This document shows, piece after piece, positions 1-64,000 of a DNA stretch of 64,000 nucleotides. The notes beneath the pieces were generated by a model, which made no database searches, was not told the origin of the DNA, and saw only the letters and a list, made by a program, of their open reading frames with translations. The first letter of the stretch is position 1. Each line of letters starts with the position of its first letter. Origin of the DNA: Candidatus Doudnabacteria bacterium. GTDB lineage: Bacteria; Patescibacteriota; Doudnabacteria; UBA920; O2-02-FULL-48-8. The translations under genes were made by a program, and so were the position numbers. The stretch covers positions 4,905 through 68,904 of the forward strand of contig JACQHB010000009.1 in assembly GCA_016199215.1 (NCBI GenBank). Reading direction: 5' to 3'.

Positions 1-2289
1 GCTATGTCCGAACTGGGCCTGCGGCCAAGCGTCAAATTCCGCAAATCCGCGGCTGTGGTCGGCGAAGTTTTGGCTAAATATCATCCTCATGGCGATATCG
101 CCGTTTATGATACCTTGGTCCGTATGGCACAGGATTTCGCCATGCGCTATCCCTTAGTTGATGGCCAGGGTAATTTCGGCTCAATGGATGGCGATGCTCC
201 AGCAGCCATGCGTTATACAGAAGCGCGTATGATGGCTTTGGCCGAGGAGATTTTAGCTGATTTGGACAAAGACACGGTGGACTGGATGGACAACTATGAC
301 GCCACCCGAAAAGAACCCAAGGTTTTGCCAGCCAAAGTCCCCCAGCTCCTGCTTAATGGAACCCTGGGGATTGCCGTGGGCATGGCCACTGACATCCCCC
401 CTCATAACCTCAACGAAGTCGCTGACGCCACAATCAAACTGATTGACGAACCCGCCGCGACCACGGAAGACCTGATGGAAATAATCAAAGGACCGGATTT
501 CCCAACTGGCGGGTTTATTTATGATTGGAACAGCATCAAACAAACTTATGCCACAGGCAAGGGGCCGATTGTTATGCGCGCCAAAACGGAAATTATTGAG
601 GAAGGCGGCCAGCATAAGATTATCATCAATGAAATTCCTTACCGAGTAAACAAGGCTTCGCTGCTTGAGCAATTCGCCAATCTGGTCCGGGACAAAAAAG
701 TGGAAGGAATTAGAGACTTGCGAGATGAGTCTGATAAGGACGGGGTTAGGATAGTTATTGAGCTTAAGAAAGAAGGGCTGCCGAACAAAATTCTCAACCA
801 ATTGTTCAAGTACTCAAGCCTCCAGGAGACCTTCCACGTAAACATGCTGGCTTTGGTTGATGGAATTGAACCGCAGGTCCTGAACCTAAAAAATATTCTG
901 GAATACTTTATCAAACACCGCCAGGAGGTAGTCGTCCGCCGCACTCAGTTTGATCTTCAAAAAGCCAAGGATCGGGCGCACATTTTGGAAGGGCTGAAAA
1001 AAGCGCTTGACCATATTGACGCTATAATTCAGACGATCAAAAAATCCGACACCACAGAAGAAGCTCACGCCCAATTAATGAGCAAGTTCAAGCTATCCGA
1101 CAAGCAGGCAGCGGCCATTCTCCAGATGCAGCTTAGAGCCTTGGCTGGACTTGAGAGGAAAAAAGTAGATGACGAACTTAAAGAAAAGCGGAAGCTGATC
1201 GAAGAATTGGAAGGGCTCTTAAAAAGCGCCAAAAAAATCAAGGAAGTGATTAAGAAAGAACTGACGGAACTTAAAGAGCAATTCGGAGACGAACGCAAAA
1301 CCACCTTGGTTAAAACACCGATTGGCGAATTTAAGGTGGAAGACCTGATTCCAGAAGAGCAGGCAATAGTTATCGTTACCAAATCCGGATATGTAAAACG
1401 GGTGCCCCCGCAGACTTACAAAACCCAAGGCCGCGGAGGGAAGGGGGTAATTGGCATGACCACAAAGGAAGAAGACGTGGTCGAATGGCTCAAGACTTCC
1501 AATACGCACGACGACATCTTGTTCTTCACCAACAAGGGCCGGGTGTTTGCCACTAAAGTTTATGAACTACCAGAAGCCTCAAGGGTTGCCCGGGGCCAAG
1601 CCTTGGTAAATTTCCTTGACCTGCCCAATGATGAAACGGTTAAAAGCATCCTGACAATCTCTAAAAAAACTCCAGGCAAATATTTGGTTTTGGCAACCAA
1701 AGCCGGGATAATTAAAAAAACCCCCATTGAGGAATTTGCCAAAGTACGAAAATCCGGTTTGATCACCATAAAACTCAAAGGCAACGACGAATTAAAATGG
1801 GTGAAGTACTCAACCGGAAATGATGATATCATCCTATCAACTTCCAATGGCCAAGCCATTCGATTTGATGAAAAAGATGTGCGCCCCATGGGACGAACCG
1901 CTTCGGGTGTACGGGGAATGCGCCTCAAAAAAAATGACAGCCTGATCAGCATGGACTTGGTCAACAAATCGGATAAAATTGATAATCTTCAGCTTTTGAT
2001 CGTTACGGAAAACGGCCTGGGCAAAAAAACTGATCTTAAATTCTACAAACGCCAGCATCGCGGGGGGTCGGGGATCAAGACTTTAAAAGTCAGCCAAAAA
2101 ACAGGAAAAATTATATCTTTGCACGTAATTGACAAGTCCGAAGAGCATGATTTGGTCGTGGTTTCACGCTTGGGTCAGACCTTGCGAACTCCAATAGGAA
2201 AAATTTCAACCTTGGGTCGAGCTACCCAAGGAGTGCGGATTATGACTTTGGATGACAAAGACCTGGTTGCTTCTACCACAATTCTATAA
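1..2289 (+). CDS. gyrA: DNA gyrase subunit A, 5'-truncated at the window edge
   Basis: Translation contains the GyrA active-site region ([16 protein letters not shown], then [11 protein letters not shown]) and the C-terminal beta-pinwheel repeats. The N-terminal ~40 aa of a normal GyrA are missing, so the gene starts upstream of the window. Confidence 0.9.
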
Positions 2290-2291
2290 TC

Positions 2292-2954
2292 ATGCTTTAC
2301 GTTGTCGCCACCCCAATCGGCAATCTTAAGGATATGACGCTGCGCGCGATCGAAACCCTTAAGCTTGCTGATTTTATTATTGCCGAGAACCCTGGTCATA
2401 GCGCGAAGCTTTTGCGTCATTACGAAATCGGAAATAAAAAAATATTTCAATTTGCCGAGCACAACGAACACAGGGCCCTGCCAACGCTAATCGCCAATCT
2501 CAAATCCCAAACCGGCGCTCTAATCACTGACGCCGGTACTCCCGGAATTTCAGATCCAGGCTTCCGCTTGGTCCGGGCTTGCGTGGAAAATGGCATTAAG
2601 ATTGCTCCAATTCCAGGCCCTTCCGCGGCGATCGCCGCGCTTTCCGCTTCCGGACTGGCCACGGACCGCTTTTTGTTCCTGGGCTTTGCTCCAAGGACCG
2701 AAATTAAATTAACCAGGATTATTTCATTGGGAAAAGCAGTCGAAAGCACCGTAATATTTTACGAATCACCATTTAGGATAATTAAAACATTGCAATTTAT
2801 TGCAAAACATTTCCCAGACTGCCATGCAGTAGTGGCCCGGGAACTAACCAAGGTCTACGAAGAATTTTTACGAGGAGCGCCCTCTGAGATTTTAGAACAG
2901 CTAACCAAGAACCGGGCCAAAGGGGAATTTGCTGTTCTAATTTCATTTAAATAG
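2292..2954 (+). CDS. rsmI: 16S rRNA (cytidine1402-2'-O)-methyltransferase RsmI (tetrapyrrole-methylase fold)
   Basis: N-terminus MLYVVATPIGNLKDMTLRAIETL plus an internal GxSAA motif typical of the RsmI/YraL family. Confidence 0.75.
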   Translation: MLYVVATPIGNLKDMTLRAIETLKLADFIIAENPGHSAKLLRHYEIGNKKIFQFAEHNEHRALPTLIANLKSQTGALITDAGTPGISDPGFRLVRACVENGIKIAPIPGPSAAIAALSASGLATDRFLFLGFAPRTEIKLTRIISLGKAVESTVIFYESPFRIIKTLQFIAKHFPDCHAVVARELTKVYEEFLRGAPSEILEQLTKNRAKGEFAVLISFK

Positions 2955-2964
2955 ATTCCGGCTT

Positions 2965-3528
2965 ATGATCCAATTCTTAAGAGACAGGGAACTGACCAAA
3001 AGAATCTCACCCTTTTTGCAAAAAGGGTGGTCGCTGCTTGATATAGGAACCGGTAGAGGAACAATGGCACTACTTCTTAGACAACAAGTGGGAGTTGAGC
3101 CAACACTGACGGACGTTGTCAACCAAAACCAAACGGATCTTCCATGGGTAAATATGATCTCAAATGCTAGAGTTGATGTCGCGGATAAATCTTTTGACGC
3201 GGTTAGCCTAATCTTTGTGCTTCACCATGTCCAAACAAAACAGGAGCAGGAAAAATTAATTCAAGAGGCCGCAAGAATCGCCCGAAAAAGAATTGTTATT
3301 CTTGAAGACACCCCGAATTCAAAAATTAGTTGGCTAATGAATGCTGCCTGGGATTGGATTATGAACGCGCCCAAGGGGATACCCGTGCCATTTAATTTTC
3401 GGTCAAAAAAAGAATGGCAAGAGCTGTTTGATAAAACAGGGCTTAATGCCAAGGCCTATTCTTTTCGCCCTTTTTGGCCGGTTATGTTAACTTACCAACA
3501 GACCCTTTTTGTAATTGATTTAATATAA
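2965..3528 (+). CDS. class I SAM-dependent methyltransferase
   Basis: Glycine-rich motif I (LLDIGTGRGTMA) in a small Rossmann-fold-sized protein. Confidence 0.5.
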   Translation: MIQFLRDRELTKRISPFLQKGWSLLDIGTGRGTMALLLRQQVGVEPTLTDVVNQNQTDLPWVNMISNARVDVADKSFDAVSLIFVLHHVQTKQEQEKLIQEAARIARKRIVILEDTPNSKISWLMNAAWDWIMNAPKGIPVPFNFRSKKEWQELFDKTGLNAKAYSFRPFWPVMLTYQQTLFVIDLI

Positions 3529-3531
3529 GAT

Positions 3532-4251
3532 ATGTCCGGACACTCCAAGTGGGCGACAATCAAAAGGCAGAAAGCGGTGACTGACGCCAAGCGCGGACAA
3601 GCCTTTACTAAACTTGGCCGCAACATAACAATCGCAGTAAAGGAAGGCGGCGGACCGGACCCTTCCTTCAATTTCAAATTAAGAATGGCTGTTGACCGGG
3701 CCAAAGACGCGGGCATGCCTGCTGACAACATTGACCGGGCAATCAAGCGGGGATCGGGCGAGGGCAAGGAAGCGTTGGAAACAGTTGTTTACGAAGGCTA
3801 CGGCCCTTTTGGAACCGCATTCCTAATTGAAGCGGTTACTGATAATCCCAACCGAACAACCAGCAACATTAAGCATATTTTTGGCAGTTATGATGGAAAT
3901 TTGGGAACAAAAGGATCAGTTGCTTGGCAATTCAACACCAAGGGGCAAATCCTCATAGAGCGAGACAGGGAGGATTTGGCCGACTTAGAGCTTAAGGCAA
4001 TCGATGCCGGAGCCGAAGACGTTAGAGAATCCGAGGAAGGGTTGGAGGTGTATACCTTACCAATGGATTTGCAAAAAATAAAAGACTCCATGCTTAAGGC
4101 CGGAGCAAAAATTGCTAAAGCTGACGTGATCCAGGAGTCAAGTCAAGGAGTTAATTTAACCGAAGATCAAAAGGTGAAAGTGAACAGACTGTTTGAAGAA
4201 TTAGAAAATGACGATGATGTAATCGCGGTGCACACGAGCGCAAATTTATAA
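3532..4251 (+). CDS. yebC: YebC/PmpR family DNA-binding regulatory protein
   Basis: MSGHSKWATIKRQKAVTDAKRG... is the hallmark N-terminus of the YebC family. Classic synteny, immediately upstream of ruvC. Confidence 0.9.
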   Translation: MSGHSKWATIKRQKAVTDAKRGQAFTKLGRNITIAVKEGGGPDPSFNFKLRMAVDRAKDAGMPADNIDRAIKRGSGEGKEALETVVYEGYGPFGTAFLIEAVTDNPNRTTSNIKHIFGSYDGNLGTKGSVAWQFNTKGQILIERDREDLADLELKAIDAGAEDVRESEEGLEVYTLPMDLQKIKDSMLKAGAKIAKADVIQESSQGVNLTEDQKVKVNRLFEELENDDDVIAVHTSANL

Positions 4252-4261
4252 AGATATTGGG

Positions 4262-4315
4262 TACTGGATATTAGATACTAAATTATCACCAATATCTAAT
4301 ATCTAATATCTAATA
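4262..4315. repeat. iteron-like repeat: ATATCTAAT x ~3.5 in tandem, preceded by one inverted copy (GATATTAGATA)
   Basis: Seen directly in the yebC-ruvC intergenic spacer: ggatattagatac...atatctaatatctaatatctaatatctat. Confidence 0.6.
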
Positions 4316-4323
4316 TCTATTTT

Positions 4324-4800
4324 ATGAGAATCTTGGGAATTGACCCTGGCATTGGCCGGACCGGGTATGCTATTTTGGAACAAAACGATAAAGATATCGT
4401 TCTTAGATCTTGCGGCTGTATCGAGACAAAACCAGGAAAGCCGGAAGCTGACCGGCTTTTGGAAATAAAAAAGGACTTGGTTAATTTGATTAAAAAATGG
4501 AAGCCGGAAACAGTCTGCGTGGAATCTTTGTTTTTTGCCCAAAATGTAAAAACCGCCATGGCTGTTGGCCAGGCTAGGGGAGTGGTGATTGTAACTGCGG
4601 CCGAATATAGTCTAAAGCTGGTTGAAGTCACACCTCTACAGGTAAAAATAGCAGCCACCGGTTATGGCAAGGCGGACAAAGCCCAGGTCCAGCGCATGAT
4701 CGTAACTTTGTTGAAACTAAAAAAAATCCCTCGCCCTGATGACGCGGCTGACGCCTGCGCCATTGCTTGGGCCGCAATCGGGAGAGCTAGATATCTATAA
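4324..4800 (+). CDS. ruvC: crossover junction endodeoxyribonuclease RuvC
   Basis: MRILGIDPGIGRTGYAIL... with the RuvC catalytic core, 158 aa, downstream of yebC. Confidence 0.9.
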   Translation: MRILGIDPGIGRTGYAILEQNDKDIVLRSCGCIETKPGKPEADRLLEIKKDLVNLIKKWKPETVCVESLFFAQNVKTAMAVGQARGVVIVTAAEYSLKLVEVTPLQVKIAATGYGKADKAQVQRMIVTLLKLKKIPRPDDAADACAIAWAAIGRARYL

Positions 4801-4852
4801 TTATTTCCATGAGCTCACAAATGTGAGCATTTGGAAATAATATTAACCAAAG

Positions 4853-4886
4853 AAAAACTGCTCCTGACTAGGAGCAGTTTTTCTTT
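4853..4886. terminator. bidirectional intrinsic terminator between ruvC (+) and tyrS (-)
   Basis: Perfect hairpin aaaaactgctcct-gact-aggagcagttttt with T/A runs on both sides. It is preceded by a second palindrome at 4801-4840 (ttatttcca...tggaaataa). Confidence 0.7.
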
Positions 4887-6060
4887 AAACTTTCAGCTTT
4901 ATAAACTTTCTCTTGCCGACCTGTAGAACCACGCCGTTGCGCAGGTCCACCATCGTGTCCCATTCGTCAATCACCTCGTCATTGAACTTGACGGCTTTCT
5001 GCTGGACCAGCCTTCGCGCTTCACTTTTGCTTGGGGCCAATTTTGTCTCCACCAACAAATCAATGATGTTCTGGGATTTAACTTTCATTTCCGTCATTTG
5101 AGTCGGTTTTTCTTTACGGGAAAAAACTTTTTCAAATTCTTTGGCCGCAGCATCCGCGGCTTTTTTCCCGTGATATAGTGTAACCAATTCATGGGCCAAT
5201 CGTTTTTTTATTAGGCTGGGATTAGTCCCGGCCTTTAATTCTTTCTCATAGCCTTTTACGTCATCAAGAGGAACTCTTGTCGTGAATTGGAAATATTTTA
5301 TGATCAGATCATCTTTGATCGACATGGTCTTGCCAAACATTTGATTAGGGTCATCCGTAAGGTTGATTACATTCCCCCAAGACGAGCTCATTTTCCTGCC
5401 ATCTGTTCCTTCGAGCAATTCTGTCATGACAATATCTTGCGGCGCTTGAGCGTAAAGAGGCTGAATGGTCCTACCCGCTAGCAAGTTGAATCTTTGATCT
5501 GTGCCGCCCAACTCCACGTCAGCCTTCACCGCCACTGAATCATACCCCTGCATTAACGGATACATCATCTCATGGAAAGACACTCTTTTGCCAGCTTTCA
5601 ATCGCTTGGCAATAATCTCCCGCGATTCAAATTCATGCAAACCGAAAAGCTGGGCCATCTTGGCAATCTCGATAAATCCTAGCTTGGAAAGCCACTCCGA
5701 ATTATAATGGGCCTCGGTTTTTTTTGGATCCAGAATCTTAAAAGCTTGGTCCAGATAAGTTTTCATGTTAGCTTTTATCTGCTGCCCTGAAAGCATCGGC
5801 CGTTCCGCTTCCTTATCTGAAGTGTCGCCGACCATCCCGGTAAAATCACCGACGATAAAAACGACCTGGTGCCCCAATTCCTGAAACTCCCGGAGTTTCC
5901 AAAGCTGGACAGCGCGACCAATGTGAAGATTGGGGCTGGTCGGATCTATCCCCAACTTAACCCTAAGTCTTTTACCACCGTCCAATTGTTTCTTAAGATG
6001 ATTCAAGTCTATGATTTCGGCAACTGTGCGGGTCAAGATTTCATTGGTTTTTTGATTCAT
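4885..6060 (-). CDS. tyrS: tyrosine--tRNA ligase
   Basis: HIGH-type motif (PNLHIGRAV), KMSKS-type motif (KMSSS) and a C-terminal S4-like domain; 391 aa. Confidence 0.85.
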   Translation of the reverse strand: MNQKTNEILTRTVAEIIDLNHLKKQLDGGKRLRVKLGIDPTSPNLHIGRAVQLWKLREFQELGHQVVFIVGDFTGMVGDTSDKEAERPMLSGQQIKANMKTYLDQAFKILDPKKTEAHYNSEWLSKLGFIEIAKMAQLFGLHEFESREIIAKRLKAGKRVSFHEMMYPLMQGYDSVAVKADVELGGTDQRFNLLAGRTIQPLYAQAPQDIVMTELLEGTDGRKMSSSWGNVINLTDDPNQMFGKTMSIKDDLIIKYFQFTTRVPLDDVKGYEKELKAGTNPSLIKKRLAHELVTLYHGKKAADAAAKEFEKVFSRKEKPTQMTEMKVKSQNIIDLLVETKLAPSKSEARRLVQQKAVKFNDEVIDEWDTMVDLRNGVVLQVGKRKFIKLKV

Positions 6061-6117
6061 ATGTTAATTATACCAGTTTTTTGATACAATTTAAAAGGCT
6101 TTGATAAATCTTTATGA

Positions 6118-6215
6118 ATCCCGTTAGAAATTGCGTATCATATACGTTAATAATGATATTGCAATCAACCGGGATAAAATTACAATTAACTTCTAATCAT
6201 TATTTCTAACGGGAT
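6118..6215. promoter_or_regulatory. pair of 14-bp inverted repeats ATCCCGTTAGAAAT / ATTTCTAACGGGAT in the tyrS<->PBP1A divergent region; the right arm overlaps the PBP1A start codon
   Basis: Exact reverse-complement arms seen at 6118-6131 and 6202-6215. The same motif recurs at 20605-20704. Confidence 0.55.
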
Positions 6216-8790
6216 GAACTTCTACCGCTCAAACTGGAACCGGAACCATCGAATGAGTCTTAGGAAAATTTTATGGGGAATTTTGAAAGTTCCTCCAGCG
6301 GTTTTCCGAAAAATTCGTTCGGAAAAAAAGCTTGCAAAAAAATTAATCAAATACGGGTTATTCGCCATAGCCGGTTTGATCATTGCCGGAAGTCTGGCTT
6401 TCGCCGCCATTGCTTTAAGTCTGCCTGACCCGACCAAGCTTAATGCTCGGGTCGTCCCTGAATCAACCAAAATCTACGCCAGAGACGGAACGACACTTCT
6501 TTACGAAATCCATGGCGAGGCCAAACGGACCGTGATTGATTTTAATGAAATTCCGGATAGGGTTAAAAAATCAACTATCGCCGTGGAGGACAAAAATTTT
6601 TACCGCAATACAGGAGTTGACTGGAAAGGAATTATTCGGGCCGCTTTGCGCAACGTAAGCTCTGGAAACATAAAAGGACAGGGTGGTTCCACAATTACTC
6701 AGCAGTTTGTGAAAAACGCGATTTTAACCCGAGAAAAAACTTTTTCAAGAAAAATAAAAGAAATCGTGCTTGCGATTCAATTGGAACAAAAATTTAGTAA
6801 GAATGAAATTCTCAACTTCTACCTAAACGAGATCCCGTATGGCCAAAACGCCTATGGGATTGAGGCGGCTTCTCAAACCTATTTTGGAAAACAGGCAAAA
6901 AATCTAAGCCTCGCCGAATCAGCGTACTTGGCTGCCCTTCCGCAGGCTCCGACTTTTTATTCCCCTAACGGCCCCAACAGGGATAAGCTGGATGCGAGAA
7001 AAAATTTCGTGCTGGATGAAATGCGATCCGAAGGATACATCACGGATAAGGAACGCGATGACGCGAAAAACGAAAAAGTCACTTTTAATAAAATCCGGGA
7101 TTCGATATTAGCCCCTCACTTTGTCCTTTATGTTCAAGGACAGCTTGCGGAAAAATACGGCGAGAAAACTCTGGAAGAAGGGGGGCTTAAGGTTATAACT
7201 TCGCTTGACTGGAATTTCCAACAAATCGCTGAAAAAGCGGTGAGCGAGGGTGTGGCAAGGAATGAAAAAAGAAACAAAGCGAGCAATGCCGCGCTGGTCG
7301 CCATTGATCCCAAAACCGGACAAATTCTGTCTATGGTCGGCTCTCGAGAATATCTCAAGCCAGATTGCGATTATTGCCAAGTCAATGTTGCCTTGCGTGA
7401 GCTCCAACCGGGATCCTCTATTAAACCTTATGTCTACGCAACCGCATTTAAAGAAGGCATGAATCCGGCAACCATGCTGGTTGATGTTAAAACGAGTTTT
7501 GGCACTTACGGCGGCAAAGACTACAGCCCCTCAAATTATGACGGCAGATCCCATGGACTGCTTTCAATGAGAAAAGCCTTAGCCGGATCCTTAAACGTAC
7601 CAGCAGTCAAAACCTTGGCCTTAGTCGGGGTGCAAGACGCGATTGATACCATAAAAGACATGGGGATTACTGCTGATCTTAACACGGACCGCTGCGGCCT
7701 TTCATTGGTTTTGGGAGGATGCGAAATCAGCCTGCTTGATCACACTTCAGCAATGGGAGTATTTGCTGGTGGCGGAGTCCGTTACGAACCAACCCCGATT
7801 CTTAAGATTACCGACAGGAAGGGAAAAGTATTGGAAGAATACAAAGACAAAGGCGGACAAGAAGTCATTGATCCGCAGGTGGCCTACCAGGTGGTCAGTA
7901 TTATGACTGACAATGATTCCAGGTCGTTTATCTTTGGCGCCAAATCCCCGCTGATCCTTTCGGATCGGGTGGTTGCAGCCAAAACCGGAACTACCCAGGG
8001 GTGGAGGGATGGCTGGACCATGGGCTTCACGCCTTCATTGGTCGCAGGAGTTTGGGTGGGTAACAACGACGGAAGTCTAATGAGAGAAGGTGCAGACGGA
8101 GTGGTGGTGGCCGCTCCTATTTGGAACCAATTCATGCGAGAGGCTTTAAAAAATACCCAACCCGAACAATTTTTAGAGCCAGCCGGGATCCAACACATTC
8201 TGGTCGATTCGGTTTCAGGCAAACTTCCAACGCAATATACGCCTTCGACAAAAACCGATGTTTTTGCAAGCTTTGCCTTACCCAGGGATTTTGATGATGT
8301 GCATGTCCCTGTTCAAATTAATAAGCTTAACGGAAAACTCGCCAATAACCTTACCCCTCCCGAACTTGTGGAGACTAAAATTTATACAATTATCCATTCC
8401 GAAGTGCCGGATAACCCCAATTGGGAAATTCCCGTGCAATCTTGGGCCAAGTCAGCTGGATACAGCTACCCCCAAACCGAGGAAGATGATGGTTCGATTA
8501 ACTCCGAGTATTTAAAGCAACAAGTGGGGTTTATCACTCCTTCCAACAATCAAGAAATTCCAACCTTGCCCATTACGGTTCAGGTTGAGACAGGCACGTT
8601 GGACGTTTCCGATGTCGAACTAATGCTGGAAGGGGAATTTCTTGGGAACGATACTTCCGCTCCCTATAGCTTTTTTGTGGACTCTGCCAAGAGCGGGTGG
8701 CAAACCATGACCGCGATAGTCAAGCTAAAAAACGGCGATTCAATCCAAAACAGCATTCGCATAAATGTCACGGCCAATGCCAATCAATAA
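6214..8790 (+). CDS. class A penicillin-binding protein (PBP1A family transglycosylase/transpeptidase) with a long C-terminal extension
   Basis: N-terminal TM segment, glycosyltransferase family 51 motifs (EDKNFYRNTGVD, ...NEIPYGQNAYGIEAASQTYFGK), transpeptidase SxxK (SSIKP) and KTG motifs. About 250 aa of unassigned C-terminal sequence follows. Confidence 0.9.
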   Translation: MNFYRSNWNRNHRMSLRKILWGILKVPPAVFRKIRSEKKLAKKLIKYGLFAIAGLIIAGSLAFAAIALSLPDPTKLNARVVPESTKIYARDGTTLLYEIHGEAKRTVIDFNEIPDRVKKSTIAVEDKNFYRNTGVDWKGIIRAALRNVSSGNIKGQGGSTITQQFVKNAILTREKTFSRKIKEIVLAIQLEQKFSKNEILNFYLNEIPYGQNAYGIEAASQTYFGKQAKNLSLAESAYLAALPQAPTFYSPNGPNRDKLDARKNFVLDEMRSEGYITDKERDDAKNEKVTFNKIRDSILAPHFVLYVQGQLAEKYGEKTLEEGGLKVITSLDWNFQQIAEKAVSEGVARNEKRNKASNAALVAIDPKTGQILSMVGSREYLKPDCDYCQVNVALRELQPGSSIKPYVYATAFKEGMNPATMLVDVKTSFGTYGGKDYSPSNYDGRSHGLLSMRKALAGSLNVPAVKTLALVGVQDAIDTIKDMGITADLNTDRCGLSLVLGGCEISLLDHTSAMGVFAGGGVRYEPTPILKITDRKGKVLEEYKDKGGQEVIDPQVAYQVVSIMTDNDSRSFIFGAKSPLILSDRVVAAKTGTTQGWRDGWTMGFTPSLVAGVWVGNNDGSLMREGADGVVVAAPIWNQFMREALKNTQPEQFLEPAGIQHILVDSVSGKLPTQYTPSTKTDVFASFALPRDFDDVHVPVQINKLNGKLANNLTPPELVETKIYTIIHSEVPDNPNWEIPVQSWAKSAGYSYPQTEEDDGSINSEYLKQQVGFITPSNNQEIPTLPITVQVETGTLDVSDVELMLEGEFLGNDTSAPYSFFVDSAKSGWQTMTAIVKLKNGDSIQNSIRINVTANANQ

Positions 8791-9919
8791 ATGGCTACTG
8801 GGATTGGGCTTGATCCTAGCCCTGCTCCCGACTTATTTAGTCAGATTTACAATCTTTGGTCTGCCGACCACGTTTCTGGAAGTTATTCTGGTAATCTTTT
8901 TGTTATCTGTCTTAGTCAGCCAATACAAACAAATCAGTTCTTTAAAAAAACTGGGGGCCTTAAACTCAGTCGTGCTGCTATTTGTGCTGTCGGGAATAAT
9001 TTCCACGCTTATTTCACCAGAACCGATCAAAGCCTTAGGTCAACTCAAGGCCCTTATCATTGAGCCTGTGCTGTTTTTTTATGCCTGCGCTCTGATCATC
9101 AAAAAAGAAAGCGACCTTAAAATCCCTTTGACGATGTTATTGTCATCGTCATTAATTATCAGTCTGTTCGGGCTTATCCAGCACCAAACACTTTTAGGCT
9201 TACCCTTAAGGTTCTGGGGGTTTGGGGAAGGCGTCAAAAGAATTGTCAGTGTGTTTGAATATCCCAACGCCTTAGCTTTATATCTTGGGCCTCTGCTTGC
9301 CTTTTTTCTTGCATTAATCTATTCCAAAAGCACATTAATCAACCGCAAGCTATTATTTTGGACAACGGGGATGGGATTGATCGCTCTGGTTCTTACCTTC
9401 TCCCGCGGCGCTTGGCTTGCGGTTTTGGCTGTTCTTGCGGTGCTTATTGGAAAAAAGTTTTCCTGGAAAATTGCGGGTGCGGTTTTGATAATCATTATTA
9501 TCGCCATTGTTTTTCTGCAGTCAGGCCAGCGTTTCTCCCTGTCTGACACTTCTTCACAGACCCGTATCCAACTATACCAGTATGCGTTAACCGCGGTTTT
9601 GGCAAATCCATTGTTGGGAAACGGGTTGCACGGATTTGAGGCCTTTGGCGTTTTGTATCCGCATAATATTTTCCTTAATTTCTGGCTGGAGTTGGGACTT
9701 TTGGGGATGCTTGCTTTCTTCGGGATTATAACTTTGAGTCTCAAACAATATAAAATTGCCCCGACTTCTATAAAGCTTGCGGCGGCGATGTTTTTACTGG
9801 CTGTGGTGGTGCACGGCCTGGTCGATGTCCCTTACTTCAAAAACGATTTGTCAATTTTGTTTTGGTTTATGATTTCAATTTTTTATCTTAGCAAAAACCC
9901 GGCCAGTGACCGGGTTTAA
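8765..9919 (+). CDS. O-antigen ligase (Wzy_C) family polytopic membrane protein
   Basis: Many TM helices and the conserved TFSRGAW motif of the O-antigen ligase / WaaL-like family. The start probably lies at a downstream Met (overlaps the PBP stop). Confidence 0.6.
   Translation: MSRPMPINKWLLGLGLILALLPTYLVRFTIFGLPTTFLEVILVIFLLSVLVSQYKQISSLKKLGALNSVVLLFVLSGIISTLISPEPIKALGQLKALIIEPVLFFYACALIIKKESDLKIPLTMLLSSSLIISLFGLIQHQTLLGLPLRFWGFGEGVKRIVSVFEYPNALALYLGPLLAFFLALIYSKSTLINRKLLFWTTGMGLIALVLTFSRGAWLAVLAVLAVLIGKKFSWKIAGAVLIIIIIAIVFLQSGQRFSLSDTSSQTRIQLYQYALTAVLANPLLGNGLHGFEAFGVLYPHNIFLNFWLELGLLGMLAFFGIITLSLKQYKIAPTSIKLAAAMFLLAVVVHGLVDVPYFKNDLSILFWFMISIFYLSKNPASDRV
9893..9917. terminator. hairpin (aacccggcc-agtga-ccgggtt) at the convergent ends of the O-antigen-ligase gene and jag
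   Basis: Inverted repeat seen in the sequence at the 3' ends of both genes. Confidence 0.4.
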
Positions 9920-10428
9920 GAATTTTCTATAAATTGGAAAGGCTCTTCGGATTTGGAGAGCCCTTTATATTTGATCACAATTCGTCGGTTAGGCTCACTG
10001 CCCATGCTTTCTGATTCGACGTCTGAAAAAAGCGAAAGGTAATCATGCACGATTTTCCGCTCAAACGACGGCATAATCGGCAAGCCCACGCTTCTTTTTG
10101 TTTGCCTGACTTGATGCGCCGCTTTCCTGGCCAACTCCTTCAAATAAATCATCCGTTTTTCCTTGTAGTCATCAATGTCGATGGCAAAAATAAAGTCAGA
10201 GTCCAAATCTTTTTTGACCGCTAGTCTCAAAAGGTGCTGGAGAGCTTCAAGGTTTGCCCCTTGTTTGCCTATCAAAAGCTGGGCATCGTGCGTTTTGATG
10301 TTAAATACGGTCCGGCCTTCTTCCATCCGTTCAAAAATCTGGCAATCGAACCCCATGCTGTTGAGAAGTCCTGTGATCTTGTTTTTGATAATTTCAGTAT
10401 TCTTATCGTCCATATTATTTAGACTCAA
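9916..10428 (-). CDS. jag: Jag/KhpB family RNA-binding protein (KH + R3H domains)
   Basis: Internal GKQGANLEALQHLLRL (KH-like) and C-terminal R3H-like sequence. Conserved position directly downstream of yidC. Confidence 0.8.
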   Translation of the reverse strand: MSLNNMDDKNTEIIKNKITGLLNSMGFDCQIFERMEEGRTVFNIKTHDAQLLIGKQGANLEALQHLLRLAVKKDLDSDFIFAIDIDDYKEKRMIYLKELARKAAHQVRQTKRSVGLPIMPSFERKIVHDYLSLFSDVESESMGSEPNRRIVIKYKGLSKSEEPFQFIENS

Positions 10429-11125
10429 TCAAAACCCTGGCTTCTTTCTTTAAGAAATAATATTGCTGGACTATTCCAAACAAAGTGGAAGCCGCCCAAT
10501 AAAGCGTCAGGCCTGCGGGGAATTGCAAGCCAAAAATAAAAGTGAGCCCCGGCAGGACATATAGCGTCTGGATTGACATCATTTTCGCGGTCGGGTCTTG
10601 AGAGGCCTGCTTTTTACTTAACATCATCTTGCTTTGGAAATATTGCAACACCGCCGCCAAGCCTGCCAAAATCACGTTTTTTTGCGCCAGGTTAAGGAAC
10701 CCTAAAAACACGACGTTAATCGCGCCAGGATTAGGGACAAAGGGATAAAGCCCTTCCAGGGCCTGTCCCCCCAAAGCCTTAATAAACACCTGGTATAAAG
10801 CAATTAAAATTGGCAATTGGATCAAAACCGGGAGGCAGGAACTCAACGGATTAACTTTGTGGACGGAGTAAAGCTCCATCAGTGCCTTTGCCTGCCGCTC
10901 TTTGTCATCTTTGTATTTTTGCTTAATCTCATTCATCTTCGGCTGCAGATCCTGGAGCTCTTTCTGGTGCTTCATCCCTTTGTGAAAAGAGGGAAGCAGC
11001 AAGAGACGGGTCAGGACAGTCAGGAGGATAATCACAATTCCGATGTCAGGAATATAATTATAAAAAAACACCAAAAGATTGAGCAGGGGATAAGTTAAAA
11101 TGTTTCTAAAAAATTCTCCAATCAT
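10415..11125 (-). CDS. yidC: membrane protein insertase YidC (short form)
   Basis: 236-aa polytopic protein with YidC/Oxa1 core helices, sitting between yidD/rnpA and jag. Confidence 0.85.
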   Translation of the reverse strand: MIGEFFRNILTYPLLNLLVFFYNYIPDIGIVIILLTVLTRLLLLPSFHKGMKHQKELQDLQPKMNEIKQKYKDDKERQAKALMELYSVHKVNPLSSCLPVLIQLPILIALYQVFIKALGGQALEGLYPFVPNPGAINVVFLGFLNLAQKNVILAGLAAVLQYFQSKMMLSKKQASQDPTAKMMSIQTLYVLPGLTFIFGLQFPAGLTLYWAASTLFGIVQQYYFLKKEARVLIESK

Positions 11126-11457
11126 ATTTTTTTGTAAGGATAATTAAAGCCCCCGGTTGATCCCGGATTGCAGGAAGCTAAACGCTTAATAATTTTTGGC
11201 AAGCCCAACAGCCCTTCCTTTAGGAGCACTTCTTTGGTAAAAGAAGAGCAGGTCGGATAAAATTTACAATAACCGTAAGGGAAAAGAAAAGAAAAAACCC
11301 CGTGGTCTAACGATATGGTTTTTTGATATAGAAAAACCAACAAGACAAAAGGCAGGGCCAAAGTTTTGTTTGCCGCGGTCCATCCCCGCGAAAGCGGGGA
11401 TCTTGCCAGTGCTTCGGTTAGATCCCGCATCAAGTGCGGGATTACTCTTTTTTCCAT
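11122..11457 (-). CDS. yidD: membrane protein insertion efficiency factor YidD
   Basis: YidD signature ...FYPTCSSFTKEVL...ASCNPGSTGGFNYP. The annotated N-terminus overlaps rnpA, so the real start is probably internal. Confidence 0.75.
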   Translation of the reverse strand: MEKRVIPHLMRDLTEALARSPLSRGWTAANKTLALPFVLLVFLYQKTISLDHGVFSFLFPYGYCKFYPTCSSFTKEVLLKEGLLGLPKIIKRLASCNPGSTGGFNYPYKKI

Positions 11458-11786
11458 ATTCCTGCTTTCTTAAACAATGCTAAGGTTTGTTCTTCTAACT
11501 CACAAAATTTTATTTTGCCAGCCTCTTTGTTTGGGAAAATTAAAACATCAACCGTTTTAAAATGCTCAACATTCTTCAGAAGAATCGCTTTAAGCCTCCG
11601 CTTAATCAAATTCCTTTCTACTACTTTTCCCACGACTTTTTTAGGAACAATAAAACCAAAACGTGGTCTGTTTTGGTCGGCCCTGCCCACCCTGATCCTT
11701 AAGAATTGGTTAGAATAGGGGCGAAATGGAAAACGAAGCTTGCTGTAATCTTCATCTGATTTGAAGAAAAAAGCTCTTGTTTTCAT
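11442..11786 (-). CDS. rnpA: ribonuclease P protein component
   Basis: Basic ~114-aa protein (RFGFIVPKKVVGKVVERNLIKRRLK) immediately downstream of rpmH. Confidence 0.85.
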   Translation of the reverse strand: MKTRAFFFKSDEDYSKLRFPFRPYSNQFLRIRVGRADQNRPRFGFIVPKKVVGKVVERNLIKRRLKAILLKNVEHFKTVDVLIFPNKEAGKIKFCELEEQTLALFKKAGIWKKE

Positions 11787-11921
11787 TTATACCGTTAGCC
11801 GTTTCCGGCCCTTTTGTCTTCTTCGGGCGAGCACGGTCCGTCCGTTGCGGGTTTTCATCCGTTGTCTGAACCCATGAACCCTTTTCCTTCGAAGTTTTTT
11901 TGGTTGATATGTTGGTTGCAT
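11787..11921 (-). CDS. rpmH: 50S ribosomal protein L34
   Basis: [44 protein letters not shown] is a near-universal L34 sequence. The ORF track's longer ORF (to 11969) has an unconserved extension, so start at the internal Met. Confidence 0.9.
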
Positions 11922-11969
11922 AGCCTGCCTATTATAAAAGATTTTGACCTTTTTGTCATCCCACCCCAA

Positions 11970-12121
11970 TGATCCTAACCTTTGGACACGCTAACAACAC
12001 TTATTCCACACAATATACACAGAGTAAAATTTTTTTGGCTTAATTAAGCCAAAAAACGACAGTTTACATGTTGATAACTTACTGTTAAAATAGGAGGGAA
12101 CTTTAAATTCCAGATCAATTC
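11970..12121. promoter_or_regulatory. putative oriC / dnaA promoter region with DnaA-box-like 9-mers
   Basis: Between divergent rpmH and dnaA. TGTTGATAA at 12069-12077 is 8/9 versus TGTGGATAA; TATTCCACA at 12002-12010 is 7/9. A perfect 16-bp palindrome TGGCTTAATTAAGCCA sits at ~12036-12051. Confidence 0.55.
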
Positions 12122-13456
12122 ATGACTAATCAACAGCTTTGGCAAGCCATACTAGGAAATCTAGAAACCACGCTTTCTAAGGCTAATTTCACAACTTGGT
12201 TTAAGAACACCTCAATCATTGAAAGATCAGACACCGGCATAGTAATTGGCGTGCCAAACGCTTTTACTAAAGAATGGCTTCAAAACAAGTATCACCAGGA
12301 TATCCTTAAAGCCTTTAAGGCAATCTCCCCAGAAATCAAAGAAGTAAAATACCAAATCGTCAGCCCAGTCTTTACCCAGCCCCAGGTCCAGAGAGAAACC
12401 ACTAAAACTATCGCTAAAAGGCCTGAGTCAAGCCAAAATTTAAACCCGAAGTATACTTTTTCCGCTTTTATTGTCGGCTCCCACAACCAATTGGCCCATG
12501 CCGCGAGCATCGCCGTTAGCAAAAAGCCAGGTTCGGTTTATAATCCTTTATTTATCTATGGCGGGGTGGGTCTTGGGAAAACCCATCTAATGCAGGCAGT
12601 AGGCAATGACATCGTAAAGCGGACCCCAGACGCCAAAATCCTATACGTTACTTCAGAGCGGTTTACCAACGAGTTTGTTTCCGCCCTCTCCCAGGGAAAG
12701 GCTGACAGTTTTAAGTCCCTTTACAGAAATGTCGATGTTTTATTGGTTGATGACATCCAATTTTTAGCCGGGAGAGAAGGAACTCAAGAAGAATTTTTCC
12801 ATACTTTCAACGCACTGCACCAAAACAACAAACAGGTGGTTATGACTTCCGACAGGCTGCCTAAAGAGATCCCGGCTATTGAAGAGCGCCTTGTTTCAAG
12901 GTTTGAATGGGGAATGATTGCGGATATTCAAGCGCCTGACTTAGAAACCAGGCTTGCGATCTTAAAAACGAAGGCAAAAGAAAAAAATTACAATATCGAA
13001 CAGGAAATCCTGCAATATATTGCTGAAACCATACAAAGCAATATTAGGGAGTTGGAAGGAGCATTAAACCGCCTTATGGTCTATTGTCAGCTCAACAATA
13101 CCCGGCCTACGATTGACCAAGTTAAAAATATCTTGGTGAACATAATCACCCCGCCAAAAAAACGCGGGGTTTCAGCCAAAAAAATCATTGAAGTAGTAGC
13201 TGATTTTTATAATGTCACAATCGAAGACCTTCTCAAACAATCCCGCAAGAAAGAATACGTCCACCCGAGGCAAATTGCGATGTATATTATTAGGAAAGAA
13301 CTGGAAACTTCCTTGCCGTCTATTGGCGAGTTTTTCGGGGGGAGGGACCACACCACAGTAATCCACGCGATTGATAAAATTGATCGAATTATAAAAGACC
13401 GCAACGGACTGAAACAGGAGATCGATTTGATTAAAGACCGGCTGTATGTAACTTAG
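12122..13456 (+). CDS. dnaA: chromosomal replication initiator protein DnaA
   Basis: AAA+ Walker A (GGVGLGKTHL), sensor motifs and the C-terminal DnaA-box-binding domain (HTTVIHA...); 444 aa. Confidence 0.95.
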   Translation: MTNQQLWQAILGNLETTLSKANFTTWFKNTSIIERSDTGIVIGVPNAFTKEWLQNKYHQDILKAFKAISPEIKEVKYQIVSPVFTQPQVQRETTKTIAKRPESSQNLNPKYTFSAFIVGSHNQLAHAASIAVSKKPGSVYNPLFIYGGVGLGKTHLMQAVGNDIVKRTPDAKILYVTSERFTNEFVSALSQGKADSFKSLYRNVDVLLVDDIQFLAGREGTQEEFFHTFNALHQNNKQVVMTSDRLPKEIPAIEERLVSRFEWGMIADIQAPDLETRLAILKTKAKEKNYNIEQEILQYIAETIQSNIRELEGALNRLMVYCQLNNTRPTIDQVKNILVNIITPPKKRGVSAKKIIEVVADFYNVTIEDLLKQSRKKEYVHPRQIAMYIIRKELETSLPSIGEFFGGRDHTTVIHAIDKIDRIIKDRNGLKQEIDLIKDRLYVT

Positions 13457-13647
13457 GGAGAACCTGTTGGAAAAAAGTTAATAATTCAAAGGTGGTTAAT
13501 TTCCATAAACAATTATTCAGAAATTATTAACAGACTACAAACAGCTTCTTAAAAATTCATTAAATAAAAAACACAACAAACACCGAACAAAAAAACATTT
13601 TAAACAAATCAACAAGAATTATTATCATTATTGTTTTATAAAAAGAT
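13457..13647. promoter_or_regulatory. very AT-rich dnaA-dnaN spacer, candidate DNA-unwinding element of a bipartite origin
   Basis: The spacer is visibly A/T-dominated. Its position between dnaA and dnaN matches oriC organisation in many bacteria. Confidence 0.4.
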
Positions 13648-14760
13648 ATGAAATTAATATGCACAAAGGATAACTTAAAAAAAGGTTTATTTGCGGTTAG
13701 CAGGGTGGTGGGGGTAGGGAACCCTTTGCAGGTTTTGAATAATATTTTACTTAAAACCGATCAGGGGCGGATCCGGCTTTCTTCGACTAATTTGGAAATA
13801 GGCGTAAACACCTGGGTTGGGGGGAAAATTGAAGAAGAGGGGGCCTTAACCGTCCCGGCAAAGTTGATTAATGAATATATTAATAATTTGCCAACCGAAA
13901 AAGTGCAGTTGTCGGCCAAAGACACCACCTTAAATCTTATTTCAGAAAACTATAAAACGAATATTAAGGGGTTGCCATCAGAAGAATTTCCGCTTATTCC
14001 TCAAATCGCCGAAGAGGCTTACGCTAAAATTGACTCAAATGAACTAAAAAGCGCCCTTTCTGAAACGATTTGGGCAGCGGCCGGAAACGAAACACAACCC
14101 GAGATATCTGGAATATTTCTAGGGTTTTCCGCGGAGGGCGGTGAGACGGGTAAGTTAAGAATTGCGGCCACAGACCGGTATCGCTTGGCAGAACGAAACG
14201 CGCAACTTAAAGAACCGGTTAAGTCCCCGAAAGAAGTAATTGTCCCTTTTCGGACCATCAGCGAATTATTCAAAATTTTAGGGGTATCAAGCGGAGAGCT
14301 TGAAATATACTTTTCAGAAACACAGGTTTTGTTTAAGATCGATGAGACAGAATTAATCTCAAGATTGATTGACGGCCAATATCCGGACTACCAACAAATT
14401 ATTCCCAAGGGTTTTAAGACAGAAGCTGTGGTTTCCAGGGAAGAGCTGATCCACGCGCTTAAAGCAACCTCCCTTTTTGCCTCTGAGTCTAACAATATTC
14501 AACTGGAAATTTCGGAAGGGTCCGGGATAAGGGTTACCGCTTCTTCAGCCGCTGCGGGGGAGAATGAAACACTGGTGTCGGCAAAAGTATCGGGCAGCGC
14601 TAACGCGGCGATGTTTAACTTCCGATATCTCCTTGATTGCTTGAACAACCTTTCGGAAACAAACGTGGTAGTAAGGATGATTAGCGACGCATCCCCGGCA
14701 ATGATTCAGCCGGAAGGCCGGACCAATTACGTCTATATCGTGATGCCGATAAAAACCTAA
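13648..14760 (+). CDS. dnaN: DNA polymerase III subunit beta (sliding clamp)
   Basis: 370 aa with typical clamp N-terminus MKLICTKDNLKKGL and a three-domain length, directly after dnaA. Confidence 0.9.
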   Translation: MKLICTKDNLKKGLFAVSRVVGVGNPLQVLNNILLKTDQGRIRLSSTNLEIGVNTWVGGKIEEEGALTVPAKLINEYINNLPTEKVQLSAKDTTLNLISENYKTNIKGLPSEEFPLIPQIAEEAYAKIDSNELKSALSETIWAAAGNETQPEISGIFLGFSAEGGETGKLRIAATDRYRLAERNAQLKEPVKSPKEVIVPFRTISELFKILGVSSGELEIYFSETQVLFKIDETELISRLIDGQYPDYQQIIPKGFKTEAVVSREELIHALKATSLFASESNNIQLEISEGSGIRVTASSAAAGENETLVSAKVSGSANAAMFNFRYLLDCLNNLSETNVVVRMISDASPAMIQPEGRTNYVYIVMPIKT

Positions 14761-14762
14761 AA

Positions 14763-15803
14763 ATGATTCGTCGGGTTAAATTTGAGAATTTTAGGAACTA
14801 TAAAAAAGCCGAGGCCGAGATTCGTTCCGACCTCGTCTTGATTTTAGGCAAAAACGGCTCGGGAAAAACCAATTTTTTGGAAAGCCTGTTTTATCTTTCC
14901 AACTTATATTCATTCCGGGCCCCTGATTTGGCATTGGTTAAAACAGAAGAAACTTTCTTTGCGCTTGAGGCAGAAGACGACAGACATCGATTCGAGGTCG
15001 TGGTTGAAACAGTCCCGCGGGTCCGCCGGGGCAATAAAATAGATGGGGTGAAAACAAAAAGGACCGCCTGGAACAGTTTTGGGTCAGTTTTGTTTATACC
15101 CAATGATTTAAATTTGTTTATTTTGGGGCCTGGCGCCCGCCGGAGTTTTTTGAACCAAACAATTGTTCAAAAAGATAAGATTTATGCCTCAAGCCTTGCC
15201 GGTTTGGATCATGTTTTAAAGCAAAAAACCGCGCTGCTTAATGATATTTTGGCTGGCAAGGAAAACCCTGGCGCCTTGGATTTTTGGAACGAGCAGCTAT
15301 GTGAGCTTTCGACCGTAATAACGGAAGCAAGGCGAGGTTTTTTGGATTTTTTTCGGATAAGGTTTGCTGAAGTTTACGCAAAACTTACCGGTTTTGACAA
15401 TATATTTGGGATTGAATATAAGTCGCAGCCGATTAGTTTGGAAATTTTAAAAGCTCACGAACAAGCGGAAATTGGATCCGGCTCCTGTTTGATCGGGCCG
15501 CATCGGGATGATTTCGTCATAAAAAAAGACGGACAGTTGAATATTTATAATTCCTCCAGGGGTGAATTGCGATCCCAAATTTTGACTATGAAGCTTTTGG
15601 AAGCCGAATTTTTAGCTGGTCGGGACAAGCCCGTTATTCTTTTGGACGATGTTTTTTCAGAACTTGATGAAATTCGACGGGCGAAGCTTATTGAAAATTT
15701 ATCAGGGAGCCAAATTTTTATCACCTCAACCGAGGAGCATCATCTGCCCAAACTCGCGAGCAGTGCTCAAATTTTCAAGGTTGAGGATAATGGAATTATT
15801 TAA
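14763..15803 (+). CDS. recF: DNA replication and repair protein RecF
   Basis: Walker A (GKNGSGKTNFLESL) and an SMC-like signature/D-loop near the C-terminus (ILLDDVFSELD), completing the dnaA-dnaN-recF arrangement. Confidence 0.9.
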   Translation: MIRRVKFENFRNYKKAEAEIRSDLVLILGKNGSGKTNFLESLFYLSNLYSFRAPDLALVKTEETFFALEAEDDRHRFEVVVETVPRVRRGNKIDGVKTKRTAWNSFGSVLFIPNDLNLFILGPGARRSFLNQTIVQKDKIYASSLAGLDHVLKQKTALLNDILAGKENPGALDFWNEQLCELSTVITEARRGFLDFFRIRFAEVYAKLTGFDNIFGIEYKSQPISLEILKAHEQAEIGSGSCLIGPHRDDFVIKKDGQLNIYNSSRGELRSQILTMKLLEAEFLAGRDKPVILLDDVFSELDEIRRAKLIENLSGSQIFITSTEEHHLPKLASSAQIFKVEDNGII

Positions 15804-15804
15804 A

Positions 15805-15832
15805 AAAAACCGCATTCTGCGGTTTTTTATTC
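15805..15832. terminator. intrinsic terminator after recF (aaaaaccgca-ttct-gcggttttt)
   Basis: Perfect hairpin plus T-run; also serves the convergent minus-strand gene. Confidence 0.6.
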
Positions 15833-16393
15833 TCCGGCTTGGCCTTTGGATTTTTCCTCGGGAGGAAGCTGGTCGTAAAGGTCCAGGATCAGTTTTTCGA
15901 TGGCTGTGGGATTGCTGACTTTGGTAAACTCAAAGCGCGTGGTTTCGCCCGCGGTTTGGACGTAGACGTTGCCGAAGTCCAGAAACGTTTCGAAAAAGCC
16001 GCGCACTTCAGCCGTCACATCCTGCAGCCGGTTTAAATGCAATTCGGAAATTGTGTGGCTAATTAGACTGGTTTGAGTAATATCCACGATGCGTTCATTG
16101 GTAATGATTTGAATGTTCAAATAATACATCACCCAGAGCATAAACAGCCCAAGCATCAGGAACATCAAGTACACGCCCTTGATAAGGTTATAAACTTGGA
16201 CATAAGGAGACAGCGAGATCTGGGGGAAATATTTTTTTAGCATTGAATCGCCCACCAGCAGGATTGCCACAAAAAGCCCCCAAACCACCATCTTCAAGGC
16301 GAAAACAAACCAGTGTTGCCTGATAACCATGTAAACAGTTTCGTTTTCTTGCTGCCCGGGGAAAAGAGTTTTTTGAATGCTGGTCCACCGCAT
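15827..16393 (-). CDS. membrane protein with bacterial PH (YdbS/DUF304-like) domain
   Basis: Two N-terminal TM helices followed by a ...YYLNIQIITNERIVD... segment like bPH_2 proteins. Confidence 0.45.
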   Translation of the reverse strand: MRWTSIQKTLFPGQQENETVYMVIRQHWFVFALKMVVWGLFVAILLVGDSMLKKYFPQISLSPYVQVYNLIKGVYLMFLMLGLFMLWVMYYLNIQIITNERIVDITQTSLISHTISELHLNRLQDVTAEVRGFFETFLDFGNVYVQTAGETTRFEFTKVSNPTAIEKLILDLYDQLPPEEKSKGQAGE

Positions 16394-16409
16394 AAAATAA
16401 GACTAAGAA

Positions 16410-16634
16410 TCAAAACTTAATAAGCCCTAAATTGTCAACCGCGGCGCTGTAGAGACTTGCGGAAATAATCAGATAGAGCAGGCAGACACCGAAAGCGACC
16501 AATTTAGATTTTCCAAACCTAATCAAGGCATACATAGTAAGCATGCTGTAAATGGCAAAGCCAGCCATGATCAAATAAAAAACCAGGGCGATTATGCTGT
16601 TAGTTAAATTTGTTGGTTGGTAGACCGGGTTCAT
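16410..16634 (-). CDS. small two-TM membrane protein (hypothetical)
   Basis: 74-aa hydrophobic ORF whose start abuts the ruvB stop. Confidence 0.35.
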   Translation of the reverse strand: MNPVYQPTNLTNSIIALVFYLIMAGFAIYSMLTMYALIRFGKSKLVAFGVCLLYLIISASLYSAAVDNLGLIKF

Positions 16635-17671
16635 TATAAAAGAGTTTGTTTTTGATTTTTGGGCGTTTTTTTCAAATGCTCATATGCTGCCGGAGTGGCC
16701 ATCCGTCCTTTTGGAGTGCGGACAATTAATCCTAGGCGCAGCAGATAAGGTTCATGGATGTCTTCGATAGTTCCGGCTTCTTCGGAGGTCGCGGCTGCCA
16801 GTGAGGACAGGCCGACAGGACCGCCGTTGAACTTTTCGATAATAGCTGAAATCATCCGCCGGTCGTTGGCATCCAAGCCCAACTCGTCCACTTCCAGCTG
16901 GTTTAAGGCTTCCAAAGAAACATCTTTATTTATTTTACCACCCGCTTTGATTTGAGCATAATCCCTGACTCGTTTCAGGAGCCGGTTGGCGATTCTGGGG
17001 GTGCGGCGGGCTCGATTTGCGATTTCTTTTTTGCTGGCCGGATCAATTTTGATGTTTAAAATCTTGCCGGATCTTGAAAGAATCTGCTCGATCTCATCGG
17101 GTTCGTAATAATCCAACCGGTAGGTCATGCCGAACCGGTCGCGCAGCGGCGATGAAATTAGCCCGACCCTGGTGGTTGCGCCCACTAGAGTGAATTTGGG
17201 CAAGTCGATTCGCAGCGCCTTGGCTCCGGCTCCCTTGCCCAGCACAATATCTAGACAAAAATCTTCCATGGCCGGGTAGAGGATTTCTTCCACGATTTTT
17301 GGCAGGCGGTGGATCTCGTCGATGAACAGGATGTCGTTGTTTGAAAGGTTTGTAAGAAGAGCTGCCAGATCCCCGGTTTTTTCAATCGCTGGCCCGGAAG
17401 TAATTTTAATGTTGGCGCCGACTTCCCGCGCGATAATATGCGCCAGCGTTGTCTTGCCCAGTCCCGGAGGGCCGTAAAGCATAATATGCTCAAGAGTTTC
17501 AGTCCTTTGTTTGGCAGCGTCAATCAGGATTTTGAGGTTTTCTTTGATTTTGGTCTGGCCAACGTACTCTGAAAGGATTTGCGGCCGAAGGGTCGCCTCA
17601 AAAAACCGCTCCTCTGAAAGAGCCTGGGGAGTGCCCAAATCCGCTGTCTCAACCACATCCTCGTTAATCAT
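16634..17671 (-). CDS. ruvB: Holliday junction branch migration helicase RuvB
   Basis: Walker [12 protein letters not shown], RuvB-specific sensor and winged-helix C-terminus. Start placed at the internal Met (MINEDV...) because the longer ORF adds an unconserved 47-aa extension. Confidence 0.9.
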
Positions 17672-17819
17672 ACAGGTACTAGAAAGTTGACTTAATTTTC
17701 GATCACATTGGTTGACCTTTGGCCTGGGTTGAAAATTATAGCGCAATATGTTTTTGATTGGGATTCCCTGCAAGAAAAACATATTGCGGGTCAAATTTTC
17801 AGTACCCGGCATGTTTTAA

Positions 17820-19064
17820 TCATAGCACAAACTCGCCGTGCTCATAGACGACCCTTTCCTGGCCGTTTTTTAGATGCGCAACAACGGTCCGGGAAGAGGT
17901 AGAAATAATATCCGTATGCACAGAAGAATCATTGAAACCCAAAGATTCTGCCTGTTTTTTGGAAAGATTGGAAGCATCCCCCGCGTAAGTGTCCTTGTAG
18001 GACATTCCAAGAGCGATGTGGGTGTTTCCGTTTGGTCCTCCCATATTTTCGTCAAACAAGGTTTCGGCCATGAATTTGGTGATGCGAGAGAAGCGGCGGT
18101 CAGTTAGTGAAAATTCCCCAATTTTATTTGCACCAGGCGTATTGATCATTTCCTTGAGAAGTTTTTCGTTGGTTTTGGCCCTGCTTCTTACCACCTTCCC
18201 ATTTTCAAACTGAAGCTTAATACCTGTTATTTTATTGCTGTAGCGGTAAAGAGGCTGGTTGAACCTGATCCACCCCTGCGTGCCTCGCCAGTCCGGCGAG
18301 GTAAACAATTCAAAGCTTGGGATGTTGCGCCCGCCGCCCCCGCACCACTTTCTTTTTTCTCCGGGCTTAAGCCAAAGATTTGCTTCTGGCCCAATAACGT
18401 GCAATCGATCGATCTTCGGCGTAAGCTTGTTTAATTTTTTGCGGTAGTGTTCTAATTTTTGATAAGTTTTTTTCCATTTACCAATCGGGTCTTTTTGATC
18501 AAGAAAGCAAGCCTTAATAATTTGGTTCCAGTAGGCCTTTTCCGACAGCCCGGCTTCCTTGGCCATGGCAGGGGTCCCATACAGACCAATAGTCCAGGTA
18601 AATTTGCCTTCCCATTCTTTTTTGTGCCGCCAATCAGTAAACGGCTTAAGCGCGACTCCGCGCCTCATTATTTTTTTTGGGTCAACTCCGGCAAGGGCGC
18701 GGGGGTCGGCGTCAGCCAGGATGAAAACCGAGTGATCCATTTGCTCGACCAGGCCCTTGAGATATTTATGCGGAAAGTGATCCATCTGGTGGTCCTGCGC
18801 GTGCTGGTAAAAGTAGCGGGTGAAGCTTTCGTTGCGACGACGGTCCCCCTGCTCTTCGTCAGGAGAATAATGCGACAGCACGTGCCCGCCGGCGTCAATA
18901 ACAGCATTACATACGGCTAAATATAGCCGCCGGCCGGATTCTGAACTGCTCACGCGGACCACATCTCCTTTTTTGATTCCCTTGCCCCCGCCCAGAGCAA
19001 AACGGACCAGAACTTTGGCATAGCGGTCAAGAATAATTTGAGAGGGTTGGTAATTTTTTTTCAT
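17820..19064 (-). CDS. M29 family aminopeptidase (AmpS/aminopeptidase T-like)
   Basis: The C-terminal half matches the M29 family (...IGEFSLTD...NTHIALG...VHTDII). About 414 aa, typical for the family. Confidence 0.65.
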   Translation of the reverse strand: MKKNYQPSQIILDRYAKVLVRFALGGGKGIKKGDVVRVSSSESGRRLYLAVCNAVIDAGGHVLSHYSPDEEQGDRRRNESFTRYFYQHAQDHQMDHFPHKYLKGLVEQMDHSVFILADADPRALAGVDPKKIMRRGVALKPFTDWRHKKEWEGKFTWTIGLYGTPAMAKEAGLSEKAYWNQIIKACFLDQKDPIGKWKKTYQKLEHYRKKLNKLTPKIDRLHVIGPEANLWLKPGEKRKWCGGGGRNIPSFELFTSPDWRGTQGWIRFNQPLYRYSNKITGIKLQFENGKVVRSRAKTNEKLLKEMINTPGANKIGEFSLTDRRFSRITKFMAETLFDENMGGPNGNTHIALGMSYKDTYAGDASNLSKKQAESLGFNDSSVHTDIISTSSRTVVAHLKNGQERVVYEHGEFVL

Positions 19065-19066
19065 GG

Positions 19067-20191
19067 CTATTGGCTGGGGGTTTGAGGGTTAGGGGTAGTT
19101 GCTTGCTCTTCCGGATGAAACAGCGCCGGCGGTAAATATGTGCTTCTAAATACCTGCTCGGTAGTGGTTCCGTTAAGCTTAACCCTTCTGGTCCAAGTGG
19201 CTTTCATTGAACCGTCTGTCTTCTTATCATACTGGACCGGACCGTCAAACTCCACTATCCGGTCGTCTTTGGTTCCGTAAAAATCAAAGAACAGCCTGGT
19301 TCCCTCGATCCTGGTCCAAACCAGCAGGCTTGAATTAAGATTATTTGTGAATCGTAAATCCGTGACACCCGGGTAAATTGTGGCGTCGCTTCCTTGAGGG
19401 GCGTAATACTGCACCGCAAACGAATGGGCTCTGCGTTCCACAATTGGCAGGCCGGCATTCATGGCAGCCCGAAAAGTGGTGGAAGAAACCTGGCATAATC
19501 CGCCGCCGAACTCCGGCACAACCCCGGTGCGCTTGATTACCAGTTCCGGCAAGAAGCCGTGTTCGGCATCAACGTCGCCTAAAAATTTGTTGAAGGAGAA
19601 TTCCTCCCCGGGCCTTATGATCACTCCATTGAATTTAGCGGAACCTACCCTGATGTTGGTAATCCGATTCTTGGGCGATCCTTTGAAATTCGATTCCCCT
19701 GTTGCCACCAGCTCGTTGATTCCAAGGCTATTGGTTTCAGAAAGCTTTATGGAGGAAGAAGAAGTGACAACCGGCAGGCTGAATTTGTCTTGACCCGAAA
19801 GCAGAAGCTGGGAAAGTTTGTTTGTATCCAACGACTGCCCGTCTTTGCCGGGGCTGAATTCTTTTGTCCGCTCGCCTTCTAAAACCAATTTAGCCTGTTC
19901 GGATTTTTGGTTTATCTCCAAAGCGATTTGGTTGATTGCTTCTAATGTTGAATCAGAAAAAATTTTTTGCTGGACAGGGCTAGGGCTTCCGGTTATTTTT
20001 TCTTTTGCCAGACCCAAAAGGCTCCCGGCATTCCGAACGGAAGAGCCTGAAACGGTGACCGCTGACGGATTGATCTGCCAGGACTGGTCTTTGAAGGTCG
20101 CTGTCTTGGCCCAAGCGGGCTTGGGAATCAAAAACATAAACACGGCCAACAGCAGGTATTTAGAGTTTTTTAATCTTAACGCTTCGTTCAT
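19067..20191 (-). CDS. VanW family protein (signal peptide + VanW domain)
   Basis: N-terminal signal/TM and a GGGLCQVSSTTFRAAMNAGLPIVERRAHS segment characteristic of VanW/YoaR proteins. Confidence 0.7.
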   Translation of the reverse strand: MNEALRLKNSKYLLLAVFMFLIPKPAWAKTATFKDQSWQINPSAVTVSGSSVRNAGSLLGLAKEKITGSPSPVQQKIFSDSTLEAINQIALEINQKSEQAKLVLEGERTKEFSPGKDGQSLDTNKLSQLLLSGQDKFSLPVVTSSSSIKLSETNSLGINELVATGESNFKGSPKNRITNIRVGSAKFNGVIIRPGEEFSFNKFLGDVDAEHGFLPELVIKRTGVVPEFGGGLCQVSSTTFRAAMNAGLPIVERRAHSFAVQYYAPQGSDATIYPGVTDLRFTNNLNSSLLVWTRIEGTRLFFDFYGTKDDRIVEFDGPVQYDKKTDGSMKATWTRRVKLNGTTTEQVFRSTYLPPALFHPEEQATTPNPQTPSQ

Positions 20192-20585
20192 TAACGTTGG
20201 TAATTTCTATCTGAATTAATAGCTTACACTGCTTTTTTAGTTTTGGGAATTTGTCAATCCACTCAATCATCACAATCCTGTTCCTGCTTTTTATAATTTC
20301 TTCCAATCCCACTCCGGAAAGTTCTTTTATATGTTTTATACGATAAAGATCCAAATGGTAAAACCTGCGGTTATGCGGGAGCTTGTGCGCGGCCATAATG
20401 ATAAAGCTTGGGCTTTTGATATGGCGAAGTCCTAATTTTTTGGCAAAGGCTTTGATAAACGCGGTTTTTCCGCTTCCTAAAACCCCTGAAAGCCCGATTA
20501 CTAAGTCGCGCTGTTTGTTTTTTGCCGCCAAGCCGTAAGCTAGTTTTCTAAACCCCGCCAAATTGAGTTTTCGGTAGATTTCCAT
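20160..20585 (-). CDS. tsaE: tRNA threonylcarbamoyladenosine biosynthesis ATPase TsaE
   Basis: P-loop GVLGSGKTAFIKAF in a ~140-aa protein (YjeE family). Confidence 0.8.
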   Translation of the reverse strand: MEIYRKLNLAGFRKLAYGLAAKNKQRDLVIGLSGVLGSGKTAFIKAFAKKLGLRHIKSPSFIIMAAHKLPHNRRFYHLDLYRIKHIKELSGVGLEEIIKSRNRIVMIEWIDKFPKLKKQCKLLIQIEITNVNERSVKIKKL

Positions 20586-20604
20586 AAGTCATTGTAACGT
20601 AAGT

Positions 20605-20704
20605 TGACCCCGTTAGAAATAGCGGTTATTAATTTCTGAACTGGCGGCCTGATCTTTATCTAATATTCTAAACTGTTGATTGCCACGTGCAATTTCTAAC
20701 GGGG
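20605..20704. promoter_or_regulatory. second copy of the CCCGTTAGAAAT / ATTTCTAACGGG inverted-repeat pair, in the tsaE<->DHH-phosphoesterase divergent region
   Basis: gaccccgttagaaat at ~20605-20619 and atttctaacggggttgac at ~20690-20707, the same arms as at 6118/6202. Confidence 0.55.
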
Positions 20705-20746
20705 TTGACAAGATAGGGCAAAAACCATATATTACTAGGCTAATTT

Positions 20747-21880
20747 ATGCAGGAACTAGTCCAACAAGTTATAGACAAGATTTCTACCGGTTCGAATTTC
20801 CTTATACTGCTGCCTCAACAGCCGGACGGAGATGGAATTGGGGCGGCTTTGGCCATGAGAGCTTTTTTGAAAAAAATGGAAAAAGAGGTTACTTTGGTGG
20901 CTCCGGGACTTGGGTTTGAACAGAAGTTTAATTTTCTGCCCGATTTCGGACAAATCCAGACCAACCTTTCAGTTACCAAGAATTTGGTGATCGATGTTTC
21001 AAACAAGCGAGTCCAGATCGAAGAGCTAAGCTATAAGAAGGAGCAGGACCGGCTTTCTATCTATATAAGACCTAAGGCAGGGCAACTGGAACCTTCTGAC
21101 GTTTCATTCCGGAGCTCTAATTTCCCTTTTGAGTATATTGTCTGTTTGGGCATAGCCTCACTTGACCAGTTGGGCGATTTTTATTCCAACAATACGGAAT
21201 TATTTTTTGAAACGCCAATTATTAATATTGACCACTCTGCCACAAATGATAATTATGGGCAGATAAATTTGGTTCGATTAAACTCAACCTCTAATTCTGA
21301 AATTGTTTTTGACTTGATTAATAATTACGAGGGCTCCCTGGTCGACCAAAACATGGCGACCCAATTGCTGACAGGGATCATTACAAAAACCAACAGCTTT
21401 CAGCACGCGCGAACCACTCCAGCCGCGTTTGTCAAAGCCTCCCAGCTGGTCAGCCTCGGAGGCGATCAGCAGGAAATCATCAAACAGCTTTACAAGACCA
21501 AGAGCCTGGGGCTTCTGAAATTATGGGGGCGCGTCCTGGCCCGATTGAAGTTGACTCCCCAGCTGAATCTGGCTTTGTCCGAGATTAATTCTTCGGATAT
21601 CGAAAAAGCCGGGGCTTCCTCAAATGACATCGAGGGGATCATAAAAGAGATGGCTTCAGAGCTTGGGATGGCTAAGATTTTCGCTTTTTTAATTGAAGAG
21701 AGTCCTAATTCAACAATGTGTTTTGTGGCTTCGGCAATTCCTTTGGACCTGGTTTCAGTATTCAAGGTTTTTCATCCAGAACCAAGCGTAAACGGAGTCA
21801 AGTTTAGGGTGAATGGAAACTTGGCTTTTTCTGAAATGCAATTGACCTCACTGCTTCAAGGAGAAACTGACAAAACGTGA
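20747..21880 (+). CDS. DHH/DHHA1 family phosphoesterase (NrnA-like nanoRNase/pAp phosphatase)
   Basis: N-terminal DHH-domain motifs (DGDGIGAALAM; IINIDHSATNDNYG) and a C-terminal DHHA1-like region. Confidence 0.65.
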   Translation: MQELVQQVIDKISTGSNFLILLPQQPDGDGIGAALAMRAFLKKMEKEVTLVAPGLGFEQKFNFLPDFGQIQTNLSVTKNLVIDVSNKRVQIEELSYKKEQDRLSIYIRPKAGQLEPSDVSFRSSNFPFEYIVCLGIASLDQLGDFYSNNTELFFETPIINIDHSATNDNYGQINLVRLNSTSNSEIVFDLINNYEGSLVDQNMATQLLTGIITKTNSFQHARTTPAAFVKASQLVSLGGDQQEIIKQLYKTKSLGLLKLWGRVLARLKLTPQLNLALSEINSSDIEKAGASSNDIEGIIKEMASELGMAKIFAFLIEESPNSTMCFVASAIPLDLVSVFKVFHPEPSVNGVKFRVNGNLAFSEMQLTSLLQGETDKT

Positions 21881-21904
21881 TATACTGTTGGAAGACAGTA
21901 TATT

Positions 21905-23545
21905 ATGCTGACACAAAACGAAAAAGAAACCAGGCTCAAACAGGTTTACCAGCAGCTTGACCGAAAATTTGAAGAAGAAGAAACTCAAAGAAAAGCCAAA
22001 CAGCAAAAAACCCCGTACATTAACTTGTTTGGATTTCCGATTGATTCCGCTGCCCTCGCTCTCCTGACAAAAGCTGAAGCCGAAAGCGCCGGAGCAGTGG
22101 TGTTTTTTAAGGAAGGCAGGAATTTAAAGCTGGGGGTTTTGGAAAAAAACCAGCAGGTCGAGGAAGTGATTAAGAAATTTTCTTCGGAAAGTTATTACGT
22201 CGAGGTTTATTTTATTTCCGAAAGCAGTTATAAGCGCGTCCTTGATTCATATTCAAAAATAGTTTCCACGGACAGGAAATCTCAAGAAATAGAAATCAAC
22301 CAGGCTGTCGAAAACGTCCAGGTTGAGTCCCTCAAGCAGCTGGGGTTGACGCTGGCCAAAACTTCGGCCACCCAGATGATAGACATGATTTTGGGTTCTG
22401 CCCTAAACCTTGACTCGTCCGACATCCATGTGGAGCCCGAAGCCGGAGGGATTAAATTGCGCTACCGAATTGACGGCGTGCTTGCGGACATCACGATTTT
22501 GCCAAAAGAGGCTCACCATCAACTGATTTCCCGGATCAAAATTTTATCCAAACTTAAATTGAACATTATTAAGGCTCCGCAGGACGGCAGCTTCAGCCTT
22601 ACTTATAACAGCCAGCCGGTTGACATTCGGGTTTCAGTCCTGCCCTCCGCCTTCGGCGAATCAGTGGTGATGCGCCTGCTGCGGCAGGACAAGGGAGGCC
22701 TGAAGTTTGAGGAACTGGGAATCGCGGACAACTCCGCTAAAAAATTGTTGGCACAGATGGAGAAGCCCAACGGCATGATTTTGACCACCGGCCCGACCGG
22801 CAGCGGCAAAACCACGACGCTTTACGCTATTTTGAACAAACTAAACGAGCCTGGCGTCAAGATCATAACCTTGGAGGACCCGGTCGAGTATAAGATCACC
22901 GGAATCACCCAGACGCCGGTTGATGCCAGGGCTGGATTGACCTTTGCCGCTGGATTACGGGCAATCTTAAGGCAAGATCCTGACGTGGTTATGGTTGGTG
23001 AAATGCGGGATTTGGAAACTGCGGAAATCGGTTGTCAGGCCGCGCTTACCGGGCATATTGTGCTTTCAACCTTGCACACAAATGACGCGGCTGGCGCAAT
23101 TCCGAGATTGCTTGATTTGGGAGTAAAATCCTTTGTGTTGGCGCCGGCGATTAACGCCGTGATCGCTCAAAGGCTTGTGAGGAAAATTTGTCCTGCCTGC
23201 AAAAAGGAAGCAACGTTAAGCCCCCAGCTTAGAGCGAGGGTCGAGATGATTATTTCCTCAATTCCCAAAAACAGCGGCGCGGTTGTGCCGAAAGAACTGA
23301 AATTCCACCACAGCGAGGGTTGTAAGGCCTGCAAGGGCTTGGGCTATAAAGGACGGATTGGGGTTTATGAGATTTTTACGATTAACGACGAAATTGAAAA
23401 ATTGATTTTGAAAGGCGTGACGCATACCGAGGTTCGCGCATCGGCCATTGCCGCGGGTATGGTAACCATGGCCCAGGACGGAATCCTGAAAGCCCTGGCC
23501 GGAATTACTGACGTGGAAGAAGTGTTTAGGGTCACTGAGGAATAA
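21905..23545 (+). CDS. pilB: type IV pilus / type II secretion ATPase (PilB/GspE family)
   Basis: Walker A TGPTGSGKTTTLYA, Asp box, Walker B and a C-terminal tetracysteine zinc motif (CPAC...CKAC). Confidence 0.85.
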   Translation: MLTQNEKETRLKQVYQQLDRKFEEEETQRKAKQQKTPYINLFGFPIDSAALALLTKAEAESAGAVVFFKEGRNLKLGVLEKNQQVEEVIKKFSSESYYVEVYFISESSYKRVLDSYSKIVSTDRKSQEIEINQAVENVQVESLKQLGLTLAKTSATQMIDMILGSALNLDSSDIHVEPEAGGIKLRYRIDGVLADITILPKEAHHQLISRIKILSKLKLNIIKAPQDGSFSLTYNSQPVDIRVSVLPSAFGESVVMRLLRQDKGGLKFEELGIADNSAKKLLAQMEKPNGMILTTGPTGSGKTTTLYAILNKLNEPGVKIITLEDPVEYKITGITQTPVDARAGLTFAAGLRAILRQDPDVVMVGEMRDLETAEIGCQAALTGHIVLSTLHTNDAAGAIPRLLDLGVKSFVLAPAINAVIAQRLVRKICPACKKEATLSPQLRARVEMIISSIPKNSGAVVPKELKFHHSEGCKACKGLGYKGRIGVYEIFTINDEIEKLILKGVTHTEVRASAIAAGMVTMAQDGILKALAGITDVEEVFRVTEE

Positions 23546-23565
23546 TAATTAACTAATAAAAAAAT

Positions 23566-24042
23566 ATGAACAAATTTTTAATTGGGTTTGTTGTTGTGGT
23601 TTTGGCCGGGCTTGGCGTCTTTTATGTCATGACCAAAAAGAGCGGGACGGCAGGCAATACATGGTCCGGGTCAGCTTCGCAACTTTTAACTTCCGGTAAA
23701 GCGCAGAAATGCACTTTTTCGGATTCGGGAGTGCAAGGCGTGGTTTATGTCGCTAATTCAAAAGTCCGCTCCGATTATGAGTCGGAGCAAAACGGTAAAT
23801 CGGTAAAATCTCATTCCATCATGGATGGCAATACGAATTATGTCTGGGTGGAGGGGCAGGACAAAGGCTTTAAAATCACCGCCCAATCTTCCACGCAAAT
23901 TCCAGGCATGGGTTCAACAGGGCCGGGAATCGATATGGAAAAGAAAATGAATTACTCCTGCTCATCTTGGTCAGCTGATAGTTCAAAATTCGTCCCTCCA
24001 GGAAGCGTTCAGTTTATGGACCTGTCTTCTCTGGGCAGATAG
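23566..24042 (+). CDS. N-terminally anchored secreted hypothetical protein
   Basis: Single N-terminal TM/signal segment with no recognisable domains. It is not a type IV prepilin, since the GFTLIE cleavage motif is absent. Confidence 0.4.
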   Translation: MNKFLIGFVVVVLAGLGVFYVMTKKSGTAGNTWSGSASQLLTSGKAQKCTFSDSGVQGVVYVANSKVRSDYESEQNGKSVKSHSIMDGNTNYVWVEGQDKGFKITAQSSTQIPGMGSTGPGIDMEKKMNYSCSSWSADSSKFVPPGSVQFMDLSSLGR

Positions 24043-24048
24043 TACGTT

Positions 24049-24912
24049 ATGCCTTTTTATGTTTTTGCTTGGATTGCCTCGATCTTTTATGGATTGGAAG
24101 TTATCTTAGGCAAGTTCATTAGCAAATATTCGATTAAGAACCCTTGGTTTTTTAATTTTGTTTGGAACTCGATCATTTTACTTGGTCTTGCCATTATTTC
24201 TTTAATAAAAGGCATTTCCTTGCCTGAAGCTTTTGGGAATTTGTTTTTAGCAGGATTTTTCTACGCGCTTGGCAGCATTTTTTACGTCCTAGCTTTATAC
24301 AGGCTGGATATTTCCGTCCTGACTCCTTTGTACAATTTTCGGACCGCCCTGGCGGTTATTTTGGGTGCGATTGTTTTAGGCGAAGTTTTATCTGCCCAAC
24401 AGTATATGCTTGTCGGAGTGGTTTTTGTCGCTGGGATTTTTGTCAGCCTCGATGAAAAATGGAGCATAAAATCATTTTTTAATCGTTCCGTAGCAGTCGC
24501 GTTAGCCGACATGGTTTTCTTGGCATTGATGGCATTATTTACAAACAAGGCTATTAATCAGTTGGATTTTTGGTCGGCAACTTTCTGGATAGCATTTATC
24601 GCTCAAATTTTGCTATTTGCGACCATCCCAATGTTTAGAAAAGAAATCTCTCAAGTTAAAAAAACTCAAATCTTAAGCCTTTCCGCAGTTGCTATTACGG
24701 GAGTTTTTGCAACCTTAGCAGTGAATAAGGCGTATGAATCAAACATCGGGATAACTTCAGTTATAATTTCCGTCCCAATCTCCATGTTTGCCGCTATATT
24801 ATTTTCTTTTTTTAAGCCTGACCTGCTGGAAAAGCATACTATAACAGTTTATGTTGTTAGATTGGTTGCGGCTAGCTTTATGGTCCTGGCAGCGCTGAAA
24901 TTAACCGCGTAA
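24049..24912 (+). CDS. EamA/DMT superfamily transporter
   Basis: About 10 TM helices with the EamA-like repeat (...ALYRLDISVLTPLYNFRTALAVILGAIVLGE). Confidence 0.65.
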   Translation: MPFYVFAWIASIFYGLEVILGKFISKYSIKNPWFFNFVWNSIILLGLAIISLIKGISLPEAFGNLFLAGFFYALGSIFYVLALYRLDISVLTPLYNFRTALAVILGAIVLGEVLSAQQYMLVGVVFVAGIFVSLDEKWSIKSFFNRSVAVALADMVFLALMALFTNKAINQLDFWSATFWIAFIAQILLFATIPMFRKEISQVKKTQILSLSAVAITGVFATLAVNKAYESNIGITSVIISVPISMFAAILFSFFKPDLLEKHTITVYVVRLVAASFMVLAALKLTA

Positions 24913-24973
24913 CCTGTTGGTTGTTTATTCCGCATGATGCGACAGCCAAGCGGTTTTTTGTTATCCTATAAAC

Positions 24974-27256
24974 ATGGAATTCAAGCAAAAATTATTGTTA
25001 ATCGACGGGCACGCGCTGTTTCATCGGGCTTTCCACGCCCTGCCTGCCATGTCCAACAACGAGGGGTTCCCCACTGGAGCGATTTTTGGATTTTTCTCAA
25101 TGTTGTTTAAGGCCTTGGCGGATATAAAACCTACTCATGCTTTGGTTTGCTTTGATGTCCCGGGTGCAACTTTCCGCGACAAGCTAGCCGCTGATTATAA
25201 GGCCACCAGAAAAGCCGCTCCTGACGAACTAACAATGCAGTTGCCGAAAGTCAAAGAGATTCTAGGGGCTTTGGAAATTCCGGTTTATGAAAAACCAGGG
25301 TACGAGGCGGATGACCTGCTTGGGATTATTTCTCATAAAACTCCGAAAGACGTCCTAAACATCATTGTCACCGGGGATTTGGATTTGCTTCAGCTGATCA
25401 ACAACCGCACGCATGTGTATCGATTTAAGATCGGATTTTCTGATATTCAGGTTTTTGATATTGATAAGATGATGGAAGTTTATGGCTTGCATCCTCTCCA
25501 GTGGGTAGATTATAAGGCGATTCGCGGTGATGCTTCGGACAACATTCCGGGTGTGCCGGGAATCGGCGAAAAGGGCGCAATGGATTTGATTAAGCAATTT
25601 GGATCACTGGAGGGAGTATATGAAGCAGTAGGAAGAGGAAGTGATAAGATTAAACCCGGGACGATGAAAAAATTAATAGAGGGGAAAACCAAGGCGTATC
25701 TTTCTTATGATTTAGCAAGAATTGATCAAAAAAATAATTTGGATTTCGATTTTGAAAAAACCAAGCTTGGAGATTATGACCAGAATAAAGTAGCGGATAT
25801 TTTTCAAAGACTTGGAATAAGAGCCTTAATTTCGAGGATGCCCCCGTCTTCCCAAAAACTCACAGCCGCCATTCCCAAACAGACTGAACAAAAATCGAAT
25901 GAGTTAATAAAAACAAAAAAACAGGCTTTGCTCGCGGCTTATCTGTTGAACCCGGGATTGAGGGATTATGAGACCGCAGATTGGGGGAATCTGGCAAAAC
26001 AATTGCAAGAACAGGGACTGTCAAAAATTTATCAAGAGATTGAGGTTCCCCTGATTGAAGTGCTTGAACGAATGGAAAAAAGAGGGGTAAAACTGGATCT
26101 TGACTGGCTTAATGACTTGTCAGTCCGGCTAGACAGCCGGATTAAACAGCTAATAGTCCAGATTCAGGGATTAGCTGGTGAAGAATTTAATATATCCTCT
26201 CCTTTGCAACTGCGCCAAATTTTGTTTGAAAAATTGCGGATCCCGGTTGAGAGTTTAAAAAAGACCAAAAAAACCAAAGCTTTATCAACAGGGGCGGCGG
26301 AATTGGAAAAACTCCGGGGCTTGCATCCAATCGTTGACTTGATTTTTGAATACCGCGAACTGACCAAACTCAAGTCCACTTATGTGGACGCCCTGCCCCT
26401 TTTGGTTTCAAAAAAAGACAGCCGCCTCCATACCAATTACAGCCAAACGGTAGCCGCCACAGGCAGGCTTTCTTCAGCCAATCCCAATTTGCAGAATATT
26501 CCCATACGAACTGACTTGGGAAACGAAGTGCGCAAGGCGTTTGTGGCCGAAAAAGGGAAACTGCTTTTGTCGTTGGACTATTCCCAGATAGAATTACGCA
26601 TCGCGGCTTCGCTGTCAGGTGACCCTGAAATGATCAGGATTTTTAGCAACGGAGTCGATTTCCATACTGCCACCGCGGCCCGGATTTTCAATGTTAAAGA
26701 ACCAGAAGTCACCCCGAGGCAAAGAAGGGACGCAAAGACAATAAACTTCAGCGTGCTTTATGGAGTTTCCGCTTTTGGTTTGTCGGAACGCTCCAATATG
26801 TCGAGGGCCGAGGCCGGGGACCATATCAAAAAATATTATGAAGTTTTTGCAAAGCTCAAAGAATATATTGACGGAGTAATCCAGCAGGCGCACAAGGACG
26901 GATTTGTCAAAAATCCCTTGGGCCGGATCAGATACTTTCCGGATGTTCATTCTCCCAACTGGGGATTGCGGTCTGCCGCTGAGCGGGCCGCGGTGAACAT
27001 GCCAATCCAATCCCTGGCCGCGGATATTTTGAAGATGAGCATGATCGAAATCGACCAAAAGTACAAAGACGATAAGGATCTGGACATGATTCTTACTGTC
27101 CATGATGAATTGGTGTTCGAAGTTAAAAAAGACAAAGAGACGGTTTACGCGCTAGAGCTGAAAAATATTATGGAGTCGGTTTACAAGCTCGAAGTGCCGC
27201 TTGTTTCAGAAGCGAAGATCGGACAGAATTGGTCTGAGATGGAAAAGCTTTTTTAA
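24974..27256 (+). CDS. polA: DNA polymerase I
   Basis: N-terminal 5'-3' exonuclease domain (LLLIDGHALFHRAFHAL), polymerase motif A (LLSLDYSQIELRI), motif B (RRDAKTINFSVLYG) and motif C (VHDELVFEV). Confidence 0.95.
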   Translation: MEFKQKLLLIDGHALFHRAFHALPAMSNNEGFPTGAIFGFFSMLFKALADIKPTHALVCFDVPGATFRDKLAADYKATRKAAPDELTMQLPKVKEILGALEIPVYEKPGYEADDLLGIISHKTPKDVLNIIVTGDLDLLQLINNRTHVYRFKIGFSDIQVFDIDKMMEVYGLHPLQWVDYKAIRGDASDNIPGVPGIGEKGAMDLIKQFGSLEGVYEAVGRGSDKIKPGTMKKLIEGKTKAYLSYDLARIDQKNNLDFDFEKTKLGDYDQNKVADIFQRLGIRALISRMPPSSQKLTAAIPKQTEQKSNELIKTKKQALLAAYLLNPGLRDYETADWGNLAKQLQEQGLSKIYQEIEVPLIEVLERMEKRGVKLDLDWLNDLSVRLDSRIKQLIVQIQGLAGEEFNISSPLQLRQILFEKLRIPVESLKKTKKTKALSTGAAELEKLRGLHPIVDLIFEYRELTKLKSTYVDALPLLVSKKDSRLHTNYSQTVAATGRLSSANPNLQNIPIRTDLGNEVRKAFVAEKGKLLLSLDYSQIELRIAASLSGDPEMIRIFSNGVDFHTATAARIFNVKEPEVTPRQRRDAKTINFSVLYGVSAFGLSERSNMSRAEAGDHIKKYYEVFAKLKEYIDGVIQQAHKDGFVKNPLGRIRYFPDVHSPNWGLRSAAERAAVNMPIQSLAADILKMSMIEIDQKYKDDKDLDMILTVHDELVFEVKKDKETVYALELKNIMESVYKLEVPLVSEAKIGQNWSEMEKLF

Positions 27257-27295
27257 CCAATAGCAATTTTTTTTCCGGCCAATTAGCATGGATGA

Positions 27296-28558
27296 ATGGA
27301 GATAAGAAGTAGAACCTCTTGGAAGGACCAACTTAAAGAAAATTTGTTTCCTAAACTAGAGCAAGATTTAACCGCTGACGTTGTTATTATTGGCGGGGGA
27401 TTAGCTGGAATTATCTCCGGCTATTTTTTGGTTTTGGAAGGGAAAAGAGTGGTTTTGCTTGAGGAAAGAAAGGCTCTGGGATCGTTTGCAACCGGGCACA
27501 CGACAGCTTTTTTGACAGGGGTGATTGATACTAATCTTGTAACTTTAGCGGAAATGTTTGGAGAAGAAAGAGCGGCAAAAGTTTGGCAATCGGGGCTTGC
27601 ATCCATAGATGAATTTGAAAGGATTATAGAAAAGGAAAAAATTGATTGCGAGTTTATGCGCTGCCCTTATTTTGATTATGCAAATAACCCCAAACAGTTT
27701 TCAAGTCTTGAAAAGGAACACGAAATTGCGTCAAAGCTGGGTTTTCAAACCTCTCTTAGCAGGACTAATGATTTAAGTTTTCCTAATTTTGGTTATTTAA
27801 AAATGGAGGAGCAGGCAAAGTTTGATCCGCTCAAGTTTTTAAACCAGCTGGCAAACAAAGCAAAAAATTTGGGACTGAAGATTTTTGCCGATTCAGAAGT
27901 GATTGGAATTGACCGAGGCCGCCTAATTACCGCAAAGACTCAAAACGGAAGCGTTAAGGCAGAAAAATTAATTGTTGCCACATACCAGCCATTTGATAAC
28001 CGAGGCACCTGGTTTAAAAAAGGAATGTATCGCAGTTATGTGTTTGAAATCAACTTGGCTCCCGGTCAGATTGCGGAAGGCCTATACGTGGATGGCGATA
28101 ACCCTTACCACTACTTCCGGATTGATAGATTGGGCGAATATGACAGGATGATTATTGGGGGCGAGGACCATCGGAAAGAATTTAAAACTGACAGAATGAA
28201 ACAAAAATCTTTTCGGCTTCTTTCCGATTACGCCAAAAATATTTTAAGAGGCAAAACCCACGAATTTGTGCGTAAATGGGATGGTCCGATTTTGGAGCCA
28301 ATAGACGGGGTTGCTTTAATCGGCTCGGTTGAACCTAATGAATTTGTTGCTACTGGTTTTTCTGGCAACGGCATGACTTACTCTATGATCTCCGGACTTA
28401 TTTTCTGCGACCTTGTTTTGAATAGGGAAAATCCTTGGGTAGAATTATATAATCCCAAAAGAATCCCAGGATTCTCCCAACTTGCAAAAAAGGGCAGGGA
28501 TTATTTAGGAGAATTTTTTGGAGGCCCCTTGTTCAGAAGCCCAAAACCTGCGTATTAA
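27296..28558 (+). CDS. FAD-dependent oxidoreductase (DadA/glycine-oxidase-like)
   Basis: Dinucleotide-binding motif VVIIGGGLAGIISGYFL at the N-terminus; 420 aa. Confidence 0.6.
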   Translation: MEIRSRTSWKDQLKENLFPKLEQDLTADVVIIGGGLAGIISGYFLVLEGKRVVLLEERKALGSFATGHTTAFLTGVIDTNLVTLAEMFGEERAAKVWQSGLASIDEFERIIEKEKIDCEFMRCPYFDYANNPKQFSSLEKEHEIASKLGFQTSLSRTNDLSFPNFGYLKMEEQAKFDPLKFLNQLANKAKNLGLKIFADSEVIGIDRGRLITAKTQNGSVKAEKLIVATYQPFDNRGTWFKKGMYRSYVFEINLAPGQIAEGLYVDGDNPYHYFRIDRLGEYDRMIIGGEDHRKEFKTDRMKQKSFRLLSDYAKNILRGKTHEFVRKWDGPILEPIDGVALIGSVEPNEFVATGFSGNGMTYSMISGLIFCDLVLNRENPWVELYNPKRIPGFSQLAKKGRDYLGEFFGGPLFRSPKPAY

Positions 28559-28559
28559 A

Positions 28560-28588
28560 AAATCCCGCTACTAAGCGGGATTTATATT
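28560..28588. terminator. bidirectional hairpin terminator (aaatcccgct-acta-agcgggattt) between the oxidoreductase gene and rpsT
   Basis: Perfect 10-bp stem seen in the sequence between convergent genes. Confidence 0.65.
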
Positions 28589-28589
28589 A

Positions 28590-28850
28590 TTATTTTTTAG
28601 AAACCAGTTTAGTCAATCTGGCCTTTAATCTCGAGGCCTTATTTTTATGAATCACATTCTTTTTGGCCGCTTTATCAAGGGCAGAGAAAGCTTGGTTTAA
28701 GGCTTTTTTTGCATCCTCGATTTTGCCAGAGGTTGCCAGTTTTTTTACCTGCTTGGTGGTTTTTTTTATCTTTTCGAGGACCGCAAGGTTTACTACTCTG
28801 CGCTTTAAACTTTGTCGTGCAGCTTTGATTGCGGATTTAGTATTTGGCAT
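28590..28850 (-). CDS. rpsT: 30S ribosomal protein S20
   Basis: MPNTKSAIKAARQSLKRRVVN... is a typical S20, 86 aa. Confidence 0.9.
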   Translation of the reverse strand: MPNTKSAIKAARQSLKRRVVNLAVLEKIKKTTKQVKKLATSGKIEDAKKALNQAFSALDKAAKKNVIHKNKASRLKARLTKLVSKK

Positions 28851-28938
28851 ATGGGAGTAAAAAGTAAAAGGTTAAAAGTTAAAAGATATTGACCAGAGCG
28901 ACACTTTGCCTGATCAGCCTAAAGATAATACCACGACC

Positions 28939-28967
28939 TTGACAAATGGTCAAAAAGGGAGTATATT
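28939..28967 (+). promoter_or_regulatory. consensus sigma70-type promoter upstream of the DGR target gene
   Basis: TTGACA (28939-28944), a 17-bp spacer, then TATATT (28962-28967), read directly. A strong RBS (AGGAGGA) lies 8 nt before the 29048 ATG. Confidence 0.6.
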
Positions 28968-29047
28968 ATATGGTCAAAATGAGAAGGTAGATTATCTCAT
29001 TTACCGAAGTCTGGCGGTTTCCAGGCTAACACCAGGAGGATGCGCCG

Positions 29048-29662
29048 ATGGCCAAAGCCATTGCCCCGTCCGTGTCAGTGGAACAGTCCGAATCGAAGAT
29101 CGCTGGTTTGCTCGATCAGCTCAAGGCGGTCATTCGTCACTCAGGTCTCAACGACGACCAGCTTCAGGCGATTCGCGACAGCGGCCGACTGCCGGTTGAT
29201 TTCGAACCGGTGTTTGCCAAACTCGCAGCCGTGGTCTGCAATGCGATCCGGCTGACGATCTCGACCGTGAAGGCCTTCGAGAAGCCGAGCTGGATGAAGC
29301 GTCTCGTTCGCGGCAACGACCCAGTCACGCCTGGCATCTACGAGTACACCTTCGAAGGATTCCTTCGCGAAGGTGAAGAGTCGGTCAAGGGCGATGAGAT
29401 GGTCGCTCGAGCCAAGGCGTCAGGTGCTTACTCGGGATTGCAGCACGCGCTGTACTTCCTGGACAACCAGCACCTCATTCCGGAGGAGTTCAGGGACAAG
29501 AAATACTTGATCTTTGCCGACACAGAGGCGCTCAACTCCAACGACCGCAGCGATGTGGCCTGCCTCGCGTGGGGCGGCCTCCAGTGGATTCTGTACTGGC
29601 GCTTGCTTGTGGATGACTTTAACCGGAACGATCTGCTCGTTCGCGCCCGCAAGGTCCAGTAG
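29048..29662 (+). CDS. DGR target (variable) protein, 204 aa, with the variable repeat at its C-terminus; no signal peptide and no recognisable domain
   Basis: Its last ~126 bp are repeated with adenine-specific differences ~500 bp downstream (the TR). The gene is visibly GC-rich relative to all flanking genes. Confidence 0.8.
   Translation: MAKAIAPSVSVEQSESKIAGLLDQLKAVIRHSGLNDDQLQAIRDSGRLPVDFEPVFAKLAAVVCNAIRLTISTVKAFEKPSWMKRLVRGNDPVTPGIYEYTFEGFLREGEESVKGDEMVARAKASGAYSGLQHALYFLDNQHLIPEEFRDKKYLIFADTEALNSNDRSDVACLAWGGLQWILYWRLLVDDFNRNDLLVRARKVQ
29527..29652 (+). repeat. DGR variable repeat (VR) with an IMH-like invariant 3' segment
   Basis: Aligns with the TR at 30029-30154, and 15 of 16 mismatches sit at TR adenines. 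The 3' 35 nt (gactttaaccggaacgatctgctcgttcgcgcccg) are identical in both copies. The VR ends 10 bp before the stop codon. Confidence 0.85.
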
Positions 29663-30028
29663 TCCTCGGCACCTTGGGTCCTTTGTTCTTGGACCCTTGG
29701 GTTCTTGGGAGCCTCACGATTTCGATTCAATTCGATTCGTGGGCTCCTTTTCATTTCCGCCTTCGTCAAGACTTCGGCGGACAGGTTGCTAATATGATAA
29801 AATTACTTTAGATAAATTTGAAAATATCTGCGAGTATTGCTTTCAGATTGTTTATCTCGCACTGTCAGAATGCCAGAGTGTCTTAAGTTTACTTAAGATA
29901 GAGTGCTATCTGACAAGAAGATTCCATAGGAACTTGGTGTATGGTATTAGAGGATTTGCAGGATCCCGAATTAAATACAGCCTTAAGAGTATTCGAGAGG
30001 TGGTGTTAACGGATGATACTGTGCACAT

Positions 30029-30154
30029 GGCGCTCAACTCCAACGACAACAGCAATGTGGCCTACCTCAAGTGGGACGGCAACCAGTGGATTCTGAACTG
30101 GAACTGGCTTGAGAATGACTTTAACCGGAACGATCTGCTCGTTCGCGCCCGAAA
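30029..30154 (+). other. DGR template repeat (TR), non-coding and rich in AAC/AAT codons in the VR frame
   Basis: See the VR entry. The TR contains aac or aat at every position that differs in the VR. The ORF-track ORF 29934-30251 is just this template read as protein. Confidence 0.85.
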
Positions 30155-30180
30155 CTTCCGTGGATACAAAAACTCCTCCC

Positions 30181-30510
30181 TTAATTGGGAGGAGTTTGTT
30201 TGCCGATTTGTTTTTGCCAGCCACCAAGTTGCCGGCCGACTTCGCCTATAACAACTGTCAATTCGGATAAAGTTTTGTCATCAACCGTTTTTAATTCAAT
30301 AGCTGTTTGAAGAAAGTATTTCAGCAAATCTAATTTAATACTCGCTTTTTTGAGAATTATTGATTTTTGTTCCTTTTCAGAATAGCCTGCTATCAAAATC
30401 AATTCTGTAAGCTCGATAAATAAATTTGTTATTTTTTCCCCTAAAGAATAACGAATAAGTCTTGGAATGCGTGGCAGATGGTTAATCCAGATTTTGAATG
30501 CTATCGACAA
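30181..30510 (-). CDS. avd: DGR accessory variability determinant (Avd-like four-helix-bundle protein)
   Basis: About 109 aa with the near-C-terminal ...ELTVVIGEVGRQLGGWQKQ... segment and the ELILIAGYS segment resembling the Avd / four-helix-bundle family. TTG start. It sits between the TR and the RT but on the opposite strand. Confidence 0.7.
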   Translation of the reverse strand: MSIAFKIWINHLPRIPRLIRYSLGEKITNLFIELTELILIAGYSEKEQKSIILKKASIKLDLLKYFLQTAIELKTVDDKTLSELTVVIGEVGRQLGGWQKQIGKQTPPN

Positions 30511-30552
30511 TTTCTGAATTATGGGCAGATTTAAAGTGTCGAAATTTCCGTT

Positions 30553-30562
30553 GGGGGGGGGG
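30553..30562. repeat. G10 homopolymeric tract at the 5' end of the RT gene
   Basis: ttgggggggggcg read directly. It lies in the RT 5' extension or promoter, depending on which start codon is real. Confidence 0.8.
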
Positions 30563-30578
30563 CGTATTAAATGTCATT

Positions 30579-31590
30579 ATGAAAATTAAGTTTAGTATTA
30601 ATTATCAAGAGCTAATATCAGTCGAGAACCTTTTTGCTGCATGGAAGGAGTTTATAAACGGTAAGCGAAGTAAGCCGGACGTCCAAAGATTTGCTCACGC
30701 TTTAATAGATAATATTCTACAGCTTCACGAGGATCTTGCCAACAAGACCTATAAGCATGGCGGTTATCATTGTTTTAATATCTCTGATCCTAAGCCTCGT
30801 AATATTAGCAAGGCGATTGTTCGTGATCGTTTATTACATCACGCGATTTATAGAAAATTCTATCCGTTTTTCGATAAGACCTTTATTGCTGATTCGTATT
30901 CCTGTCGAATTAATAAAGGAACTCATAAAGCTATTGATCGATTGTTAGGGATGTATTATAAGGTCAGTAAAAATAATCATAAGACTTGCTGGATATTAAA
31001 ATGCGATATTAGAAAATTTTTCGGCAGTATCGACCATAATATTTTGCTTAAGATTTTACAGTATTATATTCCCGATCAAGACATCCTCTGGTTGATGAAA
31101 AATATTATTGTCAGCTTTTCAACAAGTGAGAATAAGGGACTGCCGCTAGGCAATCTTACCTCGCAGCTGTTTGTGAACGTATACATGAATGAATTTGACC
31201 AGCGTAAAACATAAGCTTAAGGTCAAGAATTATATAAGGTACGCTGATGATTTTGTGATCCTATCGAAGGAAAGAAATGAATTGGTTAGTTTAATTGATA
31301 AGATTACCAAGTTTCTTAAGGACGAACTTGATTTAACCTTGCATCCGTATAAAATCAATATAAGCAATTTTGCGTTAGGAGTTGATTTTCTTGGTTGGGT
31401 TAATTTTTCAAAGCATAGAGTATTAAGAACTACAACCAAAAAGCACATGTTGAGGCGAATAGGCGAGCACCCAACAGCTGAGATGTTGCAGTCTTATTTA
31501 GGCTTATTGCAGCTTGGCAATACTAATAAGATTAAACAAGATCTCGTGAGTAAATATTGGTATTTGAACACACGAAAACTGGAATTGTAG
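30579..31590 (+). CDS. DGR-type reverse transcriptase, interrupted by a frameshift near 31200-31215 (pseudogene or sequencing error)
   Basis: RT motifs in order: ...CFNISDPKPRNISKAIVRDRLLHHAIY..., ...ILKCDIRKFFGSIDH..., DGR-characteristic GLPLGNLTSQLFVNVYMNEFD, then in the +1 frame VKHKLKVKNYIRYADDFVILS (YADD box) and thumb. The two ORF-track ORFs 30498-31214 and 31189-31590 are the two halves. Confidence 0.85.
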
Positions 31591-31611
31591 AAAAACTGAG
31601 ATTTGACAAAC

Positions 31612-31640
31612 GGGAACAATAGTGGTAAAAAATAAATGAG
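31612..31640 (+). promoter_or_regulatory. sigma70-like promoter upstream of the large surface-protein gene
   Basis: TTGACA, a 17-bp spacer, then TAAAAA(AT), read directly. Followed by a 7-bp hairpin (ttaacct/aggttaa) in the leader. Confidence 0.45.
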
Positions 31641-31713
31641 AGTTAACCTTGAAAGATTAGGTTAAATCAGAACAACAGAGAGACCAAAAAGCCCAAAACG
31701 CAGGCGGTGGAGC

Positions 31714-34700
31714 TTGCGCTTTTTTAATCCAAAAATTTTGAGCAAGAGGAAGAAAATTTTTTTGGCATCAACCCTTGTTTTACTGGGGCTTTTGGTTGCG
31801 GTCTTATTCTTGATCGATCGTCAAACAGATAATTCTTATAAGGGGGAGGTTGCTGGTATAAATATTGAAAGCCCTAAAATTGAGCAAATCGAGCAATTTG
31901 AAACAACCCACCAAGATGCTGCTACTGACGATCTGACCTCAAGCAGTATCGACTCTGCTCCTCAACCAGTAATTTTTTCCCCGCCATCCCCAGTTTTTTC
32001 GTCTCCTTCATTTCAACTCATCCCGGAGCAGGCCTCTACGGACGAATCTCCTCCACAAGCTGTTTCTGCTCCAGTTTCCTCTTCACCTCCAAATCCATTG
32101 CCTGTGTGGGGTGGGGTTAGTAGCGGAAGTAATCCGGAAGTACCAGCGGCTCCGCTTGTTTTGGACTCAACTCCTCCCAATCCTCCAACTGTTTCAACCC
32201 CAATTGCCAATTCAACTGTTACAGACGGTTCTCAAACTATTTCCGGGACCAAGACTTCCGATTCGGTTTTGGTTTGGGTTAATTCAGAATCAACCGGGGT
32301 CACTTATCCAAGCTCAACTACCTGGGAAAAAACAGTCGATTTGGCTTTTGGTATAAATACTTTTTCCATAACTTCCACTGACGGCGCTGGCAATCAAAGT
32401 GAAGCTGTCTCATATTCCATAAGTTTGGATAATCAAGGTCCGGACGTGCCAGTCGTAATTTCACCCGCCAATAATTTCACTTTTTATTCTGAAAATGATT
32501 ATGACCAAGACACACCGGGCATGCAGGTCTTATTGTTGGGGACCAAGACAGCTGACGCAAGTTTGGTCTTGATAAACTCTGCAGGTGTAATTTATCCCAG
32601 CAGTACGAGTTGGCAGAAAACAATCACCCTTAGCACGGGGATTAATAGTTTTAGCTTGCTGGCAAAAGATGAGTTTGGCAATGAAAGCCCTTCCGTATCC
32701 CATACAGTAAGCTATGACGACTCGCCTCTGCCTGATGCTCCCACAGTTACTTCTCACTCAAACAATGCTACGGTTTATCCAGAAAACGATTTAGAGGCTG
32801 ATGCCGGCATGCAAATTTTATTTTCCGGGACCAAGCCTCCTTCTGCCGCGACTGTTCAAATAAACGGAAGTTCCTCTGGGGTTTTGTATCCAACTGATAC
32901 TACCTGGCAAAAAACCATTACTCTTTCATCTGGCGCAAACAGTTTTACGCTAAAGTCCGTAACCAGCGCAAATCGAGAAAGTTCTTCCACGTCCCACACG
33001 GTTAACTATAATAGCACGCCGCTTCCAGAGATTGACTTAATTTTTAGCAGCCACCGGCCGACTTCATTGACCATTCCAGTATCCTGGTCGTCAACCACAC
33101 CGGGGGTCGCTAGTTTTGATGTAGAGTATAAGACAGGCAATGGAAGTTTTGTCTCCTGGAAATCAGCCACAACCGCAATCTCTGATAATTTTTATGCAAC
33201 CCAAGATCGAACCACTTATACTTTCCGGGCGAGGTCCAGATCTACTCGAATCGGGGATTGGGAGGAACAATCAACAGAAATTTTCCTTCAAGCAGTGATT
33301 ATTAATGAAATTGCTTGGCCGGGGACTGATGCTTCCAGCAATGACGAATGGATTGAGCTTTACAACAATACGAACTCGGCAATTAGCCTGGCTGGCTGGA
33401 AATTAACGACATTGTCAGGCTCCATTAACACGACCTTATCAGGGACAATAAGCGCCAAGGGATATTATCTTTTGGAACGAACTGACGATACAACAATTGA
33501 CAGTTTGGCAGCAGATAAAATTTATACAGGTTACTTGGATAATGGAGGTGATCGGATTAATTTGATCAATGACGAAAACAGGACAATCGATGTTGTAGAC
33601 ATGTCCTCAACCGGATGGACCGCTGGTACTGTTGCTGGTAAGAAAACAGCGGAACGAATAAATCCCAATCTATCTTCTTTTGCATCCAACAATTTCGCGA
33701 CCTCTACTGCCACAAGTTCTGAAACAGATTCAGAAGACAATCCTATCAAAGGAACGCCGAAGGCAGTTAACAGCGTGTTGAATGCCAGTTTGGCTGCCGC
33801 AACCCCGATTGTCTATGATACTGCCATAAATCGGGACACGGTTTTTGATGAGCTTGGGGAAATTTACAAAACTCAAGGAGCAGGGTTAACTCTTTCTGCC
33901 GATACGACGTTAGTGGTACGACCCGGAGTGGCAATTCTTGCCAATTCTCAAATCCAAATCAATGGCAAACTTAGCGTGGTCGGAACAGGCTCCTCCAACG
34001 CGGTCTTCACCTCTTACAGAGATTCAAATTATGGCGGAGCTGGTGGAGCAAATCCAGGCGATTGGACCGGAATCAAATTCAATGCGGGCGCTTCAAGTCT
34101 TTCAAGCATTGATTATGCCAAAATAATTTACGCTGGAAGCGCGGGCGGCATGAGTGGGGGAATAATCGTGAATGGTTCCAATCCGACAATAACGAATTCC
34201 ATAATAGAAAGAAGTATTTACGGCGCCACTGTCCTTTCCGGTAACCCAACCATTTCCAACAACACAATGCAGAACAATGATGCGACTGGCCTGCGAATCG
34301 CTGGCGGTAGTGCGGTCATCAACAACAATAGCAGTTTGGCAAACCAATATGGGGCGATTATCGAAGGCGGCGGCCCGACCCTGACCAGCAATGTTTTTGA
34401 CAACAATACTTCTGAAGCGATTCAATGGTACTTCCTAAGTTCAACCCTCGCTGGATCCGGCAATACAGCTTCGGGCAACCCGAAGAATGCCATTGAACTT
34501 GCCGGCGGATCAAACACCGGAGGAAACCATACTTTTGTCAATCTTGGTTTGGGTTATTCGGTTAACAGCTTAACAGTGCGGGCATCCGATACTTTAACTA
34601 TTAATCCAGGTACGATAATCAAATTCTCAAGTGGCATGACCGTAAATGGTAAATTGATTGCAGTTGGTACTGCTGGCAATCGCATTGTGTTTACTTCTTC

Positions 34701-35109
34701 CACTGACCCGGGTGTACCAGTCCCAGGGCAATGGGGAAATGTGAATTTAACCGCTTCTTCATCAGTAGAAACCCAAATTGCTTACGCGGATTTCAAAAAC
34801 GGCACCGGTCTTTCCGGCACCACAGGGGCTTTGTATGTTGCAGTCAACGGCCTAAGTTTTGACTACCTTAATTTTGACGGCAACGGCTTGGGTTTGTTTG
34901 TGAACAGTTCAAATATAAGCATCAGTCAAAGCATGTTTAACAATAATCCCAGCGGCGGTTTGATCAACAATACCAGCAATCTTGTTAATGCCGAAAATAA
35001 TTACTGGGGCAATGCCAGCGGGCCAAGACACAGTTCCAACCCCGGTGGAACCGGAGACAATGTCAGCGATAATATTGATTTTGACCCGTTTCTAACGGAA
35101 GCTCCCTAA
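31714..35109 (+). CDS. large cell-surface protein with an N-terminal TM anchor, Pro/Ser-rich linker, three Ig-like repeats, a lamin-tail domain (LTD) and parallel beta-helix repeats
   Basis: TTG start. Three ~95-aa tandem repeats (...[34 protein letters not shown]...). LTD signature [27 protein letters not shown]...LAGWKL. Then repeated NNxxxG beta-helix units (pectate-lyase-like). Confidence 0.7.
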
Positions 35110-37113
35110 TTTATGCCTTTTAAGTTTGGTTTTTTGCCTGATTCCCGAAATTTGGTCGCGCAGGGACGCGGCTTTTTCAAAATCCAAATTCTTTGCGGCC
35201 ATATCCATCTGATCCCTAAGTTCTTCAATTAGGTAGGCAATCTCCTGTTTAGTCATTTTAGTCAAATCTATCTGTAATCCGTCATCAGTGATCGGCGTTT
35301 TTAATTTTTGTCCGGCAAGGCGTGATTCTTTTATTGCTTTCACAATTCCCGCGGGAATAATCCCGTGTTTTTTGTTGTATTCTTCCTGGATTTTTCTTCT
35401 GCGTTTGACTTCGCCGATTGCCCGTTGCATTGAGCCAGTGATTTTGTCCGCGTACATTATCACATGCCCGTCAATGTGCCGGGCGGCTCGGCCCATTGTT
35501 TGGATCAGGGAAGTTTCCGATCGGAGGTATCCTTCTTTGTCAGCGTCCAAAATGGCAACCAGCGATACTTCCGGCAGATCCAGACCTTCACGGAGCAAAT
35601 TAATCCCCACTACCACATCATAGACCCCGAGCCTCAAGTCTCTAAGAATTTCCAGCCGTTCCAACGTTTCGATCTCTGCGTGCAGATAGTGCGCCTTAAT
35701 TTTATATTCAGCCAAATAATGGGAAAGCTCTTCTGCCATGTTTTTAGTCAGGGTAGTTACTAGTACCCTTTGTTTTTTTGCCACTCTTTTTTGTATTTCT
35801 TCCATCAGATCATCAATCTGGTTTTTTGTCTGCCGTATTTCAATTTCCGGATCAAGCAAGCCGGTCGGCCGGATCAGCTGTTCAACGACTTGTTTTGATA
35901 TTGGAAGCTCTCTTGACTTATCTGGCGTTGCTGAAACGAAAATTGTCTGGTCGATCTTTTTTTCAAACTCCCCGAACTTCAAAGGACGGTTGTCGATCGC
36001 GGAAGGAAGTCTGAATCCATACTCAACCAAAGTTTTTTTGCGTGACTGGTCGCCTTCATACATTCCGTAAATCTGCGGGAGCGTGATGTGGGATTCGTCG
36101 ATAAACAGCAGAAAATCATCAGGAAAATAATCGATTAGGGTGGAAGGCGGCTCGCCCGGATTTCGGAAATCGAGGTGGCGGGAATAATTTTCTATTCCAT
36201 TCACATAACCCGTTTCAAGCATCATTTCGATATCAAAATTGGTCCTCTGTTCAATCCGCTGAGCTTCCAGGGCTTTGCCTTGTTTTTTGAAATATTTTGC
36301 CTGATCCGCAAGCTCTTTCCGGATATTGTCGATGGCCGCAAGCATTTTTTCCCTTGGGGTAACAAAATGTTTGGCCGGGAAAATTGTTATTTCTTTTCTT
36401 TGTCCCAGATCATCTCCCGTCAGAGGATCATGCTGGGAAATTTTTTCTATTTCATCTCCGAAAAAAGTAACTCGCACGATTTTGTCAGCCGATGCCGGGA
36501 TCAGGTCCACGCTGTCCCCCCTCACTCGAAAAGTTCCGCGCTCAAGATTAATGTCGTTTCGCACAAACTGCAGATCAGTCAAACGGCGCAAAAGCTTGTC
36601 TCGCTTCAAACTTTGCCCAACCGCCAATCTCGTGGATAATTCCAAATAATCACCCGGCGACCCCAGTCCATAAATGCAGGAAACCGAGGCGACAATTAAG
36701 ACATCGGATCTGGTCAGCAGGCCTTGGGTAGCGGCATTTCTTAGTTTATCGATTTCTTCATTGATCTCGGTTTCTTTTTCAATGTAAGTATCGCTTCTCG
36801 GGATGTACGCTTCCGGCTGGTAATAGTCATAGTAAGAGACGAAATAATGGACAGCGTTTTCCGGGAAAAAATCCTGAAATTCCGATGCCAACTGCGCGGC
36901 CAAGGTTTTGTTGTGGGAAATTACCAGGGTGGGTCTTTGGATTTTCTCGATCACGTTGGCCATGGTAAAGGTTTTCCCGCTGCCAGTGACTCCCAGCAGA
37001 GTTTGATGACGGTATTTTTTTCCCAAACCCAAGACTAACTTTTCGATAGCTTGCGGTTGGTCGCCCGATGGTTTGAAATTTGATACTAATTTGAATTTCA
37101 TCGTAAACTGCAT
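35092..37113 (-). CDS. uvrB: excinuclease ABC subunit B
   Basis: Walker [13 protein letters not shown], beta-hairpin region, helicase motifs and a C-terminal UvrB/UvrC-interaction domain; 673 aa. Confidence 0.95.
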
Positions 37114-37158
37114 TGTAGCAAACTGGGCAAAGCCTTGTATAGAGGTTATAATTAACCC

Positions 37159-37725
37159 ATGATTGGATCAATTAGCGGCAAAACCCAATATAAATCGTCA
37201 AGTTACATAATAGTTAACGCAAGCGGGGTCGGATACAAGGTGTTTGTGATTCCCCCGCTCCTGCTAAAGGCCCAGGCCGGCCAAGACCTGAATTTAGTCA
37301 TTTCTACTTATGTCAGGGAAGATCAAATTTCGCTTTATGGCTTCGAAACCCTACCAGAACTTGAATTTTTTGAGTTGCTTTTAACCGTTTCCGGGGTGGG
37401 GCCGAAATCGGCCTTGGGGATTATGTCGCTTGCTTCCGTGCCAATGATCAAATCCGCGATTGTTTCAGAAGATCCCAGCGTGTTTACGAAGGTTTCGGGA
37501 ATTGGCCGCAAGACAGCGGAGCGGGTGATTGTGGAACTGAAGGAAAAATTAAAAGACGAGTTGGGAGCAGCCCCGGTGGCAAAAGAGCATTCCGAGGCTA
37601 TGGATGCCTTGATTGCCCTTGGTTATAGCCAGCAGCAGGCAAGAGACGCCTTGAAGTCAGTCCCGGGCGACGTGGTTAAATTGCAGGAAAAGATTAAGAT
37701 TGCGTTAAAATTTTTGAGCAAATAG
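37159..37725 (+). CDS. ruvA: Holliday junction DNA helicase RuvA
   Basis: MIGSISGK... OB-fold N-terminus, helix-hairpin-helix pair ([12 protein letters not shown]; ...[12 protein letters not shown]) and a C-terminal domain III. Confidence 0.9.
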
Positions 37726-37733
37726 TCGATAGC

Positions 37734-38672
37734 ATGATTTCCAGCCTTGATCAAAAAGCTTGGGATGAAAAAATAATCGACCTCGGTGGGTCGATTTTAC
37801 AATCTTATGCCTGGGGGCGGTTCCAAGAGGAACTTGGAAACAAGGTAATCAGATTTTCCGGTCCAACTTATTCGGCCTCCGCAGTCGGATTGCCGCTGCC
37901 GATGGGAAAAAAATATTATTATTGCCCGAAGGGGCCAGTCGGCGAAGCTGCCGACAATCTTGCCGACCTCAAAACTTTGGGGGAAGACAAAAATGTGATT
38001 TTTGTCAGGCTAGAGCCTCAGAAACCCATTTTGCTCCCAGTTGCGGCCAAGGAAGTTCAGCCGAAAACAAATTGGGTTTTGTCAGTAGATCAGACCGAAG
38101 ATCAGCTCTTAGTCGGGATGAAACCCAAAACCCGATATAATATAAACCTTGCTTTTAGAAAAGGAGTGGTGGTCAGGGAGGGTGGCGCTTCGGATCTGGT
38201 AAGCCTTTGGCAAATGATGCTTGAGACAGCGGCAAGGAACAAATTTCAGCTGCATCCCCAGAATTATTATTTAAAAATGTTTGAAATTCTTGCTCCCAAG
38301 CATTTGAAAATTTTGGTTGCTTCTTACCAAGGCAAGCCATTGGCTGGGATGATCCTTACGCTGTTTTCGGACTCCGCCACTTATCTGCACGGGGGCTCGA
38401 GTGCGGCAAATAAAGAAGCAATGGCTCCTTACCTCTTGCATTGGGAAGCGATCAGACTGGCAAAGTCTTTCGGTTGCAAGTTTTACGATTTTGGAGGCAT
38501 TGCTTCCAACAACGATTCCCGGCATGCTTGGTCAGGGATCAGCCGGTTCAAAAAAGGCTTCGGCGGTTTTGAGATTAATTCTGCCGGGGTATATGACCTA
38601 ATTTTCTCTCCTATTTGGTATAATGTTTACAAACAGGCCAGGCTTGTTCGTAGGCTTATAAGGCCTGTTTGA
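37734..38672 (+). CDS. FemAB family peptidoglycan interpeptide-bridge aminoacyltransferase
   Basis: Overall similarity to the FemAB/FemX fold (acyl-CoA N-acyltransferase-like), about 312 aa. Confidence 0.55.
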   Translation: MISSLDQKAWDEKIIDLGGSILQSYAWGRFQEELGNKVIRFSGPTYSASAVGLPLPMGKKYYYCPKGPVGEAADNLADLKTLGEDKNVIFVRLEPQKPILLPVAAKEVQPKTNWVLSVDQTEDQLLVGMKPKTRYNINLAFRKGVVVREGGASDLVSLWQMMLETAARNKFQLHPQNYYLKMFEILAPKHLKILVASYQGKPLAGMILTLFSDSATYLHGGSSAANKEAMAPYLLHWEAIRLAKSFGCKFYDFGGIASNNDSRHAWSGISRFKKGFGGFEINSAGVYDLIFSPIWYNVYKQARLVRRLIRPV

Positions 38673-38739
38673 GACCAAAAATCAAAAAGCAAAATTCAAA
38701 ATTTTTGAACTTTTACCTTTAATTTTTTATTTTTCTCAA

Positions 38740-39312
38740 ATGCAATATAAAATCGCTGTTTCCGGTTCCGCGGAAAACAACTGCGCCCAGGGCGCGTTTC
38801 GAAAATCATATGAAGTTGGGCGGCAGATTGCTTTGCAAGGCGGAATTCTTTTAACTGGAGCAACTATAGGCATTCCCGCCTGGGCCACAAGGGGAGCTAA
38901 AGCCGCGGGCGGAATTTCAATCGGACTTTCTCCGGCCGTGTCCAAACAATCCCATATTAAGACTTATCATCTGCCAGTTAAGTATATGGACTTGATTATT
39001 TACACGGGCTTTGATTATTCCGGCAGGAATATGCTCATGACACGGGCGGCTGACGCCGTGATTGTGGTTTGCGGCAGGATCGGAACGCTTAACGAATTTA
39101 CTACCGCCTTTGAGGAAAAGCGGGTGGTCGGCGTCCTGACGGGAACCGGGGGAGTGGAAGAAGAGATTGATGATATTTTAAAAATAGCCCGCCGTGGAAA
39201 AAAAAATATTGTCTTTGATGATGATCCTGCAAGGTTGGTGGCTAAGCTTATAAAATTAGTCCGGATAAACGAACGGCAAAAATCCGCTCCCAAGCATAGA
39301 GAGGTCGCGTAA
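38740..39312 (+). CDS. TIGR00725/LOG-like Rossmann-fold nucleotide-binding protein
   Basis: IAVSGSA... N-terminus, glycine-rich TGAT(I)GIP segment and a ...VVCGRIGTLNEF... segment typical of the LOG/SLOG family. Confidence 0.6.
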   Translation: MQYKIAVSGSAENNCAQGAFRKSYEVGRQIALQGGILLTGATIGIPAWATRGAKAAGGISIGLSPAVSKQSHIKTYHLPVKYMDLIIYTGFDYSGRNMLMTRAADAVIVVCGRIGTLNEFTTAFEEKRVVGVLTGTGGVEEEIDDILKIARRGKKNIVFDDDPARLVAKLIKLVRINERQKSAPKHREVA

Positions 39313-39314
39313 AT

Positions 39315-39698
39315 ATGATCTTATATCTGGAAACCTCCGAGAATGAACAAGTAAGATTGGCCTTGATTGGTCCGCGAAAACGCGTTGAAATCAGCCAACA
39401 TGCGATTTTTGATTTATCTGAAAAATTTCCGATTTTGATCCAAAAACTGCTAGATAAGGGTAAGATTAAGTTCTCTAATCTTACGGCAATCGCCGTGGTG
39501 GCCGGTCCGGGCCTATTTAGCCGCCTGCGGACCGCCGTGGTCACGGCAAACGCCTTGGCTTACGCTTTAGACTTGAAAATTATCCCGCTCTCGTCGCCTT
39601 TTGATAAGCTGGATTATTATAAGCTTTTGAAAAAACCGAAATTCCAGCAAATTGAGCCTCGGTACGGGAAAGCCCCTAACATCACGAAGGGGAAATAA
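39315..39698 (+). CDS. tsaB: tRNA threonylcarbamoyladenosine biosynthesis protein TsaB (short form)
   Basis: ILYLETSENEQVRLAL... and ...LTAIAVVAGPGLFSRLRTAVVTANALAYAL... align to the YeaZ/TsaB N-terminal domain. Confidence 0.65.
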   Translation: MILYLETSENEQVRLALIGPRKRVEISQHAIFDLSEKFPILIQKLLDKGKIKFSNLTAIAVVAGPGLFSRLRTAVVTANALAYALDLKIIPLSSPFDKLDYYKLLKKPKFQQIEPRYGKAPNITKGK

Positions 39699-39921
39699 TG
39701 GCCATAAGTGGCAAAAGGGAATTTGCTTGACAAGATCGCGTTTTTGATTAAGATATAGATGTGATAACAAACTTAATAAGTTGCATAGCCTGAGTGGCTC
39801 TTTTTGCATATGGCAAGAAGAGGTTTGTTTTTGTGTCCTTCTGTAAAATATAGATAAAAATTAGGCTAACCTAAAAGGTTTTGGGCTCTCTCACTATTAA
39901 TCCGTATGGATTGGCGGCTCA

Positions 39922-42900
39922 ATGGTTTTTAAAGGAAAAACGGCTAATTTAAGCCTAAATTTGACGAAAAAAGAACCGAAGCAGGCTGGCCGAAAATTTT
40001 TTACATCTTTTCGAGAAGTCATGAACATGCCGCACTTGATTGAGGCTCAACTTGCCTCATACAAGTGGTTTTTGGAAAAGGGGCTTAAGGAATTATTTGA
40101 GGAAATCAACTCCATAAAGGATTTCACCGGCAAGAACCTGGAGTTGTTTTTTCAGGATTATTATCTAGATAAGCCTAAATACGACGAAAAGACAGCCAAG
40201 GAGAGGAATACCACCTTCGAAGCACCTCTCTACGTTTCGGTTAAATTAGTCAATAAGGTCACCAATAAGACCAAGACCCAGGATGTTTACTTGGGTGATT
40301 TCCCCTTGATGACGCCGAGGGGCACTTTTGTAATTAACGGCGTTGAACGGGTCGTGGTTTCCCAGCTGGTCAAATCACCGGGCGCGTTTTTTACTGGGGA
40401 AACCTCCCGCGGCAGAAATTGGTATGGAGCCAAGATTATTCCCAACCGAGGCGCTTGGCTTGAAATTGAAACCGACATCAACGGGGTGTTGTCCGTGAAA
40501 ATCGACCGGAAACGGAGGATTCCCGTTACCGCGCTGCTTCGAGTTTTTAAATTTGAGTCGGATGAAGAGATCCTTTCTGCTTTTGCCGATGTCGATACCA
40601 ATCCCGACAGCCGATATATTCAGAATACTTTAGAAAAAGATCCTTCCAAAACCATTGACGAGGGGTTTAAGGAAGTTTATAAGCGCATCCGTCCAGGCGA
40701 TTTGGCAACAGTGGACAATGCCAAGTCTTTAATCGAAGCCATGTTTTTCCACGCTGACCGTTATGATTTATCAGAAGTCGGCCGCTACAAGCTTAATCAG
40801 CGATTGAACATAGTCGGCCGTGAAGAAAAGATTCTGACCAAACAGGATTTGGTGGATATTATTAAAGAAATCATCAAGCTGAACAACACCCAAGGGCCCT
40901 GGGACGATATTGATCACTTGGCAAACAGGCGGATCAAGGCCGTCGGCGAGTTGATTCAGGGGAAATTCAGGGTCGGGCTCGCCAGGATGAGCAGGATTGC
41001 CAAGGATCGCATGAGCCTGGCAGATATTGAAACAGTTACCCCCGCCCAGTTAATCCATGTCCGCCCGATTGTTGCCGTGATCCAAGAGTTTTTTTCTTCT
41101 TCCCAGCTTTCCCAATTCATGGACCAGACTAATCCCCTGGCCGAACTTGAGCATAAGCGCAGGCTTTCTGCCATGGGTCCAGGCGGCTTGTCTCGTGAGC
41201 GCGCCGGATTCGAAGTCCGTGACGTGCACCGCAGCCATTATGGCCGTCTTTGCCCGATTACCACGCCTGAAGGCCCAAACATCGGGTTGGTTGCGCATTT
41301 GGCAAGCTATGCAAGAATCAACGAATTTGGGTTTATCGAAACTCCTTACCGAAAAGTCAAAAAACTGGTTGCAAACGACGGGAAACAAGCGATCGGCCTT
41401 ATCGGAAGGGTTGATCTTAAAGACGAGAACGGTGGAATTGTTGTTCCCGCCGGGAGTCAGATTGGCAAGGAACAAGCAATCAGAATTGCAAACAATAAGT
41501 CCCTGCTTCAAGTCCCAACCAAACCTACGGTTACTGACGAGATTGAATATCTTGATGCTTATGAGGAAGAAGACGTGGTTATTGCCCAGGCCAATGTGGC
41601 AGTTGATGACCGCGACTATTTTGTAGATGAGAGAACTTCGGTTAGGGTGCACGCCGAACCTTCGATTGCTTCAACTGACGAGATTGATTATGTTGAAGTT
41701 TCGCCCAAGCAGATTATTTCCGTTACCACTTCCTTAATTCCTTTTTTGGAGCACGACGATGCCAACCGCGCCTTGATGGGATCGAACATGCAGAGGCAGG
41801 CTGTGTCCTGCATTAAGCCTGATGCCCCGGTTGTTGGCACTGGCGTTGAAAGGAAAGCGGCTTATGATTCGGGACAGGTCGTCATCGCCGAAAATGAAGG
41901 GACCGTGAGTTCAGTCAGCGGCGATAAAATAGTGATTTTGGAAAAAAATGGGAAAAAGAAAGAGTATTCTTTACAAAAATTTATCCGATCCAATACCTCC
42001 ACGTCCATCAACCAGCATCCGATTGTTAAAAAAGGCCAGGAGGTCAAAGCAGGGGAAGCGATCGCGGATGGCGCGGCGATTGATAACGGAGAATTGGCAT
42101 TGGGGCAGAATATGTTAGTGGCTTTTATGTCTTGGGAAGGCGGCAATTATGAGGACGCGATTTTAATCTCCTCCCGAATAGTGGAAAACGACCGCTATTC
42201 ATCGATCCACATTGAAGATTTTAAAGTGGACGTGCGGGATACGAAGCTTGGACCGGAAATCATCACTCGCGATATTCCAAACGTCGGCGAGGAAAAGCTT
42301 AAGGATTTGGACGAGAACGGGGTTATCCGAATTGGCGCCCAAGTCAAGGCTGGCGATATTTTGGTTGGGAAGATCACTCCAAAGGGAGAGACCGACTTAA
42401 CCGCCGAAGAAAAACTTCTGCGCGTGATTTTTGGCGAAAAATCACGCGACGTCAAAGATACTTCCCTAACCTTGCCGCATGGAGAGTACGGCAAAGTGGT
42501 TCATATCAGGGAATTTTCCAGGGAGCAGGGGGACAAACTTCCTTCTGGCGTGATTAAGTCTATTCAAGTTTCCGTAGCAGTGCTGCGTAAAATTCAGGTG
42601 GGAGACAAAATGGCCGGACGGCACGGCAATAAAGGGGTTATTTCCCAGGTGATTCCGCTTGAGAACATGCCGTTTATGTCCGATGGCACGCCGGTGGATA
42701 TTATTTTAAATCCTTTGGGAGTTGCTTCCCGTATGAATATAGGACAGATTTTGGAAACCCATTTGGGACTGGCCGCCAAGAAACTCGGCTACACAGTTGC
42801 TTCTCCTGCCTTGGACGGAGTGCCGGAAGAAGTGATCAAGCAGGAGCTTGCTCGCGCCGGATACCCGGAAGACGGCAAAGTAGTTTTGTTCGACGGCAAG

Positions 42901-43431
42901 TCAGGCGAGCAGTTTGCGGAAAAAGTCACAGTGGGGATTATTTACATGCTTAAACTGCATCATTTAGTGGACGACAAGATGCACGCCCGTTCCACCGGGC
43001 CTTACTCTTTGATTACCCAGCAGCCCTTGGGCGGCAAAGCCCAATTTGGCGGACAGCGGTTCGGAGAAATGGAAGTCTGGGCCTTGGAAGGCTATGGAGC
43101 GGCTCATACTCTGCAGGAAATGCTAACCATCAAATCCGATGACGTGGTTGGCCGGGCAAAGACTTACGAATCGATTGTCAAAGGCGAGGCGATTAAAAAG
43201 CCAAACGTGCCAGAGTCGTTCCGGGTTCTGGTTAAAGAATTAGAATCTCTTTGTTTGAACGTGGAACTGGTCGGGCAAAAATTAGCAGAGGATGCGGCAG
43301 GGGAGATCCGCGAGCTTGCCACGACTGACGAAAAGTTGCCTGAACTGGAACCAGTGGCGGCTGACAGCGATAAAGGAAAAAAGAAGTCCGCCAAAGGCGG
43401 ATCCGCCTCCGGCGGAAAAGGGAAGAAATAA
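39922..43431 (+). CDS. rpoB: DNA-directed RNA polymerase subunit beta
   Basis: N-terminal [20 protein letters not shown], then a Rif-cluster region, then the catalytic ...NMQRQAV..., [14 protein letters not shown]; 1169 aa. Confidence 0.95.
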
Positions 43432-43433
43432 TT

Positions 43434-46400
43434 ATGGTAACTCAGACTGAAGAATTCAAGGCTGTCAGGCTCAAGCTTGCTTCCCCGCAGGATATTTTGA
43501 ACTGGTCGTATGGAGAAGTGACCAAGCCGGAAACAATCAACTATCGGACCCAGCGCCCGGAGAAAGATGGATTATTTGATGAGAAAATTTTTGGCCCGAT
43601 CAAAGACTGGGAGTGCTACTGCGGCAAATATAAGCGGATCCGCTATAAGGGGATCATTTGCGACAAGTGCGGAGTCGAAGTAACCCGCGCGTCAGTCCGG
43701 CGTGAGCGCATGGGCCACATCAAGCTGGCCGCGCCCGTGGCGCACATCTGGTTTTTGCGGGGAGTTCCTTCCCGCCTCGGCTTGGTTTTGGATTTGTCAG
43801 TGCAGGAGCTGGAAAAGGTGGTTTATTTCGCGGCATATATTATCACCAGCGTGGATGAAGATGCCCGGGCGGCTACGGTTGAGCAAATCGAGCGGGAATT
43901 TAAGAATAAGAAAAAAGAAATTGAAACCCGGTACGAAACTCTGATCAATCAGGCTAAGGGCAAGGTTAAGGCCGACGAAGAAAATTCGGAAGTTTTGAGG
44001 CTTGCTGAATTAAGCCAAAAAGAAAGCGAGCATTTGGAGTCAATTAGGGATTTGGCCAGATCAGAATTAAAAAGCATCAAAAAGTACCAGATTATTTCCG
44101 AATTGGAATACCGCGATTTGTCGTTGAAGTACGGACCTGTGTTCCAAGCAGGCATTGGCGCTGCCGCGATTGAACAGCTGGTGTCCGAAGTGGATTTGGA
44201 AGAGAAATTTAACGAGCTGCAGCGCGAGATGGCCACCGCGGAAGGGGTAAATAAGAGAAAAATCGTTCGAAGGCTGAAATTATTCAAATCTATGATTAGG
44301 GCACCGATCCGACCCGAGTGGATGATTATTTCAAATCTTCCGGTGATCCCACCTGATTTGCGGCCAATGGTGCAATTAGACGGCGGACGTTTTGCGGCTT
44401 CTGATTTGAACGACTTATATAGGCGCGTAATCAACCGCAACAATCGGCTGAAAAAACTTTTGGAAATCGGGGCGCCTGAAGTCATTACCAGAAACGAAAA
44501 GCGTATGCTGCAGGAGGCTGTGGACGCCTTAATCGATAATTCTATTAGACATGGTAAGGAAGTGACCGCCTCTACTGGCCAGAAGCGCAAATTGCGCTCT
44601 TTGGCTGACATGCTCAAGGGCAAGCAGGGCCGGTTCCGTCAAAATTTGCTGGGCAAACGTGTCGATTATTCAGGGCGGTCAGTGATCGTGGGCGGACCTA
44701 ACCTCAAGCTGCACCAGTGCGGATTGCCGAAGAAAATGGCATTAGAATTGTTCAAGCCGTTTGTCATTTCCAAATTGATTGGCCGGGAATATGCCCACAA
44801 TGTCAGATCGGCAAACCGCCTGATCGAACAGGGGATTACTGTTGTTTACGATATTTTGGAAGAAGTCACACGAGAGCATTATGTTTTGCTTAACCGCGCG
44901 CCGACTCTTCACCGCTTGGGCTTCCAGGCTTTCCTTCCGGTATTGATTGAAGGTAAGGCCATCCAGATCCATCCTTTAGTGTGTCCTGCTTTTAATGCGG
45001 ACTTTGACGGCGATCAGATGGCTGTGCACGTTTCATTGACCGCTCCCGCGCAGGAAGAGGCCAAGAACATCATGTTGTCCAGTAAAAACCTGCTGAAGCC
45101 CGCTTCCGGTGAGCCGATCATGGGCCCTAACCAGGACATGGTTTTGGGTTGTTACTGGTTGACCCGGATTCACCCTAACCAAAAAGGAGAAGGCAAGATT
45201 TTCGGAAGCGCTGAGGAGGCAATCTTGGCTTATAAATCAAATGCGGTTTCGCTTAAAGCCAAAGTAAAAATCAGGTTAGGCGAAGCATGGGGAAATAAGG
45301 GGTTAATCGAAACCTGCGTTGGCCGAGTCTTGTTCAATGAAGTCCTGCCAATCGAAATGCGTTTTGTCAACGATGTAATGGATAAAAAAAGCCTGCAGAA
45401 AGTGGTCCAGATTTGCTACCGTGATTATGGGATTGACCGGACCGCGACTTTGCTTGACGACATTAAGCGCATCGGCTTCCATTATGTGACCAAATCGGGT
45501 ATTTCCTGGGGGATGGATGATCTGCGGGTTCCGGAAATCAAGGCCGAACTGCTGCGAAAGGCTGACGAGGAAGTACTCAAATCTTTCGAGCAATTCCAGC
45601 AAGGGCTGCTGACTGCCCAGGAGCGGTCAAACCGGGTAATTGAAATTTGGGCGGAAGTCAGAGACAAAATTACTGAAGCCATAACCACTACTTTGGACGA
45701 ATTCGGCACGGTTTATCAGATGGTTAATTCCGGAGCCAGAGGTTCTGTGTCGCAGATCGCCCAAATGGCCGGCATGAAAGGTTTGGTCACCAACCCTGCC
45801 GGGGACGTGATCGAATTGCCTGCCAGAGATTCTTTCAAAGAAGGCTTGAACATTTTGGAATATTTCATCTCCACCCACGGCTCCCGAAAAGGTATGACTG
45901 ACACAGCGCTTAGAACCGCGGATGCCGGGTATCTAACCAGAAGACTGGTGGACGTTGCCCAGGACATTGTGGTAAACGCTGATGACTGCGGCGTTGCAGA
46001 CGGCCGTTTAATTACCCGGGCTTCTTCCGAGGCTTTAGGCCGTCCGCTTGCCCGAAGAATTTTTGGCCGGGCCTTAGCCAAAGACATTAAAGGTCCGGAC
46101 GGCAAGATTATTGCATCGGCCGGGGAGTTTATTGATGACAGGTTGGCTGAAAAAATTGACAAGTCTGGAGTGTCAGAAGTTGAAGTCAGGACTGTTCTTC
46201 GATGCACTTTAACCAGAGGGGTCTGCGCAAGATGCTACGGCTATGATTTGGGCTTTAATAAGCCGGTGGAATTAGGCGCGGCAGTCGGCATTGTGGCGGC
46301 TCAGGCAATTGGAGAACCGGGCACGCAGCTGACCATGAGAACTTTCCACACCGGCGGGATTGCCGGTTTGGACATCACTCAAGGTTTGCCCAGAGTCGAG

Positions 46401-47288
46401 GAATTGCTGGAAGCTCGCGAGCCTAAGGGACAGGCAGCAATCTCCGAGATTGATGGATTTGTCGCATCGGTAAAAAGCAGCAGCAAAGAATTGGTCATCA
46501 GAGTTGAAGCCAAGGATCTTGCCAAAGATGAATACGTTCTTCCGTCCGCCCAAAATCTTCAGTTAAAGGAAGGGGAAACCGTCAATGAGGGAGACCCATT
46601 GTTTATCGACGTGAAAGGAGAGACCATCCGAGCCAAGAACGCGGGAATTGTGCGAGTTGAGAGGAACAAACTCACCGTGATCCGCGAAGCCGAAAATTTC
46701 AAAGAATATTCAGTGCCGGCCGGGCTTGGTTCTATTGTCAAAGAAGGCGATTTGGTGGCCAAAGGCCAGCCTCTGACCGAAGGCAACCTCAACCTCAATC
46801 AAATATTTGGGCTTAACGGGATTGGAGCCTGCCAGGATTACTTGATAGCGGAAGTGCAGGAGATTTATGCTTCCCAGGGACAGAACGTAAATGAAAAGCA
46901 TATTGAAATTATTGTCAGGCAAATGTTTTCCAAGGTCCGAGTCACAGAATCCGGCAACACCGACTTATTGATGGGAGATATCATTGATAAATCAAGGATG
47001 GCCATGTCGAACAAGGCCTTGCAAGCAAATGCCAAACCGGCTGAAGCCGAACAGCTTCTTATGGGCATTACCAAATCTTCCCTGAACACGGAATCGTTTC
47101 TGGCAGCTGCTTCTTTCCAAGAAACCACAAGGGTACTGATTGAAGCCGCGGTTTCGGCAAAGACAGATTATTTGCGCGGATTGAAAGAAAACGTGATTAT
47201 CGGTAAACTGATTCCGGCAGGAACCGGCTATCGTCAGGAAGCGCTTGCGGAAAAAGAAGCAGACGAAGTCGCGGACAGCAGCCGGTAA
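43434..47288 (+). CDS. rpoC: DNA-directed RNA polymerase subunit beta'
   Basis: Zinc finger (CYCGKYKRIRYKGIICDKCGVEV), NADFDGDQMAVHV catalytic loop, trigger loop; 1284 aa, start-stop coupled to rpoB. Confidence 0.95.
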   Translation: MVTQTEEFKAVRLKLASPQDILNWSYGEVTKPETINYRTQRPEKDGLFDEKIFGPIKDWECYCGKYKRIRYKGIICDKCGVEVTRASVRRERMGHIKLAAPVAHIWFLRGVPSRLGLVLDLSVQELEKVVYFAAYIITSVDEDARAATVEQIEREFKNKKKEIETRYETLINQAKGKVKADEENSEVLRLAELSQKESEHLESIRDLARSELKSIKKYQIISELEYRDLSLKYGPVFQAGIGAAAIEQLVSEVDLEEKFNELQREMATAEGVNKRKIVRRLKLFKSMIRAPIRPEWMIISNLPVIPPDLRPMVQLDGGRFAASDLNDLYRRVINRNNRLKKLLEIGAPEVITRNEKRMLQEAVDALIDNSIRHGKEVTASTGQKRKLRSLADMLKGKQGRFRQNLLGKRVDYSGRSVIVGGPNLKLHQCGLPKKMALELFKPFVISKLIGREYAHNVRSANRLIEQGITVVYDILEEVTREHYVLLNRAPTLHRLGFQAFLPVLIEGKAIQIHPLVCPAFNADFDGDQMAVHVSLTAPAQEEAKNIMLSSKNLLKPASGEPIMGPNQDMVLGCYWLTRIHPNQKGEGKIFGSAEEAILAYKSNAVSLKAKVKIRLGEAWGNKGLIETCVGRVLFNEVLPIEMRFVNDVMDKKSLQKVVQICYRDYGIDRTATLLDDIKRIGFHYVTKSGISWGMDDLRVPEIKAELLRKADEEVLKSFEQFQQGLLTAQERSNRVIEIWAEVRDKITEAITTTLDEFGTVYQMVNSGARGSVSQIAQMAGMKGLVTNPAGDVIELPARDSFKEGLNILEYFISTHGSRKGMTDTALRTADAGYLTRRLVDVAQDIVVNADDCGVADGRLITRASSEALGRPLARRIFGRALAKDIKGPDGKIIASAGEFIDDRLAEKIDKSGVSEVEVRTVLRCTLTRGVCARCYGYDLGFNKPVELGAAVGIVAAQAIGEPGTQLTMRTFHTGGIAGLDITQGLPRVEELLEAREPKGQAAISEIDGFVASVKSSSKELVIRVEAKDLAKDEYVLPSAQNLQLKEGETVNEGDPLFIDVKGETIRAKNAGIVRVERNKLTVIREAENFKEYSVPAGLGSIVKEGDLVAKGQPLTEGNLNLNQIFGLNGIGACQDYLIAEVQEIYASQGQNVNEKHIEIIVRQMFSKVRVTESGNTDLLMGDIIDKSRMAMSNKALQANAKPAEAEQLLMGITKSSLNTESFLAAASFQETTRVLIEAAVSAKTDYLRGLKENVIIGKLIPAGTGYRQEALAEKEADEVADSSR

Positions 47289-47296
47289 ATTTGAAT

Positions 47297-47326
47297 TAAA
47301 AAAAGAGCCTTAAAGGCTCTTTTTTG
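47297..47326. terminator. bidirectional intrinsic terminator between rpoC (+) and valS (-)
   Basis: Hairpin aaaaaagagcctt-aaa-ggctctttttt; the stem overlaps the last codons and stop of valS. Confidence 0.65.
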
Positions 47327-49463
47327 TTGGGTTTTTTCTTGCTGTCTTAATCGGCCATTTTCGGACCATTAGAAGATCTTTATGCTCAAGTTGCCAGACA
47401 GCTTCCGTCACAAAAGGCATAAAGGGATGAAGCATCACAAGGGAATCGTTTAAAATTTCATTCAGAAGCCTTTGCGCTGACGTGCGAAGTTTTGGCTCGG
47501 CTAATTTGGCCTTTGATTCTTCAATGATTTTATCCGCGAATGTGTGCCAGAAGTAGTGGTAGAGATCTTCAGCGGCGTGGGCAAAATCGAATTTCTCCAT
47601 TTTTTTAGTGACATTCCTGGCAAACTCCTCAAATTCGGAGAGGGTTTTTTTGTCTGCTTCGTTAAGTTTGGCCTGTTCGTCCGCGTCATACGAACTTTGG
47701 ATTACAAAACGTGAGGCATTCCATATTTTGTTGGCAAAATTACGGTAGCCCTTCACTTTCATCTCATCGTATTTGCTGTCATTGCCAGGACCGACCCCGA
47801 CTACCAAAGCCATGCGCAGGGCATCAGCTCCGTATTTATCAATTACTTCCACTGGGTCGATTCCATTGTCCAAGGATTTGCTGAACTTGCGGCCTTGAAT
47901 ATCGCGGACGATCCCGTGGAGGTAAACAGTTTTGAACGGAATTTCTTCAAGCAGAAAAGTGCTCATCAGGATCATGCGCGCAACCCAGAAGAACAGGATT
48001 TCATATCCGGGGGCCATGACATCTGTCGGGTGGAAGGCTTTGAGATCAGAAGTTTCCTTGGGCCAGCCAAGGGTTGAGAAGGTCCAAAGCGCTGAAGAAA
48101 ACCAGGTATCCAGGGTGTCTTCGTCCTGTTCCCAACCAGAATCTTTTGGAGATTCGACATCGCAGTAGATTTGGTCTCCTTTGTACCATACCGGGATCCT
48201 GTGGCCATACCAAAGTTGCCTGCTGATATTCCAATCCCGCAGATTGTCAATCCAGTGGAAATATATTTTTTCAAAGCGTTCAGGAAGGATTTTGATTTTG
48301 CCTGAAGCCACAGCGTCGTGCATGAGCTCTTTCAAACTTTTGACTTTTGACTTTTGGCTTTTGACTTTCTTCTTTACATCCACAAACCATTGCAGTTTTG
48401 GCAGGGGTTCGATAATCCCCCCGCTGCGCTCTGCCGTGGAAATGTTCATGTCTATTTTTTCGGTTTTTTCCAGCAGGCTTTGTTCGTTAAGCCAGCTGAC
48501 CACAATCTCCCGGGCTTCTTTGGTTTTTTTGCCGACTGCTAAGGATCCTGCCTGCTGGGTCATCTTGGCGTATTCATTGATGATTTGAATTGCCGGAAGA
48601 TTGTGCCGCTGCGCGATTTCGTAATCGGCAATGCTGTGAGCAGGAGTGACACCAACAGCGCCTGTGCCAAAGTCAGGATCTACAGTTTCATCAGCAACGA
48701 TTTTAAGATGAAGTTTGGCTCCGGCAAATTCCAGATCAAACTCTTGCCCGACATAAGCTTTATACCGCTTGTCCTTTGGGTGAACAGCTACGGCAGTATC
48801 CCCAAGTTTTGTTTCAGGTCTAGTAGTGGCAATTGTAATTGGGAAATCTTTGGAGTATTTAAAATAAAACAGTTGTCCCAATTCTTGCTTGTAAACCACT
48901 TCATCATCAGAAACCGCAGTCTGTCCTTTCGGATCCCAGTTGATTACCCTGATTCCGCGGTAGATAAGCCCGGCGTCAAACATCCGTTTGAAGGCCGTGC
49001 GAACAGCCAAGTTTCTGGTTTCATCAAAAGTGAATGCTTCGCGGCTCCAATCAGCAGACGCTCCAACTTTCCGCAACTGATTTTGGATTGTGCCCCGACT
49101 TGCCGCGACAAATTCTTCAACTTTTGCAATAAACGCTTCCCTCCCAATATCATGCCGGTTTTTGCCTTCCTCTTTGGTTAGAATTTTTTCCACCTTTGTG
49201 TTTGTGGCAATTGCCGCATGGTCGGTCCCAGGGAGCCATAATGCTTTTTCGCCTTTCATCCGATGATATCTGATCATGATATCTTGGATGGAGGATTCAA
49301 AAGCATGGCCAATGTGCAAAGTCCCCGTGGCATTCGGCGGGGGCATCATTATGGCAAAAGGCTTTCCAGAAAGATTGTCTGGATTAAAATATCCGGACAT
49401 CTCCCATATTTTATAAATGTCGGGTTCTTTTTTTTGATCGTAAGTTGTTGTAATTTCTTTCAT
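47310..49463 (-). CDS. valS: valine--tRNA ligase (short form, C-terminal coiled coil absent)
   Basis: PPPNATGTLHIGHAFESSIQDIMIRYHRMKGEKALWLPGTDHAAIA matches ValRS specifically; KMSKS-type motif KFSKSL; 717 aa. Confidence 0.8.
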   Translation of the reverse strand: MKEITTTYDQKKEPDIYKIWEMSGYFNPDNLSGKPFAIMMPPPNATGTLHIGHAFESSIQDIMIRYHRMKGEKALWLPGTDHAAIATNTKVEKILTKEEGKNRHDIGREAFIAKVEEFVAASRGTIQNQLRKVGASADWSREAFTFDETRNLAVRTAFKRMFDAGLIYRGIRVINWDPKGQTAVSDDEVVYKQELGQLFYFKYSKDFPITIATTRPETKLGDTAVAVHPKDKRYKAYVGQEFDLEFAGAKLHLKIVADETVDPDFGTGAVGVTPAHSIADYEIAQRHNLPAIQIINEYAKMTQQAGSLAVGKKTKEAREIVVSWLNEQSLLEKTEKIDMNISTAERSGGIIEPLPKLQWFVDVKKKVKSQKSKVKSLKELMHDAVASGKIKILPERFEKIYFHWIDNLRDWNISRQLWYGHRIPVWYKGDQIYCDVESPKDSGWEQDEDTLDTWFSSALWTFSTLGWPKETSDLKAFHPTDVMAPGYEILFFWVARMILMSTFLLEEIPFKTVYLHGIVRDIQGRKFSKSLDNGIDPVEVIDKYGADALRMALVVGVGPGNDSKYDEMKVKGYRNFANKIWNASRFVIQSSYDADEQAKLNEADKKTLSEFEEFARNVTKKMEKFDFAHAAEDLYHYFWHTFADKIIEESKAKLAEPKLRTSAQRLLNEILNDSLVMLHPFMPFVTEAVWQLEHKDLLMVRKWPIKTARKNPTKKSL

Positions 49464-49806
49464 CGGCGTTGCGCTTTCTTCTTCCTATTTACTAAAAAAG
49501 AGGGTCCCTAAAGGGATGCCTCAAGAGTCCACTGCGGACGGTTCCATCTTGATTCCTTGCTCTTTTCTGTTATAATTATAAACCCACTAAGGGCAAGGCT
49601 CTTAATTGCGCAAGATAACGGATTGCGTCCGGCAGGGTCTATTAATAGCTTAATTTGGCCATATTCTTCCTGCAGCGCCGTAAAATACGGAAACAAAGTG
49701 ACAGCTTTGTAATTCGCTTTTGCTGATTGAAAAATCCGTTTTAAGTATAGTTAAAGCCGATCTTTCAGTCAAACAAAAACCAACATCTAACCAGTGAGGA
49801 GGACAC

Positions 49807-50784
49807 ATGGCGAAGAATGTTGTCACCAGCCCTTTTCATTGGCGAAGGGCATTCCAGAGGGTTCGAGAACGGTTCGGCTTGAGTTCTTGGCAAATCGTGG
49901 CTCTGCATGAGATATTCGATGAGCTGGAAGAAACTGAGAGGCAGGAGAGAAATCAGGACCTGGACAACGAGCGCGCTCGCATTAATCTTGAGCATGAGGA
50001 AGCATTCCAAAAGCTCCAAGAGATTTTGTCGGGCCTGTTTTTAAGCTTCGAGCGGCAAACTGTAGACCTGTCGAAGGAAAGGGAAGAGAACATCGCCCTG
50101 AATAGGATTCTCGACCAGAAAGTGCGCGAGAATCAGGTTCTGCGGAAACTGATAAATCGGTATGATCAGGACCGAATTTCGAAGCTCCACACGCTCGGAA
50201 TCACGCGCCAGGCTTGCGAGGAATACATTGTCGACCCAAACGTCGCGTCGTTGCTCCTGGTATTCCTGGATGTCAACGACTTCAAGAGTAGGATCAACTT
50301 CGAGTTCGGAAGGCCGGTTGGGACTCAGGTGATCAGGGCAGTCGGCAGGATGATCGGCCAGCTGACGCGGGGAATCGACGTAAAAGGCAGGACCATTTCA
50401 GAGCCGGGTTCCTTGAACGCATCACGCTGGGGAGGCGACGAATTCGTTATCATCGCCCCGCTCAAGTCCGAAGACCTTCCGTTTCAGTTGATCCGAAGGA
50501 TACGGGATCACCTCGAAGACCCAGAGTATCAGGCCAATTGTGGCGTGTCGTTACCGTTTAGCTTGAGGTTCTCTATCGGCGCTGTACACTATATCCTGCC
50601 TAAGGATCGGTACGCTTTGCCGCCAGAGACGCAATATGACAAGTTGATAGACGCGGCTGATGCGCTTACTGATGTTTCCAAGGAAAAAAAGCCGGACACT
50701 CACACTTGCCTGCTGCGGGCCAGGCTTGAGCGGGAAGACGATGGGGAGTTGGACCTGGCGGGGACACTCGTCACTTTTACATAG
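49807..50784 (+). CDS. GGDEF-domain protein (putative diguanylate cyclase) with an N-terminal coiled-coil region
   Basis: ...LLLVFLDVNDFKSRINFEFG..., ...RWGGDEFVIIAP..., ...SIGAV... GGDEF-domain motifs with an intact GGDEF box. The gene is GC-richer than its neighbours. Confidence 0.7.
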   Translation: MAKNVVTSPFHWRRAFQRVRERFGLSSWQIVALHEIFDELEETERQERNQDLDNERARINLEHEEAFQKLQEILSGLFLSFERQTVDLSKEREENIALNRILDQKVRENQVLRKLINRYDQDRISKLHTLGITRQACEEYIVDPNVASLLLVFLDVNDFKSRINFEFGRPVGTQVIRAVGRMIGQLTRGIDVKGRTISEPGSLNASRWGGDEFVIIAPLKSEDLPFQLIRRIRDHLEDPEYQANCGVSLPFSLRFSIGAVHYILPKDRYALPPETQYDKLIDAADALTDVSKEKKPDTHTCLLRARLEREDDGELDLAGTLVTFT

Positions 50785-51901
50785 GCATTGCGGTTGGGGA
50801 AGCGAAAGCTTTCTCACCGCGATGCCAGGAGGTTTCCTGAACTAATTTGAGATTAGGATCTGCTTCAAAGTTTTTGACTTTGATTTTTTTGTTTTTATAT
50901 CGATAATAAGCGGCCAGCCCGATCATACCTGCATTATCAGTGGCGAATTCAGGATCCGGAACAACTGATCTGATCCGGTGCTTTTCCCCAAGCAATTTGA
51001 AATTTTTTCTTAGAAGTTCGTTTGCTGAAACTCCGCCGCCAAGCATAATTGTCCTGGGATGGAATTTTTTTATGGCTTGTTCGGTTTTTGAAATCAAGAC
51101 ATCCACTATGGCTTGCTGGACTGAAGCCGCAAGATTTTTCCTGGTTTTGTTGTCCAACTTTTTGCTCGATCGAGCAATGTTTTGGACAGTGTAAAGGACG
51201 GCTGTTTTGAGCCCTGAAAAGCTAAAGGACAAATTGTTGCTTTTGATCATTGGTCTGGGGAAATCGAATGTTTTGGGGTTGCCTTTTTTCGCCAGGGCTG
51301 AAATCCTAGGGCCGCCAGGATAGCCAAGGCCTAAAATTTTTGCGCTTTTGTCAAATGCCTCACCAGCGGCGTCATCCAAAGTTTCCCCCACGATTTTAAA
51401 ATTCCCGTGGCCCTTCATAATCACTAGCAAAGTGTGCCCGCCAGAAACGATGAGGATTAAGGCGGGGAATATTTGATTTTTGAATTTTGATTTTTGAATT
51501 TTGCCAGCGAAGTTGGAATAGATGTGCGCTTCAAGATGATTTATGGGAACGACAGGAATATCCAAAGCAATACCTAAAGTTTTTGCTGTCTGTACCCCGA
51601 CCATTAATGAAGTGATCAACCCAGGGCCTTGGGTAACCGCGATTAAATCAACATTTTTCAATTCTTTTCCAGCCTGTTTTAGAGCAAGTTTGACGCAGGG
51701 AATAATTACAGGCACGTGATTGCGGGCAGCCACTTCCGGAATCACTCCGCCGTGACGGGAGTGAATTGTGGTCTGGGAGGCGACAATATTGGACCTGATG
51801 CGAGGGTAACCCTCGGAACGAGGGTTACCCTCGATGACGGCAGCGGCTGTTTCGTCGCAGCTTGATTCGAGGGCTAAAATAGTTTTAAATTTTTTAGACA
51901 T
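50777..51901 (-). CDS. tsaD: tRNA N6-adenosine threonylcarbamoyltransferase TsaD (Kae1/Gcp)
   Basis: ILALESSCDETAAAV..., ...HRGGVIPEVAARNH... metal-binding motifs; 374 aa. Confidence 0.9.
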   Translation of the reverse strand: MSKKFKTILALESSCDETAAAVIEGNPRSEGYPRIRSNIVASQTTIHSRHGGVIPEVAARNHVPVIIPCVKLALKQAGKELKNVDLIAVTQGPGLITSLMVGVQTAKTLGIALDIPVVPINHLEAHIYSNFAGKIQKSKFKNQIFPALILIVSGGHTLLVIMKGHGNFKIVGETLDDAAGEAFDKSAKILGLGYPGGPRISALAKKGNPKTFDFPRPMIKSNNLSFSFSGLKTAVLYTVQNIARSSKKLDNKTRKNLAASVQQAIVDVLISKTEQAIKKFHPRTIMLGGGVSANELLRKNFKLLGEKHRIRSVVPDPEFATDNAGMIGLAAYYRYKNKKIKVKNFEADPNLKLVQETSWHRGEKAFASPTAMPM

Positions 51902-51958
51902 GGGGTAATTATATAGAAAACCGCCTGGAGTTCCAAGCGGTTTCGCTTTGGCTATGCC

Positions 51959-52297
51959 CTAATATCTGGGCACAGGCCGTGAAATTTGGGTTAGGCTGAT
52001 AATCGCCCACGCAATCAGCCAATAAACAATTAAGGCGATCAGGGTAGTCCATTCGAAAATTCCCCCAGTTCCGGCTGTGGCAGTTGAGCGGACGATTCCT
52101 GCAAACGGATCAACGAGGGGTTGTGTTATTGAATAAATGAAATTTGTAAAGCCAGCCGTGGGCGCTGCTGCCAGGAGACGAAGAATAATTCTGATTACCA
52201 GTAAGGCTTCAATCACTCCGGCAATAAACCATATTACCCTAGCCACGATTATTTGTCCGGGCATTCTTGGAGGAGCTTGATAAATTTCTTCTGCCAT
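51959..52297 (-). CDS. YggT family membrane protein
   Basis: 112-aa four-TM protein with the YggT/Ycf19 pattern. Confidence 0.55.
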   Translation of the reverse strand: MAEEIYQAPPRMPGQIIVARVIWFIAGVIEALLVIRIILRLLAAAPTAGFTNFIYSITQPLVDPFAGIVRSTATAGTGGIFEWTTLIALIVYWLIAWAIISLTQISRPVPRY

Positions 52298-52367
52298 ATT
52301 TTTTCCTTCCTTTTAGCGGTTTCATTTTATTTTGGAGTACAAAAAAACTTCGCACAATAGTGCGAAA

Positions 52368-53282
52368 TTACAGCTTTATTGCAATTTTTTTTGATTTCAA
52401 ATAAAAGTAAGCTATTACCGCGAAAGTGACGAGAGGGGAGACCCAACTGGGGATATGAAAGCCAAAGGAGTCCAAAATCATTATTACTCCGAGGAATAGA
52501 ACCGAGTACATAGCACCGTTTTTTAGATAAAGATATTTTTTTATCCGTCCAATATTACCGATCGTGATTTGTCTCACGACCAGGGCGCCTAATCCGTTCC
52601 CGAGAATAATCAGCGGAATAGAAAAAGTAAAAGCGAAAGCACCCAACACGCCGTCAATCGAGAATGTGGTATCGATAACTTCCAAATACATAATCTTGCT
52701 AATATCTGTAAGCCCTTGGTTCATCAAATTGCGTTCGCTGGCTTCAGCGTTTTCTTTGAATCCGTGAATAATAAAAAAGGCCGTGGAGCCGACTACCGCG
52801 CCGAAAGCCATGAATGGATTGATTTTTAAGGCAAACCAGACTAATCCCGCCAGAAGGATGGAGACAACGGCGTAAAACCATACTCCTTGCCGATGGAAAA
52901 ACTTTTCCCCATACAGGCCATAATTTTTTGGTTCTAAAAATAACCAATGAAAAAAGAGGAAAATCAAAAACGTGCCCCCGCCCACTAGAAGCAGGGGAGC
53001 CGTCTGTTCAATCGCTTCAATTACCTTAGGGTCATTGCTAAAGGTGGCTGTAAGAGAGCCTAAAAACCCCAAGGAAGGAGTTGTGGCCCAAATAATGACC
53101 CAGGGAAGAGCGCCTCTGACTATAAAGACAGCAAATAACAAGCCCCAGAACAAAAACCATCTGCGGGCTTTTTGGCCCATAGTAGAAAGGACCTCGGCAT
53201 TGATCACGGCGTTGTCAATGCTGCTGACTGTTTCAAACAAAGAAAGGCCGGCGATAGTTAAGATGATTGAAAAAAAGTTCAT
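52368..53282 (-). CDS. TerC family integral membrane protein
   Basis: ...FETVSSIDNAVINAEVL... and a repeated SIDN-type motif typical of TerC/YkoY. Confidence 0.65.
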   Translation of the reverse strand: MNFFSIILTIAGLSLFETVSSIDNAVINAEVLSTMGQKARRWFLFWGLLFAVFIVRGALPWVIIWATTPSLGFLGSLTATFSNDPKVIEAIEQTAPLLLVGGGTFLIFLFFHWLFLEPKNYGLYGEKFFHRQGVWFYAVVSILLAGLVWFALKINPFMAFGAVVGSTAFFIIHGFKENAEASERNLMNQGLTDISKIMYLEVIDTTFSIDGVLGAFAFTFSIPLIILGNGLGALVVRQITIGNIGRIKKYLYLKNGAMYSVLFLGVIMILDSFGFHIPSWVSPLVTFAVIAYFYLKSKKIAIKL

Positions 53283-53328
53283 ATAGCCCGACCTTAATTA
53301 TAGTTTAAATCGCCAGAGTTTCCAAAAG

Positions 53329-53357
53329 TTGACAAACATTTTGCTTGTGTTTATTAT
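53329..53357 (+). promoter_or_regulatory. consensus sigma70-type promoter
   Basis: TTGACA (53329-53334), an exactly 17-bp spacer, then TATTAT (53352-53357), read directly. Confidence 0.6.
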
Positions 53358-53365
53358 AAGCAGTA

Positions 53366-53422
53366 ATGGCTGAATATAAAGGAAACAATCTGAAAATTAT
53401 TCCAACAGAATTCGATCAGTAA
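53366..53422 (+). CDS. leaderless 18-codon micro-ORF (MAEYKGNNLKIIPTEFDQ) between the promoter and an intrinsic terminator
   Basis: The ATG begins ~8-9 nt after the -10 element, so essentially no 5' UTR. The stop is followed immediately by the hairpin agaccg-gagcgatt-cggtct plus TTTTTT (53423-53447). Confidence 0.3.
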   Translation: MAEYKGNNLKIIPTEFDQ

Positions 53423-53447
53423 AGACCGGAGCGATTCGGTCTTTTTT
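53423..53447 (+). terminator. intrinsic terminator / possible attenuator upstream of the GC-rich ORF
   Basis: Perfect 6-bp stem plus T5 run. Confidence 0.55.
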
Positions 53448-53468
53448 CTTGCGAAAAAAGGAGGGATA

Positions 53469-53801
53469 GTGGTTGAACATGAAGGACTTACGCCGCTTCA
53501 GCAGCAGGCAATGGCGGTGTGGGAAGCCGCGAAACAAAACATTGCCCAGGCATTGAAATTGGGATCGGGGCAAGAATGGCCTGATGGGATGGTCGTGAAT
53601 GCCAATGGCCATGCTTGTTCCGTGGGATCAGGCGAGTTTGGGCACTTCGAAGTCATTCACCCCGTAACCAGACGAAGCGTTCCTGTGTTGTTCCGCGAAG
53701 GTGACACGATGCGGGCCCTTGCAAGCCAGCTCGTGAGTAAGCCCGCGACCTTCGTTCGATACCAGATTAGGCCGGGGTTGAGGAGAGCGCCAGAGTTTTG
53801 A
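53469..53801 (+). CDS. hypothetical protein on a GC-rich island (GTG start, strong RBS AAGGAGGG)
   Basis: 110-aa ORF with no recognisable family. Its composition is markedly GC-richer than the surrounding genome. It lies between the micro-ORF/terminator and tRNA-Glu. Confidence 0.35.
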   Translation: MVEHEGLTPLQQQAMAVWEAAKQNIAQALKLGSGQEWPDGMVVNANGHACSVGSGEFGHFEVIHPVTRRSVPVLFREGDTMRALASQLVSKPATFVRYQIRPGLRRAPEF

Positions 53802-53917
53802 TGCTCCCATAGGGGCTTGTCGAAGCCGGGGCTTAGGACTCATAGTCCATGCCTCGGCTTACGTATTTGTAGGCTTGAATTAATTCCGGTTTTTCGATAT
53901 ACTATCCTAGCTTTATC

Positions 53918-53992
53918 GGCCCTATCGTCTAACGGTTAGGACAGCGGGTTTTCAGTCCGCTAATCTGGGTTCGATTCCCAGTAGGGTCACCA
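53918..53992 (+). tRNA. tRNA-Glu(UUC): tRNA-Glu (anticodon UUC), CCA encoded
   Basis: Hand-folded cloverleaf: acceptor GGCCCTA/TAGGGTC, D-arm GTCT..GGAC, anticodon stem GCGGG/TCCGC with loop TTTTCAG (anticodon TTC), T-arm CTGGG-TTCGATT-CCCAG, discriminator A, then CCA. Confidence 0.8.
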
Positions 53993-54190
53993 AGAATTTA
54001 AAAAAGCTTAGTTAAGGGAATCGAACGGGTTGAAGCGAGACGAGGCATCAGCCGAAGTCGAGCGATCGATTTTGATTAAGTATCAAAATCGCAACCCACG
54101 ACACGATCACGCCAGTGATCGTTGAAGATTCCCAGTAGGGTCACCAAAGAATTTAGAAAAGCTTAGTTAAGGGAATCGAACGGGTTGAAG
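53973..54190 (+). repeat. two ~63-bp direct repeats (53973-54035 and 54127-54190, ~97% identical), each containing the tRNA-Glu 3' end (GATTCCCAGTAGGGTCACCA) plus ~45 bp of downstream sequence
   Basis: Copies aligned by eye; they differ by one extra A and one A/G. The spacer between them contains a perfect 9-bp hairpin gattttgat-taagt-atcaaaatc. Confidence 0.8.
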
Positions 54191-54500
54191 GAGACAAGTA
54201 TTAAAATTTAGCTTTTAGATATTAAGCGCAATGTTAGCGTTTTTTATTTTGACCGCCTTTGTTCCATGTTAACCATAATTTGCTTGCAATACAGCGAAAA
54301 AATTGTTTGAATATTACAAACGCGGCAGGGAATCCATGCTGTTTAATTACGGATAAAATTGCTTATCCACAAAAATTCACATTAAGACCTAACCGTGGGC
54401 TAAAAAGAGAGCAAATAACAATATATAGAAGTATTAAATAACAATTATCAAATGACGAAAAGCAAATTATTATGCTTAAACGTAATAGTCAATTTTTCCC

Positions 54501-54713
54501 ATGTTTGAAGAAAAAATGACGAATTGTCCCCAGTGCCGTAAGCCGATTTTGAAAAAAGGAGTATTTTCCTCTCCTGTCCAATTCGATATGCGGTGCCCAT
54601 GGTGCCAGACAAATCTTAAAGTAACGATTGAGGCGAAAATCGTCACCCAGATTATTAGCACTCCGGCGGAAGAAAAAATAGCCCAGTTAGGGAATAATTT
54701 TACAAACATTTAA
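54501..54713 (+). CDS. small zinc-ribbon protein (CxxC...CxxC)
   Basis: 70 aa with CPQC...CPWC spacing. Confidence 0.4.
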   Translation: MFEEKMTNCPQCRKPILKKGVFSSPVQFDMRCPWCQTNLKVTIEAKIVTQIISTPAEEKIAQLGNNFTNI

Positions 54714-54753
54714 AAATTGAAAATGAGCGGACCACGAGCGCCGCGGGAGCACG

Positions 54754-54811
54754 AGAGCCCATCTTAAGTCGACAATCTTTAGAATTGTCGCTTGTGATGG
54801 GCTCTTTTTTT
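54754..54811 (+). terminator. strong intrinsic terminator (nested hairpin gagagcccatc...gatgggctc + T7)
   Basis: Seen directly after the zinc-ribbon ORF. Confidence 0.65.
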
Positions 54812-54889
54812 ACCCAAAAGTAAAGGTCGGATTGGGTAAAATAATAGCTTAAAGATTAATCTTTAAAACTATTAATCAAAGGAAAATAT

Positions 54890-55483
54890 ATGAAAAAAGT
54901 AATTGGTGGTTTAAGCCTTCTGGCTCTGATGGCTCTGGCCTTGCCCGCGGGAGCAGCGAATATTGAGAGCATTAATGACAGCTCGGTTGCCAAGATCAAG
55001 TATCGATTAATGTTGAATATTTCAAGCTCTAACAATAATTTGGCCGCGATTGATAACCAGGTGACCGCCACCTCGAACAGCGGCGGCAACACTATTGAAT
55101 CAGCTGGTTTTCAATCAGGCACCGTATTGACCACGGGTGAGGCAGGCGCGGTTACCGAAATTGATAATACCGCGAACAGCATTGAGCTTGATTCTTCGAC
55201 TGAAGTCGAATTCGGGAGCGAAAACGATCAAATTCTAAGTGTAAACGGAAGCTCGACGGCCAAGGTCAAAAATACCCAAGATATTGTCGAGGGATTCGCC
55301 AATCTTAATGATGTCTCAGTCCTCAACGTGGGCACCGCAGTTGCCAATAGCGGTGAAAACCAGACTGTCTCAGAAGAGGGGTTACAGAATTCTGAAATCA
55401 GAGCGGGTAACGCCATTACCGCAAGCGTTGTGGCCAACCGTTTCAACCGCATCAGCCAAGTCCTTACCAGAATAGTAAGGTAG
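54890..55483 (+). CDS. secreted Asn/Ser/Thr/Gly-rich repeat protein (curlin-repeat-like)
   Basis: Signal peptide MKKVIGGLSLLALMALALPAGAA, then repeated ...NSGGNTIES.../...NSGENQTVSE.../...RAGNAITAS... units. Confidence 0.5.
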   Translation: MKKVIGGLSLLALMALALPAGAANIESINDSSVAKIKYRLMLNISSSNNNLAAIDNQVTATSNSGGNTIESAGFQSGTVLTTGEAGAVTEIDNTANSIELDSSTEVEFGSENDQILSVNGSSTAKVKNTQDIVEGFANLNDVSVLNVGTAVANSGENQTVSEEGLQNSEIRAGNAITASVVANRFNRISQVLTRIVR

Positions 55484-55538
55484 TTATAAATTGCCAAGCG
55501 GGAAAAATTTTCCCGCTTGGCAGCAGTCTTAAATCCAA

Positions 55539-58280
55539 ATGAAATACTTTATTGGTTTAATCCTAATCTTTTCTATAATATTTGCTCCTGTTTTGTCTTT
55601 GGCTGAAACAAGCGCGGTCCCAAATGAGTGTGGAATCCAAGAAAACCAGGTCCAAGCCTTGGGGGACGCCGAAGGTGAGCCTGTTTCCATCCAAGAACCT
55701 CAAGTCGGGTCAGAAACGGGAGTTGTCAGCGATACGCCCGCGGAAATTCCAGCCTCGCCAACTGGCCAGGAATTAAGCCAGGAACCGATCCAAGCGCCTG
55801 ATGCGTCGTTAACTCCGGCAGAGGAGCAGCCTTTGATTCAAGAACCCGTCGAAGAAACGGTTCCTGAAGAAATTCCAAGCCAGGAGCCGGTTATCCAGCC
55901 GGAGCAAACTATTGTGGATTGTATGGTGATAGAAAACGAGAATTTAGCCGATATTTTGAATAACACAGAAGTTGGAGCAGCAAGCGGCGGAAACCAAATC
56001 AGCGCCAGCAACGAATCCGAAAACGATGTCAGCGTTAATCAGGCTGCGATTGAAACCGGCGAGATAAACGTGTATGCCAACGTGGTAAATATAGTCAACA
56101 GCACACAGTTTAATTCCAAAATCACGCAAATTACCGAGGAGTTTAATAATTTGGCCGCGGACTTGGTTTTTAATCAGATGGAAACAGAGCCTGCCGAAAT
56201 CTCCAGGGATTTGTTGGCGGGGCTTTGCGGAGAAGATGTTCTCTGCCAAAGTGTTACCACATTTAAGCTAAGCAATAAAAATATTGCCAAGGTTGAAAAC
56301 AACGTGCAGGTTGAGGGCGATTCAGGAAATAACGGCATTGCCGGGGTTGAAGGCGAGGCAACTATTCAAACCGGCTCGGTCAATGCCTTAGTCAACATTT
56401 TGAACATTGTGAATGCCAATTTGATCAACTCCCGCTGGACGATCGCCACTTTTAATATTTTCGGTGATTTCAAGGGCGATTTAGTCCTGCCTTCTGAGCT
56501 TTATTTTCAGGGTTTCGGCAGCGGAGGAGGCCAGTCAAATTATCAAATAAACCAGTCCAACAAGATTGTTCTTGACATAGCCAATGATAATTACGCGCTG
56601 CTGACTAATGACGTACAAAGCACGGCCCAGTCAGGAGATAATACCATAACCGGCGAAACAGCGCAGGACACATTGGTCGAAACCGGCGATTCTGTAAGTG
56701 TTGTGAACACCCAGAACTTTCTAAACACGACCTTGATTAATCAGAACTGGTTTTTGGGGATTGTGAACACGGTTGGAGAATGGACAGGGGGAGTCTATTC
56801 CCTCCCTGACGAGGTCCAGATGACGCAGACTCCATTAGGAATGACGTTTTTTTCCACTTCTTCCAATGACGCGGAATTAAACAGCCAGTTTGAGGATTTG
56901 ATGTCTGAAGTTGCTGAAGGAAAAGAGGTAGTGATCGAAATTGAGAATTCAAATGAAGCTGAAATCAACAACCAGATTCAAATAGACGCCAATTCGGGGA
57001 ATAATGAGATTGTTGGCGCAAACTTGGCAAATTCAAGAATTATTACTGGGCAGACCTTGGCCCTTGCCAATATCTTTAATTTTGCCAACCTTAATTTAAT
57101 TAATTCCAATCTCTATCTTTCCTTTACCAATATTTTTGGCCCATGGGACGGAAACGTGGTATTTGGATATCCGGATTTGGCCGTGGAACACAGCATGCTT
57201 GAGGAATTTTTGCCCATTGAGAAAGGGGCGGTCGTAAATTTCCGGGTCGCATACAGAAATTTAGCGGCTTCGTCCATGGAAGATTCAAGAATATTTATGA
57301 ATTTCAATCCGGATTTTTTTGAATATAACCAAAGCAGCCTGCCGGGAGCCGAATCAGGATCAGGGGTTATAGAGTTTAACATGGGCAAGCTGCCCCCGAA
57401 AATGGAAGGAGAATTTTTTGTCCAAATGGCGCTTGCAAGAGATTTAAGATATTCAGAGGACACGGAAACAATTACCCAAATATCGGGAACCGGGCCGGAA
57501 AAAGAACTTGGCAACAACAGGTTTGCCGCATTTAGCACTACCGGGACAAGGCCGCATAACCCGCCGCCTCCGGTGCAGATTCAAGAAGCGTCCTCTTCCA
57601 AGGTTTCGACGATGAAAAATGTTTTAATATCAAAAACCAACGATTCCGCGGGAAAAACTCTTAAGATCGGCGATCAGGTGATTTTTACTATCAAAATTAA
57701 AAACAACAACGAATCAAATCTTCAGGACGTTGTAATTAAAGATACTTTAAAAGGCCCCGATGATCAAGTAGTTTCGATTGAGAATTACGGGTTAGGCGAT
57801 GTTTTTCCGCAAGAAGAAATTACTTATGCCTATACTTTGGTCATAACTGCCGAAGTCAGTCCGGGAGTCTATTCCAACGCGGTTTTTTTGGAGGGAGTCA
57901 GCAGCAACGGTGAAAAAGAAACCAGTTCTGAAGCAACAAGTACTTTCCAGATTGCCGAGAGAGAGGCGACAGTTGCCCCGATCCCTGTTGTTTCCAATGA
58001 TAATTTGATCGTAGCTGAACAACCACCAGCCATTCAGAAAATTCGACCTCGAAAGAATACAAATCCAACACTTGGATTGGTCCTGGGCGCAGTCGAGACC
58101 GTAAACTCTGGTTTGGAAAGCGATATTTTTCCCTCTTTTAGATTAGATTCCAACGAATTGCCGGAAGAGGCAAATCCGACTTTTAATTGGAATCTTGCGA
58201 TCTTTAGTTTTTGGCTGATCCTTAGCCTTGTATTGTTTTATTTTTACTGGCGGAAAAGGAAATTAACGAAACAGAATTAA
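55539..58280 (+). CDS. 913-aa secreted repeat protein with four curlin-like ~45-aa repeats, a DUF11-like beta-sandwich region and a C-terminal TM anchor with an RKRK tail
   Basis: Signal peptide. Repeats of pattern SG(G/N/D)NxIx(G/A)...TG......NIxNxxNLINS. C-terminus ...LPEEANPTFNWNLAIFSFWLILSLVLFYFYWRKRKLTKQN. Confidence 0.55.
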   Translation: MKYFIGLILIFSIIFAPVLSLAETSAVPNECGIQENQVQALGDAEGEPVSIQEPQVGSETGVVSDTPAEIPASPTGQELSQEPIQAPDASLTPAEEQPLIQEPVEETVPEEIPSQEPVIQPEQTIVDCMVIENENLADILNNTEVGAASGGNQISASNESENDVSVNQAAIETGEINVYANVVNIVNSTQFNSKITQITEEFNNLAADLVFNQMETEPAEISRDLLAGLCGEDVLCQSVTTFKLSNKNIAKVENNVQVEGDSGNNGIAGVEGEATIQTGSVNALVNILNIVNANLINSRWTIATFNIFGDFKGDLVLPSELYFQGFGSGGGQSNYQINQSNKIVLDIANDNYALLTNDVQSTAQSGDNTITGETAQDTLVETGDSVSVVNTQNFLNTTLINQNWFLGIVNTVGEWTGGVYSLPDEVQMTQTPLGMTFFSTSSNDAELNSQFEDLMSEVAEGKEVVIEIENSNEAEINNQIQIDANSGNNEIVGANLANSRIITGQTLALANIFNFANLNLINSNLYLSFTNIFGPWDGNVVFGYPDLAVEHSMLEEFLPIEKGAVVNFRVAYRNLAASSMEDSRIFMNFNPDFFEYNQSSLPGAESGSGVIEFNMGKLPPKMEGEFFVQMALARDLRYSEDTETITQISGTGPEKELGNNRFAAFSTTGTRPHNPPPPVQIQEASSSKVSTMKNVLISKTNDSAGKTLKIGDQVIFTIKIKNNNESNLQDVVIKDTLKGPDDQVVSIENYGLGDVFPQEEITYAYTLVITAEVSPGVYSNAVFLEGVSSNGEKETSSEATSTFQIAEREATVAPIPVVSNDNLIVAEQPPAIQKIRPRKNTNPTLGLVLGAVETVNSGLESDIFPSFRLDSNELPEEANPTFNWNLAIFSFWLILSLVLFYFYWRKRKLTKQN

Positions 58281-58925
58281 AATTAGGATTAGCCCCAAAA
58301 GCAATCTAAAGTATGAGGCTGATTGCCTAAACCGGTATATCCTAAGATAAGCCTCCAGAAAATTTATCGTAACCAAAACCACGGCGCTGCCGAACATCAC
58401 CGTAATCAAGATATCAAGATTGGGAATTAAAGTTTCTGAAGAAGTCTTATCTGTCAAAAACTTCAGCCCAACCGCTAGCAAGGCCGGGATGCTTAGGGTA
58501 AAAGCAATTTTTGCCAAAGCCCTGCTTTCCTTGTCGGAACCAACCGCCACTTTGAATGCTGGTGTAAGAAACCCCAAAACAGCATAGGCGGCAAATAGGA
58601 TCTTTTCGGAATGCTGAGCGTGTTTTAAATACCTCAGCCTTTTAAGAAACTCAGCTACCCCAAACGATACTGTGGCTGTTAAGAGCAGTTGCAAGCTTAT
58701 CAGAATTAATTTATGATTTAAATCTTGGGTGGTCGATAAGAATAGGACCAGAGATATCGGCAAGGTCATGAACATCAAGACCAAACCCACGTCATCATTA
58801 TTGCGTGAGTAATAGGGGGATTTTTTTGCAAACAAGCGGTAAAGAATAATCTTGATGGCGTGTTTGGTTTCAGGCCATGAATAAACAATCGTGAACAGGA
58901 TAGAGAATAAGATTAGTCTGGCCAT
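58263..58925 (-). CDS. polytopic membrane protein, weakly UppP/BacA-like at the C-terminus
   Basis: ...SDKESRALAKIAFTLSIPALLAVGL... resembles the second conserved block of undecaprenyl-diphosphatase, but the N-terminal block is not evident. Confidence 0.3.
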   Translation of the reverse strand: MARLILFSILFTIVYSWPETKHAIKIILYRLFAKKSPYYSRNNDDVGLVLMFMTLPISLVLFLSTTQDLNHKLILISLQLLLTATVSFGVAEFLKRLRYLKHAQHSEKILFAAYAVLGFLTPAFKVAVGSDKESRALAKIAFTLSIPALLAVGLKFLTDKTSSETLIPNLDILITVMFGSAVVLVTINFLEAYLRIYRFRQSASYFRLLLGLILILILFR

Positions 58926-59199
58926 ACCTCAGCTGGTTTTAATATAAACGCTAAAGTATAGCCGATTTTCACCCGATTGTCAACCCCGCGGCAAAAGCAT
59001 CGATGTTGTATTACGGGGTCAAGGCTTGGGGCCAAGCATTTTTTTTATCTCTTGAGAAAGCGATATGAATAAACTTATGATAATATTCCTAATTCCTTCT
59101 AAAATTTCCAATAATGACTGCATATTTTTAGACAATATTACGATTTGCTTTAATTCCCAAACCTCTTTAAACTAGAGCTTAAGGAAGCATTAAAACATT

Positions 59200-59985
59200 A
59201 TGTTGATGACCAAACCAGTGGCAAAACCCGAAGAAGCCGTGGAGCAGTTAATTGGGGAGCAGTTTACCGAGTGGCTTATGGAATATATCTTTTTAAAGAT
59301 ACATGACGAGCCGGAAATGTCACTTATAAAAACTGCCAAACCAAAGATTGAGAAATTAAGGAAATTTTTGCTGCAATTGTTTTTGACTGACGAGGCTTTT
59401 GTCGGCGGGGCGGAAGGCGATCCGGGCTTTTTGCGCTTTGCGATCGCTAACTTATCCGAATCGAATGATCCGCAGGCCGAAGGCGCCTTGAATATATTGG
59501 AAAAACGCCGGCAAGAAGAACTGTTGGGTCATAAGGTTGAGAAAGGAATAATTTGGACCCGCTCGCGGGAGCTTTGGATCAAACTCTTTAAGGCCTTGGG
59601 CCTGACGCCGGAAGAAGTCAACCGCACGGAATCCAAAGAATGGACCAGAAATTATATTTCTGAGATTTCAGATTTGCTTTCCAACGCTGACTGGCAAGTG
59701 GCCGCGGGAGTTTTTACGGTTTTTGAACGCGCCATCCCCGAGGAATATAAGGCCGTGATTAATTTATTGAGGAACAATTCGCAAATTTCCGATCAGGATC
59801 TGGAAGTCTTAACCAAAAGAGTAAATATGTACGACCAATATGCGAAGGAAAGCATGCATATTTTGGAAAAAATTGTTTTCGACCCCCAATCCAAACAGCT
59901 GATTTGGGAAGGAGTGAGCAAACACCTGGAAGCCAGACGCGAGTTTTACTCCGGCAATATTAAATATCTGGAAGCGACCACCTAA
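59200..59985 (+). CDS. hypothetical protein (possibly heme-oxygenase-like/TenA-like helical fold)
   Basis: 261-aa all-helical-looking sequence with no confident family assignment. Confidence 0.25.
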   Translation: MLMTKPVAKPEEAVEQLIGEQFTEWLMEYIFLKIHDEPEMSLIKTAKPKIEKLRKFLLQLFLTDEAFVGGAEGDPGFLRFAIANLSESNDPQAEGALNILEKRRQEELLGHKVEKGIIWTRSRELWIKLFKALGLTPEEVNRTESKEWTRNYISEISDLLSNADWQVAAGVFTVFERAIPEEYKAVINLLRNNSQISDQDLEVLTKRVNMYDQYAKESMHILEKIVFDPQSKQLIWEGVSKHLEARREFYSGNIKYLEATT

Positions 59986-60025
59986 AAACCGTCCCAATGT
60001 TGGGGCGGTTTTTTGTTATTTTCAG

Positions 60026-60781
60026 CTAATCGGAGTCGTCCTCATCCTCGCTGTCCTGGCTTGACTCACCGCTATTCTGACTCCCTTTGTGCCTGTTCCG
60101 CTCTTCCTTGACTTTGATTTTGGCTTGCTCGATTTGCTTGAAATTTTCTTCGAGCCTGCCTTGCAGCTCCTCGTCGTCCCCGATTTTAATCCGGATTTTG
60201 TTCATTTCTGCTTCGTTGGTATCGGCCAGGTCTTCCAGTTTGATTAAAACTTGATCCAGCTTGGCCGCGGCTTCATCATTGCCGTCTGCCATAGTCTTTT
60301 CCCTGGCCATAGTCACTGATTCAATCGCCCTGCTTAAGCCGTTTACTGATTGATTGACCGCTTCGACTTTTTGCTCTTTTCGGTCGGAAGCTGAATTGGA
60401 AAGCTCGTCTAATTCCAATGCCCGTTCGTTTACGAACCTTACGTGCAGCTTGGCTTTGGTCTGTACTGTTGGCGCAAGTTTTAAGGCTATATTTTCCTGC
60501 CACGTATCCAGCAAGAAAAGCCTATCGCCCGGTTTGGAAGAATTGGCATAAGCCAAAGTGGTAGTCAGGCCTATGGCCACGACGGCTAAAGCGGAGGCAA
60601 AACCGTATTTTGGAATCAGCCGGCGATGATTGAAAACGCTGTCTTGTTTTGGCTGAGGCCGGTTAGCAAGAGACGAAAGCAGTTTGATTTTTAAGGAGTC
60701 TTTGGCAAATGGAAAATCAGGCTGATTTTTGATCAGGTTGATGATTTTTTCTTTTTCAGATTTTGACTTTAACCAAAACAT
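60026..60781 (-). CDS. putative anti-sigma factor (single TM, coiled-coil, acidic C-terminal extracytoplasmic domain)
   Basis: Sits immediately downstream of, and nearly abutting, the ECF sigma gene. One central TM helix (GFASALAVVAIGLTTTLAYA). Confidence 0.5.
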   Translation of the reverse strand: MFWLKSKSEKEKIINLIKNQPDFPFAKDSLKIKLLSSLANRPQPKQDSVFNHRRLIPKYGFASALAVVAIGLTTTLAYANSSKPGDRLFLLDTWQENIALKLAPTVQTKAKLHVRFVNERALELDELSNSASDRKEQKVEAVNQSVNGLSRAIESVTMAREKTMADGNDEAAAKLDQVLIKLEDLADTNEAEMNKIRIKIGDDEELQGRLEENFKQIEQAKIKVKEERNRHKGSQNSGESSQDSEDEDDSD

Positions 60782-60784
60782 GTC

Positions 60785-61402
60785 TTAGATTTTCCCGGCT
60801 AATTTTTTCTTCAGCGCCCCAATCGCCCGGTGCTGCAACACCCTGACTGCGACCTCGCTTTTGCCCAATACCTGCGCCGTTTCCGAAACCGAAAGCTGCT
60901 GTTTAAACCTCAAATCCAAAACCGTCTGCTGTTCCAATGAAAGTTCCGAAAGCGCGGCCCATAAAAACTCATAGTCTTCAAAGCCTTCAGGATCCTGGCT
61001 CAGATTGGCCAGGTTTTCCACCTTCTCAAGTTCAACCGTCTGTTTCCGCACTCGCCAGTAATCAATCAGAGTGTGCTGGGTGATCTGGAAGACCCAGGTG
61101 GAGAATTTAGCCGACTTTCGAGGCTGGTAGCGGCGGATGTTGTTCCAGGTTTTCAAAAAAACAGTGTGGACCAAGTCCTCCGAAGTTTCTTTATGCCGCA
61201 GGCGGCTGAATAAAAAGTTGTAAATGCTTTGGGCGTAAATTTCATAAATCCGCCCGAAAGCCTCCTTGTCTCCTGCTTGGGCGGACTTTATCAGCTGTTG
61301 AATTTGGTCTTCTGGGATCTTTTCGCTCTGCATTTTAATCGATTTAACGACCGAATAGTTACAATTTATTGCCAGCCCAGTAAGGTTAGCAAAACTTAAC
61401 AA
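60785..61402 (-). CDS. ECF-type RNA polymerase sigma-70 family factor
   Basis: Region 2 (...HTVFLKTWNNIRRY...TWVFQITQHTLIDYWR) and a region 4 HTH near the C-terminus; 205 aa. Confidence 0.8.
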   Translation of the reverse strand: MLSFANLTGLAINCNYSVVKSIKMQSEKIPEDQIQQLIKSAQAGDKEAFGRIYEIYAQSIYNFLFSRLRHKETSEDLVHTVFLKTWNNIRRYQPRKSAKFSTWVFQITQHTLIDYWRVRKQTVELEKVENLANLSQDPEGFEDYEFLWAALSELSLEQQTVLDLRFKQQLSVSETAQVLGKSEVAVRVLQHRAIGALKKKLAGKI

Positions 61403-61440
61403 AAAATGCTAGAATAATTCGTACAAGAACGCGAACAATC

Positions 61441-62286
61441 ATGCAAGTTATTGACGGGAATGCCATTGCTGCGGATATTTTATCCAAGCTTAGGGCCAAA
61501 ATTATAAAGCAAAATTTGAGGCCCCATCTGGGCGTGGTTTTGGTTGGAGATAATCAGGCTTCGAAGACCTACGTTAGAAAAAAACAAGAAGCAGCAGAAT
61601 CAATCGGAGTTAAATTTTCCCTCTATAGGTTTCCGGAAAATATCCAGCAAGGGGAACTCGAGGAGGAAATAGATCTGATTCAACAAGAGGATCTTTCCGG
61701 AATTATAGTCCAGCTCCCTCTGCCTAAGGACCTTGACAAAAAAACTGTTTTAAACAAACTTACCGCGGACATTGATGTTGATTTTTTGACCTGGGTCTCG
61801 TTAGGCAAACTGCTAATTGGAGAAACTTCAATGCTGCCGCCATCACCCGCCGCGGTAATGGAAATTTTAAGTAGATACAAAGTTGACCTTAGAGGCAAGC
61901 ATGTGGTTTTGGTAGGCTCGGGGGACCTTATAGGCAAGCCGCTTAAGAATATTTTAGTCAAACTCCCCTTAACCCTGACTGTTTGCAACAAGGACACAAA
62001 AAATTTGCCTAAATTCACCAAAATGGCCGATATTATTATTACTGGTGTTGGGAAACCGGGTATGATCAAAGGAAATATGGTGAAATCAGGTGTCGTGGCG
62101 ATTGATGCCGGGGTTTCGTTTGAAGGCAAAAAACAAAAAGGGGATTTGGATTTCGCTTCGGTTTCTAAAAAAGCCAGCCTGATCACTCCAACTCCTGGCG
62201 GAGTCGGCCCAATCACTGTTGCCAAACTTTTAGAAAATACCGTGATTAATGCCGCCAGAAAAGTAAACTGGAAACAAGTAAGATGA
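61441..62286 (+). CDS. folD: bifunctional methylenetetrahydrofolate dehydrogenase/cyclohydrolase
   Basis: MQVIDGNAIA... N-terminus, ...ASKTYVRKK..., GSGDLIGKP Rossmann motif; 281 aa. Confidence 0.85.
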   Translation: MQVIDGNAIAADILSKLRAKIIKQNLRPHLGVVLVGDNQASKTYVRKKQEAAESIGVKFSLYRFPENIQQGELEEEIDLIQQEDLSGIIVQLPLPKDLDKKTVLNKLTADIDVDFLTWVSLGKLLIGETSMLPPSPAAVMEILSRYKVDLRGKHVVLVGSGDLIGKPLKNILVKLPLTLTVCNKDTKNLPKFTKMADIIITGVGKPGMIKGNMVKSGVVAIDAGVSFEGKKQKGDLDFASVSKKASLITPTPGGVGPITVAKLLENTVINAARKVNWKQVR

Positions 62287-63251
62287 ATGAAGTAATAATT
62301 ATCGGTGGCGGGGTGGCGGCGTTTTCAGCCGCTTTGTTCGCGGCAAGGCGAGGCTTGTCGGTTTTGGTGTTAGGAAAAGATATTGGCGGACAGGCAAATT
62401 TTACGGATGTGATTGAGAATTATCCCGGCCTGCCCCGGGTCGGAGGCAATGAGCTGGTGGAATCGATTAAAAAGCAGGCCTTAGGTTTTGGAGCTAAGTT
62501 TGAGACGGCTGAGGTAAGTAAGATTAGAAAAGCGCCAGGAGGCAATTTTATTGTTTTTGCATACGGCAAGCAATATAAATCCCAAAGTATAATTTTGGCT
62601 TTTGGGAAAACTCCAAAAGATCTGGATGTGCCTGGAGAAGAAGAATTCAAGGGCAAAGGAATTGTTTATTGCGGAATCTGCGACGGACCCTTATTTAAAA
62701 ACAAAATTGTGGCAGTGGTCGGAGTCGGGGACCTGGCCATTGAAGAGGCTTTATTTTGCGCCAAATTCGCCAAGCGTGTATTTTTACTGTCCAAAACGGA
62801 TAAAATCATGGGGCATCCGGCATTGGTCAAGGCTATTTCGAAAAAATCGAATATCGAGATTTTGCAGTTTGTTCGAGTGGAAGAAATTAAAGGAAGATCG
62901 GAAGTGGAAAGCCTGAAGCTGCTGGATTTAAAAACGAATAAGCCCAAACATTTGCCAATTAACGGAATATTAGTAGAATTAGGATACGTGGTTAAATCAG
63001 AATTTGTTGCTGGCTTGGTTAAGCTGGACCAAAATAGCCAGATCATCGTCAATCCGGACCAATCTACTTCCTGCGAAGGAATTTTTGCCGCCGGAGACGC
63101 GACCAACAGGCCTTATAAGCAGGCCACGATTTCAGCCGGGGAGGGAGCAGCAGCAGGCTTGGCCGCCTTTGACTGGCTAATGAGGCAAAGATCGGGGCAA
63201 GGCTTGACCTCGGATTGGACACAGATCAAGAAGGTTAAAATTAAAAAATAA
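62283..63251 (+). CDS. thioredoxin-reductase-like FAD/NAD(P)-dependent oxidoreductase (CGIC redox motif)
   Basis: VIIIGGGVAAFSAALFAARRG FAD motif, CGICDG disulfide motif, second Rossmann motif VVGVGDLAIEEA. Confidence 0.7.
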   Translation: MNEVIIIGGGVAAFSAALFAARRGLSVLVLGKDIGGQANFTDVIENYPGLPRVGGNELVESIKKQALGFGAKFETAEVSKIRKAPGGNFIVFAYGKQYKSQSIILAFGKTPKDLDVPGEEEFKGKGIVYCGICDGPLFKNKIVAVVGVGDLAIEEALFCAKFAKRVFLLSKTDKIMGHPALVKAISKKSNIEILQFVRVEEIKGRSEVESLKLLDLKTNKPKHLPINGILVELGYVVKSEFVAGLVKLDQNSQIIVNPDQSTSCEGIFAAGDATNRPYKQATISAGEGAAAGLAAFDWLMRQRSGQGLTSDWTQIKKVKIKK

Positions 63252-63297
63252 AAATTCAAAAATTTTTATCTTTTCCTTTTTAATTTTGAATTACTTT

Positions 63298-64000
63298 TAT
63301 GAATCACTACAAGCTCATAATCATTGGATCGGGGCCCGCGGGATTGACTGCCGCGATTTACTCGGCTAGGGCCGAACTAAGTCCGCTCGTCATAGCAGGC
63401 CTGACTTTTGGCGGTCAATTAATGACCACGACTGAAGTCGAAAATTATCCTGGTTTTCCCAAAGGGGTGCAGGGGCCGGAATTGATGCAGCAGATGATAG
63501 CGCAGGCCGAGCGGTTTGGCGCGGCCATAATTTATGAAGACGCGGTCAAGGTTGATTTTGGCAAAAAACCCTTCAAAATTACCACTGGAGAAAAGGAGTA
63601 TTCCGCCGATTGCGTGATCATTGCCACGGGCGCGGTCTACAAGTGGCTGGATATTCCATCAGAAACCCGTTTGCGCGGCAGAGGCATATCAGCTTGCGCT
63701 ACTTGCGACGGTTTCTTTTTCAAGGATAAAGAATTGGTGGTGGTAGGCGGCGGGGATGCGGCCATGGAGGAGGCGATTTATTTGACCAAATTTGCCACCA
63801 AGGTTACAATTTTAAACCGGAGCGACATGTTGCGAGCTTCCAAAATAATGGCCCAGCGGGCAAAAGACAACCCTAAAATCACCATTCTTTACGATAAAAC
63901 AGTCCAGGAGTTTCTTGGAGACGAAAAGCTGACCGGGATATTGGTTAAGGATGCCAAAAGCGGAGAAGTGGAAGAGGTAAAAATTGGCGGGGCTTTCATA
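63298..64000 (+). CDS. trxB: thioredoxin-disulfide reductase, 3'-truncated at the window edge
   Basis: LIIIGSGPAGLTAAIYSARA, canonical CATCDG motif, VVVGGGDAAMEEA. The ORF runs off the end of the window. Confidence 0.85.

Follow-up and report, generated by a model that had tools for sequence, protein, structure and literature searches.

The genomes of Patescibacteria are tiny and streamlined, and are considered to be poor in mobile elements. Insertion sequences of the IS1380 family (ISfinder nomenclature) have 'CC' ends and generate duplications of 4-5 bp. This family is the prokaryotic sister group of the piggyBac superfamily, whose members duplicate a 4-bp target, TTAA (variants TAAA, TCAA and CTAA), and are bounded by terminal repeats of ~13 bp that start with CCC (PMC10813416). 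Much smaller elements have been described in other bacteria: Correia/NEMIS in Neisseria, RUP in Streptococcus pneumoniae and MITEAba12 in Acinetobacter are non-coding, ~100 bp in length, and carry terminal inverted repeats (TIRs) and a target-site duplication (TSD); bacterial MITEs are moreover multi-copy, mostly intergenic and close to genes, hairpin-forming and able to alter promoters (PMC3184786, PMC6382973). The sequence analysed here is alike in all these respects. It is very probably a non-coding DNA transposon (MITE) of ~97 bp, with 13-bp TIRs (YCCCGTTAGAAAT) and a 4-bp TSD. The kind of element is known; this particular family appears to be undescribed, since the searchable literature holds no description of the sequence, nor of MITEs in Patescibacteria.

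Insertion sites at PBP1A and the DHH phosphoesterase gene

The window, i.e. the whole 64-kb stretch of Doudnabacteria DNA that was analysed, contains the arm CCCGTTAGAAAT at positions 6120-6131, followed after 70 nt by its perfect reverse complement (6202-6213; site 1), and the same arm pair at 20609-20620 and 20692-20703, with a gap of 71 nt (site 2). Four exact occurrences of the 12-mer or its complement in 64 kb, compared to ~0.008 expected by our own arithmetic, are far above chance, and the arm 11-mer, with up to one mismatch allowed, has six matches in the window compared to a mean of 1.5 after shuffling. Both copies sit between divergently transcribed genes, for all four of which matching Pfam assignments were obtained from relatives. 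The features of the two sites are as follows:

4885-6060, minus strand: tyrS, flanking site 1
6088-6096, plus strand: ancestral extended -10 box of PBP1A, TGATACAAT, within the block CCAGTTTTTTGATACAATT common to the relatives
6115-6118, no strand: left TSD of site 1, TGAA, which together with A6114 makes up the ancestral, now orphaned PBP1A ATG
6119-6214, no strand: MITE copy 1, 96 bp, consisting of TIR TCCCGTTAGAAAT, a 70-nt interior and TIR ATTTCTAACGGGA; exact arms, empty site in the relative L122
6159-6186, plus strand: promoter-like TTGCAA-N16-TACAAT in copy 1, directed towards PBP1A, a candidate replacement promoter
6214-8790, plus strand: PBP1A, flanking site 1, as given by the ORF listing
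6215-6218, no strand: right TSD of site 1, TGAA, whose TG is part of the current PBP1A ATG (6214-6216)
20160-20585, minus strand: tsaE, flanking site 2
20604-20607, no strand: left TSD of site 2, TTGA, from the window sequence and the comparison with the relative L129
20608-20704, no strand: MITE copy 2, 97 bp, consisting of TIR CCCCGTTAGAAAT, a 71-nt interior and TIR ATTTCTAACGGGG; exact arms, empty site in L129
20705-20708, no strand: right TSD of site 2, TTGA, which restores the -35 box TTGACA (20705-20710) in the DHH promoter TTGACA-N17-TATATT
20747-21880, plus strand: DHH phosphoesterase gene, flanking site 2

A preliminary description of this DNA had pointed to 14-bp inverted arms between tyrS and PBP1A. 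These 14-mers (6118-6131 and 6202-6215) are indeed exact; 13 bp of them form the inverted repeat, but the outer A...T pair is the last and the first base, respectively, of the duplicated TGAA. The right arm, said to overlap the PBP1A ATG, abuts the start codon, to which it contributes A6214, the final base of the element. The recurrence of the arms between tsaE and the DHH gene had been correctly spotted, but the '...GTTGAC' extension reported there is made of the G/C of the repeat plus the duplicated TTGA, and the latter is a direct repeat (20604-20607 and 20705-20708), not an inverted one. The interiors differ, as had been noted: those of copies 1 and 2 could not be aligned to each other in either orientation, and a search for relatives of the two in JGI metagenomes found none. 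A common GCAATCAA is real in both interiors but occurs in just 2 of 128, at differing distances from the arms, and is not a feature of the family. The coding capacity of the two copies amounts to chance ORFs of 31-32 aa.

The relatives keep the PBP1A/tyrS and tsaE/DHH gene orders but lack the arms, and their empty sites hold a single copy of the 4-mer. At site 1, the closest relative (L122, whose TyrS is 82% identical) reads ...GATACAATTAAAATCACC ATGAAA TTTTAC... (MKFYQSNWN), where the window reads ...ATCTTT ATGAA T[CCCG...CGGG]A TGAAC TTCTAC... (MNFYRSNWN). The PBP1A N-terminus is thus conserved from the element boundary onwards, and the tyrS-PBP1A intergenic distance is 32 nt in L122 vs 153 nt in the window. 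At site 2, the empty site of L129 reads ...GCGTAAG TTGA CAAGTTGG..., with an intergenic gap of 61 nt, and the window reads ...ACGTAAG TTGA [C...G] TTGA CAAGATAGG..., with a gap of 161 nt. These comparisons show that both insertions are younger than the separation of the lineage from its closest sampled relatives. In the PBP1A start codon, copy 1 went in between the A and the TGAA, and the new ATG is composed of the element's own terminal A and the duplicated TG; copy 2 entered the -35 box of the DHH promoter, where the duplication restored TTGACA. The block CCAGTTTTTTGATACAATT is conserved in L122, L123, L125 and L127, and the -10 box that it contains is now parted from PBP1A by copy 1. A Met at codon 14 of PBP1A (6253-6255), missing in four relatives, may be a fallback start downstream of the insertion.

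Three readings had been offered for the arm pairs: a looping operator, a lineage-specific promoter element, or a MITE-like element inserted in intergenic DNA. The last one is supported by the TSDs, which were found at each pair when looked for (TGAA at site 1, TTGA at site 2), and by the empty sites of the relatives. Paired operators of a DNA-looping regulator, or a promoter element, serving the divergent genes would be in keeping with the location of both copies and with their similar arm spacing (70 and 71 nt), and the host could also have co-opted an inserted element for regulation. We consider such a function very unlikely, however: (i), the orthologous intergenic regions lack the arms both at site 1 (L122, L123, L125, L127) and at site 2 (L129, L132), though the promoter blocks are conserved, which rules out a conserved operator; (ii), the arms carry TSDs; and (iii), they keep no fixed register with the -35 and -10 boxes.

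A different inverted-repeat element, ~190 nt long (CCCAGTAATACAACTTCGAT ... ATCGAAGTTGATATACTGGG), was observed in relatives that carry the DHH gene (L130:160-400 and L131). Flanked by TATGC on both sides, it occupies the start codon of DHH in another relative from the Doudnabacteria and represents a second family of MITE-like elements at such a position.

The window also contains other repeats. In the region 53918-54190, the 3' end of tRNA-Glu (53918-53992) and ~43 nt downstream of it (53973-54035) are repeated at 54127-54190, which looks like an att-type duplication from an integrating element. A direct repeat of 131 nt, 86% identical, is found at 29527-29657 and 30029-30159, 502 nt apart; an A/T-rich repeat (AAAATTCAAAAATCAAAA...) occurs at 38676-38727, 51472-51503 and 63228-63296 in direct and inverted orientation; and a perfect 21-nt inverted repeat (CAATCAGTAAACGGCTTAAGC) has its arms 41.7 kb apart, at 18631-18651 and 60332-60352.

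Distribution and anatomy of the family

Confinement of the motif to the two loci of the window, with no conservation elsewhere, would have refuted the preliminary description, but this is not what was observed. When one genome per species was scanned for paired arms 55-85 nt apart, they were found at 120 genome loci at least. Among the 120 listed, ~65 are from Patescibacteria of many classes; most of the others belong to Desulfobacterota, Planctomycetota or Omnitrophota, and a few come from elsewhere (taxon labels are those of the MAG depositors). A narrower pattern retrieved 57 further loci from JGI metagenomes, and viral contigs gave four matches, on three contigs; annotated plasmids and phages were searched as well and gave no match. 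The presence of the arms in several phyla, next to unrelated genes, counts against an operator and does not fit the proposal of a lineage-specific promoter element.

The structure of the family was analysed in 126 complete copies from among the genome-scan matches listed. All copies were gathered by an exact-arm search, and the apparently perfect conservation of the arms is therefore partly overstated. The 12-mer is bordered on its outer side by Y in the left arm and by R in the right arm, bases that are complementary to each other in 95% of the copies; since this outermost pair covaries, the inverted repeat is 13 bp long. The next four flanking bases behave as a direct repeat, with identities of 0.84/0.74/0.76/0.85 per position, whereas read in the inverted sense their two central positions match at 0.08 and 0.26 only. 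Flanks matching at 5 or more of 6 positions were counted in 61 copies, vs a mean of 12 when flanks were shuffled between copies. The duplicated 4-mers have the form T-N-N-A, with TGAA/TTCA and TAAA/TTTA dominating, and flanks of other forms are likewise directly repeated (CTCA/CTCA, CGTG/CGTG, TGGG/TGGG), which argues for a true 4-bp TSD rather than an extended palindrome. The metagenome set gave the same picture, with a complementary terminal pair in 60 of 64 copies and a TSD that matches at 3 or more of its 4 positions in 43 of 64.

The nature of the flanks also bears on the way in which the element moves. By its size and its organisation as an intergenic inverted-repeat doublet it resembles REPINs, and some left flanks (TTAC, TCAC) recall target tetranucleotides of the IS608 type, as if a REPIN- or PATE-type element were moved as ssDNA by an HUH transposase (RAYT or IS200/IS605 TnpA). 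Such elements, however, have no TSD and use one fixed target and right-end sequence per family, whereas the matched 4-mers flanking the present element vary by copy (TGAA, TTCA, TAAA, TTGA, CTCA, CGTG), and this variation rules out HUH-type mobilisation. In addition, the arm CCCGTTAGAAAT is not self-complementary and no RAYT- or TnpA-like family recurs near the copies, so that we regard this origin as highly improbable.

The spacing of the arms ranges from 2 to ~258 nt, with a mode at 75-79, again at odds with an operator. Interiors are unrelated in 100 of the 126 copies, both window copies included, which is unusual for recent copies in one genome. That interiors were copied from nearby DNA was considered and rejected, only other copies of the element being matched. 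Minimal, 'empty' copies consist of the two repeats separated by 2 nt and keep a TTTA or TGAA duplication, and one copy has inserted into the CTAA within the arm of another (L098:7378-7404, L032:3951-4010 and L055:7930-7960 cover the minimal and the nested copies). Copy density is 2 in this 64 kb and reaches 4-5 per 8 kb at some loci. The existence of copies with a 2-nt interior is relevant to a further explanation, an invertible promoter segment (phase-variation switch) flanked by recombinase recognition repeats, which the inverted repeats between divergent genes and the promoter-like sequence of copy 1 might evoke. A segment of ~70 bp is nevertheless very short for recombinase-mediated inversion, the flanking direct repeats and the empty sites are unexpected for invertons, and no recombinase recurs nearby; taken with the minimal copies, this makes an inverton extremely unlikely.

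Degenerate copies were found near exact ones. Where copies are not exact, the four inner positions of the left arm vary in concert with those of the right arm (AGAAGC/GCTTCT, AGACCT/AGGTCT), and the outer CCCGTTAGA is invariant. This covariation fits subfamily-specific transposase-binding sites beside a fixed cleavage end; selection for base pairing would also fit. Both strands of the element fold into long hairpins (-24 to -30 kcal/mol, z from -3.6 to -5.3) and, together with the paired changes of the inner arms, this could suggest a small structured RNA gene (sRNA or ribozyme) of which the arms would be the conserved closing stem. We nonetheless consider an RNA gene very unlikely: the fold signal comes from the arms alone (the median z of interiors taken by themselves is -0.25), complementarity ends at the arm boundary, the interiors are unrelated and show no conserved structure, Rfam gave no match at the gathering threshold and only noise at E <= 1, the element is symmetric and so has no defined strand, and the TSDs and empty sites identify it as inserted DNA.

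A 17-member subfamily in Desulfobacterota has a conserved interior, always with a TTTA duplication and in unrelated flanks. Its members (L056:3922-4014 and 16 related copies) have two interior hairpins with a common strand, CCCCGCTG(C/G), so that alternative pairings are possible; the copy at L056:2475-2599 has a 32-nt insertion in hairpin 1. Elsewhere, the arm can be read in frame as I-S-N-G in N-terminal extensions of host proteins, namely a HIT-family protein and TsaD (L045:414-425, L063:7419-7496), so that parts of the element can become translated.

Start codons and the expression of interrupted genes

The entry of copy 1 into a start codon has many counterparts. With gene starts called crudely from ORFs, an ORF of 80 codons or more starts exactly at the element boundary in 52 of the 126 copies among the matches listed. 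The start codon at the boundary is made of the terminal R of the repeat and the TG of the duplication, and in 37 of these 52 the upstream copy of the TSD still reads ATG. A gene is abutted by 39 of 68 copies in Patescibacteria (57%) vs 2 of 23 in Desulfobacterota. Our null model was the window itself, where 13 genes start with xTGAA and 44 other non-coding TGAA/TTCA sites are present, giving 23% start codons; compared to this value, the Patescibacteria copies of the TGAA class abut a gene in 32 of 44 cases (73%, p = 3e-12). The association was replicated in the metagenomes, where the TGAA class lies at genes in 10 of 13 cases (77%) and the upstream ATG is kept in 13 of 18. In the Patescibacteria genomes, T...A termini that form an ATG seemed to be in excess at gene starts (p = 5e-4); this was not replicated in the metagenome set (p = 1) and is unconfirmed.

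A Shine-Dalgarno sequence is found at only 3 of 37 ancestral starts, and most of these starts have a -10-like box ending 5-9 nt upstream. In the ordinary genes of the window, the -10 box ends 5-7 nt before the ATG, e.g. at 6061-6075 for tyrS (TGGTATAAT-N6-ATG) and at 20586-20596 for tsaE, and a Shine-Dalgarno-like motif precedes just 5 of the 29 genes whose upstream DNA is free. Because Shine-Dalgarno sequences are rare and -10 boxes are near, the genes hit, like the genes of this genome in general, look leaderless, judging from sequence, and the insertion point would correspond approximately to positions +2 to +5 relative to the probable start of transcription.

The interrupted genes may be expressed from an internal promoter, by re-initiation after a short upstream ORF, or through processing of the hairpin RNA. 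Coupling to an upstream ORF would need a reading frame that leads from the orphan ATG through the element and either ends at the TAA of the right arm, four nt ahead of the start, or is fused in frame to the gene. Such a frame is open in 10 of 37 copies, about chance, and coupling was rejected as a general explanation. The 3 copies with a Shine-Dalgarno sequence all have the frame open (p = 0.015, on tiny numbers). An outward -10 box at the gene-proximal end was rejected too, the signal being unspecific: ~46% of all ends, whether gene-proximal, distal or without a gene, have a -10-like hexamer at a distance of 9-10 nt from the boundary.

It is tempting to speculate that the element has adapted to, or been co-opted for, the start-codon position, and acts as a mobile, possibly reversible translational control module, although we think this rather improbable. 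The element would then target the region just downstream of a leaderless transcription start and turn a leaderless gene into one with a hairpin leader of ~100 nt preceded by a tiny upstream ORF; such a module would spread within the streamlined Patescibacteria genomes as well as from one phylum to another. The switch could be a reversible one if the element is moved by a piggyBac/IS1380-like transposase, through excision that leaves no scar.

Whatever its effect on expression, the regeneration of the start codons and promoter boxes in which it sits shows a way for essential genes, PBP1A among them, to withstand an insertion. Genes that naturally occur both with a hairpin leader and without one could be used in studies of leaderless translation and gene control, and would be valuable in organisms that cannot yet be genetically manipulated. 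Gene callers and promoter predictions should also allow for the element, which leaves orphan ATGs behind and displaces the 5' regions that genes appear to have.

Mobilisation and relation to known systems

A plausible route of transposition can be proposed. A DDE-type transposase, acting in trans, would bind both repeats; staggered cuts of 4 nt would be made at a T-N-N-A target and the element joined in; gap repair would then duplicate the 4-mer. An autonomous copy, with a transposase gene bounded by the repeats, was not found in the ~1.3 Mb of fetched loci. The parent was sought through arm pairs 0.3-7.5 kb apart, through core 9-mers with matching TSDs and through protein families recurring near the copies; over the same ~1.3 Mb, nothing but small copies nearby and housekeeping genes came up, and no protein resembling a transposase was recurrent. 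The CCC ends and the 4-bp duplication give a lead, by resemblance only, towards an IS1380/piggyBac-like transposase. Whichever enzyme is responsible, a single MITE superfamily, marked by one 13-bp terminus, is common to Patescibacteria, Desulfobacterota, Planctomycetota and Omnitrophota, an indication that its transposase is widely exchanged within subsurface communities.

How does the element compare to known systems? Integron attC sites were considered and rejected: the order of the cores is reversed (GTTAGAA...TTCTAAC on either strand, compared to 5'-RYYYAAC...GTTRRRY-3'), and attC sites form arrays at the 3' ends of cassettes, whereas the copies studied here are single and lie 5' of housekeeping genes. 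REPIN/RAYT systems and the IS200/IS605-derived PATEs are also short intergenic inverted-repeat doublets that form hairpins; they differ in having no TSD, fixed target tetranucleotides and palindromic arms, and none of these traits was found when the element was tested for them. Elements of the Stowaway/Tourist type offer a parallel in their design, conservation being limited to the repeats here as in the Stowaway MITEs of plants: a short common terminal repeat and a characteristic duplication go together with interiors that are unrelated between families, and they are mobilised in trans by a transposase that requires the termini alone. They are eukaryotic, however, with TA or TWA duplications and transposases of the Tc1/mariner or PIF/Harbinger type, and the parallel is an analogy only.

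With IS1380/piggyBac, the element has in common the 4-bp TSD, repeats of ~13 bp and their CCC start, the repeats beginning (Y)CCCG and the duplication being of T-N-N-A form; it differs from piggyBac in this looser target, mostly TGAA or TAAA and not TTAA, and in the fetched loci its repeats were not found together with any transposase of the IS1380 or piggyBac type. Finally, while it belongs by its general features with the bacterial MITEs Correia/NEMIS, RUP and MITEAba12, the family is set apart from them by repeats that are identical across phyla, by interiors that are mostly unrelated, by its 4-bp T-N-N-A duplication and by its association, in Patescibacteria, with start codons that are regenerated from the element's own terminal base.

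Follow-up and report, generated by a model that had tools for sequence, protein, structure and literature searches.

Diversity-generating retroelements (DGRs) of architecture B3 make up 90% of the DGRs found in bacteria of the candidate phyla radiation (CPR), according to Wu et al. 2018 (PMC5758913). The targets of the CPR clade typically lack recognizable domains (PMC8144416). This CPR class of DGRs is dominant yet unstudied. The window, that is, the 64-kb stretch of DNA analyzed here, was taken from an 84.5-kb contig of a Candidatus Doudnabacteria MAG. Judged by its sequence, one locus in the window is a genuine DGR, of a kind already common in CPR bacteria (Table 1). As an overall explanation, a chromosomal CPR-type DGR of architecture B3, with the layout target – TR – (avd) – RT, is very probably the best one. 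The core order of template repeat (TR, 30029–30154, + strand), avd (30181–30510, − strand) and reverse transcriptase (RT, 30579–31590, + strand) agrees with the definition of B3 (PMC5758913).

An adenine-biased pair of TR and variable region (VR), a VR in frame at the 3′ end, a DGR-type RT, Avd and a lectin fold were all found; an intact, translatable RT gene was not, as assembled. A preliminary description of this DNA had listed the parts of a DGR, and all of them are present where it placed them. It had also called the element complete, which we have to correct: as assembled it is not, because a frameshift in the RT separates motif 4 from the YADD catalytic box. This copy of the cassette, with its frameshifted RT gene, is probably inactive now.

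Table 1. Features of the locus, in window coordinates
Feature	Position	Strand	Remarks
Sigma-70-like promoter of target gene (inferred function)	28939..28967	+	TTGACA, 17 nt, TATATT
Target (variable-protein) gene, 204 aa, HY336_01885	29048..29662	+	Three-helix N-terminal segment, then C-type-lectin-fold domain
Variable region (VR)	29527..29652	+	Target codons 161–202; adenine-biased mismatches to TR
Inverted repeat GGGTCC-N9-GGACCC	29676..29696		14 nt past target stop codon
Hairpin followed by TTTTC	29707..29753	+	Likely intrinsic terminator of target gene
Extended -10-like element TGaTAAAAT	29795..29803	+	Candidate TR RNA promoter, inferred
Structured non-coding leader	29810..30026	+	Directly 5′ of TR; covariation
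Template repeat (TR)	30029..30154	+	Outside any conserved ORF; VR-frame reading ALNSNDNSNVAYLKWDGNQWILNWNWLENDFNRNDLLVRAR
11-bp hairpin	30170..30197		16 nt past TR; overlaps avd stop codon; T-runs on both strands
avd (accessory variability determinant), 109 aa	30181..30510	−	Strand opposite TR and RT
G10 homopolymer	30553..30562		In the ~70-nt divergent avd/RT intergenic region, 16 nt before RT ATG
RT, N-terminal part, HY336_01895	30579..31214	+	Fingers and palm motifs up to GLPLGNLTSQ
Frameshift site	31203 (31202/31203)	+	2-nt deletion in Phe codon of ...EFDQFVKH...
RT, C-terminal part	31204..31590	+	YADD box and thumb, +1 frame

The direct repeat 29527–29657/30029–30159 is the only long one of its kind within the window. 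In its 124-nt core (VR 29527–29650 versus TR 30029–30152) there are 16 mismatches, and our recount agrees with the preliminary one that 15 of them fall on TR adenines. Since the TR core holds 32 A in 124 nt, the hypergeometric probability of this bias is 9.7e-10. The sole mismatch elsewhere changes G30106 of the TR to T29604 of the VR (TGG to TTG) and falls on a conserved Trp. In the 204-aa ORF (29048–29662), codon positions 1 and 2 take fourteen of the 15 adenine changes; the fifteenth is synonymous (CGA to CGC). The strings of AAC and AAT codons described for the TR are there too: read in the VR frame it contains 10 AAY codons and can encode about 2e18 protein variants.

The same pattern is seen beyond this copy. 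Across 11 family members the entropy of VR codons is 2.01 bits where the TR has an A in position 1 or 2 and 0.40 bits elsewhere (Mann–Whitney P 4e-8). Variability across the protein family is confined to the TR-A codons. In three related cassettes (L001, L005 and L014), 26/26, 15/15 and 16/16 mismatches lie at TR adenines.

One could also argue that the locus is not a DGR, and that a retron, group II intron or defense-associated RT happens to lie beside an ordinary duplicated gene fragment. Partial HMM matches of the RT would fit such a view (142 bits to a group II model, 75 to Drt3a, 61 to retron St85, and matches to UG/DRT models). These scores are, however, far below the family cut-offs: 300 for the group II model TIGR04416 and 235 for the retron St85 RT model. 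The best PADLOC match of the RT is a generic RT model, and a search of Rfam over positions 28800–31700 at E <= 1 returned no group II intron or retron RNA. Among solved structures the closest relative is a DGR RT, namely that of the Bordetella phage BPP-1 (bRT, 8ub7_A), which the repaired 337-aa protein matches at E 8.6e-38 and 134 bits. Retron-type and group II RTs in the PDB reach at most 75 bits. The RT also carries LGNLTSQ as motif 4, which fits the DGR pattern [LIV]GxxxSQ, and its assignment to the DGR class rests on this motif together with the PDB and family-model scores. Avd is present as well. Above all, the divergence of a duplicate would not give adenine biases of 15/16, 26/26, 15/15 and 16/16. 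Because the mismatch pattern is adenine-specific, the alternative is refuted, and we consider it vanishingly improbable. The DGR identity proposed earlier is thus borne out by the adenine-specific TR/VR pair, by Avd and by an RT nearest, among solved structures, to that of the Bordetella phage DGR.

The 3′ end of the repeat needs more care. The IMH at the VR end of a DGR differs from the IMH* at the TR end, and a GC-rich inverted repeat then follows. Here VR and TR have the GC-rich end GCTCGTTCGCGCCCG in common and part after it, and the limits of the IMH cannot be defined from the sequence. The last 35 nt of the two repeats are identical, and the preliminary description had taken this block as invariant and IMH-like. 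This does not hold for the family. Adenines within the block are mutated in the intact relative L001, and target residues 188–195 vary among family members. Hence, the unchanged 35 nt are peculiar to this copy.

A functional DGR needs an intact, translatable RT gene. Both motifs reported for this RT, GLPLGNLTSQ and YADD, are indeed present, but the single reading frame assumed for them is not; the frameshift had been missed. With the RT of L001, whose cassette is fully intact, as tblastn query, residues 1–204 match 30579–31202 in frame 3 and residues 206–317 match 31204–31551 in frame 1, so that the frame changes from 3 to 1 between 31202 and 31204. In the DNA alignment the window reads GACCAG-C-GTAAAACAT where L001 reads GACCAA-TTT-GTTAAGCAT. 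The N-terminal part then stops at a TAA (31212–31214) three codons past the frameshift. Consistent with this, one ORF (30498–31214) closes three codons after ...EFDQ and YADD lies within another (31189–31590), and the Pfam RVT_1 match is broken into profile positions 8–139 in the N-terminal part and 141–203 in the C-terminal part. With 2 nt deleted between motif 4 and YADD, the gene as assembled cannot give a full-length RT.

What does the deletion mean? A real and recent inactivation is the likely answer, going by the sequence. Only one non-adenine difference between VR and TR has accumulated, hence the inactivation is either very recent or not real. The latter would mean that the DGR is fully functional, and that the 2-nt gap is a mistake of assembly or consensus calling, or else a minority variant in a population whose RT is intact. 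That single mismatch would also be expected of a working element, as would the conservation of the TR, the leader, both hairpins, avd, the poly-G tract and the target promoter. The RT fragments contain no further stops, and both halves are 60–68% identical to the L001 RT. Three observations point the other way. First, the deletion lies outside homopolymers, where assembly indels concentrate. Second, the NCBI annotation of the contig likewise carries a 238-aa RT fragment (P0185). Third, other members of the cassette family have decayed independently: one (L002) has a deletion of TR and avd plus a stop in the RT, another (L010) has lost the 3′ end of its VR, and several related targets, on short contigs, have no RT beside them. 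Two relatives (L005 and L014) combine clean TR/VR signatures with uninterrupted RT ORFs. On balance, we think it rather unlikely that the element is still functional.

It is also conceivable that the RT is expressed despite the frameshift, either by +1 slippage on the A-run or as two polypeptides that form a working enzyme. At the site CGT AAA ACA could be read as ...AAA CAT..., and a +1 slip on AAA-A would regain the YADD frame at the cost of only FVK becoming RK; the second ORF, moreover, has its own ATG at 31189. However, L001 is intact and has no such arrangement, and both a stimulatory stop codon and a Shine–Dalgarno-like element are absent at the site. The RT relatives, all of the roughly 8000 of them, are single chains of about 330 aa (identity to the thousands of CPR RTs is 60–73%), and we know of no split DGR RT. 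We therefore regard expression across the frameshift as highly improbable. If instead the inactivation is real, and no second RT acts in trans, the VR is frozen and records past diversification. Such a second DGR RT may exist elsewhere in the genome, of which we examined 64 kb of this 84.5-kb contig.

Avd is found in most DGRs, not all. In this locus the ~109-aa Avd-like ORF noticed earlier, on the minus strand (which had gone unstated), matches PF22296 bAvd at E 2.3e-13 and 51 bits, above the cut-off of 40. Against NCBIfam NF033474 DivGenRetAVD it scores 59 bits, under the cut-off of 80. Position and strand of avd are the same in L001, L005, L010, L014 and L015.

The target protein is small and lacks a signal peptide, a transmembrane segment and an annotated domain, as the preliminary description had noted in part. 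Its further claim, that the target matches no domain and is a new protein, we could not uphold. The C-terminal 140 residues (about 65–204) are modeled confidently as a C-type-lectin fold (pLDDT 96–98) that resembles CTLD/FGE-like domains. The structure prediction suggested earlier thus places the VR residues on a C-type-lectin fold, the variable ones in C-terminal strands and loops, with an LVRAR-type strand at the very end. At E <= 1e-3 a profile search retrieved 1000 or more representative clusters. Pfam holds no family for the target or for 48 members of the superfamily, and a profile search found no match among PDB sequences. The close family is rare (12 sequences in 5.8 billion). Exact-sequence look-ups with the Avd and the target of the window gave no match, and a scan of genome contigs with the target alignment returned L005 alone.

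The target gene also shows a strong GC3 excess. Avoidance of adenines was considered as a cause of the GC-rich target and rejected, since depletion affects T3 to the same extent as A3. The excess is also present in three of eight more distant DGRs (viral contigs).

Directly 5′ of the TR lies a conserved RNA structure. Helix A (29937–29948/30015–30026) encloses hairpin B (29952–29966) and helix C (29975–30006), and together they form the leader core (29937–30026). A nearly invariant ACUUGGU precedes the core (ACUCGGU in L014). The consensus of four loci contains 73 pairs, of which 22 are changed on both sides (shuffles: 9.6 +/- 2.1). In nine loci the 28 pairs of the core are 95.6% paired and 18 are changed on both sides; shuffles give 9.3 +/- 1.8 such pairs and slid controls no more than 9. 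Folding of single sequences gives the same shape as the consensus. Rfam contains no family for the leader (28800–31700, E <= 1); the only match, to IMES-1, reaches 19.8 bits where the gathering score is 81, and is noise. A metagenome scan with the leader pattern returned the known L003 contig and three loci without further similarity, which we take to be chance matches.

We also considered whether a long-range duplex between AACUUGGUG (29931–29939) and CACCAAGUU (30222–30230) might correspond to the stop duplex of BPP-1, and do not claim it. The duplex appears in the consensus fold and is compatible with L001, L010 and L016; AACUUGGUG is invariant, and CACCAAGUU is antisense to the GGW codons of avd. 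The duplex was dropped because in L014 and L017 the pairing is lost and no compensating change restores it.

A consensus scan scores the target promoter at 11/12 matches, an AGGAGG lies 8 nt upstream of the target ATG, and the segment 28938–28985 is 81–91% identical in L010 and L004. The inverted repeat behind the target gene has a fold energy of -16.5 kcal/mol (z -2.2). Its stem is changed on both sides in L001 (GGATCC/GGATCC) and L002 (GGGCCC/GGGCCC) and has decayed in the lone target L004. By analogy with BPP-1 it is a candidate for the hairpin or cruciform that assists homing downstream of the IMH (PMC3240598). The hairpin that follows is more stable (-26.1 kcal/mol, z -5.5, with 0/200 shuffles as stable) and is kept in L001, L002, L010, L011 and L015. 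The extended -10-like element was not called by the consensus promoter scan; in an alignment reading, TGnTAAAAT or a near variant is aligned in six loci. Past the TR, the 11-bp hairpin (-22.3 kcal/mol, z -5.2) has equivalents of differing sequence at the same place in L001, L010, L015, L005 and L014. It is probably a bidirectional terminator and/or an Avd-binding stem-loop; a class of Avd-binding stem-loops just downstream of TRs has been described (preprint 10.1101/2023.10.23.563531).

From these parts the following mechanism can be proposed for an active copy. An RNA of roughly 390 nt would be transcribed from about 29810 and contain the structured leader, the 124-nt TR and the 3′ hairpin. 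A complex of RT and Avd would bind this RNA, and the RT would copy the TR into cDNA while misincorporating opposite adenines. The cDNA would then take the place of the VR in the 204-aa target gene, at its 3′ end. [quoted passage not shown] The ends of the transcript, the RNP and homing itself are inferred from phage BPP-1; priming site, RNA ends and Avd binding are putative for the B3 architecture.

The poly-G tract is the only run of G or C of at least 8 in the window. A tract of G9–G11 occupies the equivalent place in 7/7 RT-bearing loci of the subclade, and no other run of 9 or more occurs in the 128.7 kb examined. None was found in the eight more distant DGRs on viral contigs. Neither the structured leader nor the poly-G tract nor the target's GC3 excess is mentioned in the CPR DGR literature we covered. 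What is shown here is that the leader structure and the poly-G tract exist and are conserved. Jointly, we would offer only a tentative reading of the three: the B3 leader as a scaffold for RT and Avd, G9–G11 as an on/off switch, and target GC3 as a constraint linked to homing. The three-helix core, the invariant ACUUGGU and the conserved AAAUAAAAUACAG junction may belong to a rearranged DGR RNA, in which a 5′ scaffold binds RT and Avd and positions the template; in phage BPP-1 the 140-nt spacer 3′ of the TR would be its counterpart. The G-tract, in turn, may act through slipped-strand mispairing in the divergent avd/RT promoter and turn diversification on or off.

As a DGR, the locus adds little, because it was already known that CPR bacteria are rich in DGRs laid out in exactly this way, whose targets are small and unannotated. 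What comparing the loci offers is a clean case of DGR decay. The comparison also assigns a lectin fold to small variable proteins that form a large family without a Pfam entry. Finally, a covariation-backed RNA beside the TR offers an experimental handle on the priming of cDNA and its control in CPR DGRs.

The closest known systems are the CPR DGRs (B3 of Wu et al. 2018, PMC5758913; clade 2 of Roux et al. 2021, PMC8144416), which have the same order of TR, reversed avd and RT. As here, the target lies upstream, the VR is at its C-terminus and the host belongs to the CPR; their targets, too, are small and have no signal peptide, transmembrane segment or annotated domain. Our locus differs from them in its frameshifted RT and in the rarity of its close target family.

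The DGR of phage BPP-1 shares with our locus the adenine-specific transfer from TR to VR, an RT of the same clade, Avd and a variable protein with a CLec fold. In both, the GC-rich end of the VR is followed by an inverted repeat, and a stem-loop lies just past the TR. The order of the parts is different: it is mtd – avd – TR – brt in BPP-1, while here avd is inverted and sits between TR and RT. The RNA that BPP-1 requires in addition to the TR consists of 20 nt upstream and a 140-nt downstream spacer that primes synthesis. In contrast, only about 45 nt extend from the TR to the hairpin here, and the large conserved structure is upstream. The BPP-1 target is a phage tail fiber, whereas ours is small and looks cytoplasmic, and the element is chromosomal, with phage genes absent nearby. 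The solved variable proteins of DGRs, Treponema TvpA (2y3c) and Mtd (1yu0), have the C-type-lectin fold that is predicted for target residues about 65–204.

Our results show that the stretch at 28939-31590 is a real diversity-generating retroelement (DGR), of the standard CPR type. Within the region we read directly (28700-31900 of the window), the upstream copy of a direct repeat is the variable region (VR) of the target gene and the downstream copy the template repeat (TR). No other long imperfect repeat like this one (29527-29657 and 30029-30159) occurs in the 64 kb scanned. Its 124-nt core contains 16 mismatches, and at 15 of these the TR has A and the VR C, G or T (hypergeometric P 9.7e-10, given 32 adenines in the TR core). 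The recount agrees with the counts and coordinates of the preliminary description. In the 204-aa target ORF (29048-29662), 14 of the 15 adenine changes affect the first or second base of a codon, and the fifteenth is synonymous. The only mismatch away from an adenine is a G->T change that turns a Trp codon into a Leu codon. Translated in the frame of the VR, the TR contains 10 AAY codons, and the number of proteins it could encode is about 2e18.

Variation among relatives of the target points in the same direction. The nearest substitute for a population-level variability test, a comparison of 11 close family members rather than of reads, gave a Shannon entropy of 2.01 bits at VR codons with a TR adenine at position 1 or 2, 0.40 bits at the remaining VR codons (P 4e-8) and 0.78 bits in the remainder of the target protein outside the VR. 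On the sequences compared, this pattern supports a DGR-driven diversification of the target family.

One could argue, as was done initially, that the last 35 nt of the VR are an invariant end (IMH). In the window, the seven TR adenines in the final 38 nt, before the terminal adenine (29613-29649), are indeed all unmutated, compared to 14 of 24 mutated adenines upstream (Fisher P 0.009). However, the adenines of the same stretch are mutated in L001, a related locus, and residues 188-195 vary among target family members. Hence, the unchanged block is part of the variable region and not an invariant IMH. That its adenines are unmutated in the window could be the result of partial-length conversion, selection or chance. 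The end of the VR does resemble that of the Bordetella phage BPP-1 DGR: a GC-rich end common to VR and TR is followed by divergence and then by an inverted repeat. This inverted repeat, GGGTCC-N9-GGACCC, starts 14 nt past the target stop, its arms change together in L001 and L002, and a strong hairpin (z -5.5), the likely terminator, lies 3' of it.

The target is identical to HY336_01885 from a Candidatus Doudnabacteria MAG, and only 11 further homologues were found among 5.8 billion clustered proteins. Their alignment is conserved save for the final 40 residues. The target was described as a small protein without a signal peptide or a recognizable domain. No signal peptide is evident in the sequence, and there is no match in Pfam, NCBIfam or PADLOC. 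It is not unique, though: at E ≤ 1e-3 a profile of the family retrieves at least 1000 representative clusters, and 251 of them at E ≤ 1e-10. The majority of these proteins are 120-200 aa long and have the C-terminal ~100 residues in common. A Pfam domain is present in none of 49 sampled members, and the PDB holds no sequence-level match to the target family. The target is predicted to be a small variable protein with a C-type-lectin fold behind three helices, in agreement with the CPR clade 2 targets described by Roux et al. (PMC8144416).

The composition of the target is also unusual. Of the 37 window ORFs that reach 200 aa (mean GC3 0.50, sd 0.07), the target has the highest GC3 (0.755) and the RT the lowest (0.37). 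The same contrast is found in L001, L004, L005, L010, L011 and L014, the last of which has an unrelated target. In AT-rich CPR genomes GC3 is 0.75-0.86 for the target and 0.30-0.46 for the adjoining RT and avd. In L002, whose host has 58% GC, the RT rises to 0.66 and the target stays at 0.81. RT composition tracks the host; target composition does not. At third codon positions of the target, A is depleted as much as T. In more distant DGRs the GC3 excess is present in some and absent in others.

The Avd-like ORF of the preliminary description (30181-30510, minus strand) is real: it matches Pfam bAvd above threshold, and NCBIfam DivGenRetAVD below threshold. The B3 class, defined as TR-(avd)-RT, makes up 90% of the CPR set of Wu et al. 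(2018; PMC5758913), and hence an inverted avd is the norm for CPR DGRs. The element is therefore of an already-known kind. The earlier claim that it is complete is not supported, because the RT is frameshifted as assembled, with GLPLGNLTSQ and YADD on separate ORFs (Table). Relative to the intact homologue in L001, the RT is 2 nt short in the Phe codon of EFDQFVKH. The frame changes between 31202 and 31204 (tblastn), the RVT_1 profile match is broken at profile positions 139/141, and tblastn finds no second RT anywhere in the window. The N-terminal fragment is deposited as HY336_01895.

One alternative is that the RT belongs to group II introns or retrons. After repair of the frame, its closest match among solved structures is the Bordetella phage DGR RT (8ub7; E 8.6e-38, 134 bits), compared to at most 75 bits for retron-type and group II RTs, and it scores far under the cut-offs of the NCBIfam models for group II, retron and Drt families. 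At E ≤ 1e-40 it has about 8000 matches in the protein database; the best are 60-73% identical, measure ~330 aa and come mostly from Patescibacteria. The RT is of the DGR type, as first proposed.

Related loci range from intact to decayed. L001 has an identical layout, an intact RT and 26 of 26 TR/VR mismatches at adenines, and L015 has a leader, TR, avd and intact RT. Adenines account for 15 of 15 mismatches in L005 (Saccharibacteria, divergent target) and 16 of 16 in L014 (another Doudnabacteria MAG, unrelated target). Decay is independent among relatives: in L002/L003 the TR is cut after 36 nt and joined into the antisense avd, and the RT contains a stop codon (8949-8984 and 9675-10262), while in L010 the cassette is present and a deletion has shortened the VR 3' end by 39 nt (752-845). 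L004, L011 and the P0009 contig are short and carry a target without TR or RT, either remote targets or orphans.

Between the divergently oriented starts of avd and RT there is a run of ten Gs, and no other G or C run in the window reaches 8 nt. Each of the seven subclade loci with an RT has a run of G9-G11 at this place, the 128.7 kb examined contain no further ones, and more distant DGRs lack the tract. A -10-like hexamer follows 3' in most loci. The tract may be a slipped-strand promoter-spacer switch.

Directly downstream of the DGR (31714-35109) lies the gene of a likely large surface protein, 1131 aa in length. The protein starts with a hydrophobic segment and contains glucodextranase-B-like repeats, a lamin-tail domain and right-handed beta-helix repeats; its gene contains no VR-like copy of the TR. 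Elsewhere, the final ~20 nt of tRNA-Glu(UUC) (53918-53992), together with the next ~45 nt, recur at a distance of 154 nt (53973-54035 and 54127-54190, up to 98% identical; window 53918-54190). The arrangement resembles the att-type duplication that an integrated or excised element leaves behind.

Coordinates of leader, RT and poly-G features in the window and in related loci
Feature	Locus	Coordinates	Remarks
Leader	window	29810-30026	directly 5' of TR
Leader core	window	29937-30026	
Leader helix A	window	29937-29948 / 30015-30026	12-bp closing helix around two hairpins
Leader core	L001	8034-8134	
Leader core	L002	8850-8951	
Leader core	L005	5724-5827	
Leader core	L010	1093-1193	
Leader core	L014	3361-3477	
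Leader core	L015	275-376	
Leader core	L016	2405-2506	
Leader core	L017	2350-2463	
RT N-terminal ORF	window	30498-31214	fingers and GLPLGNLTSQ; stop three codons past EFDQ
RT C-terminal ORF	window	31189-31590	YADD and thumb; +1 frame
Poly-G tract	window	30553-30562	G10
Poly-G tract	L001	8653-8661	
Poly-G tract	L002	9271-9279	
Poly-G tract	L005	6309-6318	
Poly-G tract	L010	1709-1719	
Poly-G tract	L014	3968-3978	
Poly-G tract	L015	898-907	

The most useful lead from our analysis is the leader RNA. Between the window and L001, the non-coding stretch from the target terminator to the TR is better conserved than avd. RNAalifold predicts 73 pairs for the leader from four loci, and 22 of them show two-sided changes; column shuffles gave 9.6 ± 2.1 such pairs and slid controls 1-9. 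The core is retained in L005 and L014 despite their other targets, and also in two DGRs from the viral collection whose RTs are only ~57% identical. Across nine loci 95.6% of cells pair, and 18 of 28 pairs carry two-sided changes (shuffles 9.3 ± 1.8, slid controls at most 9). The motif ACUUGGU is nearly invariant (ACUCGGU in L014), the junction resembles AAAUAAAAUACAG in the nine loci, and no Rfam family matches the leader. A conserved TGnTAAAAT element upstream may be the leader promoter.

The invariant leader stretch AACUUGGUG (29931-29939) is complementary to CACCAAGUU (30222-30230) in the antisense of avd GGW codons. The pairing is retained in L001, L010 and L016; it is broken in L014 and L017, and hence we do not claim this duplex.

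BPP-1 requires, in addition to the TR, 20 nt of RNA on its upstream side and 140 nt downstream, a spacer whose role the 5' leader may take over in the window. Stem-loops directly past the TR are described across DGRs, those of CPR bacteria among them (10.1101/2023.10.23.563531), and an 11-bp hairpin in the window (30170-30197) fits this class. But whereas the additional RNA of BPP-1 is mostly 3' spacer, the conserved structure in the window is the 5' leader of the TR.

Follow-up and report, generated by a model that had tools for sequence, protein, structure and literature searches.

The prototype DGR is that of Bordetella phage BPP-1 (mtd, avd, TR, brt), where adenine-mutagenic copying carries the TR into a VR at the 3' end of the target gene, the 3' end of the VR is conserved and a hairpin lies just downstream of it. 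The 64-kb stretch of DNA analysed here (the window) contains a DGR with the same parts and the same logic, arranged in the order promoter, structured leader, target with 3' VR, hairpins, spacer, TR, inverted avd and reverse transcriptase (RT). It differs from the phage element in that avd is inverted and placed between TR and RT, in that its 204-aa target has no detectable similarity to Mtd, and in having a structured leader predicted to sequester the start codon as well as a poly-G tract before the RT gene (Table 1).

DGRs of CPR bacteria appear as the "CPR set" in Wu et al. 2018 (PMC5758913), which cites Paul et al. 2017. The element in the window shares with them an Avd protein, an adenine-specific TR/VR pair, an RT that is 60–73% identical, a small target that ends in the VR and lacks a recognisable Pfam domain, and a chromosomal site amid housekeeping genes, and departs from them in its frameshifted RT; it is a genuine DGR of the CPR type. 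For about 20% of whole DGRs, a GC deviation of 5% or more from the host is reported there and read as recent transfer (Wu et al. 2018, PMC5758913). Atypical GC is routinely interpreted in that way, while in the present case a single cassette carries two opposite deviations. Searched for GC content and codon usage, the DGR surveys open to search make no mention of a mosaic within a cassette, and a target that stays at about 0.60 GC whatever the host, next to an RT that follows the host, is apparently undescribed.

Table 1. Features of the DGR cassette, with positions in the window
Feature	Position	Strand	Details
Target promoter, TTGACA, 17-nt spacer, TATATT	28939..28967	+	matches consensus at 11/12
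Conserved 5' leader with two hairpins	28979..29027	+	seven-locus alignment
Start-codon hairpin, GGAUGCGCCGAUGGC-caaa-GCCAUUGCCCCGUCC	29038..29071	+	predicted pairing
DGR target gene, variable protein of 204 aa	29048..29662	+	GC ~0.585–0.587, GC3 0.755
VR	29527..29657	+	131 nt, encodes last ~44 target residues
Post-VR hairpin, GGGTCC-9 nt-GGACCC	29676..29696	+	paired changes in relatives
Terminator-like hairpin, GGAGCCTCACGA...TCGTGGGCTCC then TTTTCATTT	29708..29756	+	read from sequence
AT-rich spacer, GC 0.36	29791..30028	+	upstream of TR
TR	30029..30159	+	GC 0.54; non-A positions 0.72; third positions (VR frame) 82% G+C
avd, 109 aa, GC 0.345	30181..30510	-	inverted, between TR and RT
Poly-G tract, 10 G	30553..30562	+	ends 16 nt before RT start codon
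DGR RT, GC 0.35	30579..31590	+	split by 2-nt deletion between 31202 and 31203

VR and TR are 86% identical; of their 18 mismatches, 15 coincide with adenines of the TR (binomial p=6e-7), and the A-derived changes are mostly at codon positions 1 and 2. Towards the 3' end, where a DGR would have its conserved IMH, the two repeats are the same across 29613–29649 and divergent beyond, and this VR is the only one in the window. The avd product matches PF22296 bAvd (E=2.3e-13, 51 bits with a cut-off of 40) and phrog_3206 "Avd protein of DGR" (E=1.8e-15), and the gene has the same position and strand in seven related loci (L001, L004, L016, L022, L025, L028 and L032). A long G run like that preceding the RT gene, of some 8–11 G as judged by eye, is also found in L001, L004, L016, L022 and L032. 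The target protein is 100% identical to HY336_01885 of a Candidatus Doudnabacteria MAG and has no match in Pfam or PHROG; a scan of genome contigs with the target alignment found only the known locus. A C-type lectin fold is weakly suggested by structural modelling, as the AF2 model (pLDDT 76, with 76–92 in the C-terminal two thirds) has C-type-lectin-like top matches in the PDB by Foldseek, namely the Bd2740 C-terminal domain, rhodocetin and BDCA2, which are weak (E 0.12–1, TM ~0.5 on the target side).

The RT is encoded by two overlapping ORFs (30498–31214 and 31189–31590), with RVT_1 profile positions 8–139 in the first and 141–203 in the second. At the frameshift the family consensus NEFDQFVKHK is represented by NEFDQ / (c)VKHK, and the deletion, which may be real or a consensus error, lies outside any homopolymer. 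Once repaired, the sequence matches phrog_1423 (E=1e-104). It has more than 8000 relatives, mostly of about 325–360 aa among the matches listed, and is 60–73% identical to thousands from Doudnabacteria, Kerfeldbacteria, Azambacteria, Jorgensenbacteria and other Patescibacteria; other members of this CPR RT clade also adjoin TR/VR pairs. Because of the frameshift the copy in the window may be inactive and, judging from the reading frame, the element may no longer be diversifying in this genome, so that present-day activity of this DGR should not be assumed.

The most prominent property of the cassette is its composition. In 200-nt segments, GC is 0.36–0.42 immediately upstream of 29000, 0.58–0.595 over 29000–29700 and 0.30–0.40 over 30200–31700, compared with 0.451 for the window overall. 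Sharp steps occur at about 29000 and about 29790, and the resulting layout is GC/AT/GC/AT: a GC-rich target, an AT-rich spacer, a GC-rich TR, and AT-rich avd and RT. When the entire 64 kb are scanned, the 615-nt segment of highest GC begins at 29035–29042 (0.59, z=3.5) and that of lowest GC at 30826–30830 (0.325), so that the GC maximum and the GC minimum are only 1.8 kb apart. The initial annotation, which had described the target ORF as far GC-richer than its surroundings and had proposed a sliding-window check, is confirmed by this significant shift and by a GC3 that compares with 0.50 in the window (0.503±0.069 over its 44 ORFs). GC1 of the target is 0.623 (0.505±0.045 in the 44 ORFs) and its GC2, at 0.38, is ordinary. 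The target also ranks first among the outliers in trinucleotide signature (z=5.3), with avd and RT next (z=3.3–3.9). Two further descriptions need to be amended: the TR, which had been called GC-rich, is so at its non-A positions (72% G+C) but only moderately overall, since 26% of it is adenine, and avd and RT, said to be AT-rich like the host, are indeed AT-rich but not host-like, the host being at 0.45; they are the most AT-rich DNA of the window.

It had also been proposed that adenine mutagenesis alone could not make the whole gene GC-rich. This holds, as the 473 nt outside the VR are still at 0.575. From TR to VR, 12 of the 15 changed A sites are now G or C, which amounts to about +0.09 GC, and mutagenesis explains this TR-to-VR difference only. 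A spill-over of DGR mutagenesis, as an adenine-specific depletion upstream of the VR, was rejected: AT skew is about 0 over 29000–29500 and does not become negative before the VR is reached, and T3 is depleted along with A3.

Such a mosaic calls for scrutiny of the assembly, as hypervariable VRs can break assemblies and an abrupt change in GC is a common warning sign, and the contig had been suspected of being chimeric, with reads of a GC-rich organism joined to a Doudnabacteria contig. The layout, however, recurs in at least 10 independent assemblies (NCBI, JGI, ENA, Logan, IMG/VR) which derive from different samples and assemblers and have the same junctions, and in all of them the AT-rich promoter/leader is contiguous with the GC-rich ORF and the GC-rich target adjoins AT-rich avd/RT. 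In addition, the supposed junction is spanned by the relation of the two repeats: the TR lies on its AT-rich side and the VR on its GC-rich side, yet they match with the adenine signature of a DGR, as a chimera would not. The suspicion is thus not borne out, and there is practically no chance that the contig is chimeric; the DGR is a real contiguous element.

Sequence conservation between loci extends across the cassette, and both compositional switches lie within it. Its left edge is marked by a homologous TTGACAAA...TATAnT in L001, L002, L004, L019 and L021, and the GC-rich composition starts at the leader. The first leader hairpin (ATGAGA...TCTCAT) is a short form of a long GAGAA...TTCTC stem in other loci; the second (GTCTGG-cggttt-CCAGGC, 29008–29027) has kept its pairing as U.G in the window, U-A in L019 and L021 and C-G in L002. 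By its predicted pairing, the start-codon hairpin would hide the start codon and the 3' part of the Shine-Dalgarno sequence. All 12 of its predicted pairs are invariant in five loci, third codon positions included, while synonymous divergence outside it is about 1. The stem of the post-VR hairpin has been preserved by paired changes (GGATCC/GGATCC in L001, GGGCCC/GGGCCC in L002), making it a candidate, by analogy with the Bordetella phage DGR, for a target-recognition hairpin or a cruciform. The terminator-like hairpin is kept in L001, L002, L020 and L021 and is present in the MFE fold; a simple terminator scan did not list it. The spacer, probably the 5' part of the DGR RNA, is 72–88% identical to that of L001 and recognisable in L002, and is therefore conserved despite its AT-richness; between the window and L001 (identity 0.72–0.88) it is conserved equally to the GC-rich target. 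Rfam has no family for the leader, spacer or TR region. The ends of the cassette abut or overlap housekeeping genes; neither an integrase or transposase nor flanking repeats turned up among the ORFs, in a scan for repeats or in gene calls at related loci, and gene calls and repeat scan showed no tRNA site.

The excess of GC in the target is mainly synonymous. Given its amino acids and host codon usage, a GC of 0.489 would be expected, which is exceeded by 0.098, compared with a standard deviation of 0.02 and a maximum of +0.054 in the same test on host genes; two thirds of the excess are synonymous. For the RT, 0.39 is expected and 0.35 observed. The proposed comparison of codon usage finds the target atypical, with an RSCU correlation to the host of only 0.09. 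Amino acid composition does contribute, since the expectations for target and RT deviate from the genomic 0.45 in opposite directions, and the near-consensus promoter and strong Shine-Dalgarno sequence of the target would fit codon optimisation of a highly expressed gene. It is nevertheless improbable that a cause at the level of protein or expression underlies the mosaic, given the synonymous share of the excess and the fact that the transcript is GC-rich in its non-coding 5' and 3' portions too. Expression-linked codon bias in particular was rejected: besides the lack of RSCU correlation, the host genes with high GC3 are not of highly expressed types (a GGDEF protein, an ECF sigma factor and similar), the region of the S20 gene is at about 0.37–0.40 GC, and target GC3 values of 0.79–0.83 occur in hosts of 0.33–0.37 GC, where optimal codons cannot coincide. 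Codon matching to a specific donor is uninformative, as pooled targets correlate at 0.86 with the L002 flanks and at 0.88 with an unrelated GC-rich contig, both of which differ from the targets in that the latter favour CTC over CTG.

A further observation was the constancy of target composition across hosts. Over 13 independent cassettes of the RT clade, the target exceeds its flanks by 0.124 GC on average (Wilcoxon p=0.0007), and the RT lies on average 0.039 below them. Target GC is 0.602±0.021 in 16 of 18 loci, with flanks, which on short contigs serve as a proxy for host GC, ranging from 0.327 to 0.60. In L022 a target of 0.61 is flanked by DNA of 0.33, and in L019 a lone target of 0.60 lies between hisS and rpsU, with flanks at 0.37. 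The RT tracks its flanks (GC r=0.71, slope 0.88; GC3 r=0.77, p=0.002), and the composition of the target is independent of them (r=0.07–0.11). The effect is seen in at least three unrelated target families, and also in the hybrid target of L004. Synonymous divergence between targets reaches dS values of 0.65–1.3, with GC3 at 0.75–0.87 throughout, and RT synonymous sites are saturated (pS 0.8–0.95). Even the TR, which is untranslated and lies amid AT-rich DNA, has 78–90% G+C at third positions across cassettes (C 0.58, G 0.25, T 0.14 and A 0.03 when eight are pooled). The rule is not universal, as the targets of L023 and L024, from the same clade, are at host composition and more distant phage DGRs are GC-enriched around the VR only. 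In large targets, examined for a GC gradient towards the VR, enrichment is limited to the VR and about 150 nt on either side, so that the gene-wide effect is specific to small CPR targets.

Horizontal transfer is a rival explanation that can take more than one form. The initial annotation had suggested that, at this one locus, a target and TR block of high-GC origin was joined to an avd/RT module already resident and host-like, for which the sharp steps at both ends of the target region might speak. As stated, this is not supported, and we regard it as very improbable: avd and RT (0.35) are not at host composition (0.45), the TR is a separate GC-rich islet with spacer and avd on either side, the steps lie within conserved cassette sequence, and the identical arrangement with identical junction sequences is found in L001, L004, L016, L022, L032 and others, the mosaic being common to diverged cassettes. 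That these other loci are recent copies of the cassette in the window is argued against by dS values of at least 0.65. What survives of the suggestion is that target modules have been shuffled among related RTs and that the family has a member in a GC-rich (0.60) Doudnabacteria-like genome.

In a broader form, target modules would circulate from GC-rich CPR lineages, such as GC-rich Doudnabacteria, into low-GC hosts, recombine into resident avd/RT modules and not yet have ameliorated. A gene of about 0.6 GC in a genome of 0.33–0.45 is the classic signature of foreign DNA, and targets and RTs are not strictly co-phyletic: the RT of the window is closest to that of L032 (70%), which has an unrelated target, the L004 target is a hybrid, and a comparison of the window with L001 gives higher similarity for target, spacer and TR (0.72–0.88) than for avd and RT (0.48–0.78). 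GC-rich hosts or RTs do occur in the clade (L002, L020, L036). As L002, sister to the subgroup of the window, resides in the Doudnabacteria-like genome of GC 0.60, and L036 has a GC-rich RT in a background of 0.51, transfer out of GC-rich relatives does occur. Moreover, distant homologues with no RT found on the DNA available for them have host-like or intermediate GC (L010 with 0.52; L014, L015, L017, L018), and changes on the branches of the window and L019 are mostly towards AT (5:1 and 4:0), which would fit ongoing amelioration of these copies. Against this, at least nine cassettes and three unrelated families would have to have undergone recent replacement independently, with a GC-rich donor every time; DGR-linked copies show no intermediate states (sd 0.02); a GC-rich donor block would be interrupted by the conserved AT-rich spacer between target and TR; and in the tree of the target family both shallow and deep branches, the latter including L009, L016 and L022, are in low-GC hosts. 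We consider such exchange with GC-rich relatives, whether ancient or repeated, rather unlikely, yet still a serious competitor.

According to the model ascribed to Lawrence and Ochman, atypical islands reportedly arise by horizontal transfer and then undergo amelioration. The cassette resembles such islands in its gene-sized blocks, in GC3 and codon usage that look foreign, and in its different sites in related genomes, and its composition is atypical relative to the host. It is unlike them in that two neighbouring parts of a single unit depart from the host in opposite ways and in that the deviation does not decay with divergence, the GC3 of the RT following the host and that of the target being unchanged over dS 0.65–1.3. 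A whole-cassette transfer with neutral amelioration afterwards is excluded, since equilibrium has been reached by the RT but not by the target.

Nor does the substitution spectrum look like amelioration. When synonymous changes are polarised by the Fitch method, the per-site rate of W>S is three times that of S>W, which also argues against the exchange of unameliorated modules, and the implied equilibrium GC3 is 0.75 (p=0.03 to 0.002 against neutral host equilibria of 0.5 to 0.35), in what is a small test with 21 changes at 46 sites, closer relatives included. A polarisation with distant outgroups (S>W 30, W>S 9) was discarded, as saturation and a GC-rich outgroup alone give that ratio. Outside the VR, the coding regions of targets have more stable folds than their dinucleotide-shuffled versions (mean z -1.88, n=13), compared with +0.22 for 12 control coding segments, GC-rich ones among them (Mann-Whitney p=0.0009). 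Within the ORF, RNAalifold gives no net support from covariation (term +6.5), and only the leader hairpins stand out, so the excess of folding has no defined structure behind it.

We favour an explanation, to which we give an even chance, where the mosaic is an inherited property of the cassette throughout the lineage, with a constraint in favour of GC that is intrinsic to target transcript and TR. The target transcription unit and the TR would be held near 60% GC, chiefly through synonymous codons ending in G or C, while spacer, avd and RT would follow host composition, the latter two genes being pushed slightly lower by proteins rich in Lys, Asn, Ile, Tyr and Phe. Since retrohoming writes TR information into the VR, this copy relation forces the two to stay alike and accounts for the GC-richness of the TR. 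For the target as a whole, a GC-favouring fixation bias acting on the nucleic acid would be needed, most likely as selection for stability of duplexes or RNA structure in the target transcript and the TR/VR pairing partners, alternatively as biased gene conversion in an often-recombining gene. The mosaic, its recurrence, its synonymous nature, its fine layout by functional element and its independence of host GC are observed; active maintenance and the force behind it are what we infer. GC-biased conversion or selection in bacteria, reportedly described by Lassalle et al. in 2015 and Hildebrand et al. in 2010, is said to have effects of a few GC3 points; the target is similar in the synonymous W>S fixation bias of an often-recombining gene but differs in an excess of 25–50 GC3 points confined to that one gene. 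We know of no mechanism that requires GC-rich sequence upstream of the VR.

Somewhat more tentatively, and with slightly less than even confidence, we extend this to a large clade of CPR DGRs, in which target unit and TR would be actively held at about 60% GC (GC3 ~0.8) in hosts of 33–60%, with RT and Avd left to drift. If so, retrohoming or the handling of the target transcript would impose a requirement on the nucleic acid far beyond the VR, for which stability of duplexes or RNA structure and conversion bias are candidates, and this would be a constraint of DGR function not recognised before. It would also provide a compositional signature for finding DGR targets, remote or orphan ones included: an island the size of a gene, at about 60% GC in an AT-rich genome and combined with a conserved leader and hairpins after the VR, could serve as a flag. 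Caution would then be needed where DGR transfers are dated by GC deviation, and the constraint would point to an unrecognised need of DGR targeting or of target expression in CPR bacteria.

The region is a diversity-generating retroelement (DGR) comprising a promoter, a leader, a target gene for the variable protein with a variable repeat (VR) at its 3' end, hairpins, a spacer, the template repeat (TR), an inverted accessory gene (avd) and a reverse transcriptase (RT) gene. VR and TR carry the adenine signature, as TR adenines account for 15 of their 18 differences (p=6e-7), with codon positions 1 and 2 affected in nearly every case; a search across the window found no further VR. A hypothetical protein in a Candidatus Doudnabacteria MAG matches the target protein at 100% identity. 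Pfam and PHROG searches with the target protein gave no match, and its AF2 model has weak C-type-lectin-like structural matches. More than 8000 relatives of the RT exist, the best 120 of these being 60-73% identical and distributed across Patescibacteria lineages. The RT is split by a deletion within the RT domain, just before the YADD motif, which was called against the family consensus NEFDQFVKHK and is not at a homopolymer; the copy in the window may be inactive, its RT being split. The RT of L002/L007 (handles of the form L001 denote other loci encoding relatives of the target or the RT) is likewise split, and a scan of L002 detected no TR/VR pair. An ORF directly downstream of the RT has the look of a surface protein gene: its product combines a hydrophobic segment at the N-terminus with long regions that are Ser/Thr/Pro-rich and repeat-like.

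Features of the DGR in the window and of related loci
Feature	Sequence	Position	Strand	Remarks
Target 5' leader	window	28979-29027		
Target 5' leader	L001	7050-7143		
Hairpin	window	29038-29071		12 pairs; encloses part of target Shine-Dalgarno sequence and start codon
Target ORF	window	29048-29662		204 aa
Non-VR target region	window	29048-29526		folding test
VR	window	29527-29657		86% identical to TR
TR	window	30029-30159		pair partner of VR
avd	window	30181-30510	minus	bAvd match
Poly-G tract	window	30553-30562		10 G; ends 16 nt before RT start codon
RT	window	30579-31590		very large CPR clade
ORFs of split RT	window	30498-31214, 31189-31590		
RT deletion	window	31202/31203		2 nt
Downstream ORF	window	31714-35109		1131 aa
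GGDEF-domain gene	window	49751-50784		
Cassette	L001	6600-9700		between rplS and sodA
Cassette	L004	9780-12340		between trmD and rluD
Lone target	L019	1650-2440		between hisS and rpsU
Cassette, two targets	L036	2836-7930		
Cassette, two targets	L039	4492-7600		

The juxtaposition of a GC-rich target and an AT-rich avd/RT is real and far beyond chance. In a window with an overall GC of 45.1%, GC in 200-nt windows is 0.58-0.595 at 29000-29700, drops to 0.36-0.40 at 29700-30000 and climbs again to 0.46-0.505 across the TR, while avd and RT have 0.30-0.40. A scan of every 615-nt window of the 64 kb places the highest GC (0.59, z=3.5) at starts 29035-29042 and the lowest (0.325) at starts 30826-30830. 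The target ORF has a GC3 (GC at third codon positions) of 0.755 and a GC1 of 0.623, compared to 0.503±0.069 and 0.505±0.045 for 44 ORFs, with an ordinary GC2, and is the window's strongest outlier in trinucleotide signature (z=5.3), followed by avd/RT (z=3.3-3.9). The initial annotation was thus right that the target is GC-rich relative to its surroundings. It described avd and RT as AT-rich like the host, of which only the first part holds, as both are about 10 points under the host, and the TR, which it called GC-rich, has adenine at a quarter of its positions and therefore an overall GC of only 0.54. After the DGR, the GGDEF-domain gene has the most atypical composition in the window (GC 0.53, GC3 0.65, trinucleotide z 3.0-3.4), and it is possibly another acquired gene.

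Given its own amino-acid sequence and host codon usage, the target would have a GC of 0.489 rather than the observed 0.587, an excess of +0.098 or 4.9 sd of host genes, while the RT has 0.35 against an expected 0.39, a deficit mostly due to amino-acid content. A spill-over of adenine mutagenesis can be rejected as the cause, as the depletion affects A3 and T3 alike, which is usual for genes in genomes of 60% GC, and the sequence upstream of the VR has a neutral AT skew; that adenine mutagenesis would be insufficient had been correctly foreseen. Codon optimisation of the target is unlikely, since host genes with high GC3 are not of highly expressed types, the S20 gene region next door has a GC of about 0.37-0.40, and the target's codon usage is uncorrelated with that of the host (r=0.09). 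It looks like that of GC-rich genes in general, apart from a preference of its own for CTC over CTG.

Loci encoding relatives of the target or of the RT were fetched and GC was measured for target, RT and flanks, flank GC standing in for host GC on short contigs. The pattern was seen again in independent assemblies.

GC content of flanks, targets and RTs at related loci
Locus	Flank	Target	RT	Remarks
L001	0.43	0.61	0.34	
L004	0.45	0.58	0.36	
L016	0.45	0.60	0.40	
L022	0.33	0.61	0.33	
L025	0.47	0.60	0.49	
L028	0.43	0.59	0.43	
L032	0.45	0.63	0.43	
L039	0.45	0.61, 0.62	0.41	two targets
L019	0.37	0.60	none	lone target
L021	0.44	0.65		no RT in sequence examined
L060	0.41	0.62		no RT in sequence examined
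L002	0.60	0.605	0.49	GC-rich host
L020	0.595	0.60		GC-rich host; no RT in sequence examined

Homology between cassettes has its left edge at the -35 box of the target promoter, and the switch to GC-rich sequence lies about 50 nt inside this edge, within the conserved leader; the right-hand switch likewise lies within conserved sequence. As both switches are inside conserved cassette sequence, neither a misassembly nor a junction made in this genome can account for the pattern. The suspicion that the contig is chimeric at this point can therefore be dismissed, and the proposal that target and TR from a high-GC donor were joined to a resident avd/RT fails as a one-off event in this genome. Donor models of a more general kind are plausible, if less likely than not.

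Averaged across 13 independent cassettes from the RT clade, the difference from flank GC is +0.124 for the target (p=0.0007) and -0.039 for the RT. Flank GC predicts RT GC (r=0.71, slope 0.88; for GC3 r=0.77, p=0.002) and is not tracked by target GC (r about 0.1), which is 0.602±0.021 in 16 of 18 loci with flanks of 0.33-0.60, the targets representing at least three unrelated protein families and one hybrid. Within the clade, L023 and L024 are exceptions, and in more distant phage-type DGRs GC enrichment is limited to the VR and its vicinity. About 20% of DGRs have been reported to differ from the host by 5% GC or more, which was taken as recent transfer (Wu et al. 2018, PMC5758913). The DGR surveys searched do not mention an intra-cassette mosaic or a host-independent target composition, and the rule appears to be undescribed and unexplained.

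The 5' leader of the target is conserved and structured in the window, L001, L019, L021 and L002, with a GAGAA...UUCUC stem that is long but has a shortened form in the window, and a hairpin (GUCUGG-cgguuu-CCAGGC) in which pairing is kept via U.G, U-A and C-G; an Rfam search with the leader gave no match. In the hairpin at the target start codon all paired bases, third codon positions included, are invariant in five loci, with synonymous divergence elsewhere of about 1, a pattern of conservation from which translational control of the variable protein seems likely. The poly-G tract is located between the divergent avd and RT genes. Just ahead of the RT start, L001, L004, L016, L022 and L032 likewise carry a long run of G, estimated by eye at about 8-11, for which a C run further upstream offers a pairing partner in L001 and L004; a homopolymer of variable length before the RT could switch its expression on and off.

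The hosts of L001 and L004 are related (RplS 80%, RNase Y 83% identical) and carry the cassette at different sites within a syntenic region, so the cassette moves as a whole and takes its mosaic along. At the L004 site rluD has lost about 8 N-terminal codons, and its new start overlaps the stop of the RT gene; neither L001 nor L004 has a recombinase gene near the cassette. Lone GC-rich targets occur between housekeeping genes in L019 and on the contig of P0009 (between HU and MscS; a relative known from gene calls only). Each has a promoter, a leader, a VR-like end and hairpins, with no RT on the contig; these genes could be orphans, or could serve as remote targets for a DGR located elsewhere. 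In two cassettes of the clade, L036 and L039, one TR serves two targets. The RT of L036 is GC-rich (0.60, GC3 0.79) against a background of 0.51, and this cassette alone gives the impression of having come recently from a GC-rich host.

This RT is among the observations that would fit a repeated exchange of targets from GC-rich relatives, an explanation which we regard as a serious possibility, though less likely than not. Targets are shuffled among related RTs, the window and L001 are more alike in the target-spacer-TR half than in avd and RT, and a sister lineage of the window's subgroup resides in a GC-rich Doudnabacteria-like genome; the branches of the window and L019 lean AT-ward, and homologues without an RT in the sequence examined have a host-like or intermediate GC. 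A simple donor origin, however, is difficult to reconcile with a layout of four switches in step with functional elements, where target transcript and TR are GC-rich, spacer, avd and RT are AT-rich, and the AT-rich spacer is as strongly conserved as the target. The TR is untranslated, yet its third positions (in the VR frame) are 78-90% G+C. Targets have diverged by a dS of 0.65-1.3, over which a two-state model predicts a fall in GC3 from 0.80 to 0.45-0.70, and RT synonymous sites are saturated, yet host composition has been adopted by the RT only. Low-GC hosts are found on both deep and shallow branches of the target family tree. Changes were counted by Fitch parsimony at 46 strictly synonymous sites, a small sample in which parsimony bias runs counter to the outcome; there were 15 G/C to A/T changes on 313 G/C branch-sites and 6 A/T to G/C changes on 42 A/T branch-sites. 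The per-site rate towards G/C is thus three times the reverse rate, implying an equilibrium GC3 of 0.75 (p=0.03 to 0.002 against neutral host equilibria). Non-VR coding regions of 13 targets (the window and equivalents in L001, L002, L004, L009, L016, L019, L021, L022, L025, L028, L032 and L039) are also more stably folded than dinucleotide shuffles, with a mean z of -1.88 compared to +0.22 for 12 controls, GC-rich genes among them (p=0.0009); RNAalifold found no conserved covarying structure behind this excess.

We give about an even chance to a GC-favouring constraint intrinsic to the element. The remaining rivals are together quite improbable, and with possibilities that we have not named they still make up only a small share. 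As sources of the whole-gene GC of the target, the folding excess and the bias towards G/C suggest either that the stability or structure of the nucleic acid is under selection, or that conversion is biased because the gene recombines. From what is known of the family, RT-Avd would copy the TR-containing RNA, inserting random nucleotides opposite its adenines, and the resulting cDNA would then take the place of the VR. With the TR serving as master copy, TR and VR are coupled in composition, and G/C at non-adenine positions may help the cDNA to pair stably with the VR despite mismatches at up to a quarter of positions. The element itself is an ordinary member of a known CPR DGR clade; the best reading of its compositional architecture is that it is conserved and probably maintained.

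What the first reader, a model, noticed from the sequence alone, without database searches (positions are those of the whole stretch)
30553..30562. G10 homopolymer at the RT 5' end: possible slipped-strand ON/OFF switch for mutagenesis
A run of ten G lies either inside the first ~20 codons of the RT, if the 30498 start is used (..FRWGGGVLNV..), or 17 nt upstream of the conserved-core start at 30579. Tracts this long are classic contingency loci. Length changes would either frameshift the RT or alter promoter/RBS spacing, toggling DGR activity between lineages. I do not know of this having been described for a DGR RT.
Basis: inference. Interest (0 to 1): 0.55.

Follow-up and report, generated by a model that had tools for sequence, protein, structure and literature searches.

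The report
Variable poly-C tract in DGR avd gene
The ten-G run is real, but it is a C10 tract in the first codons of avd, the helper gene on the opposite strand from the reverse transcriptase; it recurs in over 100 related retroelements of CPR (candidate phyla radiation) bacteria with changing length, usually out of frame, so it looks like a slippage switch on targeted hypermutation.

Summary
The G10 at 30553-30562 is confirmed. It is the only G/C run longer than 6 in 64 kb. It sits in a diversity-generating retroelement (DGR) with the layout VR-TR-(avd)-RT.

It is not inside the RT. The RT starts at 30579, 16 nt after the tract. On the minus strand the tract is a C10 in codons 6-9 of avd (ATG at 30577, MTFNT-PPP-NGNF...). 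C9 would be in frame. C10 puts the conserved start one base out of frame.

In 160 related loci from many CPR lineages:
- A pure C tract of 7-12 nt (mode 9-10) sits at this position in about 120 loci, and almost nowhere else in 806 kb.
- The conserved ATG is in frame in only about 30% of them.
- All 18 tract-less homologues are in frame.
- Three loci (two distinct cassettes, in one MAG) carry (CA)9-10 at the same place.
- Near-identical assemblies differ only in tract length, or in tract length plus VR substitutions.

Best reading: a hypermutable contingency tract that gates Avd, and therefore DGR activity. In this window the RT is separately broken by a 2-nt deletion at 31203. No read-level data were available. 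I found no published description of this.

The parts
30553..30562 (-). Homopolymer: C10 on the avd coding strand (G10 on the + strand). It would encode the conserved PPP of the Avd N-terminal extension if it were C9.
   Evidence: Homologous tracts of C7-C12 occur in about 120 related loci.
30181..30577 (-). Full-length avd reading: ATG at 30577-30575, MTFNT, the C tract, then NGNFDTLNLPIIQKLSIAFK... to the stop at 30183-30181. With C10 the ATG is one base out of frame with the rest of the gene.
   Evidence: Three-frame translation. Homologues of 128-131 aa start MTFNTPPPNGNF.. or M..PPP... Pfam bAvd PF22296 scores 51 bits. NCBIfam DivGenRetAVD matches residues 17-122 of the repaired protein.
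30181..30510 (-). The avd ORF as currently callable and annotated (TTG start, 109 aa). It lacks the conserved N-terminal 22 residues.
   Evidence: P0001, a 109-aa 'four helix bundle protein' of Candidatus Doudnabacteria, is 99% identical.
30579..31214 (+). DGR reverse transcriptase, N-terminal fragment (MKIKFSINYQ...). It carries the LGNLTSQ motif and ends prematurely after NEFDQ.
   Evidence: Pfam RVT_1. RT start position compared in 108 loci.
31200..31206 (+). Frameshift site in the RT: CAG-C-GTA, where homologues have Q-F/Y-V. This is a 2-nt deletion upstream of the YADD catalytic motif.
   Evidence: 124 homologous loci read straight through FDQ[F/Y]VKH. An independent Logan contig from SRR12113385 is identical here.
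31189..31590 (+). RT C-terminal fragment in the other frame. It contains YADD.
30029..30159 (+). Template repeat (TR).
29527..29657 (+). Variable repeat (VR) at the 3' end of the target gene. It has 15 differences from the TR at TR adenines and one at a non-adenine (TR 30106 G, VR 29604 T).
29048..29662 (+). DGR target gene (204 aa, no Pfam match).

Best explanation
The G10 is the bottom-strand view of a C10 tract in codons 6-9 of avd. Avd is the accessory protein that DGR reverse transcriptases need. Here avd is transcribed divergently from the RT in a VR-TR-(avd)-RT cassette.

The tract belongs to a simple-sequence repeat that is conserved across this Avd subfamily in CPR bacteria. Replication slippage adds or removes C residues. 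That moves the conserved avd ATG in and out of frame with the Avd four-helix-bundle domain. Full-length Avd, and so adenine mutagenesis of the target gene, would be switched ON or OFF stochastically and reversibly in sub-populations.

In this window the tract is in a +1 (OFF) state, one deletion away from ON (C9). The RT has also suffered an irreversible 2-nt deletion, so this copy is probably no longer active.

Shown: the position of the tract in avd, its family-wide conservation as a homopolymer, its length variability, and the frame consequences. Inferred: that slippage happens at high rate within populations, and that frame state controls DGR activity.
For: 1. With C9 the minus-strand ATG at 30577 reads MTFNTPPPNGNFDTLNLPIIQKL.., which matches the N-termini of full-length homologues.
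2. About 120 of 148 unique related loci carry a pure C run of 7-12 nt at this position: 45 C9, 47 C10, 11 C11, 10 C8. Only 8 G/C runs of 7 or more occur anywhere else in 806 kb.
3. CCC is only 21% of proline codons in the window, and the other PPP motifs use mixed codons. Selection is therefore on the nucleotide run, not on proline. The flanks are weakly conserved.
4. The conserved ATG is in frame in 30 of 113 curated loci (at most 38 of 114). It is one base out in 59 and two bases out in 24. All 18 unique tract-less homologues are in frame (Fisher p = 3e-8). Interrupted tracts are mostly locked in frame (L135, L067, L074/L075, L101); L158 is an exception, out of frame.
5. Three loci (L058 and L136, identical in the region read, and L062) carry (CA)10 or (CA)9 at the same place and are out of frame.
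6. Near-identical assemblies:
   - L121 vs L049: 5476 bp, 0 mismatches, only C9 vs C10.
   - L005 vs L172: 2367 bp, 0 mismatches, only C9 vs C8.
   - L005 vs L171: the tract plus 7 substitutions, all in the VR.
   - L072 vs L133: the tract plus 16 of 17 substitutions in the VR.

7. Avd is described as essential for retrohoming in the Bordetella system (PMC5758913).
8. The modal length of 9-10 matches phase-variable polyG/C tracts in Campylobacter jejuni (PMC3401435).
Against: - No read-level data were available, so heterogeneity within a population is not shown.
- Consensus tract lengths could carry some homopolymer miscalls. A few loci may come from long-read assemblies, but the sequencing platform of each locus was not checked.
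- The in-frame fraction (about 30%) is no higher than chance. That fits a frame-independent mechanism equally well.
- L072 and L133 are both out of frame, yet their VRs differ. So the DGR diversifies in lineages whose consensus avd is OFF.
- Some populations are stable: C8 in four JGI samples and C10 in several assemblies of one groundwater data set.
- About half of the OFF loci have a TTG or GTG near the conserved NLP motif, which could give a nearly complete Avd without reading the tract.
- Whether Avd is essential in CPR DGRs has not been tested.
Confidence: 0.6

Rival explanations
1. Recoding rather than a DNA switch. The C run is a slippery site where RNA polymerase slips, or tRNA-Pro shifts by one base at CCC-C during a polyproline stall. 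Some full-length Avd is then made whatever the genomic tract length, and the tract acts as an expression attenuator.
For: All three frames occur, and the in-frame state is not enriched (30/59/24). The +1 state, which a +1 ribosomal shift would correct, is the commonest. VR diversification is seen between two populations that are both out of frame (L072/L133). CCC-N codons read by tRNA-Pro are documented +1 frameshift sites (PMC7577736 and PMC8324841, listed).
Against: The (CA)9-10 repeats that replace the tract in L058, L136 and L062 are not known ribosomal or RNA-polymerase slippery sites, but they are classic DNA-slippage substrates. No fixed frame offset is conserved, unlike known programmed frameshifts. 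No stimulatory RNA structure was found (z = -0.4). From my own knowledge, G:C-rich hybrids slip less readily in transcription than A/T runs.
Confidence: 0.2
2. The tract acts mainly on the RT strand, as a G run in the RT 5' leader or promoter. Its length or presence tunes RT transcription or translation. It could also control both divergent genes at once.
For: The G run lies 8-36 nt upstream of the RT ATG in 87 of 108 loci, just 5' of where the RT Shine-Dalgarno would lie. The avd and RT start codons are back to back in the window, at 30577 and 30579. Divergent genes sharing one repeat are known elsewhere (H. influenzae hifA/hifB, my own knowledge).
Against: The promoter scan finds no hexamer pair flanking the tract. 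The spacing to the RT ATG is variable and often too short for a -10 element plus a leader. If the RT is co-transcribed with the TR, a 1-nt change upstream of the Shine-Dalgarno should matter little. Eighteen tract-less cassettes look intact. This model does not explain why tract-less avd genes are always in frame.
Confidence: 0.1
3. One reading: the tract lies in the first ~20 codons of the RT (start at 30498), and length changes frameshift the RT.
For: The 30498 ATG frame is open through the tract in this window.
Against: In 87 of 108 related loci the RT has an in-frame ATG 3' of the tract, with a conserved MK(I/K/V)(Q/K) N-terminus. Only 20 of 108 have an in-frame ATG, with the frame open, upstream of the tract, about what chance would give. 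The 30498-30578 stretch is the antisense of conserved avd coding sequence.
Confidence: 0.02
4. No function: an assembly or sequencing artefact, a neutral mutational by-product, or simply a polyproline motif of Avd.
For: Homopolymer lengths are error-prone in sequencing. The window's DGR is decaying anyway.
Against: The tract recurs at the same gene position in about 120 independent assemblies from many studies. Pure-C codon usage is not explained by proline selection. A neutral run would decay by point mutation. Tract-less relatives have no PPP.
Confidence: 0.05

Closest known systems
PolyG/polyC contingency loci of Campylobacter jejuni (also Neisseria and Haemophilus)
   Same: A homopolymeric G/C tract sits in the 5' coding region. 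The modal length is 9-10 (PMC3401435). Single-base length changes between close relatives move the gene in and out of frame. Some relatives have interrupted, phase-locked alleles.
   Different: Those loci control surface structures, restriction-modification systems and similar functions in host-associated pathogens. Here the gated gene is a component of a targeted hypermutation machine, in environmental CPR bacteria, and the tract is conserved across whole phylum-level lineages. Switching rates have not been measured here.
Bordetella phage BPP-1 DGR (mtd-avd-TR-brt) and Wu et al. architecture B3, TR-(avd)-RT
   Same: The window has a target gene with a C-terminal VR, a TR with adenine-specific differences, an Avd four-helix-bundle protein and an RT with the LGxxxSQ motif. 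The reverse-oriented avd between TR and RT is the published architecture B3 (PMC5758913).
   Different: No homopolymer or repeat in avd is described for BPP-1 or in the survey. This Avd subfamily has an extra N-terminal extension of about 16 aa that carries the tract. The window's RT is frameshifted.
+1 frameshift-prone CCC-N proline codons (tRNA-Pro, m1G37, EF-P)
   Same: A run of C read as consecutive proline codons allows perfect re-pairing in the +1 or -1 frame. PPP is a stalling motif (papers listed).
   Different: Those are error-prone sites, not conserved regulatory devices. Here the frame offset is not fixed across homologues, and a (CA)n repeat can substitute for the tract.
Repeat-controlled divergent promoters (H. 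influenzae hifA/hifB TA repeats; Bordetella fim polyC). From my own knowledge.
   Same: One simple repeat sits in a short junction between two divergently oriented genes.
   Different: In those cases the repeat lies between the -35 and -10 elements and is non-coding. Here it lies inside the avd ORF, and no flanking promoter hexamers were detected.

Membership tests
Diversity-generating retroelement (architecture B3, TR-(avd)-RT) | TR/VR repeat pair whose differences fall at adenines of the TR | tested here: met
   The 131-nt repeats at 30029-30159 and 29527-29657 show 15 differences at TR adenines and 1 at a non-adenine.
Diversity-generating retroelement (architecture B3, TR-(avd)-RT) | DGR-type reverse transcriptase (RVT_1 fold with the [I/L]GxxxSQ motif) that is intact | tested here: not met
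   RVT_1 matches both fragments and LGNLTSQ is present. But the ORF is split by a 2-nt deletion at 31203, before YADD. 124 homologues are contiguous at this point. The family identity is met; intactness is not.
Diversity-generating retroelement (architecture B3, TR-(avd)-RT) | Avd accessory protein adjacent to the TR, on the reverse strand between TR and RT | tested here: met
   Pfam bAvd scores 51 bits against a cut-off of 40. NCBIfam DivGenRetAVD scores 65.6 bits, below its cut-off of 80. The same orientation was found in every related locus where the RT was detected. Architecture B3 is described in PMC5758913.
Simple-sequence-repeat contingency (phase-variable) locus | A repeat of hypermutable length inside an ORF or promoter, over-represented relative to background | tested here: met
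   C10 lies in avd codons 6-9. It is the only G/C run longer than 6 in 64 kb. 121 runs of 7 or more sit at this site against 8 elsewhere in 806 kb of related loci.
Simple-sequence-repeat contingency (phase-variable) locus | Repeat-number polymorphism between closely related genomes, with little or no other change | tested here: met
   L121/L049 and L005/L172 differ only at the tract over 5.5 and 2.4 kb. L083/L007, L072/L133 and L005/L171 differ at the tract plus a few substitutions. Four of 14 clusters at 97% identity or more vary in length.
Simple-sequence-repeat contingency (phase-variable) locus | Length changes move the gene between in-frame and out-of-frame states | tested here: met
   Frames 0, +1 and +2 occur in 30, 59 and 24 loci. 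Tract-less homologues are in frame in 18 of 18 cases. This is shown at the sequence level only; protein output was not measured.
Simple-sequence-repeat contingency (phase-variable) locus | High-frequency reversible switching within a population (mixed lengths in reads, or a measured rate) | not testable with these tools
   No read data were available. Logan contigs of SRR12113385 do not cover the tract.
Programmed ribosomal frameshift or transcriptional slippage site | A conserved slippery sequence with a fixed frame offset across homologues | tested here: not met
   The slippery run is conserved, but all three frame relations occur.
Programmed ribosomal frameshift or transcriptional slippage site | A stimulatory element (RNA structure or SD-like sequence) next to the site | tested here: inconclusive
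   No significant local fold on either strand (z = -0.3 and -0.4). No Rfam match. The flanks are weakly conserved.
Phase-variable promoter spacer | The repeat lies between recognisable -35 and -10 elements | tested here: inconclusive
   No sigma-70-like hexamer pair flanks the tract. CPR promoter rules are unknown.

The most novel reading that the evidence does not exclude
A conserved hypermutable repeat in avd (poly-C, or (CA)n in some lineages) acts as a stochastic master switch for targeted hypermutation in a large clade of CPR DGRs. Most cells, and most population consensus sequences, are OFF. Rare slippage events turn diversification ON in a sub-population, so one mutation-prone site governs a mutagenesis machine. 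Because the repeat sits in the back-to-back avd/RT junction, it may also tune the RT at the same time.
Probability: 0.5. Interest if true: 0.85.

Novelty: new variant of a known kind. Interest (0 to 1): 0.75.

Why it matters
How DGRs are regulated is largely unknown. They are often found apparently idle in natural populations.

A built-in reversible frameshift switch in the essential accessory gene would explain three things. It would account for patchy DGR activity. It would limit the cost of mutagenising a functional gene to a minority of cells. It would also link two classic evolvability mechanisms, contingency loci and retroelement hypermutation, in one cassette.

There are practical consequences too:
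- Gene callers truncate or mis-start these avd genes. The window's Avd is annotated as 109 aa from a TTG.
- Surveys that score a DGR as intact or inactive from consensus ORFs will misclassify most of this clade.
- The hypothesis can be tested directly with existing metagenomic reads and with reconstituted DGR assays.

Tried and rejected
- Rfam scan of 28500-32500 at a permissive threshold found nothing at or near the tract.
- The promoter and terminator scan found no site flanking the tract.
- RNA folding of 30500-30620 on both strands gave energies no better than shuffles, so a local structured-RNA role was dropped.
- Exact-sequence look-ups of the window's Avd ORF, of P0001 and of the 238-aa RT ORF found no contig.
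- Look-ups with rpsT and with the RT C-terminal ORF found two Logan contigs from SRR12113385. They end at 29642 (inside the VR) and start at 30885, so neither covers the tract. They did confirm the RT frameshift independently.
- PDB sequence search with the repaired Avd gave only a marginal match to Bordetella Avd 4DWL (E = 0.24).
- I considered long-range pairing of the G run with the C-rich arm of the hairpin just 3' of the TR. I did not pursue it, because that arm is already paired locally and some tract-bearing homologues lack the corresponding Avd C-terminal KQTPP.
- Paul et al. 2017 and a 2026 bioRxiv preprint could not be opened.
- Literature searches combining DGR or Avd with homopolymer, frameshift, phase variation, slipped-strand or contingency terms returned no description of this feature.

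Full report
**1. The observation**

Positions 30553-30562 are ten consecutive G. The window is 45% G+C and has 76 A/T runs of 7 or more. It has no other G or C run longer than 6. A first-order Markov model expects about 0.1 G runs and 0.06 C runs of 10 or more in 64 kb. The tract is real and is a clear outlier.

**2. Local anatomy**

The tract lies in a diversity-generating retroelement (DGR).
- The target ORF at 29048-29662 ends in a variable repeat (VR, 29527-29657).
- A 131-nt template repeat (TR, 30029-30159) differs from the VR at 15 TR adenines and one non-adenine.
- A bAvd-like four-helix-bundle ORF lies on the minus strand at 30181-30510 (Pfam PF22296).
- A reverse transcriptase follows on the plus strand from 30579 (RVT_1, LGNLTSQ and YADD motifs).

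This layout is architecture B3, TR-(avd)-RT, of Wu et al. (PMC5758913). The closest database protein is a 109-aa 'four helix bundle protein' from a Candidatus Doudnabacteria MAG (P0001).

**3. What the tract sits in**

Translating the minus strand shows an ATG at 30577-30575, one base from the RT ATG at 30579. It reads MTFNT, then enters the C10 run. With nine C it would continue NGNFDTLNLPIIQKLSIAFK.., which is the annotated Avd frame. With ten C it is one base out.

The NCBIfam Avd model aligns from residue 17 of the repaired protein. The tract therefore encodes PPP in an N-terminal extension of about 16 residues. The TTG-started 109-aa annotation loses that extension and the first six positions of the Avd domain.

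**4. The tract across the family**

Two collection scans with the Avd alignment returned 160 loci from many Patescibacteria/CPR groups. These include Doudna-, Uhr-, Niyogi-, Nealson-, Kerfeld-, Peregrini-, Nomura- and Giovannonibacteria.
- In every locus where the RT was detected, it is divergent from avd.
- Among 148 unique loci, 121 have a pure C run of 7 or more in the avd 5' end. The counts are C7 x3, C8 x10, C9 x45, C10 x47, C11 x11 and C12 x5.
- Only 8 G/C runs of 7 or more occur anywhere else in 806 kb.
- Avd identity to the window in these loci is only 41-75%, and the flanks of the tract carry little information.
- CCC makes up 21% of proline codons in the window, and the two other PPP motifs use mixed codons.

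What is conserved is the homopolymer itself, not a proline motif or a wider sequence element.

**5. Frame statistics and controls**

I took the conserved start codon in each locus. It is either 3-15 nt upstream of the tract, or a long form M[STA]QLNFH.. that overlaps RT codons 1-7 in antisense.
- The ATG is in frame with the Avd core in 30 of 113 unique contexts.
- It is one base out in 59, as in the window, and two bases out in 24.
- Counting any upstream in-frame ATG raises the in-frame number only to 38 of 114.
- After clustering into about 103-112 independent groups, the fraction stays at 28-31%.

The control is clean. All 18 unique homologues without a tract have an in-frame ATG (Fisher p = 3e-8). 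Relatives with an interrupted tract are mostly locked in frame (L135 ACCCCACGA, L067 CACCCCGCG, and L074/L075 and L101 with C6); L158 (C5-A-C6) is out of frame. So the upstream ATG is the real start, and only repeat-bearing alleles are allowed to sit out of frame.

Three loci, L058 and L136 (identical in the region read) and L062, carry (CA)10 or (CA)9 at the same position instead of poly-C. L058 and L062 are two cassettes of one MAG. All are out of frame. A different repeat at the same site argues for selection on slippage-proneness rather than on a particular sequence.

**6. Micro-evolution between near-identical assemblies**

| Pair | Aligned length | Differences |
|---|---|---|
| L121 vs L049 (Hainich H43) | 5476 bp | tract only, C9 vs C10 |
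| L005 vs L172 (Rifle MAGs) | 2367 bp | tract only, C9 (in frame) vs C8 |
| L005 vs L171 | 3355 bp | tract, plus 7 substitutions all in the VR |
| L072 vs L133 | 2403 bp | tract (C9/C10), plus 17 substitutions, 16 in the VR |
| L083 vs L007 | 3869 bp | tract, plus 5 substitutions |

The tract therefore changes on the same short timescale as DGR-driven VR diversification, and it is the only indel seen. It is not unstable everywhere. Four JGI samples share C8, and four contigs from one groundwater data set share C10.

**7. The RT side**

In 87 of 108 loci the RT has an in-frame ATG (MKIQ/MKIK..) 8-36 nt 3' of the G run. An in-frame ATG, with the frame open, upstream of the tract exists in only 20 of 108. 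Tract length therefore cannot frameshift the RT. No promoter-like hexamers flank the tract. No Rfam family matches it. Neither strand folds better than shuffled sequence.

Separately, the window's RT is broken. Where 124 homologues read FDQ[F/Y]VKH, the window has CAG-C-GTA, a 2-nt deletion at 31203 upstream of YADD. An independently assembled Logan contig from SRR12113385 has the same deletion. This copy of the element is probably already dead.

**8. Mechanism**

The best-supported reading is a simple-sequence contingency locus. Replication slippage changes the C-run length, which shifts avd between in-frame and out-of-frame states. That would gate production of full-length Avd. Avd is reported to be essential for retrohoming in the Bordetella system (PMC5758913).

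The modal length of 9-10 and the spread of 7-12 resemble Campylobacter polyG/C tracts. In that system, mutational dynamics rather than selection for a particular state set the modal length (PMC3401435).

The main rival is frame-independent recoding, by RNA-polymerase slippage or by tRNA-Pro shifting at CCC-C during a PPP stall (papers listed). It would explain why the in-frame state is not enriched, and why VRs diverge between two populations whose consensus avd is OFF. The (CA)n substitutes, the absence of a fixed frame offset and the absence of a stimulatory structure argue against it.

A role on the RT strand, in the leader or promoter, cannot be excluded and could coexist with the avd switch. 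My confidences are 0.6 for the DNA switch on avd, 0.2 for recoding, 0.1 for an RT-strand role, and the remainder for the other readings.

**9. Novelty**

SSR phase variation and DGRs are each well known. I found no description of a repeat tract in avd or of phase-variable control of a DGR. Paul et al. 2017 could not be read. I class the finding as a new variant of a known kind.

**10. Limits**

- All of this is consensus-sequence comparison, with no read pile-ups, expression data or protein data.
- Start-codon assignment is inferential.
- About half of the OFF loci have a TTG or GTG near the NLP motif that might allow tract-independent initiation.
- A few loci may come from long-read assemblies, where homopolymer calls are less reliable; the sequencing platform of each locus was not checked.
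- The decisive tests are listed under next steps.

Noticed in passing
window 31200-31206: The RT is split into two ORFs (30579-31214 and 31189-31590) by a 2-nt deletion: CAG-C-GTA where 124 homologues have Q-F/Y-V. The deletion lies upstream of YADD. An independent Logan contig from SRR12113385 carries the same deletion, so the RT of this cassette is a pseudogene.
   Followed up: yes
L058 1775-1794, L136 1122-1141, L062 3971-3988: Three avd loci carry a (CA)10 or (CA)9 dinucleotide repeat at the position where relatives have the poly-C tract. L058 and L136 are identical in the region read; L058 and L062 are two DGRs of one MAG (CAYIBD01). All three are out of frame with their ATG.
   Followed up: partly
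window 30171-30196: A perfect 10-bp hairpin (AACTCCTCCC-TTAATT-GGGAGGAGTT) lies just 3' of the TR and spans the avd stop codon. Its G-rich arm is the antisense of the Avd C-terminal KQTPP, which is conserved in most homologues. It could be an avd terminator or a DGR RNA element. It resembles 29473-29490 (repeat D2).
   Followed up: no
window 29676-29696: A short GC-rich inverted repeat (GGGTCC-TTTGTTCTT-GGACCC) lies about 20 nt after the VR. It recalls the hairpin described downstream of the VR/IMH in the Bordetella DGR.
   Followed up: no
L014 3870-3975: An insertion of roughly 110 nt separates the avd and RT start codons. It has terminal inverted repeats (GTCATTCCCG...CGGGAATGAC) and contains a G11 run on the avd strand. 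This is the only other long G/C homopolymer found in 806 kb of related loci, and it looks like a miniature mobile element.
   Followed up: partly
window 29642 and 30885: Logan contigs of SRR12113385 that match the window exactly end inside the VR (29642) and start inside the RT (30885). The TR-avd-tract segment is therefore not joined to its neighbours in that assembly. The break at 30885 is unexplained.
   Followed up: no
window 30106 (TR) / 29604 (VR): There is one non-adenine TR/VR difference (TR G, VR T) among 16 differences. It is consistent with drift after the last retrohoming event or with imperfect RT fidelity.
   Followed up: no
L163-L166 and L167-L170: Not all tracts vary. Four JGI samples carry an identical out-of-frame C8, and four contigs from one groundwater data set carry an identical out-of-frame C10. 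Gene callers start these avd genes downstream of the tract, giving 109-aa and 113-aa calls.
   Followed up: partly
window 29934-30251: An ORF overlapping the TR encodes a peptide resembling the C-terminus of the target protein (..WDGNQWILNWNWLENDFNRNDLLVRAR..). It is a TR-derived pseudo-ORF and probably not a gene.
   Followed up: no
window 31714-35109: Immediately downstream of the RT lies a 1131-aa protein with Glucodextranase-B-like, lamin-tail and right-handed beta-helix domains, likely a surface protein. It is not a DGR target by repeat search in the region examined.
   Followed up: no
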